The notes under the pieces: generated by a model | Seen by the model: the letters and a program-made list of their open reading frames with translations, nothing else | The model's database searches: none | Told to the model about the DNA's origin: nothing | IMG/VR virus record: IMGVR_UViG_3300012940_000004 | Location: 1 to 54,988 of that record | From: a virus | Lineage: Duplodnaviria > Caudoviricetes | Strand: one strand, 5' to 3' | Length of the DNA stretch: 54,988 nucleotides | Made by a program: the position numbers and the translations under genes | Part shown: in pieces, positions 1 through 54,988 of the stretch | Layout: every line of letters begins with the position of its first letter | Numbering within the stretch: the stretch's first letter is position 1

Positions 1-123
1 CGCCACTCGGCGCTGCAACCCAGGAGGGTTTCTGAGGGCCACTCCCAGGTTCGGGAGTGGCCCACGAAGGCGAGTCAACCAAGGCTCGGCCCCTTCTCGT
101 ACTGTGTGCTTACTCGTGATCGA
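1..123. repeat. Exact terminal direct repeat (copy 1; copy 2 at 54866-54988), most likely assembly circularisation overlap
   Basis: First 123 nt (cgccactcgg...gtgatcga) are identical to the last 123 nt; the repeat contains the start of the giant gene, so the genome reads through the join. Confidence 0.95.
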
Positions 124-583
124 TGATGGTGAGGTACGCTTCCGCGACTTCGAGCTTGGTCGCGAACCCTTCGGGCTTCTCGATACCGGCCTCACGAGCC
201 ATGTCATCGAGCTCCTTGCGGGTGTGCTGCTTCTCGAGCTCAGCAGCCTTGTGCTGCTGCAGGAGAGCCGCCTCAGTCTCGTCGCGCTCGCGGTTCGCCA
301 GAACGCGCTCCCGTGCAGCAGCGCCCGTGATCTCCTCGCCATTCACGACGATGAGCCACGGCTCACCCGTCACCGGGTCGATGTCGTCTTCGTCGCTCTC
401 GGCAGTGGGATTGTCGGCGATGGGCAGGTCGAGGAAGAACTGCTGCAGCTCACGCGTTGCGTCTGCATTCAGACGGACGCCGTCTGCCTCACCACGAATG
501 GTCAGCTCGCCCGCTTCATCTAGCGTGAAGGTCGTCAGCCCCTGAAGGCCGCCGAGCGAGATCCCGGTCGCATCGTATTGCAT
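110..583 (-). CDS. Hypothetical protein (157 aa), first gene of the leftward arm; C-terminal small helical (Rho-N/HeH-like) segment
   Basis: ATG at 583 with AAAGGAG upstream; lies directly upstream of the giant gene across the join; TRKELDDMAREAGIEK..TKLEV pattern. Confidence 0.75.
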   Translation of the reverse strand: MQYDATGISLGGLQGLTTFTLDEAGELTIRGEADGVRLNADATRELQQFFLDLPIADNPTAESDEDDIDPVTGEPWLIVVNGEEITGAAARERVLANRERDETEAALLQQHKAAELEKQHTRKELDDMAREAGIEKPEGFATKLEVAEAYLTIIDHE

Positions 584-852
584 TGCGTCTCCTTTGCTTT
601 CGGGGCGGCGGACCACCCAAGGAATGATACCGCGCCCGCCTCCCTCACGGGGAAATGCCCGCGATAGCGCCACCAAGATAGTCACCCTCCGGAACCACCA
701 GTAACAATGACCGCGTCTTTGGACCGATCGCCGGGACACGGTTTCCACCCGAGTTTCGTGCCGGGACGGTTCCGGAGACTAGGTGAGACCGGAAGAGTCT
801 CAGGTCAAAAACTTGGAAAAAACTTTTGAGCAGATCCTTGATATTACTAAAC

Positions 853-950
853 AACCTAATAGACACTATATACCCCCCTACTATTGATTATTTAGAGAAA
901 CTGTACACTAGAACGTGTACAATCACTTGGGGAAACCTAATAGACACTAT
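853..950 (+). promoter_or_regulatory. Two exact 17-bp direct repeats AACCTAATAGACACTAT (853-869, 934-950) in the AT-rich divergent intergenic region
   Basis: Direct sequence match; located between the divergent arms. Confidence 0.7.
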
Positions 951-1013
951 TTGAAACCAACTAGTCAATTTTCTGGTAGCAATACTCTACTACAACACGG
1001 GAAGGACAGTGAC

Positions 1014-1409
1014 ATGGCAAGCGGCTTTGACATCAGCGCATCCATCAACAAGATGATCGAGCTCCGTTTCCAGACTCCACAGGACAAGTCCGAAGCCTTG
1101 GCGCGGATCCATCTTCTGCTGGACATCAGCATTTCGCTCGCTGAAAAGCGCGGCGCTCAGGGGACTGAGCTCGCCGCACGCAACGACGTCATCAAGCAGG
1201 AACTCGCAGAAGCACGTTCCGTTCTCGCCGACGTTCAGCAGCGTCGCGAGGCAGGAACTGCTGCAGCCTACGAGGTCCAGGAGGCGCAAGCCGACGTGGA
1301 CGATCTCGTCCAGGAACTCGCAGCGAATCGTCAGCTGATTGCCAGCATCCGCACATTCCACAGCGACGTCATCAAGCAGGCTGACGACATCATCAAGTCG
1401 GCAGCCTAA
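1014..1409 (+). CDS. Hypothetical coiled-coil early protein (131 aa)
   Basis: GAAGGA RBS before ATG 1014; helical A/E/Q-rich sequence; followed by a terminator. Confidence 0.8.
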   Translation: MASGFDISASINKMIELRFQTPQDKSEALARIHLLLDISISLAEKRGAQGTELAARNDVIKQELAEARSVLADVQQRREAGTAAAYEVQEAQADVDDLVQELAANRQLIASIRTFHSDVIKQADDIIKSAA

Positions 1410-1416
1410 CAACAGG

Positions 1417-1446
1417 AATAGCAGCCTAATGGCTGCTATTTCTTTT
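1417..1446 (+). terminator. Intrinsic terminator
   Basis: AATAGCAGCC-taat-GGCTGCTATT followed by TCTTTT. Confidence 0.85.
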
Positions 1447-1650
1447 CACAACGCTATCACACAATAGCTAAACAATATCATCATGACCTATTGAATCTTA
1501 TTCTAGCTTCTTGCGCTTGCGCAACGGCTTAGTTGCGAAGGCCAATAACAACAAACAAACTATTCATGATTGCTAGTTCTCAATGCTGTAATGGCTATTA
1601 CAGCATGTGTCAATGCTATTGTTTGGTATGTGTCATGAAAGGATCACACC

Positions 1651-1905
1651 ATGTCCGAAATCACCACACGAAGCCAGGTACGTCGCGTTGCCGCTGCCAT
1701 GAACGCTCTCGACGACTTCATCGTCGCCGCGCTCCAGGTAGCGGAGGACGGCAATCACAACACGCTGCAGATGCTCGCAAACGAAATCGACATCGCAGCG
1801 GACTCGATCAAGGGTCGGCAACACCTGACGTTCAACCAGCAGGTTACGCTCTCGCTCCTCAGCGAGATCAAGCAGGTGCTGCGACACGAGTTCATAGTCC
1901 CGTAA
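1651..1905 (+). CDS. Hypothetical early protein (84 aa)
   Basis: AAAGGA RBS; good codon usage; followed by a terminator. Confidence 0.8.
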   Translation: MSEITTRSQVRRVAAAMNALDDFIVAALQVAEDGNHNTLQMLANEIDIAADSIKGRQHLTFNQQVTLSLLSEIKQVLRHEFIVP

Positions 1906-1910
1906 CGAGA

Positions 1911-1942
1911 GGATGGTAGCCAATCGGCTACCATTCTTTTTT
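1911..1942 (+). terminator. Intrinsic terminator
   Basis: ATGGTAGCC-aatc-GGCTACCAT followed by TCTTTTTT. Confidence 0.85.
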
Positions 1943-2100
1943 CTCTCACAGCCTGCACGCCACTGTCTCGTTTCGAGAAGCTCTTCTTGTCTCGTCCCTG
2001 AGATTCTGTGAGGCGAGTAGAAACTCTATCCATGTTTCAACGGACAGGATGGGGACTTCGGAGCCAGCTCCTGTACAAGTCAGTGTTGCTCACGGGTGGG

Positions 2101-2511
2101 CGCGTGTATCGCGCGTGTATCGCGCGTGTATCCACCCGATACACGCGCCTAGCCACCCTGACCCCATACACTACATGGGCACGTTGCCCGGCCGGGGGCG
2201 CGTGTATCGCGTGTATCCGAAAACTGGGGGAACTTTCCGTACCCTCCACTTTTCTGTTTCTTTTTTCTTCCTTCGGTCCTCTTACCTAAATCCATCAAAA
2301 CTGGATCCACGCGATACACGCGGGGGTGGCCCCATATACTGTATGGGCAGCTGGCCCGCAGTGCGTGTATCCAGCCGATACACGCGCGATACACGCGCTC
2401 ACTCGATCCACGCGCTAAATACGCAGCGTGGCTCCATGCACCGCATGGGCAGTCGGCCCGGAGTGCGCGTCTTTAGCCGCGTATTAGCCGATACACGCGC
2501 CAATATACGCG
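2101..2511. repeat. Non-coding block of CGCGTGTATC/GATACACGCG decamers in both orientations (candidate origin/iteron array)
   Basis: 10 exact copies (forward 2101, 2112, 2123, 2199, 2208; reverse 2138, 2313, 2377, 2388, 2490) plus variants, flanking a pyrimidine tract at ~2250-2285. Confidence 0.85.
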
Positions 2512-2667
2512 CTACCTGCCCTGAACACGAAGTTACGCTATTCATGAAGGCGCAGGCTTGCGCTTGTGCAGGGCTCTGCATCTGAACGGCTGTTCAGGAA
2601 TCATGGCTATTTTCCGATTCAATAGGCTATTTCATGGTAGAATAGTAATAGAGAAAGGTTATCTATC

Positions 2668-2967
2668 GTGGATGAGAGAACGAGAGAGTTGTTGGAAGCA
2701 GCGTTCCGTGACGACTCGCTGACTCTCAACGATATCTACAACGCGTTCCACTCAGTGACTGGCCTGTCGTACGATGCGTTGCAGCGTCGTCGGAACGCGT
2801 ATCGCACAGAGCACGGACTGCGCAAGCTGCGTGGTCGCCGTCCTCAATCACCTGCCAGCGCTCGCCAGAGCGAGGAGCCACCGTCAGAGTGGGTCGCCAT
2901 CGCCAGAGACTTGTCCCGAATCGCGACTGCGCTCGAGGACATTGTAACCCTGCTCAGCAACCGTTGA
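2668..2967 (+). CDS. Hypothetical, possibly helix-turn-helix DNA-binding protein (99 aa)
   Basis: GAAAGG RBS, extended -10 TGgTAGAAT at 2635-2643; basic SYDALQRRRNAYR helix. Confidence 0.7.
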   Translation: MDERTRELLEAAFRDDSLTLNDIYNAFHSVTGLSYDALQRRRNAYRTEHGLRKLRGRRPQSPASARQSEEPPSEWVAIARDLSRIATALEDIVTLLSNR

Positions 2968-2998
2968 GCAGTCCACCAACACACAAAGGAAAGACCCA

Positions 2999-3355
2999 GT
3001 GTTTATTCCCATCATGCCGCTCTGGACCGCCATCGTCGTGGTCGTGCTGCTCTTCGGCCTCGCCGCGTACTGGATCAGTGTCGCTGAGCATCGTCTCAAG
3101 CGTGCGAACCGTCGGCTGCTGCTGATCGGTGCTGAGCGCGAGATGCAGCGCGTGATCGACGGCATCAACGAGGCCAATTACGACAAGGTCTGTGCGGAGA
3201 ACGAGAAGCTCCACGTCGCGCTTCACGTCATGGTCCAGCAAGCATTTCAGGCAGTCAATCGTGACTACCGTGAGCTGAGCGATGACGACTTGCTCAAGCT
3301 CTACACGGCTGCAATGGACCACGACCACGATACCGTGGCGCGCTTCTTCGTCTGA
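2999..3355 (+). CDS. Membrane protein (single N-terminal TM helix)
   Basis: LWTAIVVVVLLFGLAAYWI followed by basic residues; AAAGGA RBS. Confidence 0.75.
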   Translation: MFIPIMPLWTAIVVVVLLFGLAAYWISVAEHRLKRANRRLLLIGAEREMQRVIDGINEANYDKVCAENEKLHVALHVMVQQAFQAVNRDYRELSDDDLLKLYTAAMDHDHDTVARFFV

Positions 3356-3360
3356 CGGCC

Positions 3361-3633
3361 ATGCACGACGGGAACGTGGTGCGCCGTGTTCTGAGCGAGA
3401 ACGTTCAGAACCCGGTCGCCTATGAGAAAGCCGTAACCTCGCTCGAGAGTCTGGAAACGGAGCTCGCACGCGTTGACGAGGAGCGCAAGCGCGCCTACGT
3501 CCTGGCCACCAACCTGTACCGCTTGCTCGGATACACTGGTGGCCTGCGCCAACGACTGACTGACGCACTCAGTGAGCCGGTGGCCGACGCCCGTGCAGTT
3601 GCAGACCGAATCATCTCGGACTACCGCGCATGA
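3361..3633 (+). CDS. Hypothetical protein
   Basis: Tightly packed in operon; ATGA overlap with next gene. Confidence 0.7.
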   Translation: MHDGNVVRRVLSENVQNPVAYEKAVTSLESLETELARVDEERKRAYVLATNLYRLLGYTGGLRQRLTDALSEPVADARAVADRIISDYRA

Positions 3634-4037
3634 ACGGGCGAGGCACTCGACACTATCCAGACGACCGAGCAGCTCGGCGCAGCAGTGAAGAGCTCGAGCG
3701 TCGTCGTGAAGCAGCGCGCAAGCGCGAAGCGTGGGCACGGGCTCAGGCTCCGCAGGTACCGAGCAGGCCGTGGACGCTCGAAGAGCTCCAGCGTCTGTTT
3801 ACGACCGAGCACACGCTGCTACAGTTCGCAATCCTGTTCAACAGGAACTACGGCGACGTTCAGAAGACGTCGGCAGCGCTGACTCGTGCATACGACGAAG
3901 CGCCCGATGAATTCCTCGAGAAGATGCTGTTGACCCCTGTCCAGATCAAGCTGGCCGGGATCAAGTACGGCAAGACAAAACCAGTGTGCGACGAGTGCTT
4001 CATGACGCCGCACGACATCAACTGTTCACACGCATAG
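3630..4037 (+). CDS. Hypothetical protein, possible HTH plus C-terminal CxxC..H..C metal site
   Basis: RPWTLEELQRL motif; VCDECFMTPHDINC. Confidence 0.7.
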   Translation: MNGRGTRHYPDDRAARRSSEELERRREAARKREAWARAQAPQVPSRPWTLEELQRLFTTEHTLLQFAILFNRNYGDVQKTSAALTRAYDEAPDEFLEKMLLTPVQIKLAGIKYGKTKPVCDECFMTPHDINCSHA

Positions 4038-4053
4038 GAAGGAACGACCATCC

Positions 4054-4284
4054 ATGTACAGCCCGCCGCGCCCTGGTCGGGGCACCCGTAAGCAGATCGA
4101 CCGCACCGAGCAGGACAAGGAGGATCTGGCCTTCTTCCAAGCGCGCTTGCAGCACTGGCAGAAGCAACTCGATGAGCTCCCGCCCGTCGGCATGAGACTC
4201 CGCAAGGAAGAAGTCCAGGCACAGATGCTCGTGCGAGAAATCAAGCGCTACGAGCGCAAGATCGCACAGTTCAAGCAGGCCTAG
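4054..4284 (+). CDS. Hypothetical coiled-coil protein
   Basis: AGGAAGGA RBS; followed by a hairpin. Confidence 0.7.
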   Translation: MYSPPRPGRGTRKQIDRTEQDKEDLAFFQARLQHWQKQLDELPPVGMRLRKEEVQAQMLVREIKRYERKIAQFKQA

Positions 4285-4295
4285 TTCGTCTAGAC

Positions 4296-4333
4296 CAGGT
4301 GGCGGTAGCCGTCGGAGACTGCCGCCACCTGTT
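4296..4333 (+). terminator. Stem-loop, possible terminator
   Basis: CAGGTGGCGGT / GCCGCCACCTG arms; weak U-tract. Confidence 0.55.
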
Positions 4334-4357
4334 CCATCAAAGAAAGCGTTTAAAACA

Positions 4358-4762
4358 ATGGCATTCAAGATCAAGCTCAAAGACCTCATCGAACAGCTCG
4401 AAGCTGTCATCGTAGATCGAGGCGAACACTATCAGTACCCGAAGACGTATACCTGCTTCTATGGTGGTCCAGACGAAGCACCCGATTCTAAGGATCGCTG
4501 CATCTATGGCGAAGCACTCGCTCGACTCGGGTGGAAGTATGATCCTCGCATCGAGAAGGCAGGCATCCGTGTGCGGCTCACCGAACGGAAACTGATCGAG
4601 CTCGAAGACAAAGTCTACGAGCATCCAGACGCTGCAGAGCTTCTCAGACTGATCGTGACTGTTCAAAGTATGCAAGACGCTGGAGACGCATACGGTACCA
4701 GCGTCAAGGATGCGGTCAATACTCTCAAAAAGCGTGCAACCGAAATGGGGCTGCTGTCATGA
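4358..4762 (+). CDS. Hypothetical protein
   Basis: ORF 134 aa, ATGA-coupled to next gene. Confidence 0.75.
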   Translation: MAFKIKLKDLIEQLEAVIVDRGEHYQYPKTYTCFYGGPDEAPDSKDRCIYGEALARLGWKYDPRIEKAGIRVRLTERKLIELEDKVYEHPDAAELLRLIVTVQSMQDAGDAYGTSVKDAVNTLKKRATEMGLLS

Positions 4763-5154
4763 ACGACGACACGCACGAGTGGCAGAAGGTCACCGGCCTC
4801 CCTACCGGCGACCGTGACTACTTCTGGAAGGGTCGAATTCGGTACGACGAAACAACGCAACTCACCGTGTACGGCATCTATGATGCTCGTGCTAAGCGGT
4901 GGCAGTGGGCTGGTACCGATAAGTTCCCTGGAGTGTCTGCTGTCTTCGATGTCGAGATCATGTACGTAATCGACGTCCCAAAAGTCGTATCGTACTACTG
5001 CCCGTTCTGTGAGACTACTCAGGAAACGCGACTGCTCAGAGATATAGACTTCAAGCTAGATCGAATTCACGGCGCATCCATGTCGCTGTGTCGACTCTAT
5101 GCACTCCAGAAGTCGGCTGAGCACGAGATCGCGCTCATCCAAAGTCAACAGTAG
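4759..5154 (+). CDS. Hypothetical protein with CPFC motif
   Basis: ORF 131 aa in operon. Confidence 0.7.
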   Translation: MNDDTHEWQKVTGLPTGDRDYFWKGRIRYDETTQLTVYGIYDARAKRWQWAGTDKFPGVSAVFDVEIMYVIDVPKVVSYYCPFCETTQETRLLRDIDFKLDRIHGASMSLCRLYALQKSAEHEIALIQSQQ

Positions 5155-5325
5155 CCGCGCACCCGCGCGGTAAAATAGGTACACGCCCAATCTCCGCCCG
5201 GCGGCTGAGGCTGCGGCAGGATCGGCACCGGCGTCCCGATCCTGTCTCGGCTCCAGTGTCCGGACACTGGGGGCAGGCCCACACAGAGCCTGTCACACTA
5301 TCATCCATATGGAAGGAACCACATC

Positions 5326-5742
5326 ATGGCCAAGGCCACTGCAGAGAAGCCTGCATTCGACGTCTCGCTGACCGACAAGCGCTCCGACAAGCGCGTCGTC
5401 CTCGACTACGTCTTCGCCCAGCGCTACGCGCCCGACCTCATCCCGCTCTTCGACCGCTACGCCGCCGACATCGAGGCCGTGCTCGCGACCGAGGGTCTCG
5501 GGGAGATCCACACGCAGATCGACACGCAGATCGCGAAGGTCAAGGAGGACGTCGAGCGTCGTCTGACCGGCGAGTACGCCGACTACGAGCTCCGTGGCAA
5601 CGGTGCCTCGTTCTGGCTGCCCAAGTCGAAGCGCCCGCGCAAGACGGATGCCGAGCGTGCGCAGGAGATGGTCGAGAAGGCGTCTCCCGAACAGCTCGAG
5701 GCGCTCGCCGAGCTGCTCAAGGCGCGCGGCGTCGAGATCTGA
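5326..5742 (+). CDS. Hypothetical, likely highly expressed protein (138 aa)
   Basis: GGAAGGA RBS, strong C/G third-position bias, own TAAAAT box at 5171 and downstream hairpin. Confidence 0.85.
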   Translation: MAKATAEKPAFDVSLTDKRSDKRVVLDYVFAQRYAPDLIPLFDRYAADIEAVLATEGLGEIHTQIDTQIAKVKEDVERRLTGEYADYELRGNGASFWLPKSKRPRKTDAERAQEMVEKASPEQLEALAELLKARGVEI

Positions 5743-5770
5743 GTGTAGGCTGGACAGCACACACTCAGTA

Positions 5771-5805
5771 GAGGGGCCAGTCACCCGGATGGGGACTGGC
5801 CCCTC
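5771..5805 (+). terminator. 12-bp stem-loop after gene 5326
   Basis: GAGGGGCCAGTC / GACTGGCCCCTC; no clear U-tract. Confidence 0.6.
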
Positions 5806-5844
5806 GTCATATTCACCTACTCTTACAGAAAGACTGAGAAACAC

Positions 5845-5982
5845 GTGAAGCACATCTGTATCATCTGCGGTGGTCGGCGTCCAGACGCGGGCCTGCTCTG
5901 GGGACTCAGCACGCCTTCGGGTCAGCCACCCATCGTAGGCTTCATTCACTCTGGCTGCAAGCCGAAGGGCCGACTTCGATAA
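5845..5982 (+). CDS. Small zinc-finger-like protein (45 aa), not in ORF track
   Basis: GTG start; MKHICIICGG...FIHSGCKPKGRLR; TAATG coupling to next gene. Confidence 0.6.
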   Translation: MKHICIICGGRRPDAGLLWGLSTPSGQPPIVGFIHSGCKPKGRLR

Positions 5983-6191
5983 TGGTCGAGATCAAGATCA
6001 CTTGCATACTCTGTAACAAGCCGAAGACAGTCACAGTCACTCAGGACGAGTATGATCGTCTCAACAATCGATTCAAGACCGGTGAGTTTATCCAGAATAT
6101 CCTGCCGAACCACTCGGCAGATGATCGGGAGCTACTCATTTCAGCGGTCTGCGGCGATTGCTTGGATGACATGCTCCAAAACGAGGAGTAA
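5982..6191 (+). CDS. Small zinc-ribbon protein
   Basis: CILC...CGDC. Confidence 0.8.
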   Translation: MVEIKITCILCNKPKTVTVTQDEYDRLNNRFKTGEFIQNILPNHSADDRELLISAVCGDCLDDMLQNEE

Positions 6192-6194
6192 CGC

Positions 6195-6548
6195 ATGGCT
6201 CGCCTCGTCCTCATCGAGTACGACGACGCTGCAGTAGCTCAAGATCAGATCATCGCGCTCAGACCGCTGTCTGCAGAAGCACGAGTGATCGGGGTCTTCG
6301 ATCGGCCCGACGCGTACTGCTCGTGCGGCGCATACGAGCGACAGGAGAATGGACCGTTCAGGAACGTCGTCCGGCTCTATGATCAGCGCCTCATCGTGTG
6401 TGCGAACTGTCTGAAGCCATTCCCACACCTAGCGAGCATTCCGAATCTCATGAGACCCGATCAGGTCAGAGATCCAGCTCGGGTTCAAACAGCGCATCGG
6501 ACCTATCTCCTGTTTCCGACGTCACTCAATCTACACCGACTGCCATAG
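6195..6548 (+). CDS. Hypothetical Cys-containing protein
   Basis: GAGGAG RBS; CSC...CANC. Confidence 0.7.
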   Translation: MARLVLIEYDDAAVAQDQIIALRPLSAEARVIGVFDRPDAYCSCGAYERQENGPFRNVVRLYDQRLIVCANCLKPFPHLASIPNLMRPDQVRDPARVQTAHRTYLLFPTSLNLHRLP

Positions 6549-6562
6549 TCAAGGAGACTATC

Positions 6563-6709
6563 ATGGGCGTCAGCGTCTACGTGCCAATGGCACTCACGGG
6601 ACCGAGTCAAGAGCTCTGTCCCTGCACTCACTTCATGTACCGGCACGACCTTTCAGGCTGCACGGTGCCCTATTGCTCGTGCATCATTCAGGGAGGACAT
6701 CGTGGGTAA
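6563..6709 (+). CDS. Small Cys/His-rich protein (48 aa)
   Basis: AAGGAG RBS before ATG 6563; CPCTH...H..GC....CSC. Confidence 0.65.
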   Translation: MGVSVYVPMALTGPSQELCPCTHFMYRHDLSGCTVPYCSCIIQGGHRG

Positions 6710-7097
6710 ACCAGATACGTTCGGTCTTGAGGTTCAAGTCCTCACTACTAAGGACGGGCTCCAGATCCCGTATCGCAGATATCGCATGGCTGCCGATTAT
6801 GGTGACGGAGATCTTCAGGCACTCGACCGAGGCTGGTGGCTGTTTGGCCCGATGCTAGGGCTCGATGCAATAGTCCTCCTGCCTATGTCAGGAACCCTGC
6901 TCACTCGAGGTAGTGGTCGCGCAGACCGAGGACGAGACATCTTGCTCGTGAAGTGCACTGAAGGCTGCTTCAACGGGTGGTGGATCTATCCTGACGTTGA
7001 CACTACCGAGAGATGCATTCACTGTCGTGGTCGAGGCACAGAGCCAGCAGGTCTCTTGATGCAGGACTACACAATCGATTCAATGACTTCCGAGTAA
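6702..7097 (+). CDS. Hypothetical protein with DnaJ-like CxxCxGxG zinc motif
   Basis: KCTEGCFNG ... RCIHCRGRG; GGAGG RBS. Confidence 0.7.
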   Translation: MGKPDTFGLEVQVLTTKDGLQIPYRRYRMAADYGDGDLQALDRGWWLFGPMLGLDAIVLLPMSGTLLTRGSGRADRGRDILLVKCTEGCFNGWWIYPDVDTTERCIHCRGRGTEPAGLLMQDYTIDSMTSE

Positions 7098-7124
7098 CCG
7101 CTCGGAATTACAGAGAGGAACCAC

Positions 7125-8222
7125 ATGAAGAACATCGTGCGAGCAACGCTCGCGCTGGTGCTCGGCGCTGGCGCTGCACTCGTTGCAGTTCCACTGTCGG
7201 CCACCGCAGTCACCGTGCCCGACGAGTACTGTCAGGCTGTCTACGAGACTCAGCCGAACCCGGACTACGTTCCGGAAGTGCCCGAGGTCTCGCACGTCGA
7301 GATCGTCGTCGACTCGCCCGAGGTGCCTGAGATCTCTCACACGGAGTATCTCTACAAGCAGCTCATCACCGGCAAGGAGAAGTGGCGCGACTCGCTGACG
7401 TGGAACCCCGGCCTCGGCTGGTACTACGCTCACGAAACTCGTGTCGTGATCGATCAGGCGTACCAGCCTGCCGTCACGCACGAGGAGACGATCATCGATC
7501 AGCCGTATCAGGCTGCGATCGGTGAGCCCACGATCGAGGTCAACGTCGGTTCGTGGTGCGAGTTGACCGTCAACTGGCAGACGACGTTCCTCACCGCTGA
7601 CCCGCAGGATTCGAACGATGTCTCGTGGCCGCAGTCGTTCCTCGGCCTCGGCACGGACTACGTGCCTGCGTGTGGCGTTCAGGTGCAGCAGGACGACTAC
7701 GAGGGCTGGCGCGAAGACATCGACGCCGTCCTCGCTGACGACTCGCTGCACGGCTCGCCGATCGAGGACTCCGCTATCGTTCAGTCGTGGCGGTTCCTCG
7801 ATGGCGGTGTCTGTGCGCCGGAGACGCCCGAACCGCTCGTTACCTACAGCGAGTGGACGGGCGGTGAGGTCAGCTGCGACGTGCCGGACGGCGAGGAGTC
7901 GCGGACCGTTACGACCACCACGTACACGGTGGTCGGCGACCCACACACCGGCTGGACGATCGAGAGCAGTGACGAGGTCGTGACCGAGACGCGCACTATC
8001 CACTACGACGGTGACTGCACCGTCGAGGAGGAAGAGCCGCCCGTGACGGAGTCGCCGAAGCCGGTCGTGCCGGTTGCAACGCCGACCGACGAGCTCGCTG
8101 AGACGGGCGCGTTCACGAGCGAGGATCAGCTCCTCTCGTGGATCGCCGTCGCGTCGCTCGCGCTCGCGGTCGGTGCGGCGATCCTGGGCCTGGTGGCCCG
8201 CCGCCGCGCCCGCCGCGACTAG
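7125..8222 (+). CDS. Secreted, sortase-anchored cell-wall protein (LAETG)
   Basis: N-terminal signal peptide (MKNIVR, hydrophobic core, ATA), acidic Cys-containing ectodomain, P/E/T linker, LAETG, TM helix, RRRARRD tail. Confidence 0.85.
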   Translation: MKNIVRATLALVLGAGAALVAVPLSATAVTVPDEYCQAVYETQPNPDYVPEVPEVSHVEIVVDSPEVPEISHTEYLYKQLITGKEKWRDSLTWNPGLGWYYAHETRVVIDQAYQPAVTHEETIIDQPYQAAIGEPTIEVNVGSWCELTVNWQTTFLTADPQDSNDVSWPQSFLGLGTDYVPACGVQVQQDDYEGWREDIDAVLADDSLHGSPIEDSAIVQSWRFLDGGVCAPETPEPLVTYSEWTGGEVSCDVPDGEESRTVTTTTYTVVGDPHTGWTIESSDEVVTETRTIHYDGDCTVEEEEPPVTESPKPVVPVATPTDELAETGAFTSEDQLLSWIAVASLALAVGAAILGLVARRRARRD

Positions 8223-8248
8223 CGGCCAGCGGCCCGCCTCTGCCACAC

Positions 8249-8297
8249 TGTGGCCCCCGGCCAGGCCACCCTCCACGGGTGGGGGCCGGGGGCCACA
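8249..8297. terminator. Long GC-rich hairpin after the surface-protein gene
   Basis: TGTGGCCCCCGGCC / GGCCGGGGGCCACA 14-bp stem with inner CCACCC/GGGTGG stem. Confidence 0.6.
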
Positions 8298-8346
8298 CGC
8301 GGCAACCTCGAGCCACTGAGGAGGGGGTGCGCCCGCGCCCCCGCCG

Positions 8347-8355
8347 TGGTATAAT
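8347..8355 (+). promoter_or_regulatory. Extended -10 promoter element TGgTATAAT
   Basis: Consensus sigma-A extended -10, ~30 nt upstream of the DUF932 gene. Confidence 0.7.
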
Positions 8356-8384
8356 AGTAGAACCGCCAAGGAAGGATGGGCACA

Positions 8385-9380
8385 ATGGCCCACGAGATCA
8401 CTGATAAGGACAAAGTCCTTTCAGTTCGTGAATACACCTGGCACGGTCTAGAGACCTACAGTGACGACTACCTGAGCCTTGAGGACACGCGCAAGCTGGT
8501 CCACGACTGGGAGGTCGTTCGAGAGCCAGTGTACCGCAAGCAGATCACCGTCAGCGAGGGCGGGATCATGCGCGAGGAATTTGTCCTCGTCGAGGATCAG
8601 GAGTTCAACGTCCGCACAGACACGGACGAGGTACTCGCTACCGTTCCGACCGATCGAGTCGATGTTAGCATCGACGACATGTACGCACTCGCTGAGACCG
8701 TACAGGGTCAAGACAAGAACGTTCTCATCGAGACAGCGGGCAGTCTGCGCGCTGGCCGTGATGTCTTTATCCTGTTGAAGCTGGATGAGCCGATCCACGT
8801 CGCCAACGACCCACAGGGCGAGACAGTCGCCTTCGGCCTGTTCCAGAACTCGTACGAGACCGGTGCGGCATTCCGCTTCCAGGGGACGAACGTGCGGGTC
8901 GTGTGCAAGAACACGAGCCGAGCAGCTGACTTGGACGCCGAGCAGAATGGCATGAACCTCACGTTCGCTCACACCAAGAACCTCAGTGAGCGAATCGAGG
9001 CAGCACGCGGTGCGCTCGCTGCCTGGCGAGAGGACATTCGTCAGTGGGTACAGGCCAAGGAGTTCCTCGGCGACCAGCGAGTCACGATCGACGGCGTGAA
9101 CTGGTTCGTGAATCAGTTCTTGCCTGAACCGAAGTTCATCACTGACCGAGCGATGGCCAACCTGCAAGCAGACCGACTCGACCTCATCGGCGAGATCTTT
9201 AGTCCGATGACGGCGGGCATTGAACTGACTGCGCTCAGTCTCTTCGAGGGCGCGAGCTCGTGGAACGAGCACGTGCGCCGAGCACAGTCGCCGCAGTCCC
9301 GCTTCCGTCGAGCAGTACTGAGTCCGGGTACCGTGCTGCAGACCGCGCGCGATCTCGCTGTCGAGGCGGTGAAGGTCTGA
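8385..9380 (+). CDS. DUF932/DUF945-family phage/plasmid protein
   Basis: WHGL, ETAGSLRAGRDVF, TNVRVVCKNT, HTKN motifs typical of the family. Confidence 0.8.
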   Translation: MAHEITDKDKVLSVREYTWHGLETYSDDYLSLEDTRKLVHDWEVVREPVYRKQITVSEGGIMREEFVLVEDQEFNVRTDTDEVLATVPTDRVDVSIDDMYALAETVQGQDKNVLIETAGSLRAGRDVFILLKLDEPIHVANDPQGETVAFGLFQNSYETGAAFRFQGTNVRVVCKNTSRAADLDAEQNGMNLTFAHTKNLSERIEAARGALAAWREDIRQWVQAKEFLGDQRVTIDGVNWFVNQFLPEPKFITDRAMANLQADRLDLIGEIFSPMTAGIELTALSLFEGASSWNEHVRRAQSPQSRFRRAVLSPGTVLQTARDLAVEAVKV

Positions 9381-9586
9381 TGCCAGAGGACCAGCTCAGA
9401 GAGGGCGTGTTCTGGACATTCACAATGCCTAAGTGGTGGCTCGTGAATGGTAAACCATTGTGGTCCAACCTAAACAAGGCCATGACACGCGCTCAAGTTG
9501 AAGCGTGCGCATCTGGTACACGAGCACGCGTCCAACTCAGGTACGCAGTTCGGGGTCGGCACCGCAAACCAGGAAGGGCACACTAA
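9380..9586 (+). CDS. Hypothetical protein (68 aa)
   Basis: TGATG and TAATG coupling on both sides. Confidence 0.6.
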   Translation: MPEDQLREGVFWTFTMPKWWLVNGKPLWSNLNKAMTRAQVEACASGTRARVQLRYAVRGRHRKPGRAH

Positions 9587-9978
9587 TGAAGAAACTCGGA
9601 ATCCGACTGGTACTGCCAGGTTACGGTAACATCGACGGGCGCATCAAGGTCTTCTCGAACCCTACAGTAGTTCAGTCTATCAGTGAGAGGGTTCGAGAAG
9701 TAGTAGAATATGGGGGTGGCTGGATCGAGATCGAGCGTCGAGACTACAAGCCATTCTTGAATGGTGAACAGACACCAGAGACCTGGTATGTCTGGAAGCC
9801 CGTCCTCATCAATCTCCAGCACTTTGCCACGGTCGAAGCGCTGCCGGAACTCGATGAGCCAGACGAAGAGGACAAACTGCGAGAGACCATCAAGGCTGAC
9901 CTGGCCGAGGACGCAGACCGCGCATCGGAAGCCTGGCTAGAGCGACATCAAGATTCCTCTGACCGATCAGAGGAATGA
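9586..9978 (+). CDS. Hypothetical protein (130 aa)
   Basis: GGAAGGG RBS, TAATG coupling. Confidence 0.7.
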   Translation: MKKLGIRLVLPGYGNIDGRIKVFSNPTVVQSISERVREVVEYGGGWIEIERRDYKPFLNGEQTPETWYVWKPVLINLQHFATVEALPELDEPDEEDKLRETIKADLAEDADRASEAWLERHQDSSDRSEE

Positions 9979-10133
9979 CTCACTCCCACGGGACGAGCGT
10001 TGGATCGACCGTCTCGAGAGGGTCTGAGTCTACAACTGAATACCCAGTCCGTAGTGGGGAAGCTCGCTGGGCGGTCTAACTCTCCGTGGAACGAGTTATT
10101 ACCACTGTACAGTAACCAGAAAGTAGAAGCCAC

Positions 10134-10856
10134 ATGGCCGAAATCGAATACCCCAAGAATCTCAACGTCAACGGGATCATGTCGTTCCCGCTGTACACCG
10201 TAGAGAACATCAACCAGCTGCAGGAATGGCGGTCCCGTAAGGGCATTCCCAAGCCGCGCTTCGATGACCGGATCAGTCTCACGCTGCTCCTGACTCAGGC
10301 GCAGCACGATCGAGTCAAGAACTACCTGCTCGAGACCTACCTGCCGTTCGCCGCAACGCTGCAGGCGCAGACCGACAAGAAGAAGGGCATCGACCCGAAG
10401 CTCATCGCCAAGCTCGTGAAGCTCGTCGAGGCCGAGGACTGGTCGGAGAAGAATCTTCCGATCCGTGACCTCAACGAGCGCGATGTCGAGAACATCGAGA
10501 AGAACGAGTACGGCGACATCGTCTCCAAGATGAAGATCTCGGGGCCGCCCGAGCAGAAGCCGATCGGTCTGAAGGCGCTGTTCCGAGAGGATGACCTCCC
10601 GGAGACAGAGCCGCTCGAGGTCGTGCCGCTCTCGTCGGTGACGCATCTCATGCACGAGCAGACAGACCACACCGCCCTGTGGTGGGGTGCGGGCTGGCCG
10701 TTCCGAGTCAATGTCCGGTTCAACGCCTTCGAAGCTCAGGGCTACGGCGTGTCGGCGTACACCAACATGGCGTATTTGCAGGCACACCGTGAGCTCCGAC
10801 AGTTCGGCGGCGCTCAGGACGCGGACGTGCTCGCGGACGGCGACGACTGGGAGTAG
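10134..10856 (+). CDS. Single-stranded DNA-binding protein (DUF2815/T7 gp2.5-like)
   Basis: GIMSFP N-terminal motif, GVSAY, acidic-aromatic C-tail ADGDDWE; adjacent to Cas4-like nuclease and PolA. Confidence 0.65.
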   Translation: MAEIEYPKNLNVNGIMSFPLYTVENINQLQEWRSRKGIPKPRFDDRISLTLLLTQAQHDRVKNYLLETYLPFAATLQAQTDKKKGIDPKLIAKLVKLVEAEDWSEKNLPIRDLNERDVENIEKNEYGDIVSKMKISGPPEQKPIGLKALFREDDLPETEPLEVVPLSSVTHLMHEQTDHTALWWGAGWPFRVNVRFNAFEAQGYGVSAYTNMAYLQAHRELRQFGGAQDADVLADGDDWE

Positions 10857-10901
10857 GCTCGCCGGAGCCGGAGGTTGTAACTCCCGGAGAAAGGATACGC
10901 C

Positions 10902-10976
10902 ATGAACGACTTCGTAGGCGACTACGTCGTTCCGGTGGATCCAATGGCAGATCTCGACTGCGAGTCCTGCCAGTAG
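10902..10976 (+). CDS. 24-aa acidic peptide ending in CESCQ (MNDFVGDYVVPVDPMADLDCESCQ), not in ORF track
   Basis: GAAAGGA RBS just upstream of the ATG; stop immediately followed by a strong hairpin. Confidence 0.7.
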   Translation: MNDFVGDYVVPVDPMADLDCESCQ

Positions 10977-10983
10977 AAACACC

Positions 10984-11020
10984 GAGCGGGCCAGGCGAAT
11001 TTGGGTCGCCTGGCCCGCTC
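10984..11020 (+). terminator. 15-bp stem-loop closing the SSB/peptide unit
   Basis: GAGCGGGCCAGGCGA / TCGCCTGGCCCGCTC. Confidence 0.7.
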
Positions 11021-11042
11021 TCTAAGCTTAGGAGCGCGAGAA

Positions 11043-11210
11043 ATGAAGTACATCGTCTTTACTCCAGACTCTCAGGGTCCGGATAGTGCAGCGTGGATCG
11101 GGAGCGGCAAGCGCGAGCTGTTGACCTACGCACAGTTGATGGAGCGGCTCAGCGCTGCAGTCAATCAAGATCAACCCATTCGACTCTACATCGAGTCCAC
11201 TCATGACTGA
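11043..11210 (+). CDS. Hypothetical protein (55 aa)
   Basis: AGGAG RBS before ATG 11043; overlaps next start. Confidence 0.6.
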   Translation: MKYIVFTPDSQGPDSAAWIGSGKRELLTYAQLMERLSAAVNQDQPIRLYIESTHD

Positions 11211-12093
11211 CACTCTACAGTTGCGATTTAGTGCAAGCTATGCATCGCGCTATCACAACTGTCACGCATCTGCGAATCTCGAGAAAGCGATTCCAGGCTT
11301 CACGGTCGAGAAGTCAGAGAAGGCAAAGGCACGAGACGAGGGTACGCAGTACCACAGTGTCGTAGCGCGCATCCTCGAGACTGCGACAGACCTGCTCGCA
11401 GCCGCTGACGTTCTGTGGAAGCTAGCAGACGTCTACGGTAAGAATCGGGATGCGATCATCCGATCAGCGAAGGAATATATCACGTGGTGGTTCCTGACCT
11501 ATGGGACAGAGCCGCCACTTGATTACGACATCATCAAAGATCTCGAGCACGAGGGCAAGAGCACGCCTCGGGCTATTCGCTTTCTCGCTGAGTCTATCGA
11601 GTACACAGCTGCACTCGTTAAGGGTGCAGACGAGGTTCTCGTAGAGGAGTCTATTCGAGCAGCGTGGCTCTCAACAGCGCCTCGAACGACTGTCGATATC
11701 TTGATCCGACGTGGCAACGTGTTGCACGTGCTAGATCTCAAGACCGGACAGACACCGGTCGATGCTTTCAACAATGAGCAACTCATGTACTACGCTAGGT
11801 CGTTCCTCAAGGATGAGACAGAGATCCACCTGCATATCATGCAGCGGAATAACTTCTCATCGTGGCAGATCGATCGCCGGTCACTCCTGGCTTGGGCAGA
11901 CCAAGTCAAGGAGTCGGAGCGAGCCATCCTGAGCGGTGATGTCACATTCGCTGCCGGGAGCCACTGCAACTTCTGCCCTGCAAACCCGACGAGTCGTGGT
12001 GAAAAGGGCTCACCATCCTGTCCAACACGTCTAGAGATCCTGTATGGTGTTATCAACACGGGGTCTGACGACGAAGCAATCCTGGAGGATTAA
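11203..12093 (+). CDS. Cas4-like PD-(D/E)XK exonuclease (DUF2800-like)
   Basis: FSAS..SR..NC, EGT.YH, TVD, LDLKTG, QLMYY, HCNFCP...C. Confidence 0.85.
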   Translation: MTDTLQLRFSASYASRYHNCHASANLEKAIPGFTVEKSEKAKARDEGTQYHSVVARILETATDLLAAADVLWKLADVYGKNRDAIIRSAKEYITWWFLTYGTEPPLDYDIIKDLEHEGKSTPRAIRFLAESIEYTAALVKGADEVLVEESIRAAWLSTAPRTTVDILIRRGNVLHVLDLKTGQTPVDAFNNEQLMYYARSFLKDETEIHLHIMQRNNFSSWQIDRRSLLAWADQVKESERAILSGDVTFAAGSHCNFCPANPTSRGEKGSPSCPTRLEILYGVINTGSDDEAILED

Positions 12094-12094
12094 C

Positions 12095-12391
12095 ATGCCT
12101 GAGAAGGTTACCGTACCGAGCCCCTTCGGAGTCTACAATAACGGTGAGTTCACGCCGTTCGAAGGGCGAGAGACTATCGAGACGTACTTCCCCGACACGA
12201 TAGACCCAGTCACCGGGTACACCGTAGAGCTCGCGCTCCAGGAGCGTGTCGGAATCATGCTGGAGGGACTGGATCCACAGGATCCCCTCTACCGCATTGT
12301 TACCGAGGACATCGATCACGGTCTGCAGTATTTCGATCTGATCATGTCGGCGCTCGCACAACACTTCGAGCTCAAGTGGAAGGAAGACTAA
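12095..12391 (+). CDS. Hypothetical protein (98 aa)
   Basis: GGAGG RBS before ATG 12095. Confidence 0.7.
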   Translation: MPEKVTVPSPFGVYNNGEFTPFEGRETIETYFPDTIDPVTGYTVELALQERVGIMLEGLDPQDPLYRIVTEDIDHGLQYFDLIMSALAQHFELKWKED

Positions 12392-14533
12392 GTGAAGATC
12401 GGTATCGACTTCGAGACGTACTCGGATGTAGACCTTCCGGTACACGGACTCGATAATTACGTCCGAGGCGAAGACTTCACGCCGCTCATCTGCAGCGTCT
12501 CGATGCCTGACCGCGGCGAATACACGTACGACTTCATCCTCGATCCGGGCAGTCTGCATCGGTTTATCGACGACATGCAACAGCTGATCGCTGACCCTGA
12601 TGTCACGTTCGTCGCACACAATGCGGGCTTCGAACGTGCAGTCAATCGTTATCTGGGACTTGACATCGCAGACCGAATCATCGACTCTGCGGTGTATGCT
12701 CGGATGGCGGGTGTCGGCGAGAAGCTCGAGGTCGCGAGTCGACAGCTGACCGACACGGCAAAGCTGGAAGTGGGCGCTAGCCTGATCCAGATCTTCTGCA
12801 TTCCCAATGAGTGGAATCGGTACAAGGCACCTTCCATTCATCGCGTCATGGAGCGGTCAGAGGAGTGGATTCAGTTCACTCGATACTGCGAAATCGATGC
12901 TAAGGCAGGTCGAGAGATCGTCGAGGCTGTCGAAGAGCTGTTTGCACAGTTCGGAGTTCGGGAGATCATCGAGCGAGAGAACGACTTCGAGTTGGTTACG
13001 TGGCACATGAACGATGTCGGCTGGCACGTTGACAAGCCGCTCGTTGAAGCCATGAACAATCGAGCATGGGCAAACACCGAGATCGAGAAGCGAATGTTCG
13101 CACTCGAGACGGGGGAGCTGATCAACTTCAACTCGCACGTCCAGCTGAAGCGCTACTGCGAGAAGCGGGGTGTCAAGGTCAAGAGCCTGGACAAGTACCG
13201 CCTGCCTGTGCTCCTCGAAAAGATCGAGAAGAAGCTTCTCGAGATCGAAGCGACACAAGACGCGCCAAGGGACATGGAACAGTGGGTGAATCTCCGTGAG
13301 GTCCACGCACTGCTACAGTGCAAGCAGGAGATCGGTGGCTCGAGTCTGAGTAAGCTGACTCGAATCCTCGAGCTCATGGGACCGGACGGACAGCTCCGTG
13401 ACCAGTACGTTCACGTCGGCGCAGGACAGACGTTCCGTACCAGTGGGCGTGGCGTCCAGATGCAGAATCTCAAGAAGCTGGACGGCAACATTCGTGACAT
13501 GTCTACGGTCTACGACTACAAAACGCCGTGGTCGAACGTAGACATGGCCGGTCAGCTGCGACAGGTCTTCACGGCGAGTCACCCTGACGGTAAGCTCTTC
13601 GTCGGCGACTTCAGCGCTGTCGAGTCGCGAGGACTCGCATACCTGGCAGGCGAGGAGTGGAAGCTTGACGCCTATCGTCAGGGCCTCGACGTCTACAAGG
13701 TGCTGGTGACTCGCTTCAAGGGTTACGAGAACCTGACCGTCGATGACGTCACGCCCGAGATGCGTCCACGAGGCAAATACAGCGAGCTGAGCTGTGGCTA
13801 TCAGGCGAGCGCAGTCGCTGTTCAGGAGTTCATGTTCCGACTCGGGTTCCACATCTCTGAGGAAGAGGCGGCACAGAACGTCACTGACTGGCGGTATGCT
13901 AATCCAGCCATCGTGCAGTTCTGGGGCGAGCTGGACAACATCCTGAAGGCGGCAGTGGCTCTCAAGCAGCCGCAAACTATGACCACTGCTTATGGTCAGG
14001 TCATCAAGATCACTCCGTTCTGGCTACCTAGCATTCAAGAACAGCACCCCGGTGCAGTGAGTCTCATGGTTCAGTTGTTCGACAAGGGGCGAGTGATCCT
14101 CGCCCGAGTCGTACACGGCTGCTACTTCCAGGGTCAGGCACTCTGTTACTATAAGCCTGCAGAGCGCCTGAGCGCAGGCCGTCTCTGGGACCCGATCAAC
14201 CACACTGCTACTCAGAAGCAGGGTCGTGAAATCAAGAATACGATCTTTGGCGGGAAGCTGACCGGTATTATCGTTCAGTCACTCTGTCGAGAGCTGTTCT
14301 TCGACAGCATGAAGGCCTTGCACGACTTCATCAAGCACCAGGAGATCCCGAACGCTGTTATCGTGGGACAGTTCCACGATGAGATCGTCGTGGACTGGTG
14401 GCCGTCGGAGGAGGACGGAGCAGTCACCGAGGAAGACCTGAAGAACATCATGGAGGGTCACATGTCATGGTCTCGTCTAGACGGGTTCCCGCTCACGGCA
14501 GAGATCAAGTCTGATTTCAGATACATCAAGTAG
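12392..14533 (+). CDS. DNA polymerase family A with 3'-5' exonuclease
   Basis: IDFETYS, AHNAGFE, YCEID (exo I-III); DFSAVESR (motif A), RGKYSELSCGY (B), QFHDEIV (C). Confidence 0.93.
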   Translation: MKIGIDFETYSDVDLPVHGLDNYVRGEDFTPLICSVSMPDRGEYTYDFILDPGSLHRFIDDMQQLIADPDVTFVAHNAGFERAVNRYLGLDIADRIIDSAVYARMAGVGEKLEVASRQLTDTAKLEVGASLIQIFCIPNEWNRYKAPSIHRVMERSEEWIQFTRYCEIDAKAGREIVEAVEELFAQFGVREIIERENDFELVTWHMNDVGWHVDKPLVEAMNNRAWANTEIEKRMFALETGELINFNSHVQLKRYCEKRGVKVKSLDKYRLPVLLEKIEKKLLEIEATQDAPRDMEQWVNLREVHALLQCKQEIGGSSLSKLTRILELMGPDGQLRDQYVHVGAGQTFRTSGRGVQMQNLKKLDGNIRDMSTVYDYKTPWSNVDMAGQLRQVFTASHPDGKLFVGDFSAVESRGLAYLAGEEWKLDAYRQGLDVYKVLVTRFKGYENLTVDDVTPEMRPRGKYSELSCGYQASAVAVQEFMFRLGFHISEEEAAQNVTDWRYANPAIVQFWGELDNILKAAVALKQPQTMTTAYGQVIKITPFWLPSIQEQHPGAVSLMVQLFDKGRVILARVVHGCYFQGQALCYYKPAERLSAGRLWDPINHTATQKQGREIKNTIFGGKLTGIIVQSLCRELFFDSMKALHDFIKHQEIPNAVIVGQFHDEIVVDWWPSEEDGAVTEEDLKNIMEGHMSWSRLDGFPLTAEIKSDFRYIK

Positions 14534-14541
14534 GAGCATCA

Positions 14542-15069
14542 ATGGTACTTCTCATCGGCATCGATCCCGGTATCGTGGATACCGGATTAGTTGCCATCGA
14601 ATTGTATCCGGAATCGGGTACATATCACGTCGAGCACCGTGTGTGGCGGGACGTGACAGAGCAGATCGACAAGACGTTAATCGTCAAGGAAGACTTTCTG
14701 ACTCATCTCGTCGCTGAGGTTGACAAGCTCAAGAGCACGTCACGTAGTGCCATGAAGCTAGTCGGTATCGAGGGTTATCGAAACCGCGGTCGAGACATTC
14801 GTCAAGACCAGCGGATGACAATGCTCGTACAGACTATTCACAAGCGCTTGGATCGCTCAATGGTGATAGACAATACCGGGATTAAGAACGTTGTCACCCA
14901 GCCAATTCTCGGTCTGTTTGACTTCTACTTCCCCGGTACCAATCACGCGGACCTTTGGAGTGCTGCACGCATTGCACTCAAGCTGGGCTTGTCTGATCTC
15001 AGAATCAACGAGACCCTCAGCGACATGGTTCGTGCTCACGTCAACGGTCGCTCGTGGGAGTCTGTATGA
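14542..15069 (+). CDS. RuvC-like Holliday junction resolvase
   Basis: LIGIDPGIVDTG, GIEGY, NHAD..SAA. Confidence 0.8.
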   Translation: MVLLIGIDPGIVDTGLVAIELYPESGTYHVEHRVWRDVTEQIDKTLIVKEDFLTHLVAEVDKLKSTSRSAMKLVGIEGYRNRGRDIRQDQRMTMLVQTIHKRLDRSMVIDNTGIKNVVTQPILGLFDFYFPGTNHADLWSAARIALKLGLSDLRINETLSDMVRAHVNGRSWESV

Positions 15070-15362
15070 CCACGCTGCTGCCACAGGGGGCGGGGGAGTC
15101 GTTTACTCCTCCGCCCCGTGAAGAGTGGATGCTACGTAGCAATTGCTCTACCGCTGATCCGGAGATCTTCTTTAAAGCGACTGCATCAGAGAATCCACCG
15201 GGTAAGGAATACTGTGAGAAGTGCGAGGTAGTCCATGAGTGTCTCATCTTCGCTCTGCTCACTGAGAATCCCGCCTCAACCAGGTATGGCATCTTTGGTA
15301 ATGCCACTCCTGGAGAACGAGACCGGTTGTATCAAACACTGAAGGAGATGAATCTTGTCTGA
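15066..15362 (+). CDS. whiB: WhiB-family transcription factor
   Basis: W...SNC..ADPEIFF, YCEKCEVVHECL, YGIFG..TPGER; four Fe-S cysteines. Confidence 0.9.
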   Translation: MTTLLPQGAGESFTPPPREEWMLRSNCSTADPEIFFKATASENPPGKEYCEKCEVVHECLIFALLTENPASTRYGIFGNATPGERDRLYQTLKEMNLV

Positions 15363-15816
15363 CTCAACGACGTGCCACGTGTGTGGGCACGAATACCATG
15401 ATCAAGCTTGCGACTATGGGACAGGCAATGAGTGCCGGTGCCCTTATCGAGAGGCTACTTATCAGCCTGAGAAGGCTGCTCTCGATAGGGTACAGGAGTT
15501 GCTCAATGACCGGCGTGCCACCTATGGTGACCGTATCGTGAACATGGAGGCAGTTGCCAAGATGATCAACGGTTACCTCGACGGTGTCGAGCTCCGAACC
15601 GGCTCTCGAACCATCACGGGGGCCGACTTCGCCATGATCATGGCGCTCTACAAGATCTATCGATTCGCCGTCACGCCCGACTACGCCGACAACTCGAATG
15701 ATGCAATCGGGTATATCAAGATCGCAATCGAGTGCATCGGCGAGGCCATGATCGAGGCTGAGACTGCTGCAGAGTTTCAGCGAAAGAAGACCGATCGGGA
15801 CTTGTCGAATGGCTAG
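15355..15816 (+). CDS. Hypothetical protein, DUF6378-like with N-terminal Cys/His cluster
   Basis: LLNDRRATYGD, MALYKIYR, DNSNDAIGY. Confidence 0.6.
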   Translation: MSDSTTCHVCGHEYHDQACDYGTGNECRCPYREATYQPEKAALDRVQELLNDRRATYGDRIVNMEAVAKMINGYLDGVELRTGSRTITGADFAMIMALYKIYRFAVTPDYADNSNDAIGYIKIAIECIGEAMIEAETAAEFQRKKTDRDLSNG

Positions 15817-17056
15817 TTACGCTGAGGCTGCTGAGCGCTTCGCGCGAGCAGATGCCGCCGATCCCGCCAAGCCTGAACAGAAGAAGTTTCAGGCTTGGCG
15901 GGACTCGCAGCTAGCTGCATTCGAGCTCTGGGACACGCGAGACGATCAACGATTGCTGCTATACTACCCGACAGGTACAGGCAAGTCAAAGACTGCACTT
16001 ACCATGCTGTGGGTTCGGGGGTACACCAAGGTTATCGTGCTCGCACCGCCCAAGACTGCAGCAGCGTGGCGGGCAGATGCCAACGTGCTCGATATGCAGA
16101 TCACAGTCATGAGTCACATGAAGTTCCGACAGCCGGATACTAAGCTGCCTCGAGATGTTCCCATCATCGTAGACGAGTTCCACCTGCTCGGGAAACACGG
16201 TGCAGTCGGTATGAAGAAGTTCGACCGAATGGTTACACGCTTCCCAGCAGTGATCCTCTGTTCAGCGACTCCCAACTACAACGACGCTGAGCGGTGTTAC
16301 AACATCGCACACTCGATTGACCCGCTGAACAATTCAGGCGGGTTCCTCAAGTGGGTCTACGAACACTGCGAGACGCGAGTGAATCCATTTGCTGCGACAC
16401 CCTACGTGGATGGGTTCAAGAACTATGACGGCGCGTCTGATTTCCTAGCAAGCCAACCGTACACTGCATACATCGAAGACACTGCTAGTTGGGTTCCTGA
16501 TGAGCTGGTCGTGACTGCAGACATCGACCTGTCAGTGTTCAACGAGTACCACTACAGTGCCCGTCACCATCGAATTACGAATAGTCAAATGGAGTGGGCA
16601 CACATGTGGAAGCGACTGTTCTTCCTCGATGATAGTGAGAAGCGACTGCGGCTGGAGATTGCCGCTGATCTTCTCGCTTACATGGAGAAAGCGGGCGGGC
16701 GCAAATACCTGATCTTTGCAGCGAGCCGACCGATCGCAGAAGCGACGGCCCACACGTTGCAGGGATTCGGTTACACTCCGTTCTTCATCACGGGCGCGCT
16801 CACGGACACGCAAGCACGCCAGATGAAGGAGCAATTCATCGCAACGGGTGACAAGGCCGTCATGATCGGTACTGCATCACTCGCAACGGGTGTAGACGGG
16901 CTCGATGGTGTGTGCAACCACCTCATTGAGCTCGACCCTACAAACGACGGCTCAATGCGCCGTCAACTCATCGGTCGTGTACTCCCACGAGGAGGCTACG
17001 AGCGAGAGACATTTGTAACCACTGTAGTCACCAGAACATCACATGACAGGTTATAA
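15809..17056 (+). CDS. Superfamily 2 DNA helicase
   Basis: PTGTGKS, IVDEFH, SAT, TGVDG, QLIGRVLPR. Confidence 0.9.
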   Translation: MASYAEAAERFARADAADPAKPEQKKFQAWRDSQLAAFELWDTRDDQRLLLYYPTGTGKSKTALTMLWVRGYTKVIVLAPPKTAAAWRADANVLDMQITVMSHMKFRQPDTKLPRDVPIIVDEFHLLGKHGAVGMKKFDRMVTRFPAVILCSATPNYNDAERCYNIAHSIDPLNNSGGFLKWVYEHCETRVNPFAATPYVDGFKNYDGASDFLASQPYTAYIEDTASWVPDELVVTADIDLSVFNEYHYSARHHRITNSQMEWAHMWKRLFFLDDSEKRLRLEIAADLLAYMEKAGGRKYLIFAASRPIAEATAHTLQGFGYTPFFITGALTDTQARQMKEQFIATGDKAVMIGTASLATGVDGLDGVCNHLIELDPTNDGSMRRQLIGRVLPRGGYERETFVTTVVTRTSHDRL

Positions 17057-17074
17057 TAGAAAAGGAATAACGCT

Positions 17075-17221
17075 GTGACTACTGAAGAGAGGAAGCAGAG
17101 GGTCGAACAAACGATCGACGAACTGTTTAAGGAAGTCTGTACGCCGGACATTACACTTGAACAGCGAGACGATTTTCGAACCAAGGAACGTCTTCTGCTA
17201 TCACTCCTCGAGACTGACTAG
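17075..17221 (+). CDS. Small hypothetical protein (48 aa), not in ORF track
   Basis: TATAAT at 17052, AAAGGA RBS, GTG start, MTTEERKQRVEQ...LLETD. Confidence 0.6.
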   Translation: MTTEERKQRVEQTIDELFKEVCTPDITLEQRDDFRTKERLLLSLLETD

Positions 17222-17226
17222 AACGA

Positions 17227-17252
17227 AGAGTGGGGGCTTCGGCCCCCACTCT
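17227..17252. terminator. Hairpin with C(UUCG)G tetraloop
   Basis: AGAGTGGGGGC-TTCG-GCCCCCACTCT; no U-tract on +. Confidence 0.6.
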
Positions 17253-17274
17253 CAGCCGCCGAGAAAGGGCTTAA

Positions 17275-18672
17275 ATGCCTAGGATTCAAACTAAACAAGA
17301 GATGGTGCAAGTCATCGATGCGATGCGTGCCACTATGGATCTTGTAAGTTACAGAGGAATCATTTACGAGGCTCGTGATTACCTGACCAATGAGGCGCTA
17401 CCGAACCCGGAGAGGGCGATCTGGGTTCCACTGCTCGACGATGAGATCATTGATCTCACAGTCGGGATGGGGTTGCTGTTCTCATCACCAGGAGAATTCG
17501 CGAACTTCAAGTTCATGCTCCGACAGGTTACGACTCGCGCAAAGACAGCGGAGCCGTACGTCATCATCCGATATGGTGATGGTCTCGCATACATGACAGA
17601 CTACGGTCTACAACAAGTCGAGAAGCCTGGCTTTACGCCGAACTTTATCAATCACCAGGTAATCTCAGAAGACGACCCAGATTACCCACTCGTCAAGGAT
17701 CTCTTCGAGACCATCGCCAAGTGGGTGGGCGGCGAAGCTCAGGCACACAGTCTACTCTACCATCTCGCCACTGCCCTGCAACCCAGCTGGGCACCCGTCA
17801 AGTACATTCTTCTCTTGGGCAGTGGGCGAAACGGTAAGGGACTGCTACTTGCAATGTTCAGAAAGCTCCTCGGTGAGCGGAACGTGTCGGGTGTGCAGCG
17901 TCAAGCAATCGCGGCACAGCGTCCGATTCTCGCATCCCTCAATGGGAAGCTGGCAAATATTGTCTTCGATGGGCCGATGGCCTATATCGGTGACTCAGGA
18001 CCAGAAAAGACTCTGACCGCGGGCGAGCCACTGGATATCGAACTCAAGTATGAGAACACGCCGTTCACTGTTCAGACCACCGCTCTCTTTATAGAGGCGT
18101 TGAACAAGGAACCAAAGAGTCGTGACAAGAGCGCGGCACTGCAAGCTCGTATCGTTCGATACTACTTCCCGAACAGGTATGCTAAGGATCTGAACTTCGA
18201 ACACACGATGACCGCGCCTCGAATGCTCGACGCACTGCTCACTCTGCTCTGGGAACATTGGGTCACCGAGACAGAGATCGATTCGAAGCTCGCAGTCACT
18301 GACGAGAGCTTCGACCTGCAAACAGAGCACGACATGGATCGCAGTCCGATCCTGGCGTACATCGAAGAAACGAGCCGCAACAACATGAATCTGCTCGCAG
18401 ACCTCCAATCAGGTGGCTATCGTGCAGATGCGCTAGTTGACGCCCTCCACCCGTGGATGTCTACCCAGGGGTACGGAGAGCGAACCGCGACCGCTATCTG
18501 GGAGCAGCTGTCTGAACACTTCAAGATTGAGCGTAAAACGTTCCGAGAACCCGGAAGGGGGCCTGTTACCAGGCGTATCATTACAGAGGTTTACCCGAAC
18601 ACGCTGAGAGCATTGAAGGCTATGGAAGGAGCCAATAATGCAGAGGACGAAGCAGTGGTTCGAGAGGACTGA
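17275..18672 (+). CDS. D5-like superfamily 3 helicase
   Basis: Walker A GSGRNGKG, LNGKLANI, KTLTAGEP...KY, ARIVRYYFPN. Confidence 0.85.
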   Translation: MPRIQTKQEMVQVIDAMRATMDLVSYRGIIYEARDYLTNEALPNPERAIWVPLLDDEIIDLTVGMGLLFSSPGEFANFKFMLRQVTTRAKTAEPYVIIRYGDGLAYMTDYGLQQVEKPGFTPNFINHQVISEDDPDYPLVKDLFETIAKWVGGEAQAHSLLYHLATALQPSWAPVKYILLLGSGRNGKGLLLAMFRKLLGERNVSGVQRQAIAAQRPILASLNGKLANIVFDGPMAYIGDSGPEKTLTAGEPLDIELKYENTPFTVQTTALFIEALNKEPKSRDKSAALQARIVRYYFPNRYAKDLNFEHTMTAPRMLDALLTLLWEHWVTETEIDSKLAVTDESFDLQTEHDMDRSPILAYIEETSRNNMNLLADLQSGGYRADALVDALHPWMSTQGYGERTATAIWEQLSEHFKIERKTFREPGRGPVTRRIITEVYPNTLRALKAMEGANNAEDEAVVRED

Positions 18673-19468
18673 ACAGTACACTATCGACGACCCGCTCGCT
18701 GAGCGAGGCTGGCCTCAGACAATGGGGCTCACCCGTGTTCTCAAGAACAAGGAGGGTGAGCTAGTGACACAGTCCGGCTGGGGCAGTCGAGCATTCATGC
18801 GGAACTATGAGAGTGGTCGCTTCAAGCCCGACGCTATTCTCAAGGCATACCTTCAGTATGGACGACCGTTCGGCTTCATCATGCGAACACTCCCATACCT
18901 GTGTGTCGATATCGATGGTAAGAATGGTGGGATTCAAGCATCCAGCATTCTTCGCCTCACACCGACACTAGCTGAGATCAGCAAGAGTGGCAGCGGGTTT
19001 CATCTGTTCTATAGAATCCCGGAGGCTACCTGGGATGCGACACTCGGTTATAACGAGTTCGCAGACTTCAATGGTATCCTACCGGGAATCGATGTGCGCG
19101 CTGTTGGGATCGTGTATCACTATCGACAACAGCGCTGGAACAGTGAAGACATTGCGCCACTTCCGAACACGCTCCGACGGCTACTTGAACAGAAGACTGC
19201 GGAGCGGGAACGAGCCGAGACTCGACGTCAAGAACAGCTCTCGCTCGATCCAGAAGATCTCGCGATCGTTCGCTATGAGACCATCAAGAAACTCGAACGT
19301 CCGATCGAGGCTGGGAAACGCAACACTACATTGTTCGCACTCGGGTGTGAGCTCAAGCTGTACCAGGTTCCGGACTGGGAACAGCTGCTCTACATCAAGG
19401 GCGAGCGCGTAGGGCTGTCGGAGCGAGAGTTGTCACAGATCATTCGCAACGTCAAGCGTTACTCATGA
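18638..19468 (+). CDS. Primase-polymerase (AEP/prim-pol) with PriCT-like C-terminus
   Basis: LCVDIDGKNG, SGSGFHLFY, GIDVRA, GKRNTTLF. Confidence 0.85.
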   Translation: MQRTKQWFERTEQYTIDDPLAERGWPQTMGLTRVLKNKEGELVTQSGWGSRAFMRNYESGRFKPDAILKAYLQYGRPFGFIMRTLPYLCVDIDGKNGGIQASSILRLTPTLAEISKSGSGFHLFYRIPEATWDATLGYNEFADFNGILPGIDVRAVGIVYHYRQQRWNSEDIAPLPNTLRRLLEQKTAERERAETRRQEQLSLDPEDLAIVRYETIKKLERPIEAGKRNTTLFALGCELKLYQVPDWEQLLYIKGERVGLSERELSQIIRNVKRYS

Positions 19469-19470
19469 AG

Positions 19471-19516
19471 GTCGGGGGAGTTCCTTTCAGGGAATTCCCC
19501 CGACTTTTCTTTTTCT
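19471..19516 (+). terminator. Intrinsic terminator
   Basis: GTCGGGGGAGTTCC / GGAATTCCCCCGAC followed by TTTTCTTTTTCT. Confidence 0.85.
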
Positions 19517-19550
19517 ATTTAAAATAGAACTGAGCTTGGAAGGAGCTAAG

Positions 19551-20117
19551 ATGGCCGACGAGACGCCTGACATCGAAGCGATTCATCGTGAACTGCAGAA
19601 GCAGTTTAATCCTGCATCCAATAGGCGGTTTACAAGTACTGCTACTATCGAGAAGAAGGCAGAACAGGTAGAAGACAGGCTTCTACCTGATGACCAGCGC
19701 GGTCGCCTGCCAGTGACCCGTTCAGACTATGTAATCCCAGAGAACCCATTTCGAGTAGCCTGGGAGCGAGAGGTCCGCAAGTTCCTCTCAAAGCTGAACC
19801 ACAGTAAGGGCCACAAGATCACAGCACCAATGATCTATGAGTGGTGCACTGGTGTCAACCTCGTGGAGTTGGCTAAGGCCGAGGGCGTGGATCCTACCGC
19901 CTGGCGTGGTGGCGCACGCTGGGGCTCTGCCAATATTCATCTTCGACACATCAATGCGATCTTGACAGATTATTTTGGCAAGCCCCGAAAGACCACGATT
20001 GCCGGGCGGCATGTGGGCAGGGCGTACGACGTCCCGCCAGAGTTCCGAGTCTCTCGGAAGCGGCCGTCTACGATCACGCTCATTGTAGAGCGAGAGGAAG
20101 GAACCCTGAACCCATGA
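19551..20117 (+). CDS. Hypothetical basic protein (188 aa)
   Basis: TAAAAT at 19520, AAGGAG RBS. Confidence 0.75.
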   Translation: MADETPDIEAIHRELQKQFNPASNRRFTSTATIEKKAEQVEDRLLPDDQRGRLPVTRSDYVIPENPFRVAWEREVRKFLSKLNHSKGHKITAPMIYEWCTGVNLVELAKAEGVDPTAWRGGARWGSANIHLRHINAILTDYFGKPRKTTIAGRHVGRAYDVPPEFRVSRKRPSTITLIVEREEGTLNP

Positions 20118-20473
20118 GGAAGGATCAGCCCGGTTACCAGCAGTGGTACGAGCGACATCTCTTCATGGAACGGATTCGCAAAGCAAATATCGCGATTAAG
20201 AAGAACCCTGTCGTCGTACTGGATGATGATCAGCGCGGTGAGCTGCCTGACACTTGTCCCCTAGCAGAGCTCTATTACCATCCGAGCGACTGTAACTGTG
20301 GACCGTGCCAGAGCCCAATGAAGGGCGAGATCAAGAAGATTCATGCACTGACGAAGCCGCGTCCGCGGACTATACGATCATTGAATCCTGTTCCACAATT
20401 GCCTCGTCCGTTACTGCTCCGCCTTCAAGCCGTTGAAGCAGAAGTTCTATCGAGGGTAGATACGCGCCCATAG
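20114..20473 (+). CDS. Hypothetical protein, last gene of + arm
   Basis: ATGA coupling; C..H..CxCxxC; 3' end overlaps the convergent gene by 104 nt. Confidence 0.55.
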   Translation: MRKDQPGYQQWYERHLFMERIRKANIAIKKNPVVVLDDDQRGELPDTCPLAELYYHPSDCNCGPCQSPMKGEIKKIHALTKPRPRTIRSLNPVPQLPRPLLLRLQAVEAEVLSRVDTRP

Positions 20474-20705
20474 CTGCAGAGAGCACGAGGGTCGCGGCCA
20501 TCCTGTCCTGGATGTCTTTAGAGTTCGTCCGGATTGATTGCACAGTCGCGAGTCGCTGCATCCAGAGCCACTGGAATCGTGTGTCGTTCGAGGTTCGATG
20601 CTCAGCAGGAATCTCGCTCCTGAGACGACGAACGACTTCCTTAGCACCGATGTTATCATCGAGCACGGGGAAGTCCTCGTCAAGATCATCCGGCAACTGA
20701 CTCAC
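20370..20705 (-). CDS. Hypothetical protein downstream of terminase
   Basis: GGAGG RBS, in operon. Confidence 0.7.
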   Translation of the reverse strand: MSQLPDDLDEDFPVLDDNIGAKEVVRRLRSEIPAEHRTSNDTRFQWLWMQRLATVQSIRTNSKDIQDRMAATLVLSAAMGAYLPSIELLLQRLEGGAVTDEAIVEQDSMIV

Positions 20706-21006
20706 GAGGAGCCTCCAATCCTTGAGTCGTCAGATCATTGAAGATGATCTTGATTTCGTCACGAACAGCGGGCTTTGTACCGGCACGGCGAGTACCGGTC
20801 ATTCGGTTCAGAATGATCTTCTGGGCACGCGTTGCGCGAGCCATCGAGCCCTGTACACGAGCGTCAGGGTTGTTTGCGATCTCGAAGAGATTGCGACTGA
20901 CGAGTTCCCAGATGGGCATATCGAGCGGGGCGATGTCGGGATATTCTGGGTGCGCTGCGACGTATTCGAGTGCTTGCTTTACAGACTTGTGCTTTGCGAT
21001 CGGCAT
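20686..21006 (-). CDS. Hypothetical protein (possible terminase small subunit)
   Basis: AGGAGG RBS before ATG 21006; adjacent to terminase large subunit; function positional only. Confidence 0.6.
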   Translation of the reverse strand: MPIAKHKSVKQALEYVAAHPEYPDIAPLDMPIWELVSRNLFEIANNPDARVQGSMARATRAQKIILNRMTGTRRAGTKPAVRDEIKIIFNDLTTQGLEAPRESVAG

Positions 21007-21014
21007 GGTTCCTC

Positions 21015-22523
21015 CTACCAGGCGTCCGCCCAATCTTGCTTGTATGAATCCGTGGTCTGCTTCGCGTGAGTATCAAATGGCTGACCACCGAAGAAATCCA
21101 TCTCTAGCGTAGCCTGTACGAGATAGCGAAGAGCGTCCATGATGTGTGAGTACTTGTCGTGAACAGGGTACGGCGTCCACTCCTGCTTCCGATTGTCGTA
21201 CGCGTACTTGTAGTTCTCCATGCACTCAAGAACGAGGTCAGCATTCGGGCGAGTCAGGTTTCGAAGATTGTCACGGTCTTCACCGAGACCGTTGATGTAC
21301 GTGTTATAGAGCGCCATTCGAACTTGCTGCACCATCGTGATGATGTCAGAGTCGTTCGTGTTGGGCATACCTCGAACAGTCCAGATGTTCGTACCACGCG
21401 CCAAGACAGCAACGTTCGGGAAGCGCTCTCGCATCATGTCAGCTGGCGTTGTTCGTACAGCCTTCTCATGGTGCTCCGCATCCCACGGCAGAATGATGTA
21501 GGCGAGCTTGTTGAACCAGGGCTTTGTCTGTAGTACGTCGACATACTCGGGCAGGGCTTTTCCGTGCCCCTCACCTGCGTCATAGATGAAGATCTTGTTG
21601 TTGTACCACTGGAATGCGATCCACGCGGTCGCGTCAGACTGATACCCCGAAGCACCGATGTCGAAGACGACGTAGACCGGGTGGCCAGGATTCAGTTCAA
21701 AGGGTTGATTTCGTCCGTTCGAGATCAGGTTCGAGAGTGCCTCACCGTAGACAGCGGCAGCGTCCATTTCCTCGAAGGAGACATAGAACTCTTGCTCGAA
21801 CATGCGCGAGTTTCCGAAGCGTCGAAGATACATTTCTCGATCGATCTCGAGCTGCTCCTGTGTTCGAACTGGCGGCAGGCCTTCGCGCCGCTGCATCTCG
21901 TTTAGATCTTCGATCGTTCGGATGATGACCTGAGAGTCCTTACGATTCTCAACATCCTTCATCAGCTTCCACAGCGAGTTCTCACGCTTACCTCGCGGGG
22001 TAGCGACTGCCATGAGACGTTTGTCTTCACCCTCGTTCTCACTAGTGATGATGGGGAGCAGGCGCGGGATTGGATCCTCGCGCGTGAAGAGCGACAGCTC
22101 TGTGAAGAAGTAGTCCTGGAAGGCTGTACCGACACCATTCTCACCTTTGCCACTCTGGAAATAGCCTTCAAGCTTCAGGATACTCTTGTTCGTGAATCGA
22201 ACTTCGAGTGTCGTCTCTCGGAACTTCTGGACAAGCTCTTCAGGAATATTGTCCTGAAGCATGTTGATATGCTTCTGAGCAACCGGATCAAAGTACGACT
22301 TGTCCCACAGAATGTTCTTGATAGAGGGCCGGTCTGGTGCAATGTAGACACCAGTGGTTTTCGGGAACCGAAGCCGAGCCTCCGCCATTTCCATCGATCC
22401 GGCTGTATCCTTCCCGCACTGTCGGGGAAGGACCGCGACCCCGATCTTCTTCGAGCGCCACATGTCGTGGAGCTCTCGTTGATAGGTGCGCGGAACATAG
22501 TAACGCGGGAAGGATACAGCCAT
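21015..22523 (-). CDS. Terminase large subunit
   Basis: LPRQCGKD Walker A, ATPRG, FEQEF, VFDIG, LPWDA, HIMDALRY. Confidence 0.9.
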   Translation of the reverse strand: MAVSFPRYYVPRTYQRELHDMWRSKKIGVAVLPRQCGKDTAGSMEMAEARLRFPKTTGVYIAPDRPSIKNILWDKSYFDPVAQKHINMLQDNIPEELVQKFRETTLEVRFTNKSILKLEGYFQSGKGENGVGTAFQDYFFTELSLFTREDPIPRLLPIITSENEGEDKRLMAVATPRGKRENSLWKLMKDVENRKDSQVIIRTIEDLNEMQRREGLPPVRTQEQLEIDREMYLRRFGNSRMFEQEFYVSFEEMDAAAVYGEALSNLISNGRNQPFELNPGHPVYVVFDIGASGYQSDATAWIAFQWYNNKIFIYDAGEGHGKALPEYVDVLQTKPWFNKLAYIILPWDAEHHEKAVRTTPADMMRERFPNVAVLARGTNIWTVRGMPNTNDSDIITMVQQVRMALYNTYINGLGEDRDNLRNLTRPNADLVLECMENYKYAYDNRKQEWTPYPVHDKYSHIMDALRYLVQATLEMDFFGGQPFDTHAKQTTDSYKQDWADAW

Positions 22524-22532
22524 TGGAGTCTC

Positions 22533-23624
22533 CTAGACGATCATGCTGGACGGGAACCCGAGAGTCTGCCAGAAGGCTTCGTAGGACTCGACCGCCTCGC
22601 CCTGGCTGCCCGCCTTGCTAGGAATCCCGGCCTGCGGGAGGTCGGTCGATACGAACTGTCCCTGGTCGTTTCGAGCCTGCGCCTGCGCCTGTGCTGCTCG
22701 AGCTGCAGCCTGGGCAGCCGCTGTCGCACCAGACGCACCGCGTTGGGTAGCGAGCCGTGACCGAAGGTTGTTGATGAGCGGCTGAACATTGACGTGGTAG
22801 CCATACAGCTTACCGTCGATTCGGAACTCGTAGTCCTTCACGATACTCGCGAACTCGTCCGCGAGCTCTTTGTCGAACTCAGCAGTACCTGGAACCAGGT
22901 CTTGATTGTTCTGGAACATCAAGACGCTCTCCTGGATGACGGTCAGCATCTCCTTGGAGGCTTCACGCCGCTGTTCGATCTTAGAATCGATCTCCGCCTG
23001 AATGAGCGACTTAGCAGCTTCCTGCCATTCAGCCGCATCCTTCGAGTCGAGGATCTTCTCGGTTGCATTCGGGTCGCGAAGGCTCGGTACTTCCTGACCG
23101 ACGAGCAGCCGGGGATGCACCGAGAGCGGCTGCGTCCACCGCTCACCGATGAGATCATTGACCTCCTGAGTAGCCTGGCGCTTGAACGCTTCTGTGATGT
23201 TGGTATCGATCGCAGCGGCCGCCTCTGCGAACTTCGGAGCTACTTCGGCGTAGGTGAGTTGGGTTGTGCCTTGATGAGCTGTCCCAGGGTCATTTGATCC
23301 TGAACTGTCTGCAGGCGGCTCGTCGGGCTTGGCTCCGTCAGCGGCTCCTGCGCCAGTAGGATCTTGGTTGGGAGCATCAGTTCCGTCAGGGGTCGGAGCT
23401 CCACTTGCCGGTGCAGCAGGCTCTCCAGCGTTGTCTGCTGCTCCTTGACCAGTAGGAGCTGCCTCCGGAGTTCCAGCTCCAGCAGCTCCGCCATTTGCTC
23501 CGCTCTCGCCAGGCGTTTCTGTGTCCGACGGATCGTAGACTGAGTTCCACGCTTCCACAAACGCTGGGTCAACCGAAGGCTCCAGCGGGTTGCGACCAGG
23601 CGGCGTTCCGAGGACATCACTCAC
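22533..23624 (-). CDS. Putative scaffolding protein
   Basis: AAGGAG RBS before GTG 23624; long acidic disordered N-terminus then helical region; function inferred. Confidence 0.5.
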   Translation of the reverse strand: MSDVLGTPPGRNPLEPSVDPAFVEAWNSVYDPSDTETPGESGANGGAAGAGTPEAAPTGQGAADNAGEPAAPASGAPTPDGTDAPNQDPTGAGAADGAKPDEPPADSSGSNDPGTAHQGTTQLTYAEVAPKFAEAAAAIDTNITEAFKRQATQEVNDLIGERWTQPLSVHPRLLVGQEVPSLRDPNATEKILDSKDAAEWQEAAKSLIQAEIDSKIEQRREASKEMLTVIQESVLMFQNNQDLVPGTAEFDKELADEFASIVKDYEFRIDGKLYGYHVNVQPLINNLRSRLATQRGASGATAAAQAAARAAQAQAQARNDQGQFVSTDLPQAGIPSKAGSQGEAVESYEAFWQTLGFPSSMIV

Positions 23625-24327
23625 CAGACTCTCCTTCTGTATCATCGTGAGCAGGCACGCTGCCGCCCATCTCAACGATCAGTTCGTAGACGCGTGCACG
23701 CAGTCGCTCCTGGTCATCGACCGTGAAGTCGAAGTTCGCCAGGTGTCGCATCTGTTCCATGAGACCATTCGGTCCGATGGTACGAGCAGTGGCGATAGCC
23801 GTTGCGACGTGACGAATCGGCTTGTCTCGCATGTTGGAGTACTGCCACCGGTCGCCCCAGACGTTCGCGAGCGCAGACCAGCGTGCGATGACCTCCTCAT
23901 AGATGTGTCGGTTGAGGTTCCAGTCATCTTCTGCTGACTGATAGACCTCTTCACGAGATCGGGGCGGTGTCTCCTGAGCGGCTGCATAATCGATCGCCTC
24001 ATACAGAGTAGCGAGCGACTCTTCCGTCAGCTCGGCCAGGATCATTCGAGTCTTCTCGATGTTACCGTAACCGAGCCACGGCCACGTCGTCATGAAGTTC
24101 TCGTAGAGTGACATCGACGCGAGTTCACGGTGTCCAGTGATCTCGTCGATGAGCTGCGCCTCCCACATTTCGAGGAGGACGGTATCGTACAGCCCCTGCT
24201 GTGCACGGGCGAATGCCTCTGCCAGCTTCGGATCCTCACCGATGATGTCTTCGAGCAGCGCGGGCTGCTCCAGAGACTCTTCGTTAATGATCTCTTCGGG
24301 CATATTCGGCTGTTCGGTGTCGCTCAT
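23617..24327 (-). CDS. Hypothetical acidic protein
   Basis: ORF 236 aa, overlapping neighbours. Confidence 0.75.
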   Translation of the reverse strand: MSDTEQPNMPEEIINEESLEQPALLEDIIGEDPKLAEAFARAQQGLYDTVLLEMWEAQLIDEITGHRELASMSLYENFMTTWPWLGYGNIEKTRMILAELTEESLATLYEAIDYAAAQETPPRSREEVYQSAEDDWNLNRHIYEEVIARWSALANVWGDRWQYSNMRDKPIRHVATAIATARTIGPNGLMEQMRHLANFDFTVDDQERLRARVYELIVEMGGSVPAHDDTEGESGE

Positions 24328-25232
24328 TGCATGGGTCCAATCCGGAGAATGTTCTCTCGATATATGCGCTCGATGGTGTCACGAACGCTGTTGATGTCGT
24401 AGCAGAGGTCGTTGCCGACGTAGACGGTCTTGCACGTCGAGGGCACAAGATCCTTGCCACCGAAGTAGCGAAGGACATCCATCCGATCCAGTCCACGCTG
24501 ATCGCCGTAGACATGGATTCGGAAGTCCTGCAGGTTGGGATCGAGATAGATTCCGACCTGCCAAGACGGAAGAGTGACCTTCACTTCCATATCGACCGTC
24601 CGGTCGCCCGCGACCTCGAAGGATTCCTCAACGAGACCGAGCACGTTTCGTGTCGTGACAGTTCGAACACCCGTGTCCTTGTAGGAGAGCTTTCGGCGCA
24701 TTCGAGGCTTCGCGATCGCAGCCTTTCGAACCTCGTCCTGGAACCACAGACGGCCCCGAGAATCGATTCGAATCGGATCATCGGGACCGTGAGTATTGAT
24801 GTGCAGACCCGCGATCTCCTCTGCCTCGTCTGTGATGGGCAGATCGGGGTACAGCGAGCGCATCCGCTCCAGGGCACCGTCCGGCACCGGCAAGGCATCC
24901 AGGCCGTCCGGGGCAGGTTTGGCCAAGTCCGGCACCTCCTTGCTCGACTCTGGGGCCGAGGCGGGGGCACTGACCCAGGGGGCTGGGGCCACCGGCTCAG
25001 GGCCAGAGTCGGGCACCGTGGGCGCGGGAGCCGAGCTTCCCTCGACTTCCTTCGCCTCGTAGAGTTCGGCTGTCTCAGGATCGGGCGGCGATTCAATGAT
25101 GCTCTTTGCAAGCAGAGTATTGTACTCTACCTCGAGCTCAGGGACAGTCCACTGAACGTAGACCTTGTTTGCGGGTGGTGTCCACCCTGCTTCCTTTAGT
25201 TTGTTCCACAGTGTGGATTTGGGATCGGGCAT
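24324..25232 (-). CDS. Hypothetical protein with Pro/Ala-rich linker
   Basis: GAAGGAG RBS before ATG 25232. Confidence 0.75.
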   Translation of the reverse strand: MPDPKSTLWNKLKEAGWTPPANKVYVQWTVPELEVEYNTLLAKSIIESPPDPETAELYEAKEVEGSSAPAPTVPDSGPEPVAPAPWVSAPASAPESSKEVPDLAKPAPDGLDALPVPDGALERMRSLYPDLPITDEAEEIAGLHINTHGPDDPIRIDSRGRLWFQDEVRKAAIAKPRMRRKLSYKDTGVRTVTTRNVLGLVEESFEVAGDRTVDMEVKVTLPSWQVGIYLDPNLQDFRIHVYGDQRGLDRMDVLRYFGGKDLVPSTCKTVYVGNDLCYDINSVRDTIERIYRENILRIGPMQ

Positions 25233-25314
25233 CGCAGCTCCTTCGTACCGATGGGGGCCAAAACGCCCCATTTACGAGTATACCCCGAAATGGCCCCCAT
25301 CGGTCGAAGGGGCA

Positions 25315-26859
25315 CTAAGCCAGCTCCACCCCTGTGGCAGAGTACCAGTGCGCGTACGCCATACGATAGAATGCGAGTTGCGACGTTACGCCATCATCAT
25401 GGATGCAGATCTCGCCATCACGCGGAGCGAGGAACGGTGCCTCAGTGGTGAGATTGCGGATTGGGAGGAATGGCCACTGCCACTCGGGATACAGCCCGTC
25501 GTCGTAAACGGCTGTCAGGACGCGTCCCTGTTCAGGTGCAGGACCACGTCTCTCATCAATGAGGCTGTTCTCGAATTCCGATCCGCTCATGATGTCATAA
25601 ACGGATTTGAAGCTCCAGCCCTCTTCGAAGCTCGGGTTGTAGCCATTCCAACGCAGCAAGAAGTATCCATCTGCAGGGCCATCGGGCAGCGCAGGCCCCC
25701 ACTGAACAGATCGGCCCTCGCCATCATAGACGACCTTGAGAACAGCTTCCGACGTAGTATTATAGCCTGGGAGTTGTACCAAGTAGTACTCTGCGCGCTG
25801 GAATGCGACATCCTCGACAGAGCTACCTGACGTGACCCACTCACTATCGTTCCAATACAGGTAGTCGCCGTAGACTGTACCATCGGGCAGCCCACTCTCC
25901 GGCGTAGGCAACTGTGCAGGGAGCACCTTTCCGTCAGGACCGAGAGACGGCAGTGCAGCTCGCAGCACCCAGTCGCCTTCGCTCCACTGATACAGCCAGC
26001 CAGGGTACTCTGCAGAGTAGTCATACAGGAAGAAGTCACCGTCATTAACGGCAGCGATCACTCCGGAATCGTAAGCATTCGATCCGACATACAGCATAGT
26101 CGGGGTGAGCTGATCAGACGGGACGCGACTGTCAGCACCGAGGCTAGCTACTCCAGAGGCTGCACCCTTCTGAGTCAGCGGGATTGCCTCGTCTGCTGCC
26201 AGAGCTGCGCCAACAGCAATACCCTCTACCACGGCCAGGTCATCGATCGAGGCTGCACTGAGCTGAGTTCGTGCCGCTGCAGCATTCGCGATCGTGAGGA
26301 TCGTTCGACCCAGTGTCGAGGCGTCAGAGATCTGCGCCGCCGTGTGCGTGTGGACAGCAGGTGCCGCCTCGATGAGGCCCTGTGCAGCCGCTGCGTTTAC
26401 AGCGTGCATCAGGCCTGCGCCGATCATCGTCGTGTCACTGATGTCAGAGACGACGTGCGTGTGAACTGTAGCAGCAGCACCGATTTTGGAGCGTGCATCT
26501 GCAGCATCCACAGCCTTCATGAGCGCGATCCCGAGAGTCGTAGCATCCGAGATCTGACTGGCAGTGTGAGTATGCGTGGCAGCTGCAGCACCGATCTCGC
26601 TTCGAACCTCGCTCGCTGACTCTGTTCGAAGGATCGTCTTACCGAGCGTGGTCGCGTCAGTAATGGAGTCAGCAGTGATAGGCGCGGGCTCGGGGAGATT
26701 TGCCTCGATCAGTGTGACGAGTGATGCTTCACTGAGCCGTCCATTCAGAGTATCATCATGCTGGTTGATCTTCGTGACAAGCACGCCGAGGCCAGCGATC
26801 ATTTCGTCGCCCCAGTTGCGAAGCCCTTCAGTGGGCCAGGTCGGGTTGATATGAGACAT
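25315..26859 (-). CDS. Tail fibre protein with HxH repeats
   Basis: Three HTH..S.ISD.T.LG repeats, KGAASGVASLG..SRVP fibre motif. Confidence 0.75.
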   Translation of the reverse strand: MSHINPTWPTEGLRNWGDEMIAGLGVLVTKINQHDDTLNGRLSEASLVTLIEANLPEPAPITADSITDATTLGKTILRTESASEVRSEIGAAAATHTHTASQISDATTLGIALMKAVDAADARSKIGAAATVHTHVVSDISDTTMIGAGLMHAVNAAAAQGLIEAAPAVHTHTAAQISDASTLGRTILTIANAAAARTQLSAASIDDLAVVEGIAVGAALAADEAIPLTQKGAASGVASLGADSRVPSDQLTPTMLYVGSNAYDSGVIAAVNDGDFFLYDYSAEYPGWLYQWSEGDWVLRAALPSLGPDGKVLPAQLPTPESGLPDGTVYGDYLYWNDSEWVTSGSSVEDVAFQRAEYYLVQLPGYNTTSEAVLKVVYDGEGRSVQWGPALPDGPADGYFLLRWNGYNPSFEEGWSFKSVYDIMSGSEFENSLIDERRGPAPEQGRVLTAVYDDGLYPEWQWPFLPIRNLTTEAPFLAPRDGEICIHDDGVTSQLAFYRMAYAHWYSATGVELA

Positions 26860-26862
26860 GTA

Positions 26863-29583
26863 TTATCCTCCGTATGGGCCATAGCCGTATGGCAGCTCCC
26901 CGAAGCCAAAAACGGCATTGGGACTCATTGCTTGTCGACCATACTCGAAAGTCTCGATTGAGCCCGCCTCGTAGTCGACGTTTACCGACACCGGCAGGTA
27001 TCGGAATTGTGCGAAGTTGAGCTGGCCGAACGACGATTCTGGTACTCCCTCGAGCTCGGTGTTGCCGCCAAAGAATACCCATTCCTTGATATCCTTTTGA
27101 AGCAGCAGAATGCTCTCGTCGTCCTTGGGCCACTGTGTCATGTCGGCAGGCGTGCCGGGTTGCCTGATAATCTTCGTTCTGCTGAATGCCTTGTCGTCTA
27201 CTGTTCGAAGTGCCTTGACGCCGTAGTACATACTGCCGTAGAAGTTACCGTGACTGACGATGACATCTTGCAGACGGCACCAGGCATTGTGCGCTCGATT
27301 CGCGCCCATAGTGTTGGTCTCGAAGTACCAAGGAATGGCTCGCGTAGTCAACACGTTCGTGGGCGGGAAGTAATGATCGTCCATAGCTTCGTCAGCGAGG
27401 TAGTAGATCGTTTCAGGCGTCACTACCGCGAGTCGGAGCTTTCCTGCAACCTCCAACTTTCGCAGTGCAATTGCAGGGATCAGCCAGCGGTTCCATTGAG
27501 GCTGATCTGCCTGTGCATCGAGCACCCAGATCTCGTTCCCTCGGTACTTGGAACGATCCAGCGGTTCACCGGTCACTGGATCGTTCCAAGACCCGTCAGG
27601 ATTGTCAACGATGTAGTAGAGATAGCCATCGTACTGACTGCTCACAATGGCACGCTTATTGATTAGCGCCATCCACTTATTTGCGATGTCGTCCGTAAGC
27701 GTCTTGTGAGTGATATTGTAGTTGCTCGCGGAGCTCTTCATGAGCTCAGACTCGAGCGGGTGATAGAGTTGCTGATCGAATACCTCTACCCCGTACGGCG
27801 AAACTGTACCTGGAGTAGCCGTCGTCTCCTCGAAGCCCATGATGAGAGTACTCTCGGATTGACCCGATACTGCGGCAGGTGCCATGTAGTACGACGCATG
27901 GTAGCCATCAACTCCCTCACATAGAATGACGATGGTGTCCACGGATTGTGGATTATTCCAGAGCTTCACTGCAGACGGAATGAGCAAGTTACCGAACGAC
28001 AGAGTCTTCTGTCCGCCGCCCTGTGACGGCGAGAAGTCAGTGTACTTAGTGGGTTGATTGCTACTCCATCGGATCATGGCAGGATCCTCGTAGTCGTTCA
28101 CGAGAATGAGCCGATCGCCTGCAACGAGGCCCTGACGTGCTCGAGGGGCCTTAGAGAAGTTGAAATCGTCACGCGTGGTTGCGTCAGGCAGTGCCATCAG
28201 GACTGAGCCTGCAGGCACTGCCGCGAGTGCCTGCAGCCAGGAGTCTGCGGCATCTGTCGAGGTAGCAGTGATCTCGCGGGAGGCGACCAATACACCCTCG
28301 CTCGGTACCGGGTTGTCGTCGCCCCACGTCACCATATAGAGATTCCAGCCGATTGCCCCCTGCAGGCGTGCGTTTGCGAGGAGCCCAGCTGGAAGGATTG
28401 CGACTAGCTGATCGGCTGCCATCTTCGGGTCGGTCACAATCGCACCATTGGGTCGTCCAGCCGCCGTGGGCGCATTGAATTTCCACTGACTCCAACCACG
28501 CTGTGTCTTCACCATAGTCATAAGACTCGGTGCGGATTCACCAAACTCGTTGAAGAAGGTAAACCAGAAGCCGAAGTTGTAGGTGTTCATAGTGTCAGCT
28601 GACGGCATCGGACCGCCTGCAACACTAGCACCCTTGTACAGCGAGTGCGTCCCGCTCTGCGTTCCCGATGTATTGATGGCAGCACCACCGGGCGTCGCAG
28701 ACAGTGTGAAGGTATCGGCAGTCGGTGTCGATTGAACGTAGTATGCAGTGCCTGCCGTCAAGCCTGTAGGCAGCGCACCCGTAGTTCCGAGTCGAACCTG
28801 CTGATTGATCGTGAGACCATGAGCTACCTGTGACAAGACGCCAGGTGATGCGATACTGATATTGACGGTTCCATAGAGCGGATCAGCAATCAGCGTAGTC
28901 GCGAGCGGAGTCTCTGCTGCAGGGATAGTATCCTTGGTCGTATCATTGATCCAGGCGGCGTCCGGATGCACCACAGTCAGCGTCTGTGCAGCCGTAGGCA
29001 ACGTGAGCCCGTCGGGTGACACACTCTTGGCAGTCTTCGTTGTACCTACATTGAACAGAATGATAGGATCGCCCGCGTCTGAGAGCGCGAGGATCTTGTT
29101 ATCGATCTGGAGGTACTTGATGAACATCGTGTTCAGTGAGAACGACGGGATCGCTCCAGTGAACCCGACGAGCGGGTCGGTCAGCTGCTTGATGTCGTAC
29201 AGACTATCCGACTTTCGCTGGAGCCCCGCACGGAATTTGATACCACCCACGGCTCGCACTGCGAACAGGAATGCCTTACCCGTGTAGTCGGTCGTTTCAG
29301 GAACGAAGAACTGCTCGAAACTACCGACTACACCGAGGTCATCACCACTACCAGTGTTGAGCGAGTGTTCTAGATTCAAGACATTTCGCAGTGCAGGTCG
29401 AACACGCAGTGCTCCATCACGAGTAACGAGAACGTTTTGCGCGATTCGCAGACTGCTCGGGTCCGAGATGCCCGGCGGGTATGCAGTACTCCAGCCGTGG
29501 AATTCCTTGAGGAATGCCGACGACAGAGGATTGTCAATCGGAGCCTTAGGCCCCTTGCGCTCAGCCACCCCAGCCCCAATCAC
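26863..29583 (-). CDS. Tail protein (podovirus nozzle/tubular B-like)
   Basis: 906 aa beta-rich, follows adaptor-like gene; GDRL, IRWSS pattern. Confidence 0.6.
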   Translation of the reverse strand: MIGAGVAERKGPKAPIDNPLSSAFLKEFHGWSTAYPPGISDPSSLRIAQNVLVTRDGALRVRPALRNVLNLEHSLNTGSGDDLGVVGSFEQFFVPETTDYTGKAFLFAVRAVGGIKFRAGLQRKSDSLYDIKQLTDPLVGFTGAIPSFSLNTMFIKYLQIDNKILALSDAGDPIILFNVGTTKTAKSVSPDGLTLPTAAQTLTVVHPDAAWINDTTKDTIPAAETPLATTLIADPLYGTVNISIASPGVLSQVAHGLTINQQVRLGTTGALPTGLTAGTAYYVQSTPTADTFTLSATPGGAAINTSGTQSGTHSLYKGASVAGGPMPSADTMNTYNFGFWFTFFNEFGESAPSLMTMVKTQRGWSQWKFNAPTAAGRPNGAIVTDPKMAADQLVAILPAGLLANARLQGAIGWNLYMVTWGDDNPVPSEGVLVASREITATSTDAADSWLQALAAVPAGSVLMALPDATTRDDFNFSKAPRARQGLVAGDRLILVNDYEDPAMIRWSSNQPTKYTDFSPSQGGGQKTLSFGNLLIPSAVKLWNNPQSVDTIVILCEGVDGYHASYYMAPAAVSGQSESTLIMGFEETTATPGTVSPYGVEVFDQQLYHPLESELMKSSASNYNITHKTLTDDIANKWMALINKRAIVSSQYDGYLYYIVDNPDGSWNDPVTGEPLDRSKYRGNEIWVLDAQADQPQWNRWLIPAIALRKLEVAGKLRLAVVTPETIYYLADEAMDDHYFPPTNVLTTRAIPWYFETNTMGANRAHNAWCRLQDVIVSHGNFYGSMYYGVKALRTVDDKAFSRTKIIRQPGTPADMTQWPKDDESILLLQKDIKEWVFFGGNTELEGVPESSFGQLNFAQFRYLPVSVNVDYEAGSIETFEYGRQAMSPNAVFGFGELPYGYGPYGG

Positions 29584-30370
29584 TGTGCGGTGTGTGGCTC
29601 GGGATACTGCCGTGCATGATGCTACCGTCTACCGGCACGTAGTACGTGTTGAGGAACGGTGCCTCGGTGTTTCGCGAATCCCGATCCTTGAGCTTGTACA
29701 TCAGATCGTCGTAATTCGCTTCCAGCGTCTGGACACGCGGTTGCATGATCGGATTCGTTTGCGCGTAGAAGTAAGCAGCCTTGAGTGCGATCAGGTCAGG
29801 CCATGCGAAATCGACGGGCTGCTCTCGGATCTCTGCGGGCACCTGCGTATTCCCAGCCGGAATGGGCGACGTCGGATCTTCAGGACGCTCCGGCAGTCGG
29901 AACATCTTCGGCTCGCGCATGACCGGCACGTGAATCTCGAGTCCCGCCTCGGTACTCCGGAACGGTCGTGAGAACTCCAGCAAGCTGTTCGTGTGCGCCA
30001 CGTAGAGCTGTGCACGATCAGGCACCTTGTGGATGGCATCTCGAGGATACCAGTACGCCCAGACTTCGGGATAGTCCGTTCCAGGACGGCAGAGGCGAAC
30101 TGCGTCGTCGTTGATGATGCGAGGCCGCAACGTCGAACGCAGGTTAACTGCCTGCTGTCCAACGACGGCAGTACCGACGTTCTCAGTACTGGCATACCAC
30201 GACCATTCTGCTTCGGTCGCAACCGATCGAAGCGCGCGATTGATGTGTCGTGTGATCACGTAGTATCGATCAGACTCTGGGATATACTCGACAGCCTGAT
30301 CGGTGAGCAGACCGAGTACCTCGGCGACTATGTCGTCGAGTGTCTGATTCAGTTCAGGATTCTCGGACAT
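29561..30370 (-). CDS. Head-tail adaptor (tubular A-like)
   Basis: TLDDIVAEVL, INRALR..ATEAEWSW, DLIALKAA pattern; position. Confidence 0.55.
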   Translation of the reverse strand: MSENPELNQTLDDIVAEVLGLLTDQAVEYIPESDRYYVITRHINRALRSVATEAEWSWYASTENVGTAVVGQQAVNLRSTLRPRIINDDAVRLCRPGTDYPEVWAYWYPRDAIHKVPDRAQLYVAHTNSLLEFSRPFRSTEAGLEIHVPVMREPKMFRLPERPEDPTSPIPAGNTQVPAEIREQPVDFAWPDLIALKAAYFYAQTNPIMQPRVQTLEANYDDLMYKLKDRDSRNTEAPFLNTYYVPVDGSIMHGSIPSHTPHSDWGWGG

Positions 30371-31425
30371 TACCACTTCCTCAGAGTCGCGCCCTCAGCC
30401 CGACGGAGCGGGCCGACCGTAGCTGCTGCAGCACGATTGCTCGCAACGGGTGTGCCCTCAAAGTCGGGCCGACGACCAAAGGCTGCCGCCCAGCCGTCTG
30501 CAGGCTTCTCGGTCTGGTACGTCTTTCCGACAACGTTTGCGATCTCATTGACAGCTTGCTGCTGATATTGTGGCTTGTAGCCTACCGAGTAGTCGCTATC
30601 GATGTTAGTGTTGCTCGCTTCAGTTCGCTGGATATTCGTCCAAGTGTCAGCGACGTTCTTCCAGTAGGCGTCCCACGCACTCGCGAGCCCCTCCTGCGAC
30701 GACTGCCATGCATTCAGTCGAGCATTCTCAGCCGAGCGTGCTGCACTCGCCAGGTTGCTGTTGATCGATCGGAGCGTGTCGCGGAAGCTCGCCTGAACAT
30801 CCTGTTGATTGGCGTCGAAGTTCCGAGTAGCCTGCTGCAGCGCTCGCAGCGAGTCGGTCTCGCCCGCACCCTGAGAGAGCACTTGCTGCATCAGGTCAGT
30901 GGACTCACGGACTCGGTTCAGAATATTTGCGTTAGACTTCGAGTCGAAGTCCTGCGCATTTCGGGCAGCGAACTTCTCAGAGTCCTCAGCTGCTCCCTGA
31001 TACTGACTGAGAATTCCGCCGAGGGCAGTATCGAGTGTTCGACGAACGTTCGCAATCTGAGTGTCGCGACCCTTCTCATAGCCCGCCAGACTCTTGACCA
31101 GACTATCGACGATCGCCTTAGTAGCTTCGTTCTCTCGGATCGACTGATCCTTTGCAGCCTTCTTAGCAGCGGCCTCGGCTGCCGCTGCCTTAGCCGCTGC
31201 TGCTTGCTGCTGACGCTGCAGCTCGCTCATGACACTGCTCGGGCCACCCGTGTTGGTATTGGACGGCGTTGTCGGGCCGGTCGCGACGGGCGGTGCCTGT
31301 GTCATGATGCGCCACAGGTCATACCCACCACCCTTCGTCTCGTCCGAGATTCCATGTGCATTGAGGTTATTGACACCATCACCAATGGTGTTAGTCTTCT
31401 TGTTGATCTGCGGCTTGCCAGGCAT
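30370..31425 (-). CDS. Putative internal virion/ejection protein
   Basis: A/Q/N-rich helical sequence; GGAGG RBS. Confidence 0.55.
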   Translation of the reverse strand: MPGKPQINKKTNTIGDGVNNLNAHGISDETKGGGYDLWRIMTQAPPVATGPTTPSNTNTGGPSSVMSELQRQQQAAAAKAAAAEAAAKKAAKDQSIRENEATKAIVDSLVKSLAGYEKGRDTQIANVRRTLDTALGGILSQYQGAAEDSEKFAARNAQDFDSKSNANILNRVRESTDLMQQVLSQGAGETDSLRALQQATRNFDANQQDVQASFRDTLRSINSNLASAARSAENARLNAWQSSQEGLASAWDAYWKNVADTWTNIQRTEASNTNIDSDYSVGYKPQYQQQAVNEIANVVGKTYQTEKPADGWAAAFGRRPDFEGTPVASNRAAAATVGPLRRAEGATLRKW

Positions 31426-32504
31426 CACAACCTCCAGGTAGTACGAAAGTCCTGCGGCGAGACGTAGCCCTCGCCAAACTGCGTGCGGCCCTGCTCCCAG
31501 TTATCGAGCTCGCGACGCAGGAACGTCTCGATCAGGTCGTCGTCCAGGCCATAGTCATTCTTAATGGAATCGTAGTAGTCTCCGAGATCAGCGGGACGCT
31601 GTGCGAGTGCCATGCCCTGCATGAGCGTTCGGAGTCCGTCAACCTGCGCTGTCGTTAGAGTGGACAGTGGATCCTTCGGTGCAGTCCCCGCTGCAAATCC
31701 GAGTGGGCCGTCGGATCCGATGTTGCTCAGGAGGCTCTGGCCTTGCTCCAAGAGGTCAGAGAGCCCGGTTGCCTGTGCAGAATTTGCCAATCGCTGCGCG
31801 TGATACTGTGCGTAGGGCGCTTCACCGGCAGTGACCTCGTCAGGCAAGTCGAGAATCTCCTGCTTAGACAGGAATGCGCTGCCTCGAAGATACTGATCGA
31901 GGTCATTGTTCTTACTGTCCATTCCGAGTTGTGACAAGAGCGCGACCGTCTGAGGCGCATACTGCTCGCTACCACCCTGATCAGTGAACAGCGCAGAGAT
32001 TGCATTCTTATAATTCTCGTCGGCCATCTTAGTACGACGCTCTGTCGAAGACATTCGCAGGTTGGCTTCCTTGTCAGCCTGCACCGCGTTCCAGAGAGCA
32101 GTCTGTGCATCAACCAGACTCCGCTGTCGGTCAGACAGCCCGGCATACTCCTCGGGCGTAAACTCCTCACTGCGAGTTCGATCGAAGTCGAAGATCTGCG
32201 AGTGTGCGTCACGAGTAGAGAGTGCAGCCTGGCGGTTAGCCTGCGATGGCTCGACAGGCTTGGGCCGTACTGCGCCATACGCATTCCAGCTCCCGCTCGC
32301 TTGAGGCTGCTGCGCAGGTAGCGTCACGCCAGAAATGGTAGTAACGGTATCGCCGCGACCTCGCGGTGAAGTCCTGAAGATCTCGTTCTGAAGCTCACGA
32401 GTGGGCTTGGAGTAGGCGTCAGGTACAGCGGATTCCTCGCCGGACCACAACCGACGCCAGCTCTCACTGGCCGAGTTGGGTTTCCCCGAATCCTTGCTTG
32501 CCAT
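31425..32504 (-). CDS. Putative internal virion protein
   Basis: AGGAGG RBS, TATAAT at 32528-32523; function by composition and position. Confidence 0.55.
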   Translation of the reverse strand: MASKDSGKPNSASESWRRLWSGEESAVPDAYSKPTRELQNEIFRTSPRGRGDTVTTISGVTLPAQQPQASGSWNAYGAVRPKPVEPSQANRQAALSTRDAHSQIFDFDRTRSEEFTPEEYAGLSDRQRSLVDAQTALWNAVQADKEANLRMSSTERRTKMADENYKNAISALFTDQGGSEQYAPQTVALLSQLGMDSKNNDLDQYLRGSAFLSKQEILDLPDEVTAGEAPYAQYHAQRLANSAQATGLSDLLEQGQSLLSNIGSDGPLGFAAGTAPKDPLSTLTTAQVDGLRTLMQGMALAQRPADLGDYYDSIKNDYGLDDDLIETFLRRELDNWEQGRTQFGEGYVSPQDFRTTWRL

Positions 32505-32561
32505 ACGATCCTCCTGGAAAGTATTATAGTAGCCTGACGCCTACTCCGGTGGTTTTACAGA

Positions 32562-32993
32562 CTAGCGTTCGAACGGCGTCGCGCCGGGCTTGACATGATT
32601 GGCAGTCTGTGCGAGCTGCTGCTGGCCACCCGTGAAGATCGCTACCGCACTGGAGAGTGCACCGAGTGCCAGACTCAGACCAGTGAGGACAATCGTGCTC
32701 GTGGCCTCATCGAGCCATCCCAAGATCACGAGTGCGGGAGCGACCGTAGTACCCAGTGTATAGATCGCGCCTCGAATGATTGCCCAGCCTGCACCCCAGT
32801 CTCCGACTCGCAGATTGACCAGGTTGAGTAGACTCGCAACGAATTGCATCGTCGCGCCGGTGATGATGAGCACCTGCTCCCAGGTGCCCTCGGTACCGAA
32901 GCCCACCATGATGAGCAGCGGCGTGAGCGATGCCAGGAACGCCTGGATGAGCTGACGACGCTCTGTCGTGAACCACTGAATGAATTTTTTCAT
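32562..32993 (-). CDS. Holin-like membrane protein (about 4 TM)
   Basis: Four hydrophobic segments; downstream of endolysin. Confidence 0.7.
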   Translation of the reverse strand: MKKFIQWFTTERRQLIQAFLASLTPLLIMVGFGTEGTWEQVLIITGATMQFVASLLNLVNLRVGDWGAGWAIIRGAIYTLGTTVAPALVILGWLDEATSTIVLTGLSLALGALSSAVAIFTGGQQQLAQTANHVKPGATPFER

Positions 32994-33436
32994 TCGTCTT
33001 CTCCTTCGATGTCGAGAGTCGGTTGAGTGCGTTCGTCGATCTCTCTCTGCAATCGACGATCTTCTGATTGTAGATCTTGGAGTGTAATATTAACTTTGTC
33101 GATCTCGCCATATAGTCCGGCTACACCGACTTCGACACGCTCCATTGCGTCTTTGATACTGCTACCATCATTCTTGTGAGTCTCGTGATGGATTGCAGCG
33201 ATCTGGACATCTTGGCGACTCAGTGTCTCGGTATGATCCTCGAGAGTCTTCGTAGTATCATCGATGAAGTCAGAGAGCTTGAGTAGAATGGGAACGATCC
33301 CGACAAAGGCAACTAGCCCTCTGACGAAGGGCCAGGCCTTGATGATGAGGCCGATGATGATAGAGATTAAAATGACCCAGAGGATTGCATCGACGAGGGT
33401 GACCCCGCCGAGCAAGTCGGAGATCCAGCTAGGCAT
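32990..33436 (-). CDS. Lysis-cassette membrane protein (N-terminal TM, coiled-coil, NDGSSIKDA)
   Basis: AILWVILISIIIGLIIKAW; NxGSSxKD motif common in actinophage lysis-cassette proteins. Confidence 0.7.
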   Translation of the reverse strand: MPSWISDLLGGVTLVDAILWVILISIIIGLIIKAWPFVRGLVAFVGIVPILLKLSDFIDDTTKTLEDHTETLSRQDVQIAAIHHETHKNDGSSIKDAMERVEVGVAGLYGEIDKVNITLQDLQSEDRRLQREIDERTQPTLDIEGEDE

Positions 33437-33559
33437 TGTTACAATACACCCCCTATAATGAAGATACTGACGGTAGCCCCGATCAGGACACCTATCACCC
33501 ATGCCCACAGAGGAATTCCCTCCGAGCGCTTTCGACCGTGCCTGATCGGGGCTTCCATC

Positions 33560-34558
33560 TTACTTCTCCTTCTTGTTGCTCGTGAACCAGTCGGTCAGAG
33601 CCTTGATGATCGCCTGAATCAGCTGCAGGAACCAGTTCGGTGCCGGGGGCTCAGGCTCAGGATCCGGCTCAGGCTCCGGCTCCGGCTCAGGCCCCGGCTC
33701 CGGCTCAGGCTCCGGCTCCGGCTCCGGCTCCGGCTCAGGCTCCGGCTCAGGCTCCGGCTCAGGCTCAGGCTCCGGCTCCGGCTCCGGCTCAGGCTCTGGC
33801 TCCGGCTCCGGCTCAGGCTCCGGTTGCGGCTTGGGCCGATTGTCGATCACTTCAGGGATGCCGTCGAGTGACTGTGACGTGAAACCGCCTGCCCACGCCC
33901 AGCCATAGCCTTCGATCTCGAACCAGACATCGGTCGTAGAGCCGTTCTGGGTGATCGACTTGCCGGTCAGGGTCGCCTTCGTGACCGTGTGGACTGACCC
34001 AGCTGCCAGACGGTTGTTCGACGGCGTAAGCAGCGCGCTCAGGTCTGGCGACATTCGACGGAACGCATTGGCGTTGCTCTTCACAGTACGCGAGTTCGGG
34101 GCCTCCTTGAGCCACTGCGAGAGCGGCGGACGGTTGCCGTTCGAGATCGCAATACCGAGCAGCGGGCGCGACTTCGAGTATCCACTGATTGTGGATTCAT
34201 AGACGTCGTTCCCCAGGTCACGAATGAAGCCTGCACGGTTCTGCGTGACGGACACGAACGAATCCGGTCCGGTGACGATGCCGACGTGTCCAAAAGTTCC
34301 ATACTGGAAATGAACGATGTCGAGAGGTTGCGGCGTCCCGACACGCTTCCGGCCTGCCTTGACTGCAGAGTCCCAGGCTGCATTCGCCGAAGTGAAGCCG
34401 TAGTTGTTCCAGTACGCATTGCCCTCGGCAACGAAGCCTGCATCGATCAGCAGCCGCTGACCAGTGCGGCCCACGGCACGTTGACACTGGCCACTCTCGA
34501 CGTCCGATCCGATAGCAATCTTCGCCATTGCAGCGCAGATCTGATCACGCAGGCTCAT
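33560..34558 (-). CDS. Endolysin, CHAP/NlpC-P60-like peptidase with Pro-Glu rod and amphipathic C-terminus
   Basis: GQCQRAV and FGHVGIV Cys/His dyad; SH3-like [14 protein letters not shown]; next to holin. Confidence 0.75.
33648..33835 (-). repeat. Hexamer tandem repeat encoding about 30 Pro-Glu dipeptides
   Basis: (CCGGAG/CCTGAG)n on - strand. Confidence 0.95.
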
Positions 34559-34626
34559 TCGTCGTCTCCCGTGTCAGGCTCCGACGGCTCGTCGTAGCCG
34601 TCTTCAGCTGGATTGCGGTCGTACAT
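34555..34626 (-). CDS. 23-aa acidic peptide coupled to endolysin start
   Basis: [37 protein letters not shown] overlap. Confidence 0.45.
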
Positions 34627-34640
34627 GTTGTATCCTTCCA

Positions 34641-36311
34641 TTATGATTTCCAGGTGCCCCCGACGTTCTCCCACAGTTTGATCTGCTTCCAGACGCCGAG
34701 AACGTTTTCCCAGTTGATGATGCGCTTCCACGTACCACCAACGTTTTCCCACAAGATACCGGGTGCTGATCCCGAACCAGTGGTCATGAATCCGAGAGGT
34801 TCCGTAGTGCTACCATCGCCATTGTTCGATAGTGCGAGAACGCGTGCATAGTACTGTCGAGATGGCGTCAAGCCTACGAAGACTCGAGACAGCTCTGTTG
34901 GACCGACGATGGCCTCCTGGACGTTCTGCGTGAGACCCTTGTCTGTACCGATCCTGACTCGATACCCAGTTATCGTAGACCCGAATAGCCCGAGAGGAGC
35001 AGCCCACTCGAGTGTGACAGTGGTATCGGAAACTGCGTCAACGCTGAAACTCACAGGCGCTGATGGAACATTGGTCTTTGCAGAGAAATTGACCCACTCG
35101 CCCCAGTTACTCCAGAACTGCCCATTAGAGACTCGAAGACGGTAGATGTATCCAACACCAGCAATGAGGCCAGTGAATAGCGGCTCACGAGCAGTGTCGA
35201 GTGTGACATCTACTTGATCGACGTCATCCGCGATCTGGTAGTTGACCTGCGTCAGAGGCGTGCCACCGTTGTCGAGGATGGTACCGAGCGTCGAGAATGC
35301 AGTGGTCGTCGCAATGTCGTGTGGAACGTAGCCAGTCGGTGTAGACGGAATCTCTGCATTGGTCTGGACGTTGAGTGTGGTACTCCAGGGACTCCAGCCT
35401 ACACTGTTCTGAATACGCTGTCGCATATAGTACTGCGTGGCGCGTGTAAGTCCAGTGAAGGAAGGATTCGTCGTGGTCTGTGTCTGCAGGACAGTAGCAA
35501 ACGTGGGAGAGGTAGAGATCTGTGTCTCTCTAGCAAGGATCGTCCCACCCGTATAGGCTGGATCTGTACTCACCAAGACGATCATCGTGTTCGTCTTGTC
35601 GAACAGTGCAATGCTAGGTGCGTCTGGCAGGTCTACAGTGTCTGCGAACTGGGTAGCACTCCAAGGACTCGCACCGATTGCGTTGATCGTTCTGGCTTGA
35701 AAGTAGTATCGCGTCCGACCGCTTAGTCCGGTAGCGGTCCGTGGACTGTTTCCAGTGAGCGTCACCACGTCCGACGCGAATGTTGATGAGGGGCTGTAGC
35801 GAACCTGGCGGCTGGTGATAGCCGACCCGCCATTGTCGCTCGCATCGGAGAAGACGCACCGAATACTCGACTGGGTAATCTGATCGAGTGCAGTGATCGT
35901 AGGAGCTTTTGGCGCTTTCGGAATTCGGTTTACTGCGAAGGAACTCGAGCAGTAACCATTCTGGAAGGGATTCGCACCGCTCGAGTCCAGTGATGCTGCA
36001 AACGTGAGTGTGAGATTACCGTTAGCATCGTGAGCAATGTAACCACTTGTACCACTCGCTACGAGATAGCTATCTGTATAGCGAAGATCGACATCGTGGC
36101 TACCTGACGTTCCCCAGCCACCGATATTGATAGAGTAAGCCGGTGCATACTGACTGAGTGCGTACCCTGATCCAGCAGATGTCTTGATGACATAGAGTGC
36201 GTAGTCGAAGCGGGACGAATTCCCTAACGTATCACGTAGGGAAACGTCGAGCCGGAGTTGATATTGATTGGCCGGAGAGAAGTTTCCGAAAGCCTGTCCG
36301 CTGGTAGCCAT
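34641..36311 (-). CDS. Minor tail/receptor-binding protein with about four fibronectin type III repeats
   Basis: P.AP..., GL...T.YY..R..N..G.SPWS repeats; C-terminal WENVGGTWK triple repeat. Confidence 0.8.
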   Translation of the reverse strand: MATSGQAFGNFSPANQYQLRLDVSLRDTLGNSSRFDYALYVIKTSAGSGYALSQYAPAYSINIGGWGTSGSHDVDLRYTDSYLVASGTSGYIAHDANGNLTLTFAASLDSSGANPFQNGYCSSSFAVNRIPKAPKAPTITALDQITQSSIRCVFSDASDNGGSAITSRQVRYSPSSTFASDVVTLTGNSPRTATGLSGRTRYYFQARTINAIGASPWSATQFADTVDLPDAPSIALFDKTNTMIVLVSTDPAYTGGTILARETQISTSPTFATVLQTQTTTNPSFTGLTRATQYYMRQRIQNSVGWSPWSTTLNVQTNAEIPSTPTGYVPHDIATTTAFSTLGTILDNGGTPLTQVNYQIADDVDQVDVTLDTAREPLFTGLIAGVGYIYRLRVSNGQFWSNWGEWVNFSAKTNVPSAPVSFSVDAVSDTTVTLEWAAPLGLFGSTITGYRVRIGTDKGLTQNVQEAIVGPTELSRVFVGLTPSRQYYARVLALSNNGDGSTTEPLGFMTTGSGSAPGILWENVGGTWKRIINWENVLGVWKQIKLWENVGGTWKS

Positions 36312-36319
36312 AGCTCTGC

Positions 36320-37423
36320 CTACGGGACGTACTGCCGATACTGATCCCCGTCAACACCACCTGCCGGGGCTGCAGTACCCCTGCTAGTGCCTCGGAGCCC
36401 TGTGACCTTCGGAATGATCGCGTTGCTGATCATGTCAGTTGAAACAAGGAAGTAGCTGACATCCTGTGCAGCGGCAGTACCGAGCGTCGGCAGATCTGCA
36501 AGATCATTATACGATGGAATGGGACTGAATGCTGCGAGCTTGTCTCGCTGTTCTTCAGTCAAGAACGTTCGAGTACCAGTCTCGTTGATGTCGTCAGCCG
36601 TGAGGATGATTGCACCGACCTTGCCATTGACACTCAAGACCGGTACTGCAATGAGTCCCCAGTCCCAGGTGTCGAAGCCCGTCGCGATGGGGACGTTTCC
36701 AGCAGGCTGCCCGGTTGCATCGAGCCCAGTGCCGCCCTCGGCGACCTGTGCCCAGTGCGTCTCGTAGTCAACCGCCGTAGACTTGGTCAAGACGGATCCC
36801 GGAGAGCCACCAGGCGGGAGCGCGATATCCTCAACATTGACGAATGCAGCAGTTCCAAACTGCGGCTTGTTCGCCAGCACGTCCCAGCCTTGGCTCCAGA
36901 GCGCGTCGAGGTGCTCCTTGTCAGCATCAGTAAAGCTAGTAGTACCGGGGGCAAGCGCATAGCCTGCATACACCGTAATTGCGTGCTGCTCTTCCAGCAG
37001 GATCGTGAGTGCTTCACCGGCCTGGGCAAATCCAGAGAAGGTGTCGTCCATCGATGAGAACTCGGTGTTCTGAACGAGATCGATGACGCCCTTAACGATG
37101 ACGGATGAGTAGCCATTGGCAACCATGACAATGGCAAATTCATACTCGCCGGGTGCCCAGTTCAGCGAGTCAGCTTGAATGTCGAAGTAAGCGTACCCCT
37201 GTTCGGGTTCCGCAAGGATCGCAGCAGCAGTCATGATCAGGTTTCCTGAATCCCCGTCTGAAGCAGCGGGGGTCTGCTTCCGTGCGACGATACGAAGATC
37301 GACGCCGGTGATATCCAGCATCCGACCGAGGAAATCCTTGATCCAGAGAGTTAGTCGGAAGCTCTTACGAGCCTCCAGTCTCAGTACAGTCTGCTGCTGC
37401 GGAGAGTTACTGAGAGTGCTCAT
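36320..37423 (-). CDS. Minor tail/fibre protein (BppU-like N-terminus)
   Basis: LDITG.., PGEYEF, VLSVNGKVGAIIL, SYNDLADLP fibre motifs. Confidence 0.65.
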   Translation of the reverse strand: MSTLSNSPQQQTVLRLEARKSFRLTLWIKDFLGRMLDITGVDLRIVARKQTPAASDGDSGNLIMTAAAILAEPEQGYAYFDIQADSLNWAPGEYEFAIVMVANGYSSVIVKGVIDLVQNTEFSSMDDTFSGFAQAGEALTILLEEQHAITVYAGYALAPGTTSFTDADKEHLDALWSQGWDVLANKPQFGTAAFVNVEDIALPPGGSPGSVLTKSTAVDYETHWAQVAEGGTGLDATGQPAGNVPIATGFDTWDWGLIAVPVLSVNGKVGAIILTADDINETGTRTFLTEEQRDKLAAFSPIPSYNDLADLPTLGTAAAQDVSYFLVSTDMISNAIIPKVTGLRGTSRGTAAPAGGVDGDQYRQYVP

Positions 37424-37436
37424 TTCGAATCCTTTC

Positions 37437-37481
37437 AGAAGAAACGGGCGGGGCCGAATGGAAGGCCTTCGACCCCGCCCG
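37437..37481 (-). terminator. Intrinsic terminator after the capsid operon
   Basis: CGGGCGGGGTCGAA / TTCGGCCCCGCCCG then TTTCTTCT on - strand. Confidence 0.8.
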
Positions 37482-37492
37482 CATTATCCCGT

Positions 37493-37645
37493 TTACGCGC
37501 CCGGCGGAACGGGTGCGCCTCCCCCAGAGGCGCTCTCCGGGGCAGCGCCGCCCGCTGCACCGCCCTCGGAGGCTCCCTCCAGCGCGTCGAGCGCAGCGCC
37601 CGACAGCTGGTTGATCTGGCGAAGAATCTCGATGAGCTCAGGCAT
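37493..37645 (-). CDS. Small Gly/Ala-rich protein (50 aa), not in ORF track
   Basis: TAAGGAGG RBS; MPELIEILRQINQLSGAALDALEG...PVPPGA; between capsid stop and terminator. Confidence 0.75.
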   Translation of the reverse strand: MPELIEILRQINQLSGAALDALEGASEGGAAGGAAPESASGGGAPVPPGA

Positions 37646-37657
37646 TCGAGATCCTCC

Positions 37658-39319
37658 TTACAGGATTCGCTTGAACACCGCCGTGCCGTCCGTGACAGAC
37701 GCGCCGATGTCCTTGTTGGTGATGGACGGCTGAGAGGCAGCCGTGGTACCTGCCGTGGTGACCTGCCAGAGCGAGGTCGGCGAGGCGAACTTTCGGATGT
37801 CTCCGAGGCTGACCGCCGTGCTGTTCGCGCGAGCCGTCGCCGAAGCGAGAATCGCGGTCACGATGCCGGAGAGCTCCGCCGCATCCACCGGGTTGTTGCC
37901 GGGGATGTTCGGGTCGCTCTTCGAGCGGTCGCCCGCCTGCTGAACCGGGAGGCTCGGGTCGAGGTGACCCGCCGCCGTGAACGGCGCGGTGTACCACGTC
38001 GGTCGCGAGGGGTTGACATCCGGACCCGAGAGCGGGTACTGCGACGGGTAGGTACCCATCTGCGACCGAGCTGCCGAAACGAGAGCGGCGACGCGGTTGA
38101 ACGAATCGTTGACCGGCGTGTAGTCCACGTCAGTCGTACCGTTGCCGTCGAGATCGGAGGGCAGGAAGATCGGCACGATACCCTCGGACATCTGATCGAT
38201 GACCCAGGCGTCATACGAGAAGTCCTGCACGTAGGCAGTTCCCTTGAAGCGAATGCCGCCGTCCTCGGATCGCTTGTCCGCGAAGAACTCGTGGACCTGA
38301 GCCGCGTTCCGGTAGGCCGCGAGCGCCGACACGGTCTTGAGCGTTCGGTTGGTCGCCGTCCCCACGCCGGTCAGCGTCGGATTCGGGTCGATGTTGTTGT
38401 TCGCATCGACGAAAACCTTCGGCATGAACTCCGGGTGGATCTTGATGACCTTCCAGCCACCGCGCAGCGTCCCGAGGAACGACGGACCGTTCGCACCGGA
38501 AACATCCGCGTTCTTGTAGATGTCGAATCCGGCATCCACGTAAGTACCCTGCTTGATGTACTGATCGCGGAAGACGAGCTCCATCGCCGTGGTGATGAAG
38601 ATGAACCGCTCGCTGTTCGAGAAGTTCGAGTCCCACCAGTTCTCGCTGAACATCAGCGTGAGCTGGTCGATCGTCTTGAGCGGATCGGTCGCATCCCACT
38701 CCATGCCCTTGATGGTGGCGAAGGAGGGCTGCATCTCGTTGTCGTAGTCCTCGCCCGGCTCGGCGATCCACTTGTAGTCCGCCTGATTGCCGGTGCAGGC
38801 AATCCGGTGAACGTTCGCCGTGACAGGGCCGTAGGTGTCGACGCCCGTGACGCGAGGAACGAGCTTGCCCGACATGCGACCGAGGACGATGGCGAGGAGA
38901 ATGTACTTGTCGTGGTCACGAATGACCGTCGTCGACATCTTCCGAGCCAGGTACTCCTGCTCGAGGTTCTTGATCGGCGTGAACTTCGCCTGCTCCTCGA
39001 GCACGATGTAGCCGAAGCTGCGCCGACGCGACGTCGAGTAGTAGCGCCACTCGATCGGCGGGATGCCGTTCTTCCACTCGCTGGTGAACTCCGACCCCGA
39101 GTAGAGGTCGTTACCGATGCGGCTGATCTCCGCGTCCACGATGTAGTCGTCGACGTGGATGTCCGGCACGGCGATGACGCGCGAGTTGTTGAAGCTGCCC
39201 GCGTCGAGCTCATTGCCATTGAAGACACCCGTCAGCGGCGACGCGATCCGCAGATACTTGTGCAGAACCATCTGATGCTGAGTGAGGGTGTCCTTCTGAA
39301 CCGGGGGCTGAGTACCCAT
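37658..39319 (-). CDS. Major capsid protein with C-terminal accessory domain
   Basis: Follows portal, own TATAAT box, extreme codon bias, followed by terminator; fold not verified. Confidence 0.7.
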   Translation of the reverse strand: MGTQPPVQKDTLTQHQMVLHKYLRIASPLTGVFNGNELDAGSFNNSRVIAVPDIHVDDYIVDAEISRIGNDLYSGSEFTSEWKNGIPPIEWRYYSTSRRRSFGYIVLEEQAKFTPIKNLEQEYLARKMSTTVIRDHDKYILLAIVLGRMSGKLVPRVTGVDTYGPVTANVHRIACTGNQADYKWIAEPGEDYDNEMQPSFATIKGMEWDATDPLKTIDQLTLMFSENWWDSNFSNSERFIFITTAMELVFRDQYIKQGTYVDAGFDIYKNADVSGANGPSFLGTLRGGWKVIKIHPEFMPKVFVDANNNIDPNPTLTGVGTATNRTLKTVSALAAYRNAAQVHEFFADKRSEDGGIRFKGTAYVQDFSYDAWVIDQMSEGIVPIFLPSDLDGNGTTDVDYTPVNDSFNRVAALVSAARSQMGTYPSQYPLSGPDVNPSRPTWYTAPFTAAGHLDPSLPVQQAGDRSKSDPNIPGNNPVDAAELSGIVTAILASATARANSTAVSLGDIRKFASPTSLWQVTTAGTTAASQPSITNKDIGASVTDGTAVFKRIL

Positions 39320-39364
39320 TCGAAGGTTCCTTTCTTGGTTGAGGACACCTGTGCGTCCAAGAGT

Positions 39365-39370
39365 ATTATA
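39365..39370 (-). promoter_or_regulatory. -10 element TATAAT for the capsid gene
   Basis: caccc-TATAAT-ac about 46 nt upstream of the ATG. Confidence 0.6.
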
Positions 39371-39396
39371 GGGTGACTACCCCGCGTCCCGGTGGA

Positions 39397-41403
39397 TCAC
39401 GCGGCGGGACTGGCCTCCAGTGCCGCGGATGGATCGATTTGCACCCCAAGCCGCCCCGCGAGGTCGCGAAGGATCGAGCCCATCAAGGACTGCTGTTCCT
39501 GCAACGTTGCAATGGACTGCGTCACACCCTCGACACTTGCGACTATCTCAGACTGTGCACCCGAGATTGCACTCTCGAGTTCATTCGCACGCTCATCGAA
39601 GGCGCGCGAGGCATCCGTTCGACCAGTGCTGAACAGCTGTTCGAGCTCACGACTGTGGTTCGACCCAGACAGTGAGATGATCTTCTGAATGATGAACTGA
39701 ATCGTCGCATTCGCACGAGCGATCATCTGGGGGTCGCCGCCCGCCGCAATCGCGCCCATCGACTGTGTGAGAGATACGAAGACCTGATTCAGGATTCGTA
39801 GTTGCTTCTCATCTTCAAGCTCTGCGAGTGATCCAGGGACTACCTTGACGTAGTAGGGAACCGCCAGTTCCGCAAAGTCCGCCTTGAGCTCACCATTCTT
39901 GAGACCACTGCCGTCCGCAGGGACTACCTCAGTGATCCCGGTCTCGGGATCAGTCCGAGTGTATTCCTCGTGGACGAAGGCCTCGGGCGGCATTCCTGCA
40001 TTGATCAGCTGCTTTCGGGCCTCGGCAGTTGGCGTGAGCTTCTTGATGCTCTTCAATTCCTGGAAGTAGATCGTCGTAGCATAGCTCACGTACTGCGAGA
40101 AGAACGCTTCCATCGCCTTCTGGTAGTTGTTGATCGTAACATCAACAAGCTGTTGCTGCGCCTCGACACCCTGCGGTGTCTGGCTCATCATGCCACCAGT
40201 AGACTGGGCCGCCATCTGCTGATCGGTAGCGCCGACCAGTTGTGCCATGTTGCCAGAGTTCTGTGTCGAGATCTGGCTGAACATGAGCAGTGCCTGCGTG
40301 CTAATCTCGAAGGGTTCGATCTTCGCATTCGGGTTTGGAATCTGCGTGTACTTACCGGGTGCGATGTTCGGCAGCGCATTGACGACACCATACCCGATGA
40401 TGGGCGGTTCAATGTTCAGTCGCCACAGCTTGAGCGCACCGTTCATGAACCAGTCCTGGAACTCCTGTCGGCCATAGATCAGAGACAGGAGTGAGCGTCC
40501 GAACGGCTGCTCGCCGTCGTACTCGGGGATGAAGAAGAATACCGGGTGCCGCTTGAGCGGATCCTTATTCTTCTCGATACGGAGGAGATACCGAGTCTGT
40601 GCTGCCCATGTCAGGAACGGTGCACCGCTGTCACTGTACCAGGTAATGACCTCATACGCCTCGGGATTGACTCGGTGCTTGTGTGACTGTGTATCAGTGT
40701 GTTCACGCTGAATCGGTGCAGTCTGAAGGAGTGACTTGAGAGCTGCCACATCCCAACCGGGTGCGTTAGTCCTGATGAGATTATGAATCTCACCGCGAGT
40801 CAGATAGCGTCGAATGAAGACAGACGGTGCGCGTCGGACGTCCTTGACACCTGGCTCTGGAAAGACATCTCGGTAGTTGATGTTATCGTACTGAATGTAC
40901 CATGTCCCGAGCGCATCCTGGAGCAGGGTGGGAATGACACAGTCAAACCCGAGCGCTCCACCGCGTACCATCGTGGCGTACAGCTGCTGCTGCATGTAGT
41001 TGCTGTATTCGTCATCCCGAATGATCTTGCTCTTGACGATGTAAGTCGGGATAACCCCGCCGATCTGGTCATCATCAAACATGCTCGTTACCGTGACGTT
41101 CGGGGTGTGCTGCACGACTGCGCGGGCGATTCGACGAATAAAGCCTGCTGCATCACCAGAGCTGACATTCGGGAAATCAGCTCGAGGATTTACAACGCTA
41201 GCGTCTGCGATCTTCTCGTACTTCCAGTAGTTCGCGACACGCGCGTCCATCTCGCGCTTGAAGTAATCGTACTTCCGCTGGAATGCTTGTGCGCACGGAC
41301 TGAGTCCGTCTGTACGCAGAGTACCGTCTCGCGGCTCGATCGCGTAGCGCGTGTACCAGTCCTCGAAGGTTTCAACCTTGTCGAACTCCCCCTTTACTGC
41401 CAT
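39397..41403 (-). CDS. Portal protein
   Basis: 668 aa upstream of capsid; VFPEPG, PFGRSLL, TPQGVE features typical of podovirus portals. Confidence 0.7.
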   Translation of the reverse strand: MAVKGEFDKVETFEDWYTRYAIEPRDGTLRTDGLSPCAQAFQRKYDYFKREMDARVANYWKYEKIADASVVNPRADFPNVSSGDAAGFIRRIARAVVQHTPNVTVTSMFDDDQIGGVIPTYIVKSKIIRDDEYSNYMQQQLYATMVRGGALGFDCVIPTLLQDALGTWYIQYDNINYRDVFPEPGVKDVRRAPSVFIRRYLTRGEIHNLIRTNAPGWDVAALKSLLQTAPIQREHTDTQSHKHRVNPEAYEVITWYSDSGAPFLTWAAQTRYLLRIEKNKDPLKRHPVFFFIPEYDGEQPFGRSLLSLIYGRQEFQDWFMNGALKLWRLNIEPPIIGYGVVNALPNIAPGKYTQIPNPNAKIEPFEISTQALLMFSQISTQNSGNMAQLVGATDQQMAAQSTGGMMSQTPQGVEAQQQLVDVTINNYQKAMEAFFSQYVSYATTIYFQELKSIKKLTPTAEARKQLINAGMPPEAFVHEEYTRTDPETGITEVVPADGSGLKNGELKADFAELAVPYYVKVVPGSLAELEDEKQLRILNQVFVSLTQSMGAIAAGGDPQMIARANATIQFIIQKIISLSGSNHSRELEQLFSTGRTDASRAFDERANELESAISGAQSEIVASVEGVTQSIATLQEQQSLMGSILRDLAGRLGVQIDPSAALEASPAA

Positions 41404-44400
41404 TGGTTTAGCCTTCCTCGCTCACTGGAGAATCTAGTACGTCGGACCTCGGAACGACGAATGTTCGGTTCGTTCGCGTACACAGCCGGAACGATGTCAA
41501 TATACGGGTTCTTCATGTCATTCTGGAACGGCATGAACGTCCAGTTAGCGTAGTCTGAGCTGCCGCCACTGCCGCCACCATAGTACCGATAATACCCTGC
41601 ACCGTCACGGTCGTAGGATGCTCCCTTGATAGCGTCTGCAACGTCCTTACCGACCTGCGTGATTGCTTTGAGAATGTCCTCATCGGTCGGATTGGCAGTG
41701 GTTGCATTGACCTTCTCGAGACTGCGCTGACCTGTGTTAACATTACCGACCTCGTCGACGGAGTTGAGCCGGATATCAACACCCAGGTTCCCGATAGCGT
41801 CGCCCGCGCCGGAACCAGAGTACGCATTGAGCGGTGCCTGACCAAAGAAGTTGTAGAGCTCGCCTCGCGAGATACCCGTTGCCCACGGCTTGCCATCAGG
41901 CCCGATGACCCACGTCGTGTTCAACTGACGATAAGTTGTGTTCTCTTGGTACGGGATTTGCCCCTCGTGCGAGTTCTTACTCCAGATGACATCGAAGAGC
42001 GGCGTGGCCCAGGGATTGTCGTCAGAGCCCCACAGGATGTCACTCCATCGCTTGTCGGCTTCCTCGGTCGTGAGCCCCAGGTCAAACGAGTCCTGATAGC
42101 TCTCAGTCATGAGCCGCCGCTGAACCTCGAGTCGCTGATCGAATGTCAGGTAGATGTTATCGAGGACGTGCGAGTCATCGGAGATGTACCCTGCGTGGAT
42201 GCTCTTGAGGAAGGCTTCTGCACCATCAATAGTCAGAGTCTCGTTGTTACCGTTCCACTCTGACAGAATGAAGGCAGTGGCTTCCTCGACAGACGTTGCC
42301 TGCTTGTCGATACTGAACTCACGCGGTGCCATATTGTACCGCCACAGAGTATTCTGACTATCGAAACCAGTGAAGAGGCTAGCGAAGAATGCCAAGGTTG
42401 CTCGTCGCTCACCGTACTGGCGGAGCTGTCCGAAGAGATCATCCCGGCCCGCAGTCCCCAGGGCAGCGTTACCTTCAGAGTCGAGGTACTCGTTCAGTGC
42501 CGTCGTCTCCATCGGCTGATCAAGGTTGTCTCGCTGGATAATTCCATCGGCATCGACGTCCTGCAGTACCCAGGGGTCACGGTCATACTTGTCAGCAGCC
42601 GTGTAGATGCTGTTAATGAACGCATTCTCGAAGAGGTTCCGTTCCAGTCGAGCAATTGCATCGAGCGTGAACTGTGTCGCGTAGGCAAGGATCGTCTCGT
42701 CTGCGCCATTCTCAGCTGCTTCCTCGGCATCCATCGCCTTCTGGAAGAGCATTGTAGCAGTCTGTTCGGTATCGTGCCACGACATCGAGCTGACAAGTGG
42801 CATCGAGCCAATGGCGTCCTCGAAGCCCCAGAATACGTGATTAAAGTTTCCAGTATTGGCGAAGTTCGAGATTCCAATGATCGGGCTGATAAACTGCTTC
42901 AGTGTCCAGTGCAACTCAGCAGGCGAGTGTGTTTCACCAGTCTCGGGATCAACGACTCGGAACATCTGCTCGAGACCTGGAATACCATCCAGGTAGATTG
43001 CGTCTGCATTTCGCCAGTCGTTCTGGAAGTCGCGCGGATCGTAAACATGACCGACCCCGAGCATTTCCTCGCGACGGCGACGCTTCTTATCCTCATCGTC
43101 CCCGCCCGCGAGTCCGCCGAGCACCATGCCGAGTGCAGCGAGCGACGTATGTGTCATGCCTGCACGGATGAACAGATCTGCAAAGTTCACGCTCTCGAGG
43201 GTTGCACCGAGGTAATCGATACCGTGCGTTCGAGCATCGTAGCTCCGACTGTCACCCGACAGCCACGCCTGAACGCGACCCCAACTTGACCCACTAGTCC
43301 TACCCTGGAGTGCAAGCGCGAGCATACCATCCAGCGCTTGCAGACCAAGCATGTTCGTTGCAACATTGAAGAAGTAGTTCTGGAAAGCAAATGGGATCTT
43401 GAGGAACAGGTTACTCGGAATATTGACAAACGGGCTATTGTGCCTCGCGAGTGGATCGATGAAGCTGCGTGCTGCCAGACTGAACGAGGTTGCCTTAATA
43501 GTCCGTGCATTCGCTAGCGAGTTCAGTGCCGTCTGGTATGCAATGGGATGCTCCGCCCTAAAGCGCTGGGGGTTCCGTGCTAGCAGCGTCAGAGCGTCAT
43601 CGAGCGTGCGTCCATTCTCGGATCCGATAGCATCGAAGTACTTAACAACCGCACCGACGACTCGTTGTGATGCAGCACGCTGTGTGATACCATAGCTCGG
43701 ATCTTGCATCTTACCGAAGGCGCGAACCATCCGCTCAGTCCACCGTTCGAATCGACCACCCATGTGTGGCTGATCCTGATACAGCTCCGATTGAATCATC
43801 GAGATCGCTGTCGGGTTACCTGCAAACGATGTCACCGTGTCGTTGATGTGAACGAGCGTATCCAGACTGAGTGACGGTTCAACGTTGCCCGACAAAGTAC
43901 GGGCAACGGTCGAGAAGCCTGTCTTACCCGCACGAATACGATCATTGATCGTTCGAAGCTTCAATCCGAGTGCCGAGGACGATCGACCTTCCAGGAGCAT
44001 TACGGCGTTCTCGAGCGTGTTACGAACACCCGTTTCCATTGGTGCAGAGATGAACAGCCACGGGTGGAACATACCGTTTGCCAGTCGGAGGTTCATGAAG
44101 ATGCGCATCAGCGAGTTAGTGGTCGCCTCGTTGGTGCGGAGCACGTGACCACGCTCATTGATCTGTTGTCCAGACAGGTACGAGTCTGCGAGTCGACGAT
44201 CAGCCAACCACTTCTTCTGCCGTGCCTTTGCCTTGACGAGCTCGTCCTTTCCGAGATACGAGCGCGCGTATCGACCCTGAGTCAGCGTTCCGCCGAAGAC
44301 GTCAGAGATTCGCATATCGACCTCGGACTCCAGAGGCAGCACCTTCAAGAACTGACGATGGTTCTTATCGAGCGACAGAACGATATTGTTGAAGTCAGGA

Positions 44401-47400
44401 TCGAGGAGTTGCAGTCGCGTCAGAGGATCGGTCGAGAGCGGCAGCGTACCACCACCATCGAACGCTGCCTGATACGTGTGCATGAAGCCGTCGACAGCAT
44501 TCTGGTTCAGGCTACTGAATTCGCTGAGCAGCATCTCGCCGAGTGCAGCCTCGTAGAAGTACTCACGCAGAGCAGGGCCGTCCAGGGTGCGGGGGTCGAA
44601 TTGCTTAGGCCGTGCCAGCTCTCCCGTTGCCTGACCCCACGGCATCGGGTCGGGAATGAAGCCCTGACCGTTGCTCCGCTGCCAGGCCTCGATGAACATG
44701 TCAACCTCATCGAGCGCCATACTGGGAACATCGGCCTTCCACGTTGGGAAGCGCCCCGCTGCCAGATTGGTCTCGATTGCAATGAGTGCATCCATTGCAG
44801 CCTTGAAGGACACGTGTCCATACTCCGCCTGGGTCGGTTGCGCATCGCGCTCCTTCGGACGCCAGAGCCAGCGGCGAATCCAGCCGTGAACGACATCACG
44901 ATTGTCGAGGCGCAGTCCGTACCGAGTGAAGAGTCGATCCACACGCTCGTTGAACTCGGTGCGAGTCTCGTCAGTCCAGCCGCGCTCCTCGCCTTCCATG
45001 TCGAAGGTCGCGGAGAACGCCGCCACATTGTATGCACCGAGCTGCTGATGGAGAACCTCGGCAGGTGTCAGGAGCCCTGCCTTGGTCATCGGCGGGACGT
45101 ACCGGTCATTGAGCCCCTGGAAGACTGCAGACAGTCCCTCAACAGTCGAGAGCTTGTTCGGCGACCCTGCCAGGTAGTCTTCGAACGACCACAGTCGAGG
45201 ATCATGACCCGCATCCATGCCATACAGTGCAAGGATGGCCATGTTCCGAAGCGTCTGACTCGCGCGCTGCTTGCTCGACGTCTCGAACGCCTGACCGAAG
45301 ATCGCACCGTTGTCGGATCCCGTAGAGTGCGCTTCCTTGAAGGAGAACAGCCCCTCGCGTTTCGGCTGGCCTGGCGTGTAGATCTCCATCATGAAGTCAT
45401 CAGGTCGCAGGTAGTACCCTTCGGGGCCGTCCGGCGTCTCTCTGAAGGGCAGTCGTGCATTGAGCCGCTTGAAGAACCACTCATTGAGCGGCGACCCAAT
45501 CGGTGCTTCGGCAAAGAGATTAGTGAAGAGCTCCGGCATCGAGACGATGGTGTTCGCAGCACGAACACCAGGTGTCGACATGATGCGATCCACTTCGGCA
45601 CCTGGTGTACCCAGATAGATCAGAGCTGCAAGCGTCACTTGATACTCTGGCGTGACACTCACATTCGCCTGCGACTCCAGTTGCTCACGTGTCTGGTCTG
45701 GGAGCGCAGTGAGGAGTGCCTGGATGTTCGCGGGTACTTGAGTGTAGTTGCCTGCCAGTGCACTAATGTTCGCCTGTGCCGTGATCGGCGAGATAGTGGA
45801 GCTCCGCCACGCATTCCGGTACGAGTCGAGGATATCTACGACTCGCGAATTGATGTCCTGGAATGCTTCGGGGCGTCCGGTATCTCGCTGCGCAATTGCG
45901 CGATCCCACTCTTCCTGCGTCGTTCCGAGGAGAATCTTTGCGTAGGCTTCGACAGGCTCGAATCCGAGTTGCGTGATCGCGGTTGCAGCATTGTCGATCG
46001 CCTCGCCCTCCTTGCTGACATGATCCGCATACGAGATAATGTACGACAGCGGAATGTCTTCGGCGATCTGAAGGTCAGTAATGTCACTACCGGAATTCCG
46101 CAGATCATTGGCTGCGATCTTGATGCCGTCATCCGTGAAGATCATCTTGTCGGACAGAGCACTGAGCGGAACTCGCAACTGTGCGACCAGACCGGTAGAC
46201 GCAATATCCCACGATGCGACGCGGCCCTCGTAGAATGTGGGTGCGTCATCGACCTTGTTCGAATAGATGGCAATGCCACCACGGTGACCGAGTGGTCCCG
46301 GCTCTGCCAGCTGAGTCGCGAGCATGTTGCCGTTGTCTTCGGTCTCAAAGGGTCGATACCCGTGACGAACGATGACCACCTGATTGTTGTTGTCGACCAA
46401 GAAGATGAAGTCACCGAACTTAAGAACGTCGGCAGTATCGTCCTCAGCAGTCGTCTTCGGGAGACCAGTGATCCGGCTCGTGTTGGCGACTGCGCGCTCC
46501 ATGAAGGGCCGCAGTTCCTCCTTGACTCTATTGACGGAGCCGCCGCTCGACATGACAGTGAGCTTTGCCAAGTGTTCGAGCCAGGCTTCTGACGTTGCCG
46601 GATCTGCGAAGTTGTCCAGGTATGCATTAACAGCTGCGACACTCTTCGGAGTACCCGGTCGCTGGAATCCAGGGATGGCTGCCGAGTGGACGAGCGTCTT
46701 CCCGATCCAGACCTCGCGTCCGCGCAACCGCTCAGGCTGTCGAACAAAGGCAGCACTCTCACCTTCCAGTGTAACGTCTGCAAAGACACCGACCATTCGG
46801 CGAGTACTGCGTCGCGTGACAGACAGCAGTGCAGACTCTCGTGCGAGAGCGGTCTGATAGCTCGTCCGAGGATCGCGCAGCATCCACACACCGTGACGCA
46901 GAATGAAGCGGCCCGAGTCTTTGAGCTCGCGCTCGACGTCTACGATTCGAGCAGCGCTCGTTGCTGGACCATAGAGTCGGACACGGTATCCCTCATTCAA
47001 CAGCGTCTCGACCATCGTGTACCGGAAGAGCGGCTGATCGGGATCGATCATGACCTCGTCACCCGGAATCGGGTTGGCACCAGACGCCTGGCCCAGCCGA
47101 GCAGCGTTCCAGTGCATGTCGTCCAGGCTCCGCATGTAGCCAGACTCGGGGCCGCGCTGCCCGCCGAGCTCCAGGATCCACGCGGTCCACGGGGCCGAGA
47201 TGCTCAGGGCACGGCTACCCTCAACCAGATCCTGAGCAGCATCGAGCGCCTTCTGCAGGTGCGTTCGCGTCTCGCTGGTCAGGCCCGCTGCCTCGGGCTG
47301 ATCCAGTGCCAGCGTTGAGAGTGACGGCGCTTGTGCGCTGTTGTACTCGGCATCCAGGACAGTTTGGTAGTTTCGAGTCACCTGCTCACGCAGCTGATCA

Positions 47401-50400
47401 GCGATTCTCGCACGGTTCTGGATACCGCCCTCGAGCTGCGTCTGAGACCAGCGATCCAGAATCGCGCTGTATCGCCGCAGTTCGCGGTTGCTCGCGAGTC
47501 GTTGCGGACGGCTCGTGCGTAGGAAGCTGCCCTTGGCAAACAGCGAGTTCCGAATAGCTTCCACCGGAGTCGGAATTTCAGCTTGGAACAGGCCTGGCAT
47601 GTGCCGCCGCAGGAGCTCCTGATCCCACGTTCCAGTCCAGTTATCCCACGTCTGAATCCTGTTAGAGAACTGTGTCGAATCCATGTTGAACTCGATACCG
47701 GCCTCGCCCTGCTCACCGAGCAGCGTCGCCAGGAAGTCAAACGGAATCGTCAGAACCTGCGCATCACGAAGATTGCCCTCGTCAGGCAGCGTGCCGGGGT
47801 TCTGCTTCTGCCAATTGATAATCTCCTCAGCAGACCAGACATGAACATTGTCGTTCAGATCAACTGTCCGCACGACCGTTTGAATGAGGAACTGCTTCCG
47901 GATACGGTTTCGGTCCCGAGGACTGATCAGGGTTGCGTCCTGATTGGTCTGCATGATCTGCGCCGTCTTGTACTCGATCGTGGCAGCCATGTTGAGTGCG
48001 TTCTCTGTGACCTGCACGTCAGTTCGCGAAGGCAGCGTCGGGTTAATGAGGGCTGCCTTCTGCTTCTTGAGCGCGTCCAGAGCGCGACGAGATCCGAGTT
48101 GCGTCTGACCCGCATTCTGTTGGTCAGCCGCGATAATACCAATGCCCGGCTGTCCACCACCGACACCTGCAACACCATCGAAGTAGATGTTGTTCGCCCA
48201 CTCGAGTCCGAGTGGCCTGTCGTCAGGGTGGAAGAACTCCACCGAGATGGTAAGGTCTGCCAGCTTCAGATCAGCGTAACCAGCAGCTTTCAGTGCCGTG
48301 GTCAATTGTCCGAGGCTCAGAACGCGATACCCTGAGTTCCGAGTCTCCGGCCACGCGTTCGCCAAGAACGTCGGCTTGACTGCAGTAGCAAACAGGTCGA
48401 TCGGCGTACCTGCCGGATCGAGTACTTGTAGCGCCTTGACGAATCGGCCCTCGAGCGTTGCGAGCCGGTCAGTGATACCGCCGAAGTCCCGCTGTCGCTC
48501 ACGATCCGCATCGGTCAGTGGGACCGGATTGGCCTTGGCGTCAGTACTGACGAGGTCGCCACTGTTGAACGTATACGTGCGCGTCGGCTGGCCGTCTGGT
48601 GACGCAAACGTGTAGCGAGTTGCGGTCGCGAGTGTGATGTTGTTCTCAGGATTCGACCCGTACATCGTAATCGCGAGCGGCGCAGACGACTGAAGCGCCC
48701 GGTTCTTACCGTTCAGAATCTGCTGAATGATCGTACTCGAGAACGGTCCGAGCGGGTACTCCTCATTCTTGAAGAGCTCACGCTCGATGGTCTCCACCAG
48801 GTTCTGAACGCCTGCACCAGGTGGGATCGAGTCATTGAGATCCGTAAAGAGCTCTGTCGCCGCGTCCCAAAGGTGGTAGTCATCGTTGGCAGGTGAGGCG
48901 AAGCTATAGAGGAACGACCAGTCACCGAGGAACATCTCGAAGTCCGGATCATCGATAGCCATCGTCGCACGCGCTTCAGGCGACTTGGTCGTCTGCCCCG
49001 TACCCGCGCCGAGCTTGTAGACGATCAGCGCGCGAGACAAGGCCTCCCAGTTCTTCTTGTCCTCTTCCTCGTTCTGGGATGTTGGATACGGATCGGTCGG
49101 TCCGAGTGCGGTTGCCAGGAAGCTCCGAGCACGATCTGCGTCGGGGCCTTGGACGAAGTTCCAGAAGTACCCACGCTGTTTTGCTTCATTCCAGATTCGA
49201 AGCTTGGCATCGTGTACCAGTGCAGGATCATCCGGAATTACGTACTGTGCGACGAGTACCTGACCGGCAGACTCGCCCATGAGCAGCTCACGGTATCGAC
49301 GCTGCTCTTCTTCCTTCTGTACTCGCGCTGGACCAGAGAGTCCGATGAGCTGATCGAGGAACGTCGCATTGATAATGTTCCGAATCGTTCCAGCAACCGT
49401 CCGCTGCATTGGAGTCAGCGATTTGTCATCGGGGTCTGCGAGCGTCGGGCGAGGCTGCAGTCGCTTCAGGAGCGTGCGAACGTCGGCACGGCGACTGGCT
49501 GGCACCTGTGCAAGCGCTCGAAGGATTCGACCCGCAGACTCGATCGCGTCATCGACCCACTGTCGATAGTCTGCCTCGTTCAAGGGAGCCGTCGCGCCGC
49601 TCGTTCGTGCTGCGAAGATCTTCAGCGCCAGCATCAGTGCAGCGTCATCATCCGTCTTAGCATTGACCAGCGAAACGAACTTTGCCAGGTCAGAGAACGA
49701 GTTGCTTCCGAGAATGGCACGCAGGTCTGCCGGATCCGCGACAATGCTGTGCAGGCTCTGATCGGTCAGGCCCTGCAGCGCGGAGCGCCCCTCCTCAGTT
49801 GACGGATCGAAGGCAGTCGGTCCGAGTGCAGCCATGAGCATCGGACGCATTGCGCGATCCTTGTAGAGCTCAGTGACCAGATCGACCGTCAGTCCAGGCC
49901 ACTCGACGGGCGTGCCGTCACGGAGCCAGAACTGCATGGGATCGAGCAGCCGGTCGGGTCGCGCGAAGGCATCCTTCTCACTGATGCTCGTCCAGGCGGC
50001 CATGAGCTGTGCGAGAGGCGTGCCCCACGAGGCCTGCTCCAGCATGACGGCCTGACCGATACCCTCGGTACCCTTTGCCGCGCCCGCCTTGTCCGCCTCG
50101 GAGCCGACAAACCCGATCGCCATGCTGAGCAGGGAGTTGATCATGGTACGCGGGCCTGCCCCAGTCGGCAACTTCCGTGCACGATCAATCGCTCGCTGAG
50201 TTAGCAGTCGTGCCTCGGCATCGCCATTCAGCAGCTTGGTCGCGAACTCTTCGCTCTTGGCTTCATTTGCCAGCGTCGCGTCGAGCAGCTCGGCGGAGCG
50301 CGCGATCTGTTCCCGCATTGCGCGAATGTTCTCGCGGAGTTCCGATTGCGATCCAGCCGGTCGCCAACCACCCTGAGAGAAGCTTGCATCGAATGCAACC

Positions 50401-53400
50401 TGATCCGTCAGGATCGCGAGCTGAGGTACATTGTCACCGTTCAAGTGACGGTTCACGAATGAGAGGAACTGGCGAATACTCGTACTCGTCGCCAGTTGAT
50501 CACGGAAGCGGGCCTGACTCGCGCCCGTCGTGTCAGTCACACCGAGCAACTGATAGAGCGCGATCAGTCGGTTGTGTGAGACACCGTTGCCTTCACGGTT
50601 CGCTTCGAGATCCATCTGCGCCAGGAGCATACCGCGCCACAGCTTGAAGGCAGCGAGATCGCTGTTCTCCTCCACGAGGAACTCGTAGAACCACAGCGGC
50701 ACGTGCAGTCGGCCAGTGTCCAGCCCAGTGAAGACACGCGAGCCGATCTCGGGCGGGATGACCAGTGCGATCTGTCGTGCGAGCGCGGGATCGAGATCGA
50801 GCAGCTCCTGTACCTGTGCAGGCGTCAGGTTCTGGTTACTCCCGCGACGCAACTCGGGACGGCGCTGTCCCATGACTTCGCTCGCTCGCAGCAGGAGTGC
50901 TCGAACCTCCCGCGCGCTCGCCTGCAGGTCGTCGATCGCCTGTGCATCGTTTCGACCCGCCTCAGTGTTCTTCGACGCGAGGCCGGTCTTCTCATCGAGT
51001 GTCACGAAGAGGTTCGCACGCGTCTCAATGACATCCATGAAGAAGCGGAAGGCAGTAACTTCGCCGACAGTGTCAAGGGAAGCAGGCAGTTCAGTACTGG
51101 CCGAGTCGCCGTATGCTGCTTCTCGCTTTGCACGATCGATCACCTGCTTGCGAGCGACGCGACCCTTGCGGACCTGACTCTGAATCGCACTGTCCAGTGT
51201 TTCGGCAGTCCAACCCATTCTACCAGCGAGCGTCTCGCCGACGAGGTCTTCCATGAGCATCGGTCCGAAGAGTTCCTTCGCGGCCTGCTTCATGTCGAGG
51301 TTCAGGAGACGTGCGTACGTCTTTCGAAGCTCGCCATCGTTCTCAGAGAGTACCTCGGCGTCACGACCACGGAAGATCGAGGTTGCGTGTCGCAGGACGA
51401 GCTGTGCGACACTCGTCATCGGCTCACTGTCGTAGAATACCAGTGCGTCGATGTTGTCGGTGACGTTCGGTACCTGGACACGGGCCAGGTCTGCCAGGCT
51501 CAGCTCCGGCTGTCCAGCAGCAGCACGCTCGGTATTCCACTTCGAGCGGATCCGCTGCAGGTTCTCCCGTGCCAGGTTGAGAACCTCCTCGCTCCGAGTC
51601 GCCAACTCCGCTTGCGTTCGCGTCGTACCTGTTGAGAGGACGCGGTACAGCTCCTGCATCCAGCGCGTCACATCATTCGTCGTCGCGGCATCCAGAGTCT
51701 GGCTCGTCAGTGCCGAATACGCGAACTTCTGCTTGACACGGAGGTCGTCGTTACCAGTCGTAGCGAGCTCTGCACTCTGGAAGAGCGTCGCTGCAGGTGC
51801 CGCTCGGAGCTGTGATGCAGGCGACGCCGGAATCTCAGTGACGGTAGTCGGGGTAGCCGTCGGCGGTGCAACCGCTCCGGCCTCGAGCGCGATCGCGTTT
51901 CCCGCTCGGAAGATCGCCCGAGTCCAGATCTCGTTCAGGCGGAATGGAATGCGCTGACCGGAGTTGAGAGCAGCCTGCTCGACAAGCTGGGTCGTCGCGA
52001 GCCACTTCCAGAAGTGCTGCTTTGCAGCCGGGTCGTGACCCTCCAGGAGCGGAACGAGCAAGTTGTCAATGACACCCTGTCGGAGTACTGCAACACTGGT
52101 CTCGTTTGCCTGAGCGAGCAGCCCGACGATTTCCGTGACGGCATCGTTGAGGATCCGCAAGATGCCATCGTACTGCTCGCCATCCTTCGGGTACTTGATG
52201 ATGGTACGCGCGTGTGCCAACTCACCGGCATAGCTGTCGATGAGGATGCCTTCCTCGGACAGGATGTTCAGTCCGAGGCGAAGGCGTGCTCGGGCCTCAC
52301 CGCTCTCGTCGTTCGTCATGAAGCTTCGGAGCGCCGCACCGTCGCCGTCGAAGTCAGCGCTCGGCCCCTTGAGGACAGCGTGATTGACGTACCAGCCACG
52401 GTTCGGCGACCCCGGCTCCTGGTGAGCGGTCAGCACCGCATCGATCATCGGACGCAGCAGCATCCACGAGCCGGGGCTGTCAGTGGGCGACCGGTTCAGG
52501 ATGACCTCTACGGCCTCCCGCGCCTCCTCGTCCGACCACGTTCGAGGTTGCCCAGGAACGGCGTGGATGCCGTTACCGTTGAAGGCCTCCTCGAACAGGA
52601 TGTTGACGGCCTCGATGCTGTTCGTGCCTGCCGGAATCTCGCGGTTGCCATCCAGCGGGATCGGGGCATCGATCGTGTCGGTCGTTGCCAACTGCGGATT
52701 GGCGAGGACGCGCTGCAGCAGGACGCGAGAGAACGCCAGCAGGCTGTTGAGGGCAGCGGCCGCGTTAGTGCGACCCGTCTCCTCCAGGACGCGAGCCTGC
52801 GTACCCAGTGCCTCGAGCGCGCCCTGGAGCTCCATCTGGACGACGTCTGAGGGAACCTCCGGGTTGCCGATCGGGTGCAGCTTCCACGTCCGCTCGCCTG
52901 CAGGCAGTCCATTGTTTCGAGCGGTCTCGAGCGCCTTCAGTGCATCATCGATCGCGACCTGGCGGAACGCGTACGAATTGAACTCGGTCTCAACCTGGTC
53001 GTCTGCCAGATCCTGGATTCGCTGTCGAGCAACCGCGAGCAGCGAGGCGTTGGTCGTCTTCTTGCGCTCCCGGTCAACTGGCGACATGGCACGCCACTCG
53101 GCCTCGGTGATCTGTGGCGTGAACAGCATTGCGTTGACCGCATTGACTTCATCCAGTCCTTGCATCACGGGGTCGCGCCCGACGCGGGCACCGGCAGCCA
53201 TACCTGCACCGACCGCGAATCCTGCCAGGGCAGATCGAACCAGCTCATCGAAGCTCGGTTGATACCCCTCAGACCAGTTCTCCAGGATGCTCTGGACGAC
53301 TTCCTCTGTGCCTTCCGCGAAGCCCGTGAGCAGCGCAGACCGTGCCGTCGAGAGCTCGCGCATCTGCAGGCTCGCCGCATACAGGTCTTCGGCACTGACC

Positions 53401-54947
53401 GCCTGGCCGCGCGTTCCCGACAGCAGGGCCTTGGCACGGGCACTCAGCCAGCCGACGGCCTCACTCGGTGCCAGCAGCGTCACGTTCGGAACGCGCGCGA
53501 CCGAGACTGCCTTACCGTCAACCATGTTGAAGGTACGCCCACCGATCGTCTTCGTGACGTCGGTCTCGATGCCGAGGAGCTTCGCTGCCGTGATTGCATT
53601 CTTGTTACCACCATTGGCAGCGTCGACGATACGCTTCTCGAGCCCGAAGGCGGCATCGGTCGTACCACCAGCGCGCCGCCCAAGTCGGTCTGCCGTGCGC
53701 AGCACCTGCGTCGGCGTGAACGTCTGAACGATGTCGATGCCGGTTGCGCCGATCGCCGATGCCAGCCGCCCCACGTTCTCGACGGGGTCGTCTGCATCCA
53801 TGATCGGATTGAATTCGCGCATCCGGTCATCCCACTGCAGCCCCGTCGCCAATTGAGTGACAGAGCCTGCAGCCTGTGCGCCCATCGTTGCTTGGTAGAT
53901 GATGGCACCCGGCTTGCCAGCAAACTGTGCGAAGGCGTCAGCGAAGCCCAGTCCGAAGCGCAGTGCCTCCAGGCCGAAGTTGTCACGACCCCACTCCTCC
54001 TCGCGGGCACCGACCGAGTTCCCGACGTCCTGATTGGCAGCCTCGACGAGACCGACACCGACGTTGGTGAGCGGCTGTGCCAGGCTCCCGACCGCTGCCG
54101 CGTATCCTTGTACAGCAGTACCCGCGCTCAGGACAGGATTGTTGAGGTCATTGGCTCGGTTCAGCTTGACTTGAGCCTCAGCGAACTGGTCGATGAGCTC
54201 GTCCTGGTTCAGTAGGGCACCGCCCGCTCCGAGCAGGAAGCCGATGCCGCCACCGATCAGGGCACCAGGAGCAGCGCCCGCGCCAGCACCGAGTGCACCG
54301 ATTGCTGCACCAGTACCCGCACCGGTCGCGGCACCGAGACCGCCACCACCGAGCGCGATCGCGATCGGAGCCGCTGCGCCCCAGTCCGCTTCGAGTTGTT
54401 CGCGCTCTTCAACGAACGCCTGCTGTTGCCGGTAAGCCTTTGCGCTCTCGGTCGTCTCATTCGCACGAGAGAGCAGCGCGTCTCGAATCTTCGCCTGGTC
54501 GCCATTGGCGTCTTGGAAGAGATGAAGCTGTTCCTTAGCGTCGAGCTGCAGCTGTGCCAGGATCGCGTTACCCTCAGCCTCGCCATAGTCGTAAACGTTC
54601 TCGATACGCTTGCCGTCTTCCCAGACGTCACCGAACTTGAGCTTACGCTTGGTCCCGTCTTCGAGCGTGACTTCGTCGTCGTAAGTGACCACACCGGTGA
54701 AGTCACTTCGCTCGAACGGATTCATGCCCGCGCGATCGGCCTCGTCGCGCTGCTCGAACATCCGCTTGTAGAACGGTGTATCCCAGCCGTTCCGAATGCT
54801 GCCTTGCTGACCGCCCGTGACAGACCGGTCGGGGCCTGGCTGATCTGCCCACTTGACGTCGGCTGCGCCACTCGGCGCTGCAACCCAGGAGGGTTTCTGA
54901 GGGCCACTCCCAGGTTCGGGAGTGGCCCACGAAGGCGAGTCAACCAA
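41394..54947 (-). CDS. Giant virion-associated polyprotein (4,517 aa) with putative two-barrel RNA polymerase active site
   Basis: Uninterrupted 13.55-kb ORF; LNRSPT (R819) and ADFDGD (D865-D869); glycine-zipper and EGTEE..Q segments near the N-terminus. Confidence 0.85.
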   Translation of the reverse strand: MVDSPSWATPEPGSGPQKPSWVAAPSGAADVKWADQPGPDRSVTGGQQGSIRNGWDTPFYKRMFEQRDEADRAGMNPFERSDFTGVVTYDDEVTLEDGTKRKLKFGDVWEDGKRIENVYDYGEAEGNAILAQLQLDAKEQLHLFQDANGDQAKIRDALLSRANETTESAKAYRQQQAFVEEREQLEADWGAAAPIAIALGGGGLGAATGAGTGAAIGALGAGAGAAPGALIGGGIGFLLGAGGALLNQDELIDQFAEAQVKLNRANDLNNPVLSAGTAVQGYAAAVGSLAQPLTNVGVGLVEAANQDVGNSVGAREEEWGRDNFGLEALRFGLGFADAFAQFAGKPGAIIYQATMGAQAAGSVTQLATGLQWDDRMREFNPIMDADDPVENVGRLASAIGATGIDIVQTFTPTQVLRTADRLGRRAGGTTDAAFGLEKRIVDAANGGNKNAITAAKLLGIETDVTKTIGGRTFNMVDGKAVSVARVPNVTLLAPSEAVGWLSARAKALLSGTRGQAVSAEDLYAASLQMRELSTARSALLTGFAEGTEEVVQSILENWSEGYQPSFDELVRSALAGFAVGAGMAAGARVGRDPVMQGLDEVNAVNAMLFTPQITEAEWRAMSPVDRERKKTTNASLLAVARQRIQDLADDQVETEFNSYAFRQVAIDDALKALETARNNGLPAGERTWKLHPIGNPEVPSDVVQMELQGALEALGTQARVLEETGRTNAAAALNSLLAFSRVLLQRVLANPQLATTDTIDAPIPLDGNREIPAGTNSIEAVNILFEEAFNGNGIHAVPGQPRTWSDEEAREAVEVILNRSPTDSPGSWMLLRPMIDAVLTAHQEPGSPNRGWYVNHAVLKGPSADFDGDGAALRSFMTNDESGEARARLRLGLNILSEEGILIDSYAGELAHARTIIKYPKDGEQYDGILRILNDAVTEIVGLLAQANETSVAVLRQGVIDNLLVPLLEGHDPAAKQHFWKWLATTQLVEQAALNSGQRIPFRLNEIWTRAIFRAGNAIALEAGAVAPPTATPTTVTEIPASPASQLRAAPAATLFQSAELATTGNDDLRVKQKFAYSALTSQTLDAATTNDVTRWMQELYRVLSTGTTRTQAELATRSEEVLNLARENLQRIRSKWNTERAAAGQPELSLADLARVQVPNVTDNIDALVFYDSEPMTSVAQLVLRHATSIFRGRDAEVLSENDGELRKTYARLLNLDMKQAAKELFGPMLMEDLVGETLAGRMGWTAETLDSAIQSQVRKGRVARKQVIDRAKREAAYGDSASTELPASLDTVGEVTAFRFFMDVIETRANLFVTLDEKTGLASKNTEAGRNDAQAIDDLQASAREVRALLLRASEVMGQRRPELRRGSNQNLTPAQVQELLDLDPALARQIALVIPPEIGSRVFTGLDTGRLHVPLWFYEFLVEENSDLAAFKLWRGMLLAQMDLEANREGNGVSHNRLIALYQLLGVTDTTGASQARFRDQLATSTSIRQFLSFVNRHLNGDNVPQLAILTDQVAFDASFSQGGWRPAGSQSELRENIRAMREQIARSAELLDATLANEAKSEEFATKLLNGDAEARLLTQRAIDRARKLPTGAGPRTMINSLLSMAIGFVGSEADKAGAAKGTEGIGQAVMLEQASWGTPLAQLMAAWTSISEKDAFARPDRLLDPMQFWLRDGTPVEWPGLTVDLVTELYKDRAMRPMLMAALGPTAFDPSTEEGRSALQGLTDQSLHSIVADPADLRAILGSNSFSDLAKFVSLVNAKTDDDAALMLALKIFAARTSGATAPLNEADYRQWVDDAIESAGRILRALAQVPASRRADVRTLLKRLQPRPTLADPDDKSLTPMQRTVAGTIRNIINATFLDQLIGLSGPARVQKEEEQRRYRELLMGESAGQVLVAQYVIPDDPALVHDAKLRIWNEAKQRGYFWNFVQGPDADRARSFLATALGPTDPYPTSQNEEEDKKNWEALSRALIVYKLGAGTGQTTKSPEARATMAIDDPDFEMFLGDWSFLYSFASPANDDYHLWDAATELFTDLNDSIPPGAGVQNLVETIERELFKNEEYPLGPFSSTIIQQILNGKNRALQSSAPLAITMYGSNPENNITLATATRYTFASPDGQPTRTYTFNSGDLVSTDAKANPVPLTDADRERQRDFGGITDRLATLEGRFVKALQVLDPAGTPIDLFATAVKPTFLANAWPETRNSGYRVLSLGQLTTALKAAGYADLKLADLTISVEFFHPDDRPLGLEWANNIYFDGVAGVGGGQPGIGIIAADQQNAGQTQLGSRRALDALKKQKAALINPTLPSRTDVQVTENALNMAATIEYKTAQIMQTNQDATLISPRDRNRIRKQFLIQTVVRTVDLNDNVHVWSAEEIINWQKQNPGTLPDEGNLRDAQVLTIPFDFLATLLGEQGEAGIEFNMDSTQFSNRIQTWDNWTGTWDQELLRRHMPGLFQAEIPTPVEAIRNSLFAKGSFLRTSRPQRLASNRELRRYSAILDRWSQTQLEGGIQNRARIADQLREQVTRNYQTVLDAEYNSAQAPSLSTLALDQPEAAGLTSETRTHLQKALDAAQDLVEGSRALSISAPWTAWILELGGQRGPESGYMRSLDDMHWNAARLGQASGANPIPGDEVMIDPDQPLFRYTMVETLLNEGYRVRLYGPATSAARIVDVERELKDSGRFILRHGVWMLRDPRTSYQTALARESALLSVTRRSTRRMVGVFADVTLEGESAAFVRQPERLRGREVWIGKTLVHSAAIPGFQRPGTPKSVAAVNAYLDNFADPATSEAWLEHLAKLTVMSSGGSVNRVKEELRPFMERAVANTSRITGLPKTTAEDDTADVLKFGDFIFLVDNNNQVVIVRHGYRPFETEDNGNMLATQLAEPGPLGHRGGIAIYSNKVDDAPTFYEGRVASWDIASTGLVAQLRVPLSALSDKMIFTDDGIKIAANDLRNSGSDITDLQIAEDIPLSYIISYADHVSKEGEAIDNAATAITQLGFEPVEAYAKILLGTTQEEWDRAIAQRDTGRPEAFQDINSRVVDILDSYRNAWRSSTISPITAQANISALAGNYTQVPANIQALLTALPDQTREQLESQANVSVTPEYQVTLAALIYLGTPGAEVDRIMSTPGVRAANTIVSMPELFTNLFAEAPIGSPLNEWFFKRLNARLPFRETPDGPEGYYLRPDDFMMEIYTPGQPKREGLFSFKEAHSTGSDNGAIFGQAFETSSKQRASQTLRNMAILALYGMDAGHDPRLWSFEDYLAGSPNKLSTVEGLSAVFQGLNDRYVPPMTKAGLLTPAEVLHQQLGAYNVAAFSATFDMEGEERGWTDETRTEFNERVDRLFTRYGLRLDNRDVVHGWIRRWLWRPKERDAQPTQAEYGHVSFKAAMDALIAIETNLAAGRFPTWKADVPSMALDEVDMFIEAWQRSNGQGFIPDPMPWGQATGELARPKQFDPRTLDGPALREYFYEAALGEMLLSEFSSLNQNAVDGFMHTYQAAFDGGGTLPLSTDPLTRLQLLDPDFNNIVLSLDKNHRQFLKVLPLESEVDMRISDVFGGTLTQGRYARSYLGKDELVKAKARQKKWLADRRLADSYLSGQQINERGHVLRTNEATTNSLMRIFMNLRLANGMFHPWLFISAPMETGVRNTLENAVMLLEGRSSSALGLKLRTINDRIRAGKTGFSTVARTLSGNVEPSLSLDTLVHINDTVTSFAGNPTAISMIQSELYQDQPHMGGRFERWTERMVRAFGKMQDPSYGITQRAASQRVVGAVVKYFDAIGSENGRTLDDALTLLARNPQRFRAEHPIAYQTALNSLANARTIKATSFSLAARSFIDPLARHNSPFVNIPSNLFLKIPFAFQNYFFNVATNMLGLQALDGMLALALQGRTSGSSWGRVQAWLSGDSRSYDARTHGIDYLGATLESVNFADLFIRAGMTHTSLAALGMVLGGLAGGDDEDKKRRRREEMLGVGHVYDPRDFQNDWRNADAIYLDGIPGLEQMFRVVDPETGETHSPAELHWTLKQFISPIIGISNFANTGNFNHVFWGFEDAIGSMPLVSSMSWHDTEQTATMLFQKAMDAEEAAENGADETILAYATQFTLDAIARLERNLFENAFINSIYTAADKYDRDPWVLQDVDADGIIQRDNLDQPMETTALNEYLDSEGNAALGTAGRDDLFGQLRQYGERRATLAFFASLFTGFDSQNTLWRYNMAPREFSIDKQATSVEEATAFILSEWNGNNETLTIDGAEAFLKSIHAGYISDDSHVLDNIYLTFDQRLEVQRRLMTESYQDSFDLGLTTEEADKRWSDILWGSDDNPWATPLFDVIWSKNSHEGQIPYQENTTYRQLNTTWVIGPDGKPWATGISRGELYNFFGQAPLNAYSGSGAGDAIGNLGVDIRLNSVDEVGNVNTGQRSLEKVNATTANPTDEDILKAITQVGKDVADAIKGASYDRDGAGYYRYYGGGSGGSSDYANWTFMPFQNDMKNPYIDIVPAVYANEPNIRRSEVRRTRFSSERGRLNQWQ

Positions 54948-54988
54948 GGCTCGGCCCCTTCTCGTACTGTGTGCTTACTCGTGATCGA
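54866..54988. repeat. Exact terminal direct repeat (copy 2)
   Basis: Identical to 1-123. Confidence 0.95.

Follow-up and report, generated by a model that had tools for sequence, protein, structure and literature searches.

What is the function of a single protein whose gene takes up about a quarter of a phage genome? The window analysed here (54,988 nucleotides; IMG/VR record IMGVR_UViG_3300012940_000004) is a complete phage genome. Its ends (1–123 and 54866–54988) overlap by 123 nt, which indicates that the contig was assembled as a closed circle; the region upstream of the giant gene runs across this junction. The rightward arm encodes Pol A, helicases and a prim-pol, and the leftward arm consists of structural genes. 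The first gene of the leftward arm is the giant gene (41394–54947, minus strand), with a stop-free translation of 4,517 aa. A sequence-only reading had proposed that it encodes a packaged, very large, divergent two-barrel RNA polymerase (RNAP) fused to ejection functions, and had seen no other RNAP gene. The latter point held: searches of 29 window proteins with Pfam and of 30 with PHROGs, sets in which small ORFs are only partly covered, yielded neither a further RNAP gene nor a sigma gene. A 15-pair GC-rich inverted repeat that was scored as terminator-like lies between early genes (10984–11020, minus strand).

A family of giant genes beside the portal

The end of the giant gene is overlapped by a portal gene (39397–41403, minus strand) whose product is 57% identical to the portal annotated in Fede and 55% to that annotated in MissAmericana, and a portal-like gene lies directly downstream in all 26 loci that have enough downstream DNA. 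A tblastn search with residues 501–1200 gave 27 phage records, of which 26 belong to Microbacterium phages and the other to Arthrobacter phage MissAmericana; the hosts known for the family, Microbacterium and Arthrobacter, come from these named relatives. In six fetched records and in Burro, the match is a gene of 4,434–4,492 aa before the portal. Family members include Akoni gp31, Fede gp31 and TinyTimothy gp28 (Microbacterium cluster EK, with a gene of >13 kb), Burro gp27 and MissAmericana gp30, all similar to the giant gene in size and pre-portal position, and the motifs described below are in all six annotated relatives and Burro. The window has the hallmarks of the EK/Burro family, namely a gene of >4,400 aa immediately ahead of the portal, a genome of ~54 kb, and divergent early and late arms.

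Contig scans added 30 viral, 48 metagenome and 1 genome loci. A profile of region 2690–3230 retrieved 189 representatives at E ≤ 0.001, with the best 150 listed; clustered at 50% identity, the giant-protein family comprises at least 189 groups. Identity of the giant protein is 23–57% to 12 relatives and 23–30% to the five named phages compared. One 52.8-kb contig of the same phage family (L092, CAZYVL010000003.1) lies inside a MAG labelled Chthoniobacteraceae. It is probably a mis-binned phage; otherwise, it would point to a non-actinobacterial host.

In GenBank, the relatives are labelled 'hypothetical protein' or 'tape measure protein'. MissAmericana gp30 (L002:14977-28281) carries the latter label, yet it is a family member with both motif sets. 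The available text of PMC7302621 describes the giant products as the largest that any actinobacteriophage genome encodes, with an unclear role and the N4 virion RNAP (vRNAP) as the sole comparison. That of PMC8281081 lists a giant gene of unknown function, and the accessible portions of PMC13460095 and PMC13560708 give it no function. The earlier reading, too, described such genes of Microbacterium EK/EM-type phages as annotated without known function. Six names sought in the accessible supplementary files of PMC10770324 do not occur there and, outside subscription journals and PhagesDB notes, we found no paper that gives an RNAP function to the EK/Burro giant family.

Motifs and predicted folds of two polymerase barrels

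Residues 665–1025 (51873–52955, minus strand) are predicted to form a β′-type double-psi barrel (DPBB-A) together with a pore-like helical domain. NRSP at 818–821 and DFDGD at 865–869, with R819 46 residues before D865, had been noticed earlier and are all present in the translation. In the hhalign register, N818-R819-S-P821 (52485–52496, minus strand) aligns R819 to β′ R425, and D865-F-D867-G-D869 (52341–52355, minus strand) is, from its conservation in the family, the predicted Mg-binding catalytic triad (β′ D460/D462/D464). Because R425 and D460 are 35 residues apart in E. coli β′, the loop in the giant protein is 11 residues longer. R819, P821, D865, D867, G868 and D869 are each found in 131/131 aligned family representatives, and the D, D, G and D of the triad motif are kept in 39/39 loci. 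Conservation of the full NRxP and DFDGD motifs was borne out in part, since N818 varies and so does position 866 (F in 60 of the 131 representatives, Y in 33, H in 28, N in 5, W in 2, T in 2 and R in 1). These representatives were gathered with a profile of another region than that of the motif, and the invariance of the six residues rules out a chance occurrence. For a protein of such composition, DFDGD is expected by chance 0.004 times and NRxP..DFDGD about 2e-5 times, and the one at 865–869 is the sole D[FY]DGD within the six frames of the window. The β′ N458 position is occupied by S863, which varies within the family. A double-psi barrel is predicted around the motif and matches RNAP largest subunits. 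The model's fold matches come from RNAP subunits and extend to the pore domain; there is also a profile match to β′. This predicted DPBB-A carries the conserved DxDxD triad and, upstream of it, the R-x-P arginine (R819) of the two-barrel superfamily.

A β-type barrel (DPBB-B) with an inserted flap domain is predicted at residues 2713–2981 (46005–46811, minus strand). The β-flap-like insert (residues 2745–2927; 46167–46715, minus strand) contains G2845-D2846. By eye from motif order, E2730-S2731 (46755–46760, minus strand) is at the place of β E813-D814, and E2730 is conserved in 138/154 sequences. Unguided hhalign put K2934...G2941-x-K2943 (46119–46148, minus strand) in the register of β K1065...G-N-K1073, with K2934 in 151/154 sequences (R in 3) and K2943 in 152/154 (R in 2). 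K2979 (46011–46013, minus strand), in the register of β R1106, is found in 153/154. The two conserved lysines of the superfamily's second barrel are therefore present, and the model matches RNAP subunit folds, including the flap. By its conserved motifs and modelled folds, the giant protein thus has counterparts of the two catalytic halves of a cell-type RNAP, in reversed order. The invariant aspartates, the predicted barrel around them and the second, β-type barrel support the idea of a very large, divergent two-barrel RNAP.

The DxDGD motif lies 2,002–2,286 residues before K2934 in 129 proteins, and 2,069 residues before it in the giant protein. With the DxDGD barrel first and the lysine barrel later, the order is reversed compared with gp66, QDE-1 and the P23-45 enzyme. 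In gp66 of the crAss-like phage phi14:2, the DxDxD barrel is second and the barrels are joined by a connector of ~140 residues, as in QDE-1, whereas here the DxDGD barrel is first and the other follows ~2,070 residues later. Membership in the gp66/QDE-1/P23-45 single-subunit clade was rejected, because that clade has DPBB-B first and a short connector and the order here is A to B. For both barrels, the best profile and fold matches are cellular β′/β and jumbo-phage RNAPs (phiKZ gp55, AR9 β′); gp66 is absent among the 50 matches listed for the first barrel and is in row 22 for the second. By fold, the multisubunit clade is therefore the favoured placement. The earlier comparison with crAss-like phages thus applies to the two-barrel type, but the predicted fold is nearer to the multisubunit β′/β of cells and jumbo phages than to gp66. 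Features shared with multisubunit RNAPs are R-x-P...DxDGD, K...GxK...K/R and the flap inserted in DPBB-B. Unlike these enzymes, the giant protein is a single 4,517-aa chain, the N458 position is not kept, and no alpha, omega or sigma was found for it.

Covariation was examined in an alignment of 177 sequences (effective 155). Pairs coupled within domains (S820-A872, D701-R832, A2733-Y2969 and S2731-I2942) agree with the strand pairing of such barrels. Between the barrel cores, F866-S2731 ranks 1/56,032 and A864-S2972 ranks 5/56,032, but unrelated regions also reach top z values of 6.7–8.5, a range that includes F866-S2731. Both pairs fall in an active-site set of 120 pairs, which was drawn up once a first run had been made, although E2730/S2731 had been chosen earlier. 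This covariation is suggestive only, and hints that the barrels may meet in one active site. The strongest coupling is that of S863 with R2287 (z 11.7), Q2283 (z 8.4) and D2291 (z 7.5), which lie in a predicted helix of modest column conservation (residues 2280–2294; 48066–48110, minus strand). These couplings point to a helix that may touch the catalytic loop as a candidate trigger-helix analogue. Residues 1055–1135 (51543–51785, minus strand) are a candidate funnel or bridge-helix region in which R1070 is invariant (166/166), Y1077 is kept in 94%, and S1082 covaries with V2735 (z 8.8). A β′ 740–940 profile gave no match above decoys in the giant protein, and no bridge helix, trigger loop or clamp was found in it by profile. 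Near-invariant isolated residues (N1499, K1620, G1678, W1967, G2097, P2245 and G2258; stretches 1499–1683, 1967, 2097 and 2245–2258) lie between the barrels and may belong to the clamp, bridge or trigger elements that profiles did not find.

Termini, virion clues and the upstream element

Two uncharged Gly/Ala-rich hydrophobic segments occur at residues 198–246 (54210–54356, minus strand). They have the top family-averaged hydropathy (1.43 and 1.34) with a charged fraction of 0.0, and are a candidate membrane-inserting part. The most conserved block of the giant protein is at its other end (residues ~3860–4517; 41397–43370, minus strand), where no Pfam family scored above cut-off. It has hydrophobic segments at 3862–3880 and 3925–3943 and is likely a packaging or ejection part. 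Its terminus is Arg-rich (RRxRFxSERGRLNQWQ), and the block is possibly a packaging signal or portal-binding part. The giant protein has no cysteine, as do 134/171 relatives; about 20 would be expected at the rate of the other window genes, or about 11 from leftward-arm genes alone. A lack of cysteine is known from ejected proteins such as N4 vRNAP. In the published work on Burro virions, as far as it is available, a band of ~250 kDa is taken to be gp27, either whole or processed. This is half of the predicted ~490 kDa mass, as would be expected if the chain were cut between the β′-like and β-like halves. Packaging in the virion is suggested indirectly by this band, by the neighbouring portal gene and by the cysteine-free chain.

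At the point where late and early genes diverge lies a conserved AT-rich non-coding element, about 80 bp long, found by HMM and built around a G5-6-TATA core (819–904, minus strand). Its core, TATACCCCCC, is near 868–877, and a partial repeat, CCTAATAGACACTAT, is near 937–951. The HMM, built from 21 relatives, matched 31/31 upstream regions in constant orientation, including 10 that had been kept out of its construction; in the whole window, it gave a single match (824–884, E 1.8e-7). The element may be a promoter of the phage, a packaging site or an origin. Farther along, 11-nt repeats, both direct and inverted, are clustered at 2085–2500 (GCGTGTATCGC / GATACACGC); their 9-mer has 11 copies in the upstream region. 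Repeated 9-mers of different sequence precede the giant gene in most relatives as well, and the repeats at 2085–2500 are possibly origin iterons.

Proposed function and alternatives

Because the motifs and predicted folds of both RNAP catalytic halves are present, the gene likely encodes a transcription enzyme that is injected with the DNA. We consider it probable that the giant protein is a virion-packaged two-barrel DNA-dependent RNAP that, by analogy with gp66 and gp96, would be ejected into the host and would transcribe early genes. The protein would be made late together with the portal, and the cysteine-free chain would be packed in the head and pass through the short tail, with the N- and C-terminal hydrophobic parts forming a channel or anchor. 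The two barrels would then fold together, with D865/D867/D869 holding Mg and K2934/K2943/K2979 holding nucleotide phosphates, to give an RNAP that resists rifampicin and would transcribe the early arm. Cleavage near the middle may divide the ~490 kDa chain into a β′-like and a β-like half, each of about 250 kDa. A fuller proposal is tentative and, taken as a whole, rather doubtful: that this is an undescribed virion RNAP lineage in actinobacterial podophages (family of at least 189 clusters), multisubunit-derived, with β′ before β in one 4,500-residue ejection polyprotein that is cut into two ~250-kDa subunits, the enzyme reading just one conserved element, the AT-rich G5-6-TATA one where early and late genes diverge.

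Precedents for virion two-barrel RNAPs are found in the available parts of PMC10770324 and bioRxiv 10.1101/2020.03.07.982082. In Thermus phage P23-45, the RNAP is likewise hidden in a giant virion protein, the 5,002-aa gp96, and was first recognised through a conserved DFDGD, as here. That protein is a siphovirus tape measure fusion with an N-terminal enzyme of ~1,200 residues, whereas the relatives of the giant protein are podoviruses; in the available text of the P23-45 paper, the connector runs from DPBB-B to DPBB-A, opposite to the giant protein. As a giant ejected podovirus polymerase, the N4/Schitoviridae virion RNAP (~3,500 aa in the accessible sources) has an analogous lifestyle. N4 vRNAP has a T7-like single-subunit fold. 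It has no similarity to the EK/Burro giant family according to the available text of PMC7302621.

An active two-barrel RNAP could instead be made in the cell and cut from the polyprotein, with only the structural part packaged. The Burro band is half the predicted mass and only presumed to be gp27, and the Pfam and PHROGs searches gave no second phage RNAP for the late genes; however, the gene heads a late structural operon beside the portal in 26/26 loci and the whole chain, including the polymerase parts, lacks cysteine, so we regard this as unlikely. It is also improbable that the active polymerase has another job, such as replication priming, DNA synthesis (as PolD) or DNA pulling without useful mRNA. 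Such a job would suit the variable position of the sugar-selecting β′ N458, the trigger loop and bridge helix not found by profile, and the circularly permuted genomes of the relatives, which complicate a fixed first-entering promoter. Against it, the R425-equivalent R819 is invariant, the fold matches are RNAP subunits including pore domain and flap, and the phage already has Pol A and a prim-pol.

Extreme divergence and the several RNAP mobile elements that profiles did not detect might suggest an inactive relic retained as a structural ejection protein. This is very unlikely, because conservation is highest at, among others, exactly those positions that are catalytic in the two barrels, and a relic would not keep them. 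The least credible reading is that only the β′-like barrel is real and the lysine region is an unrelated domain, with a β partner from the host or elsewhere. Region-B scores are low in every test, but 0/60 block shuffles reached the real score, the spacing to DxDGD is constant, and the lysine register, conserved E2730 and flap-inside-barrel architecture agree.

The virion-packaged RNAP reading gives a testable function to the EK/Burro giant gene products, so far without a clear role, and cultured members (Burro, Akoni, Fede and MissAmericana) and laboratory hosts exist. If true, there would be a further lineage of virion RNAPs, differing in barrel order from gp66, QDE-1 and gp96; this would bear on the origin of viral two-barrel polymerases from cellular enzymes and on the passage of a ~490-kDa enzyme across a Gram-positive envelope via a short tail. 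Salmonella phage Arash (L096:2165-6742) has a 1,525-aa RNAP β-like protein two genes past the portal, in a similar neighbourhood.
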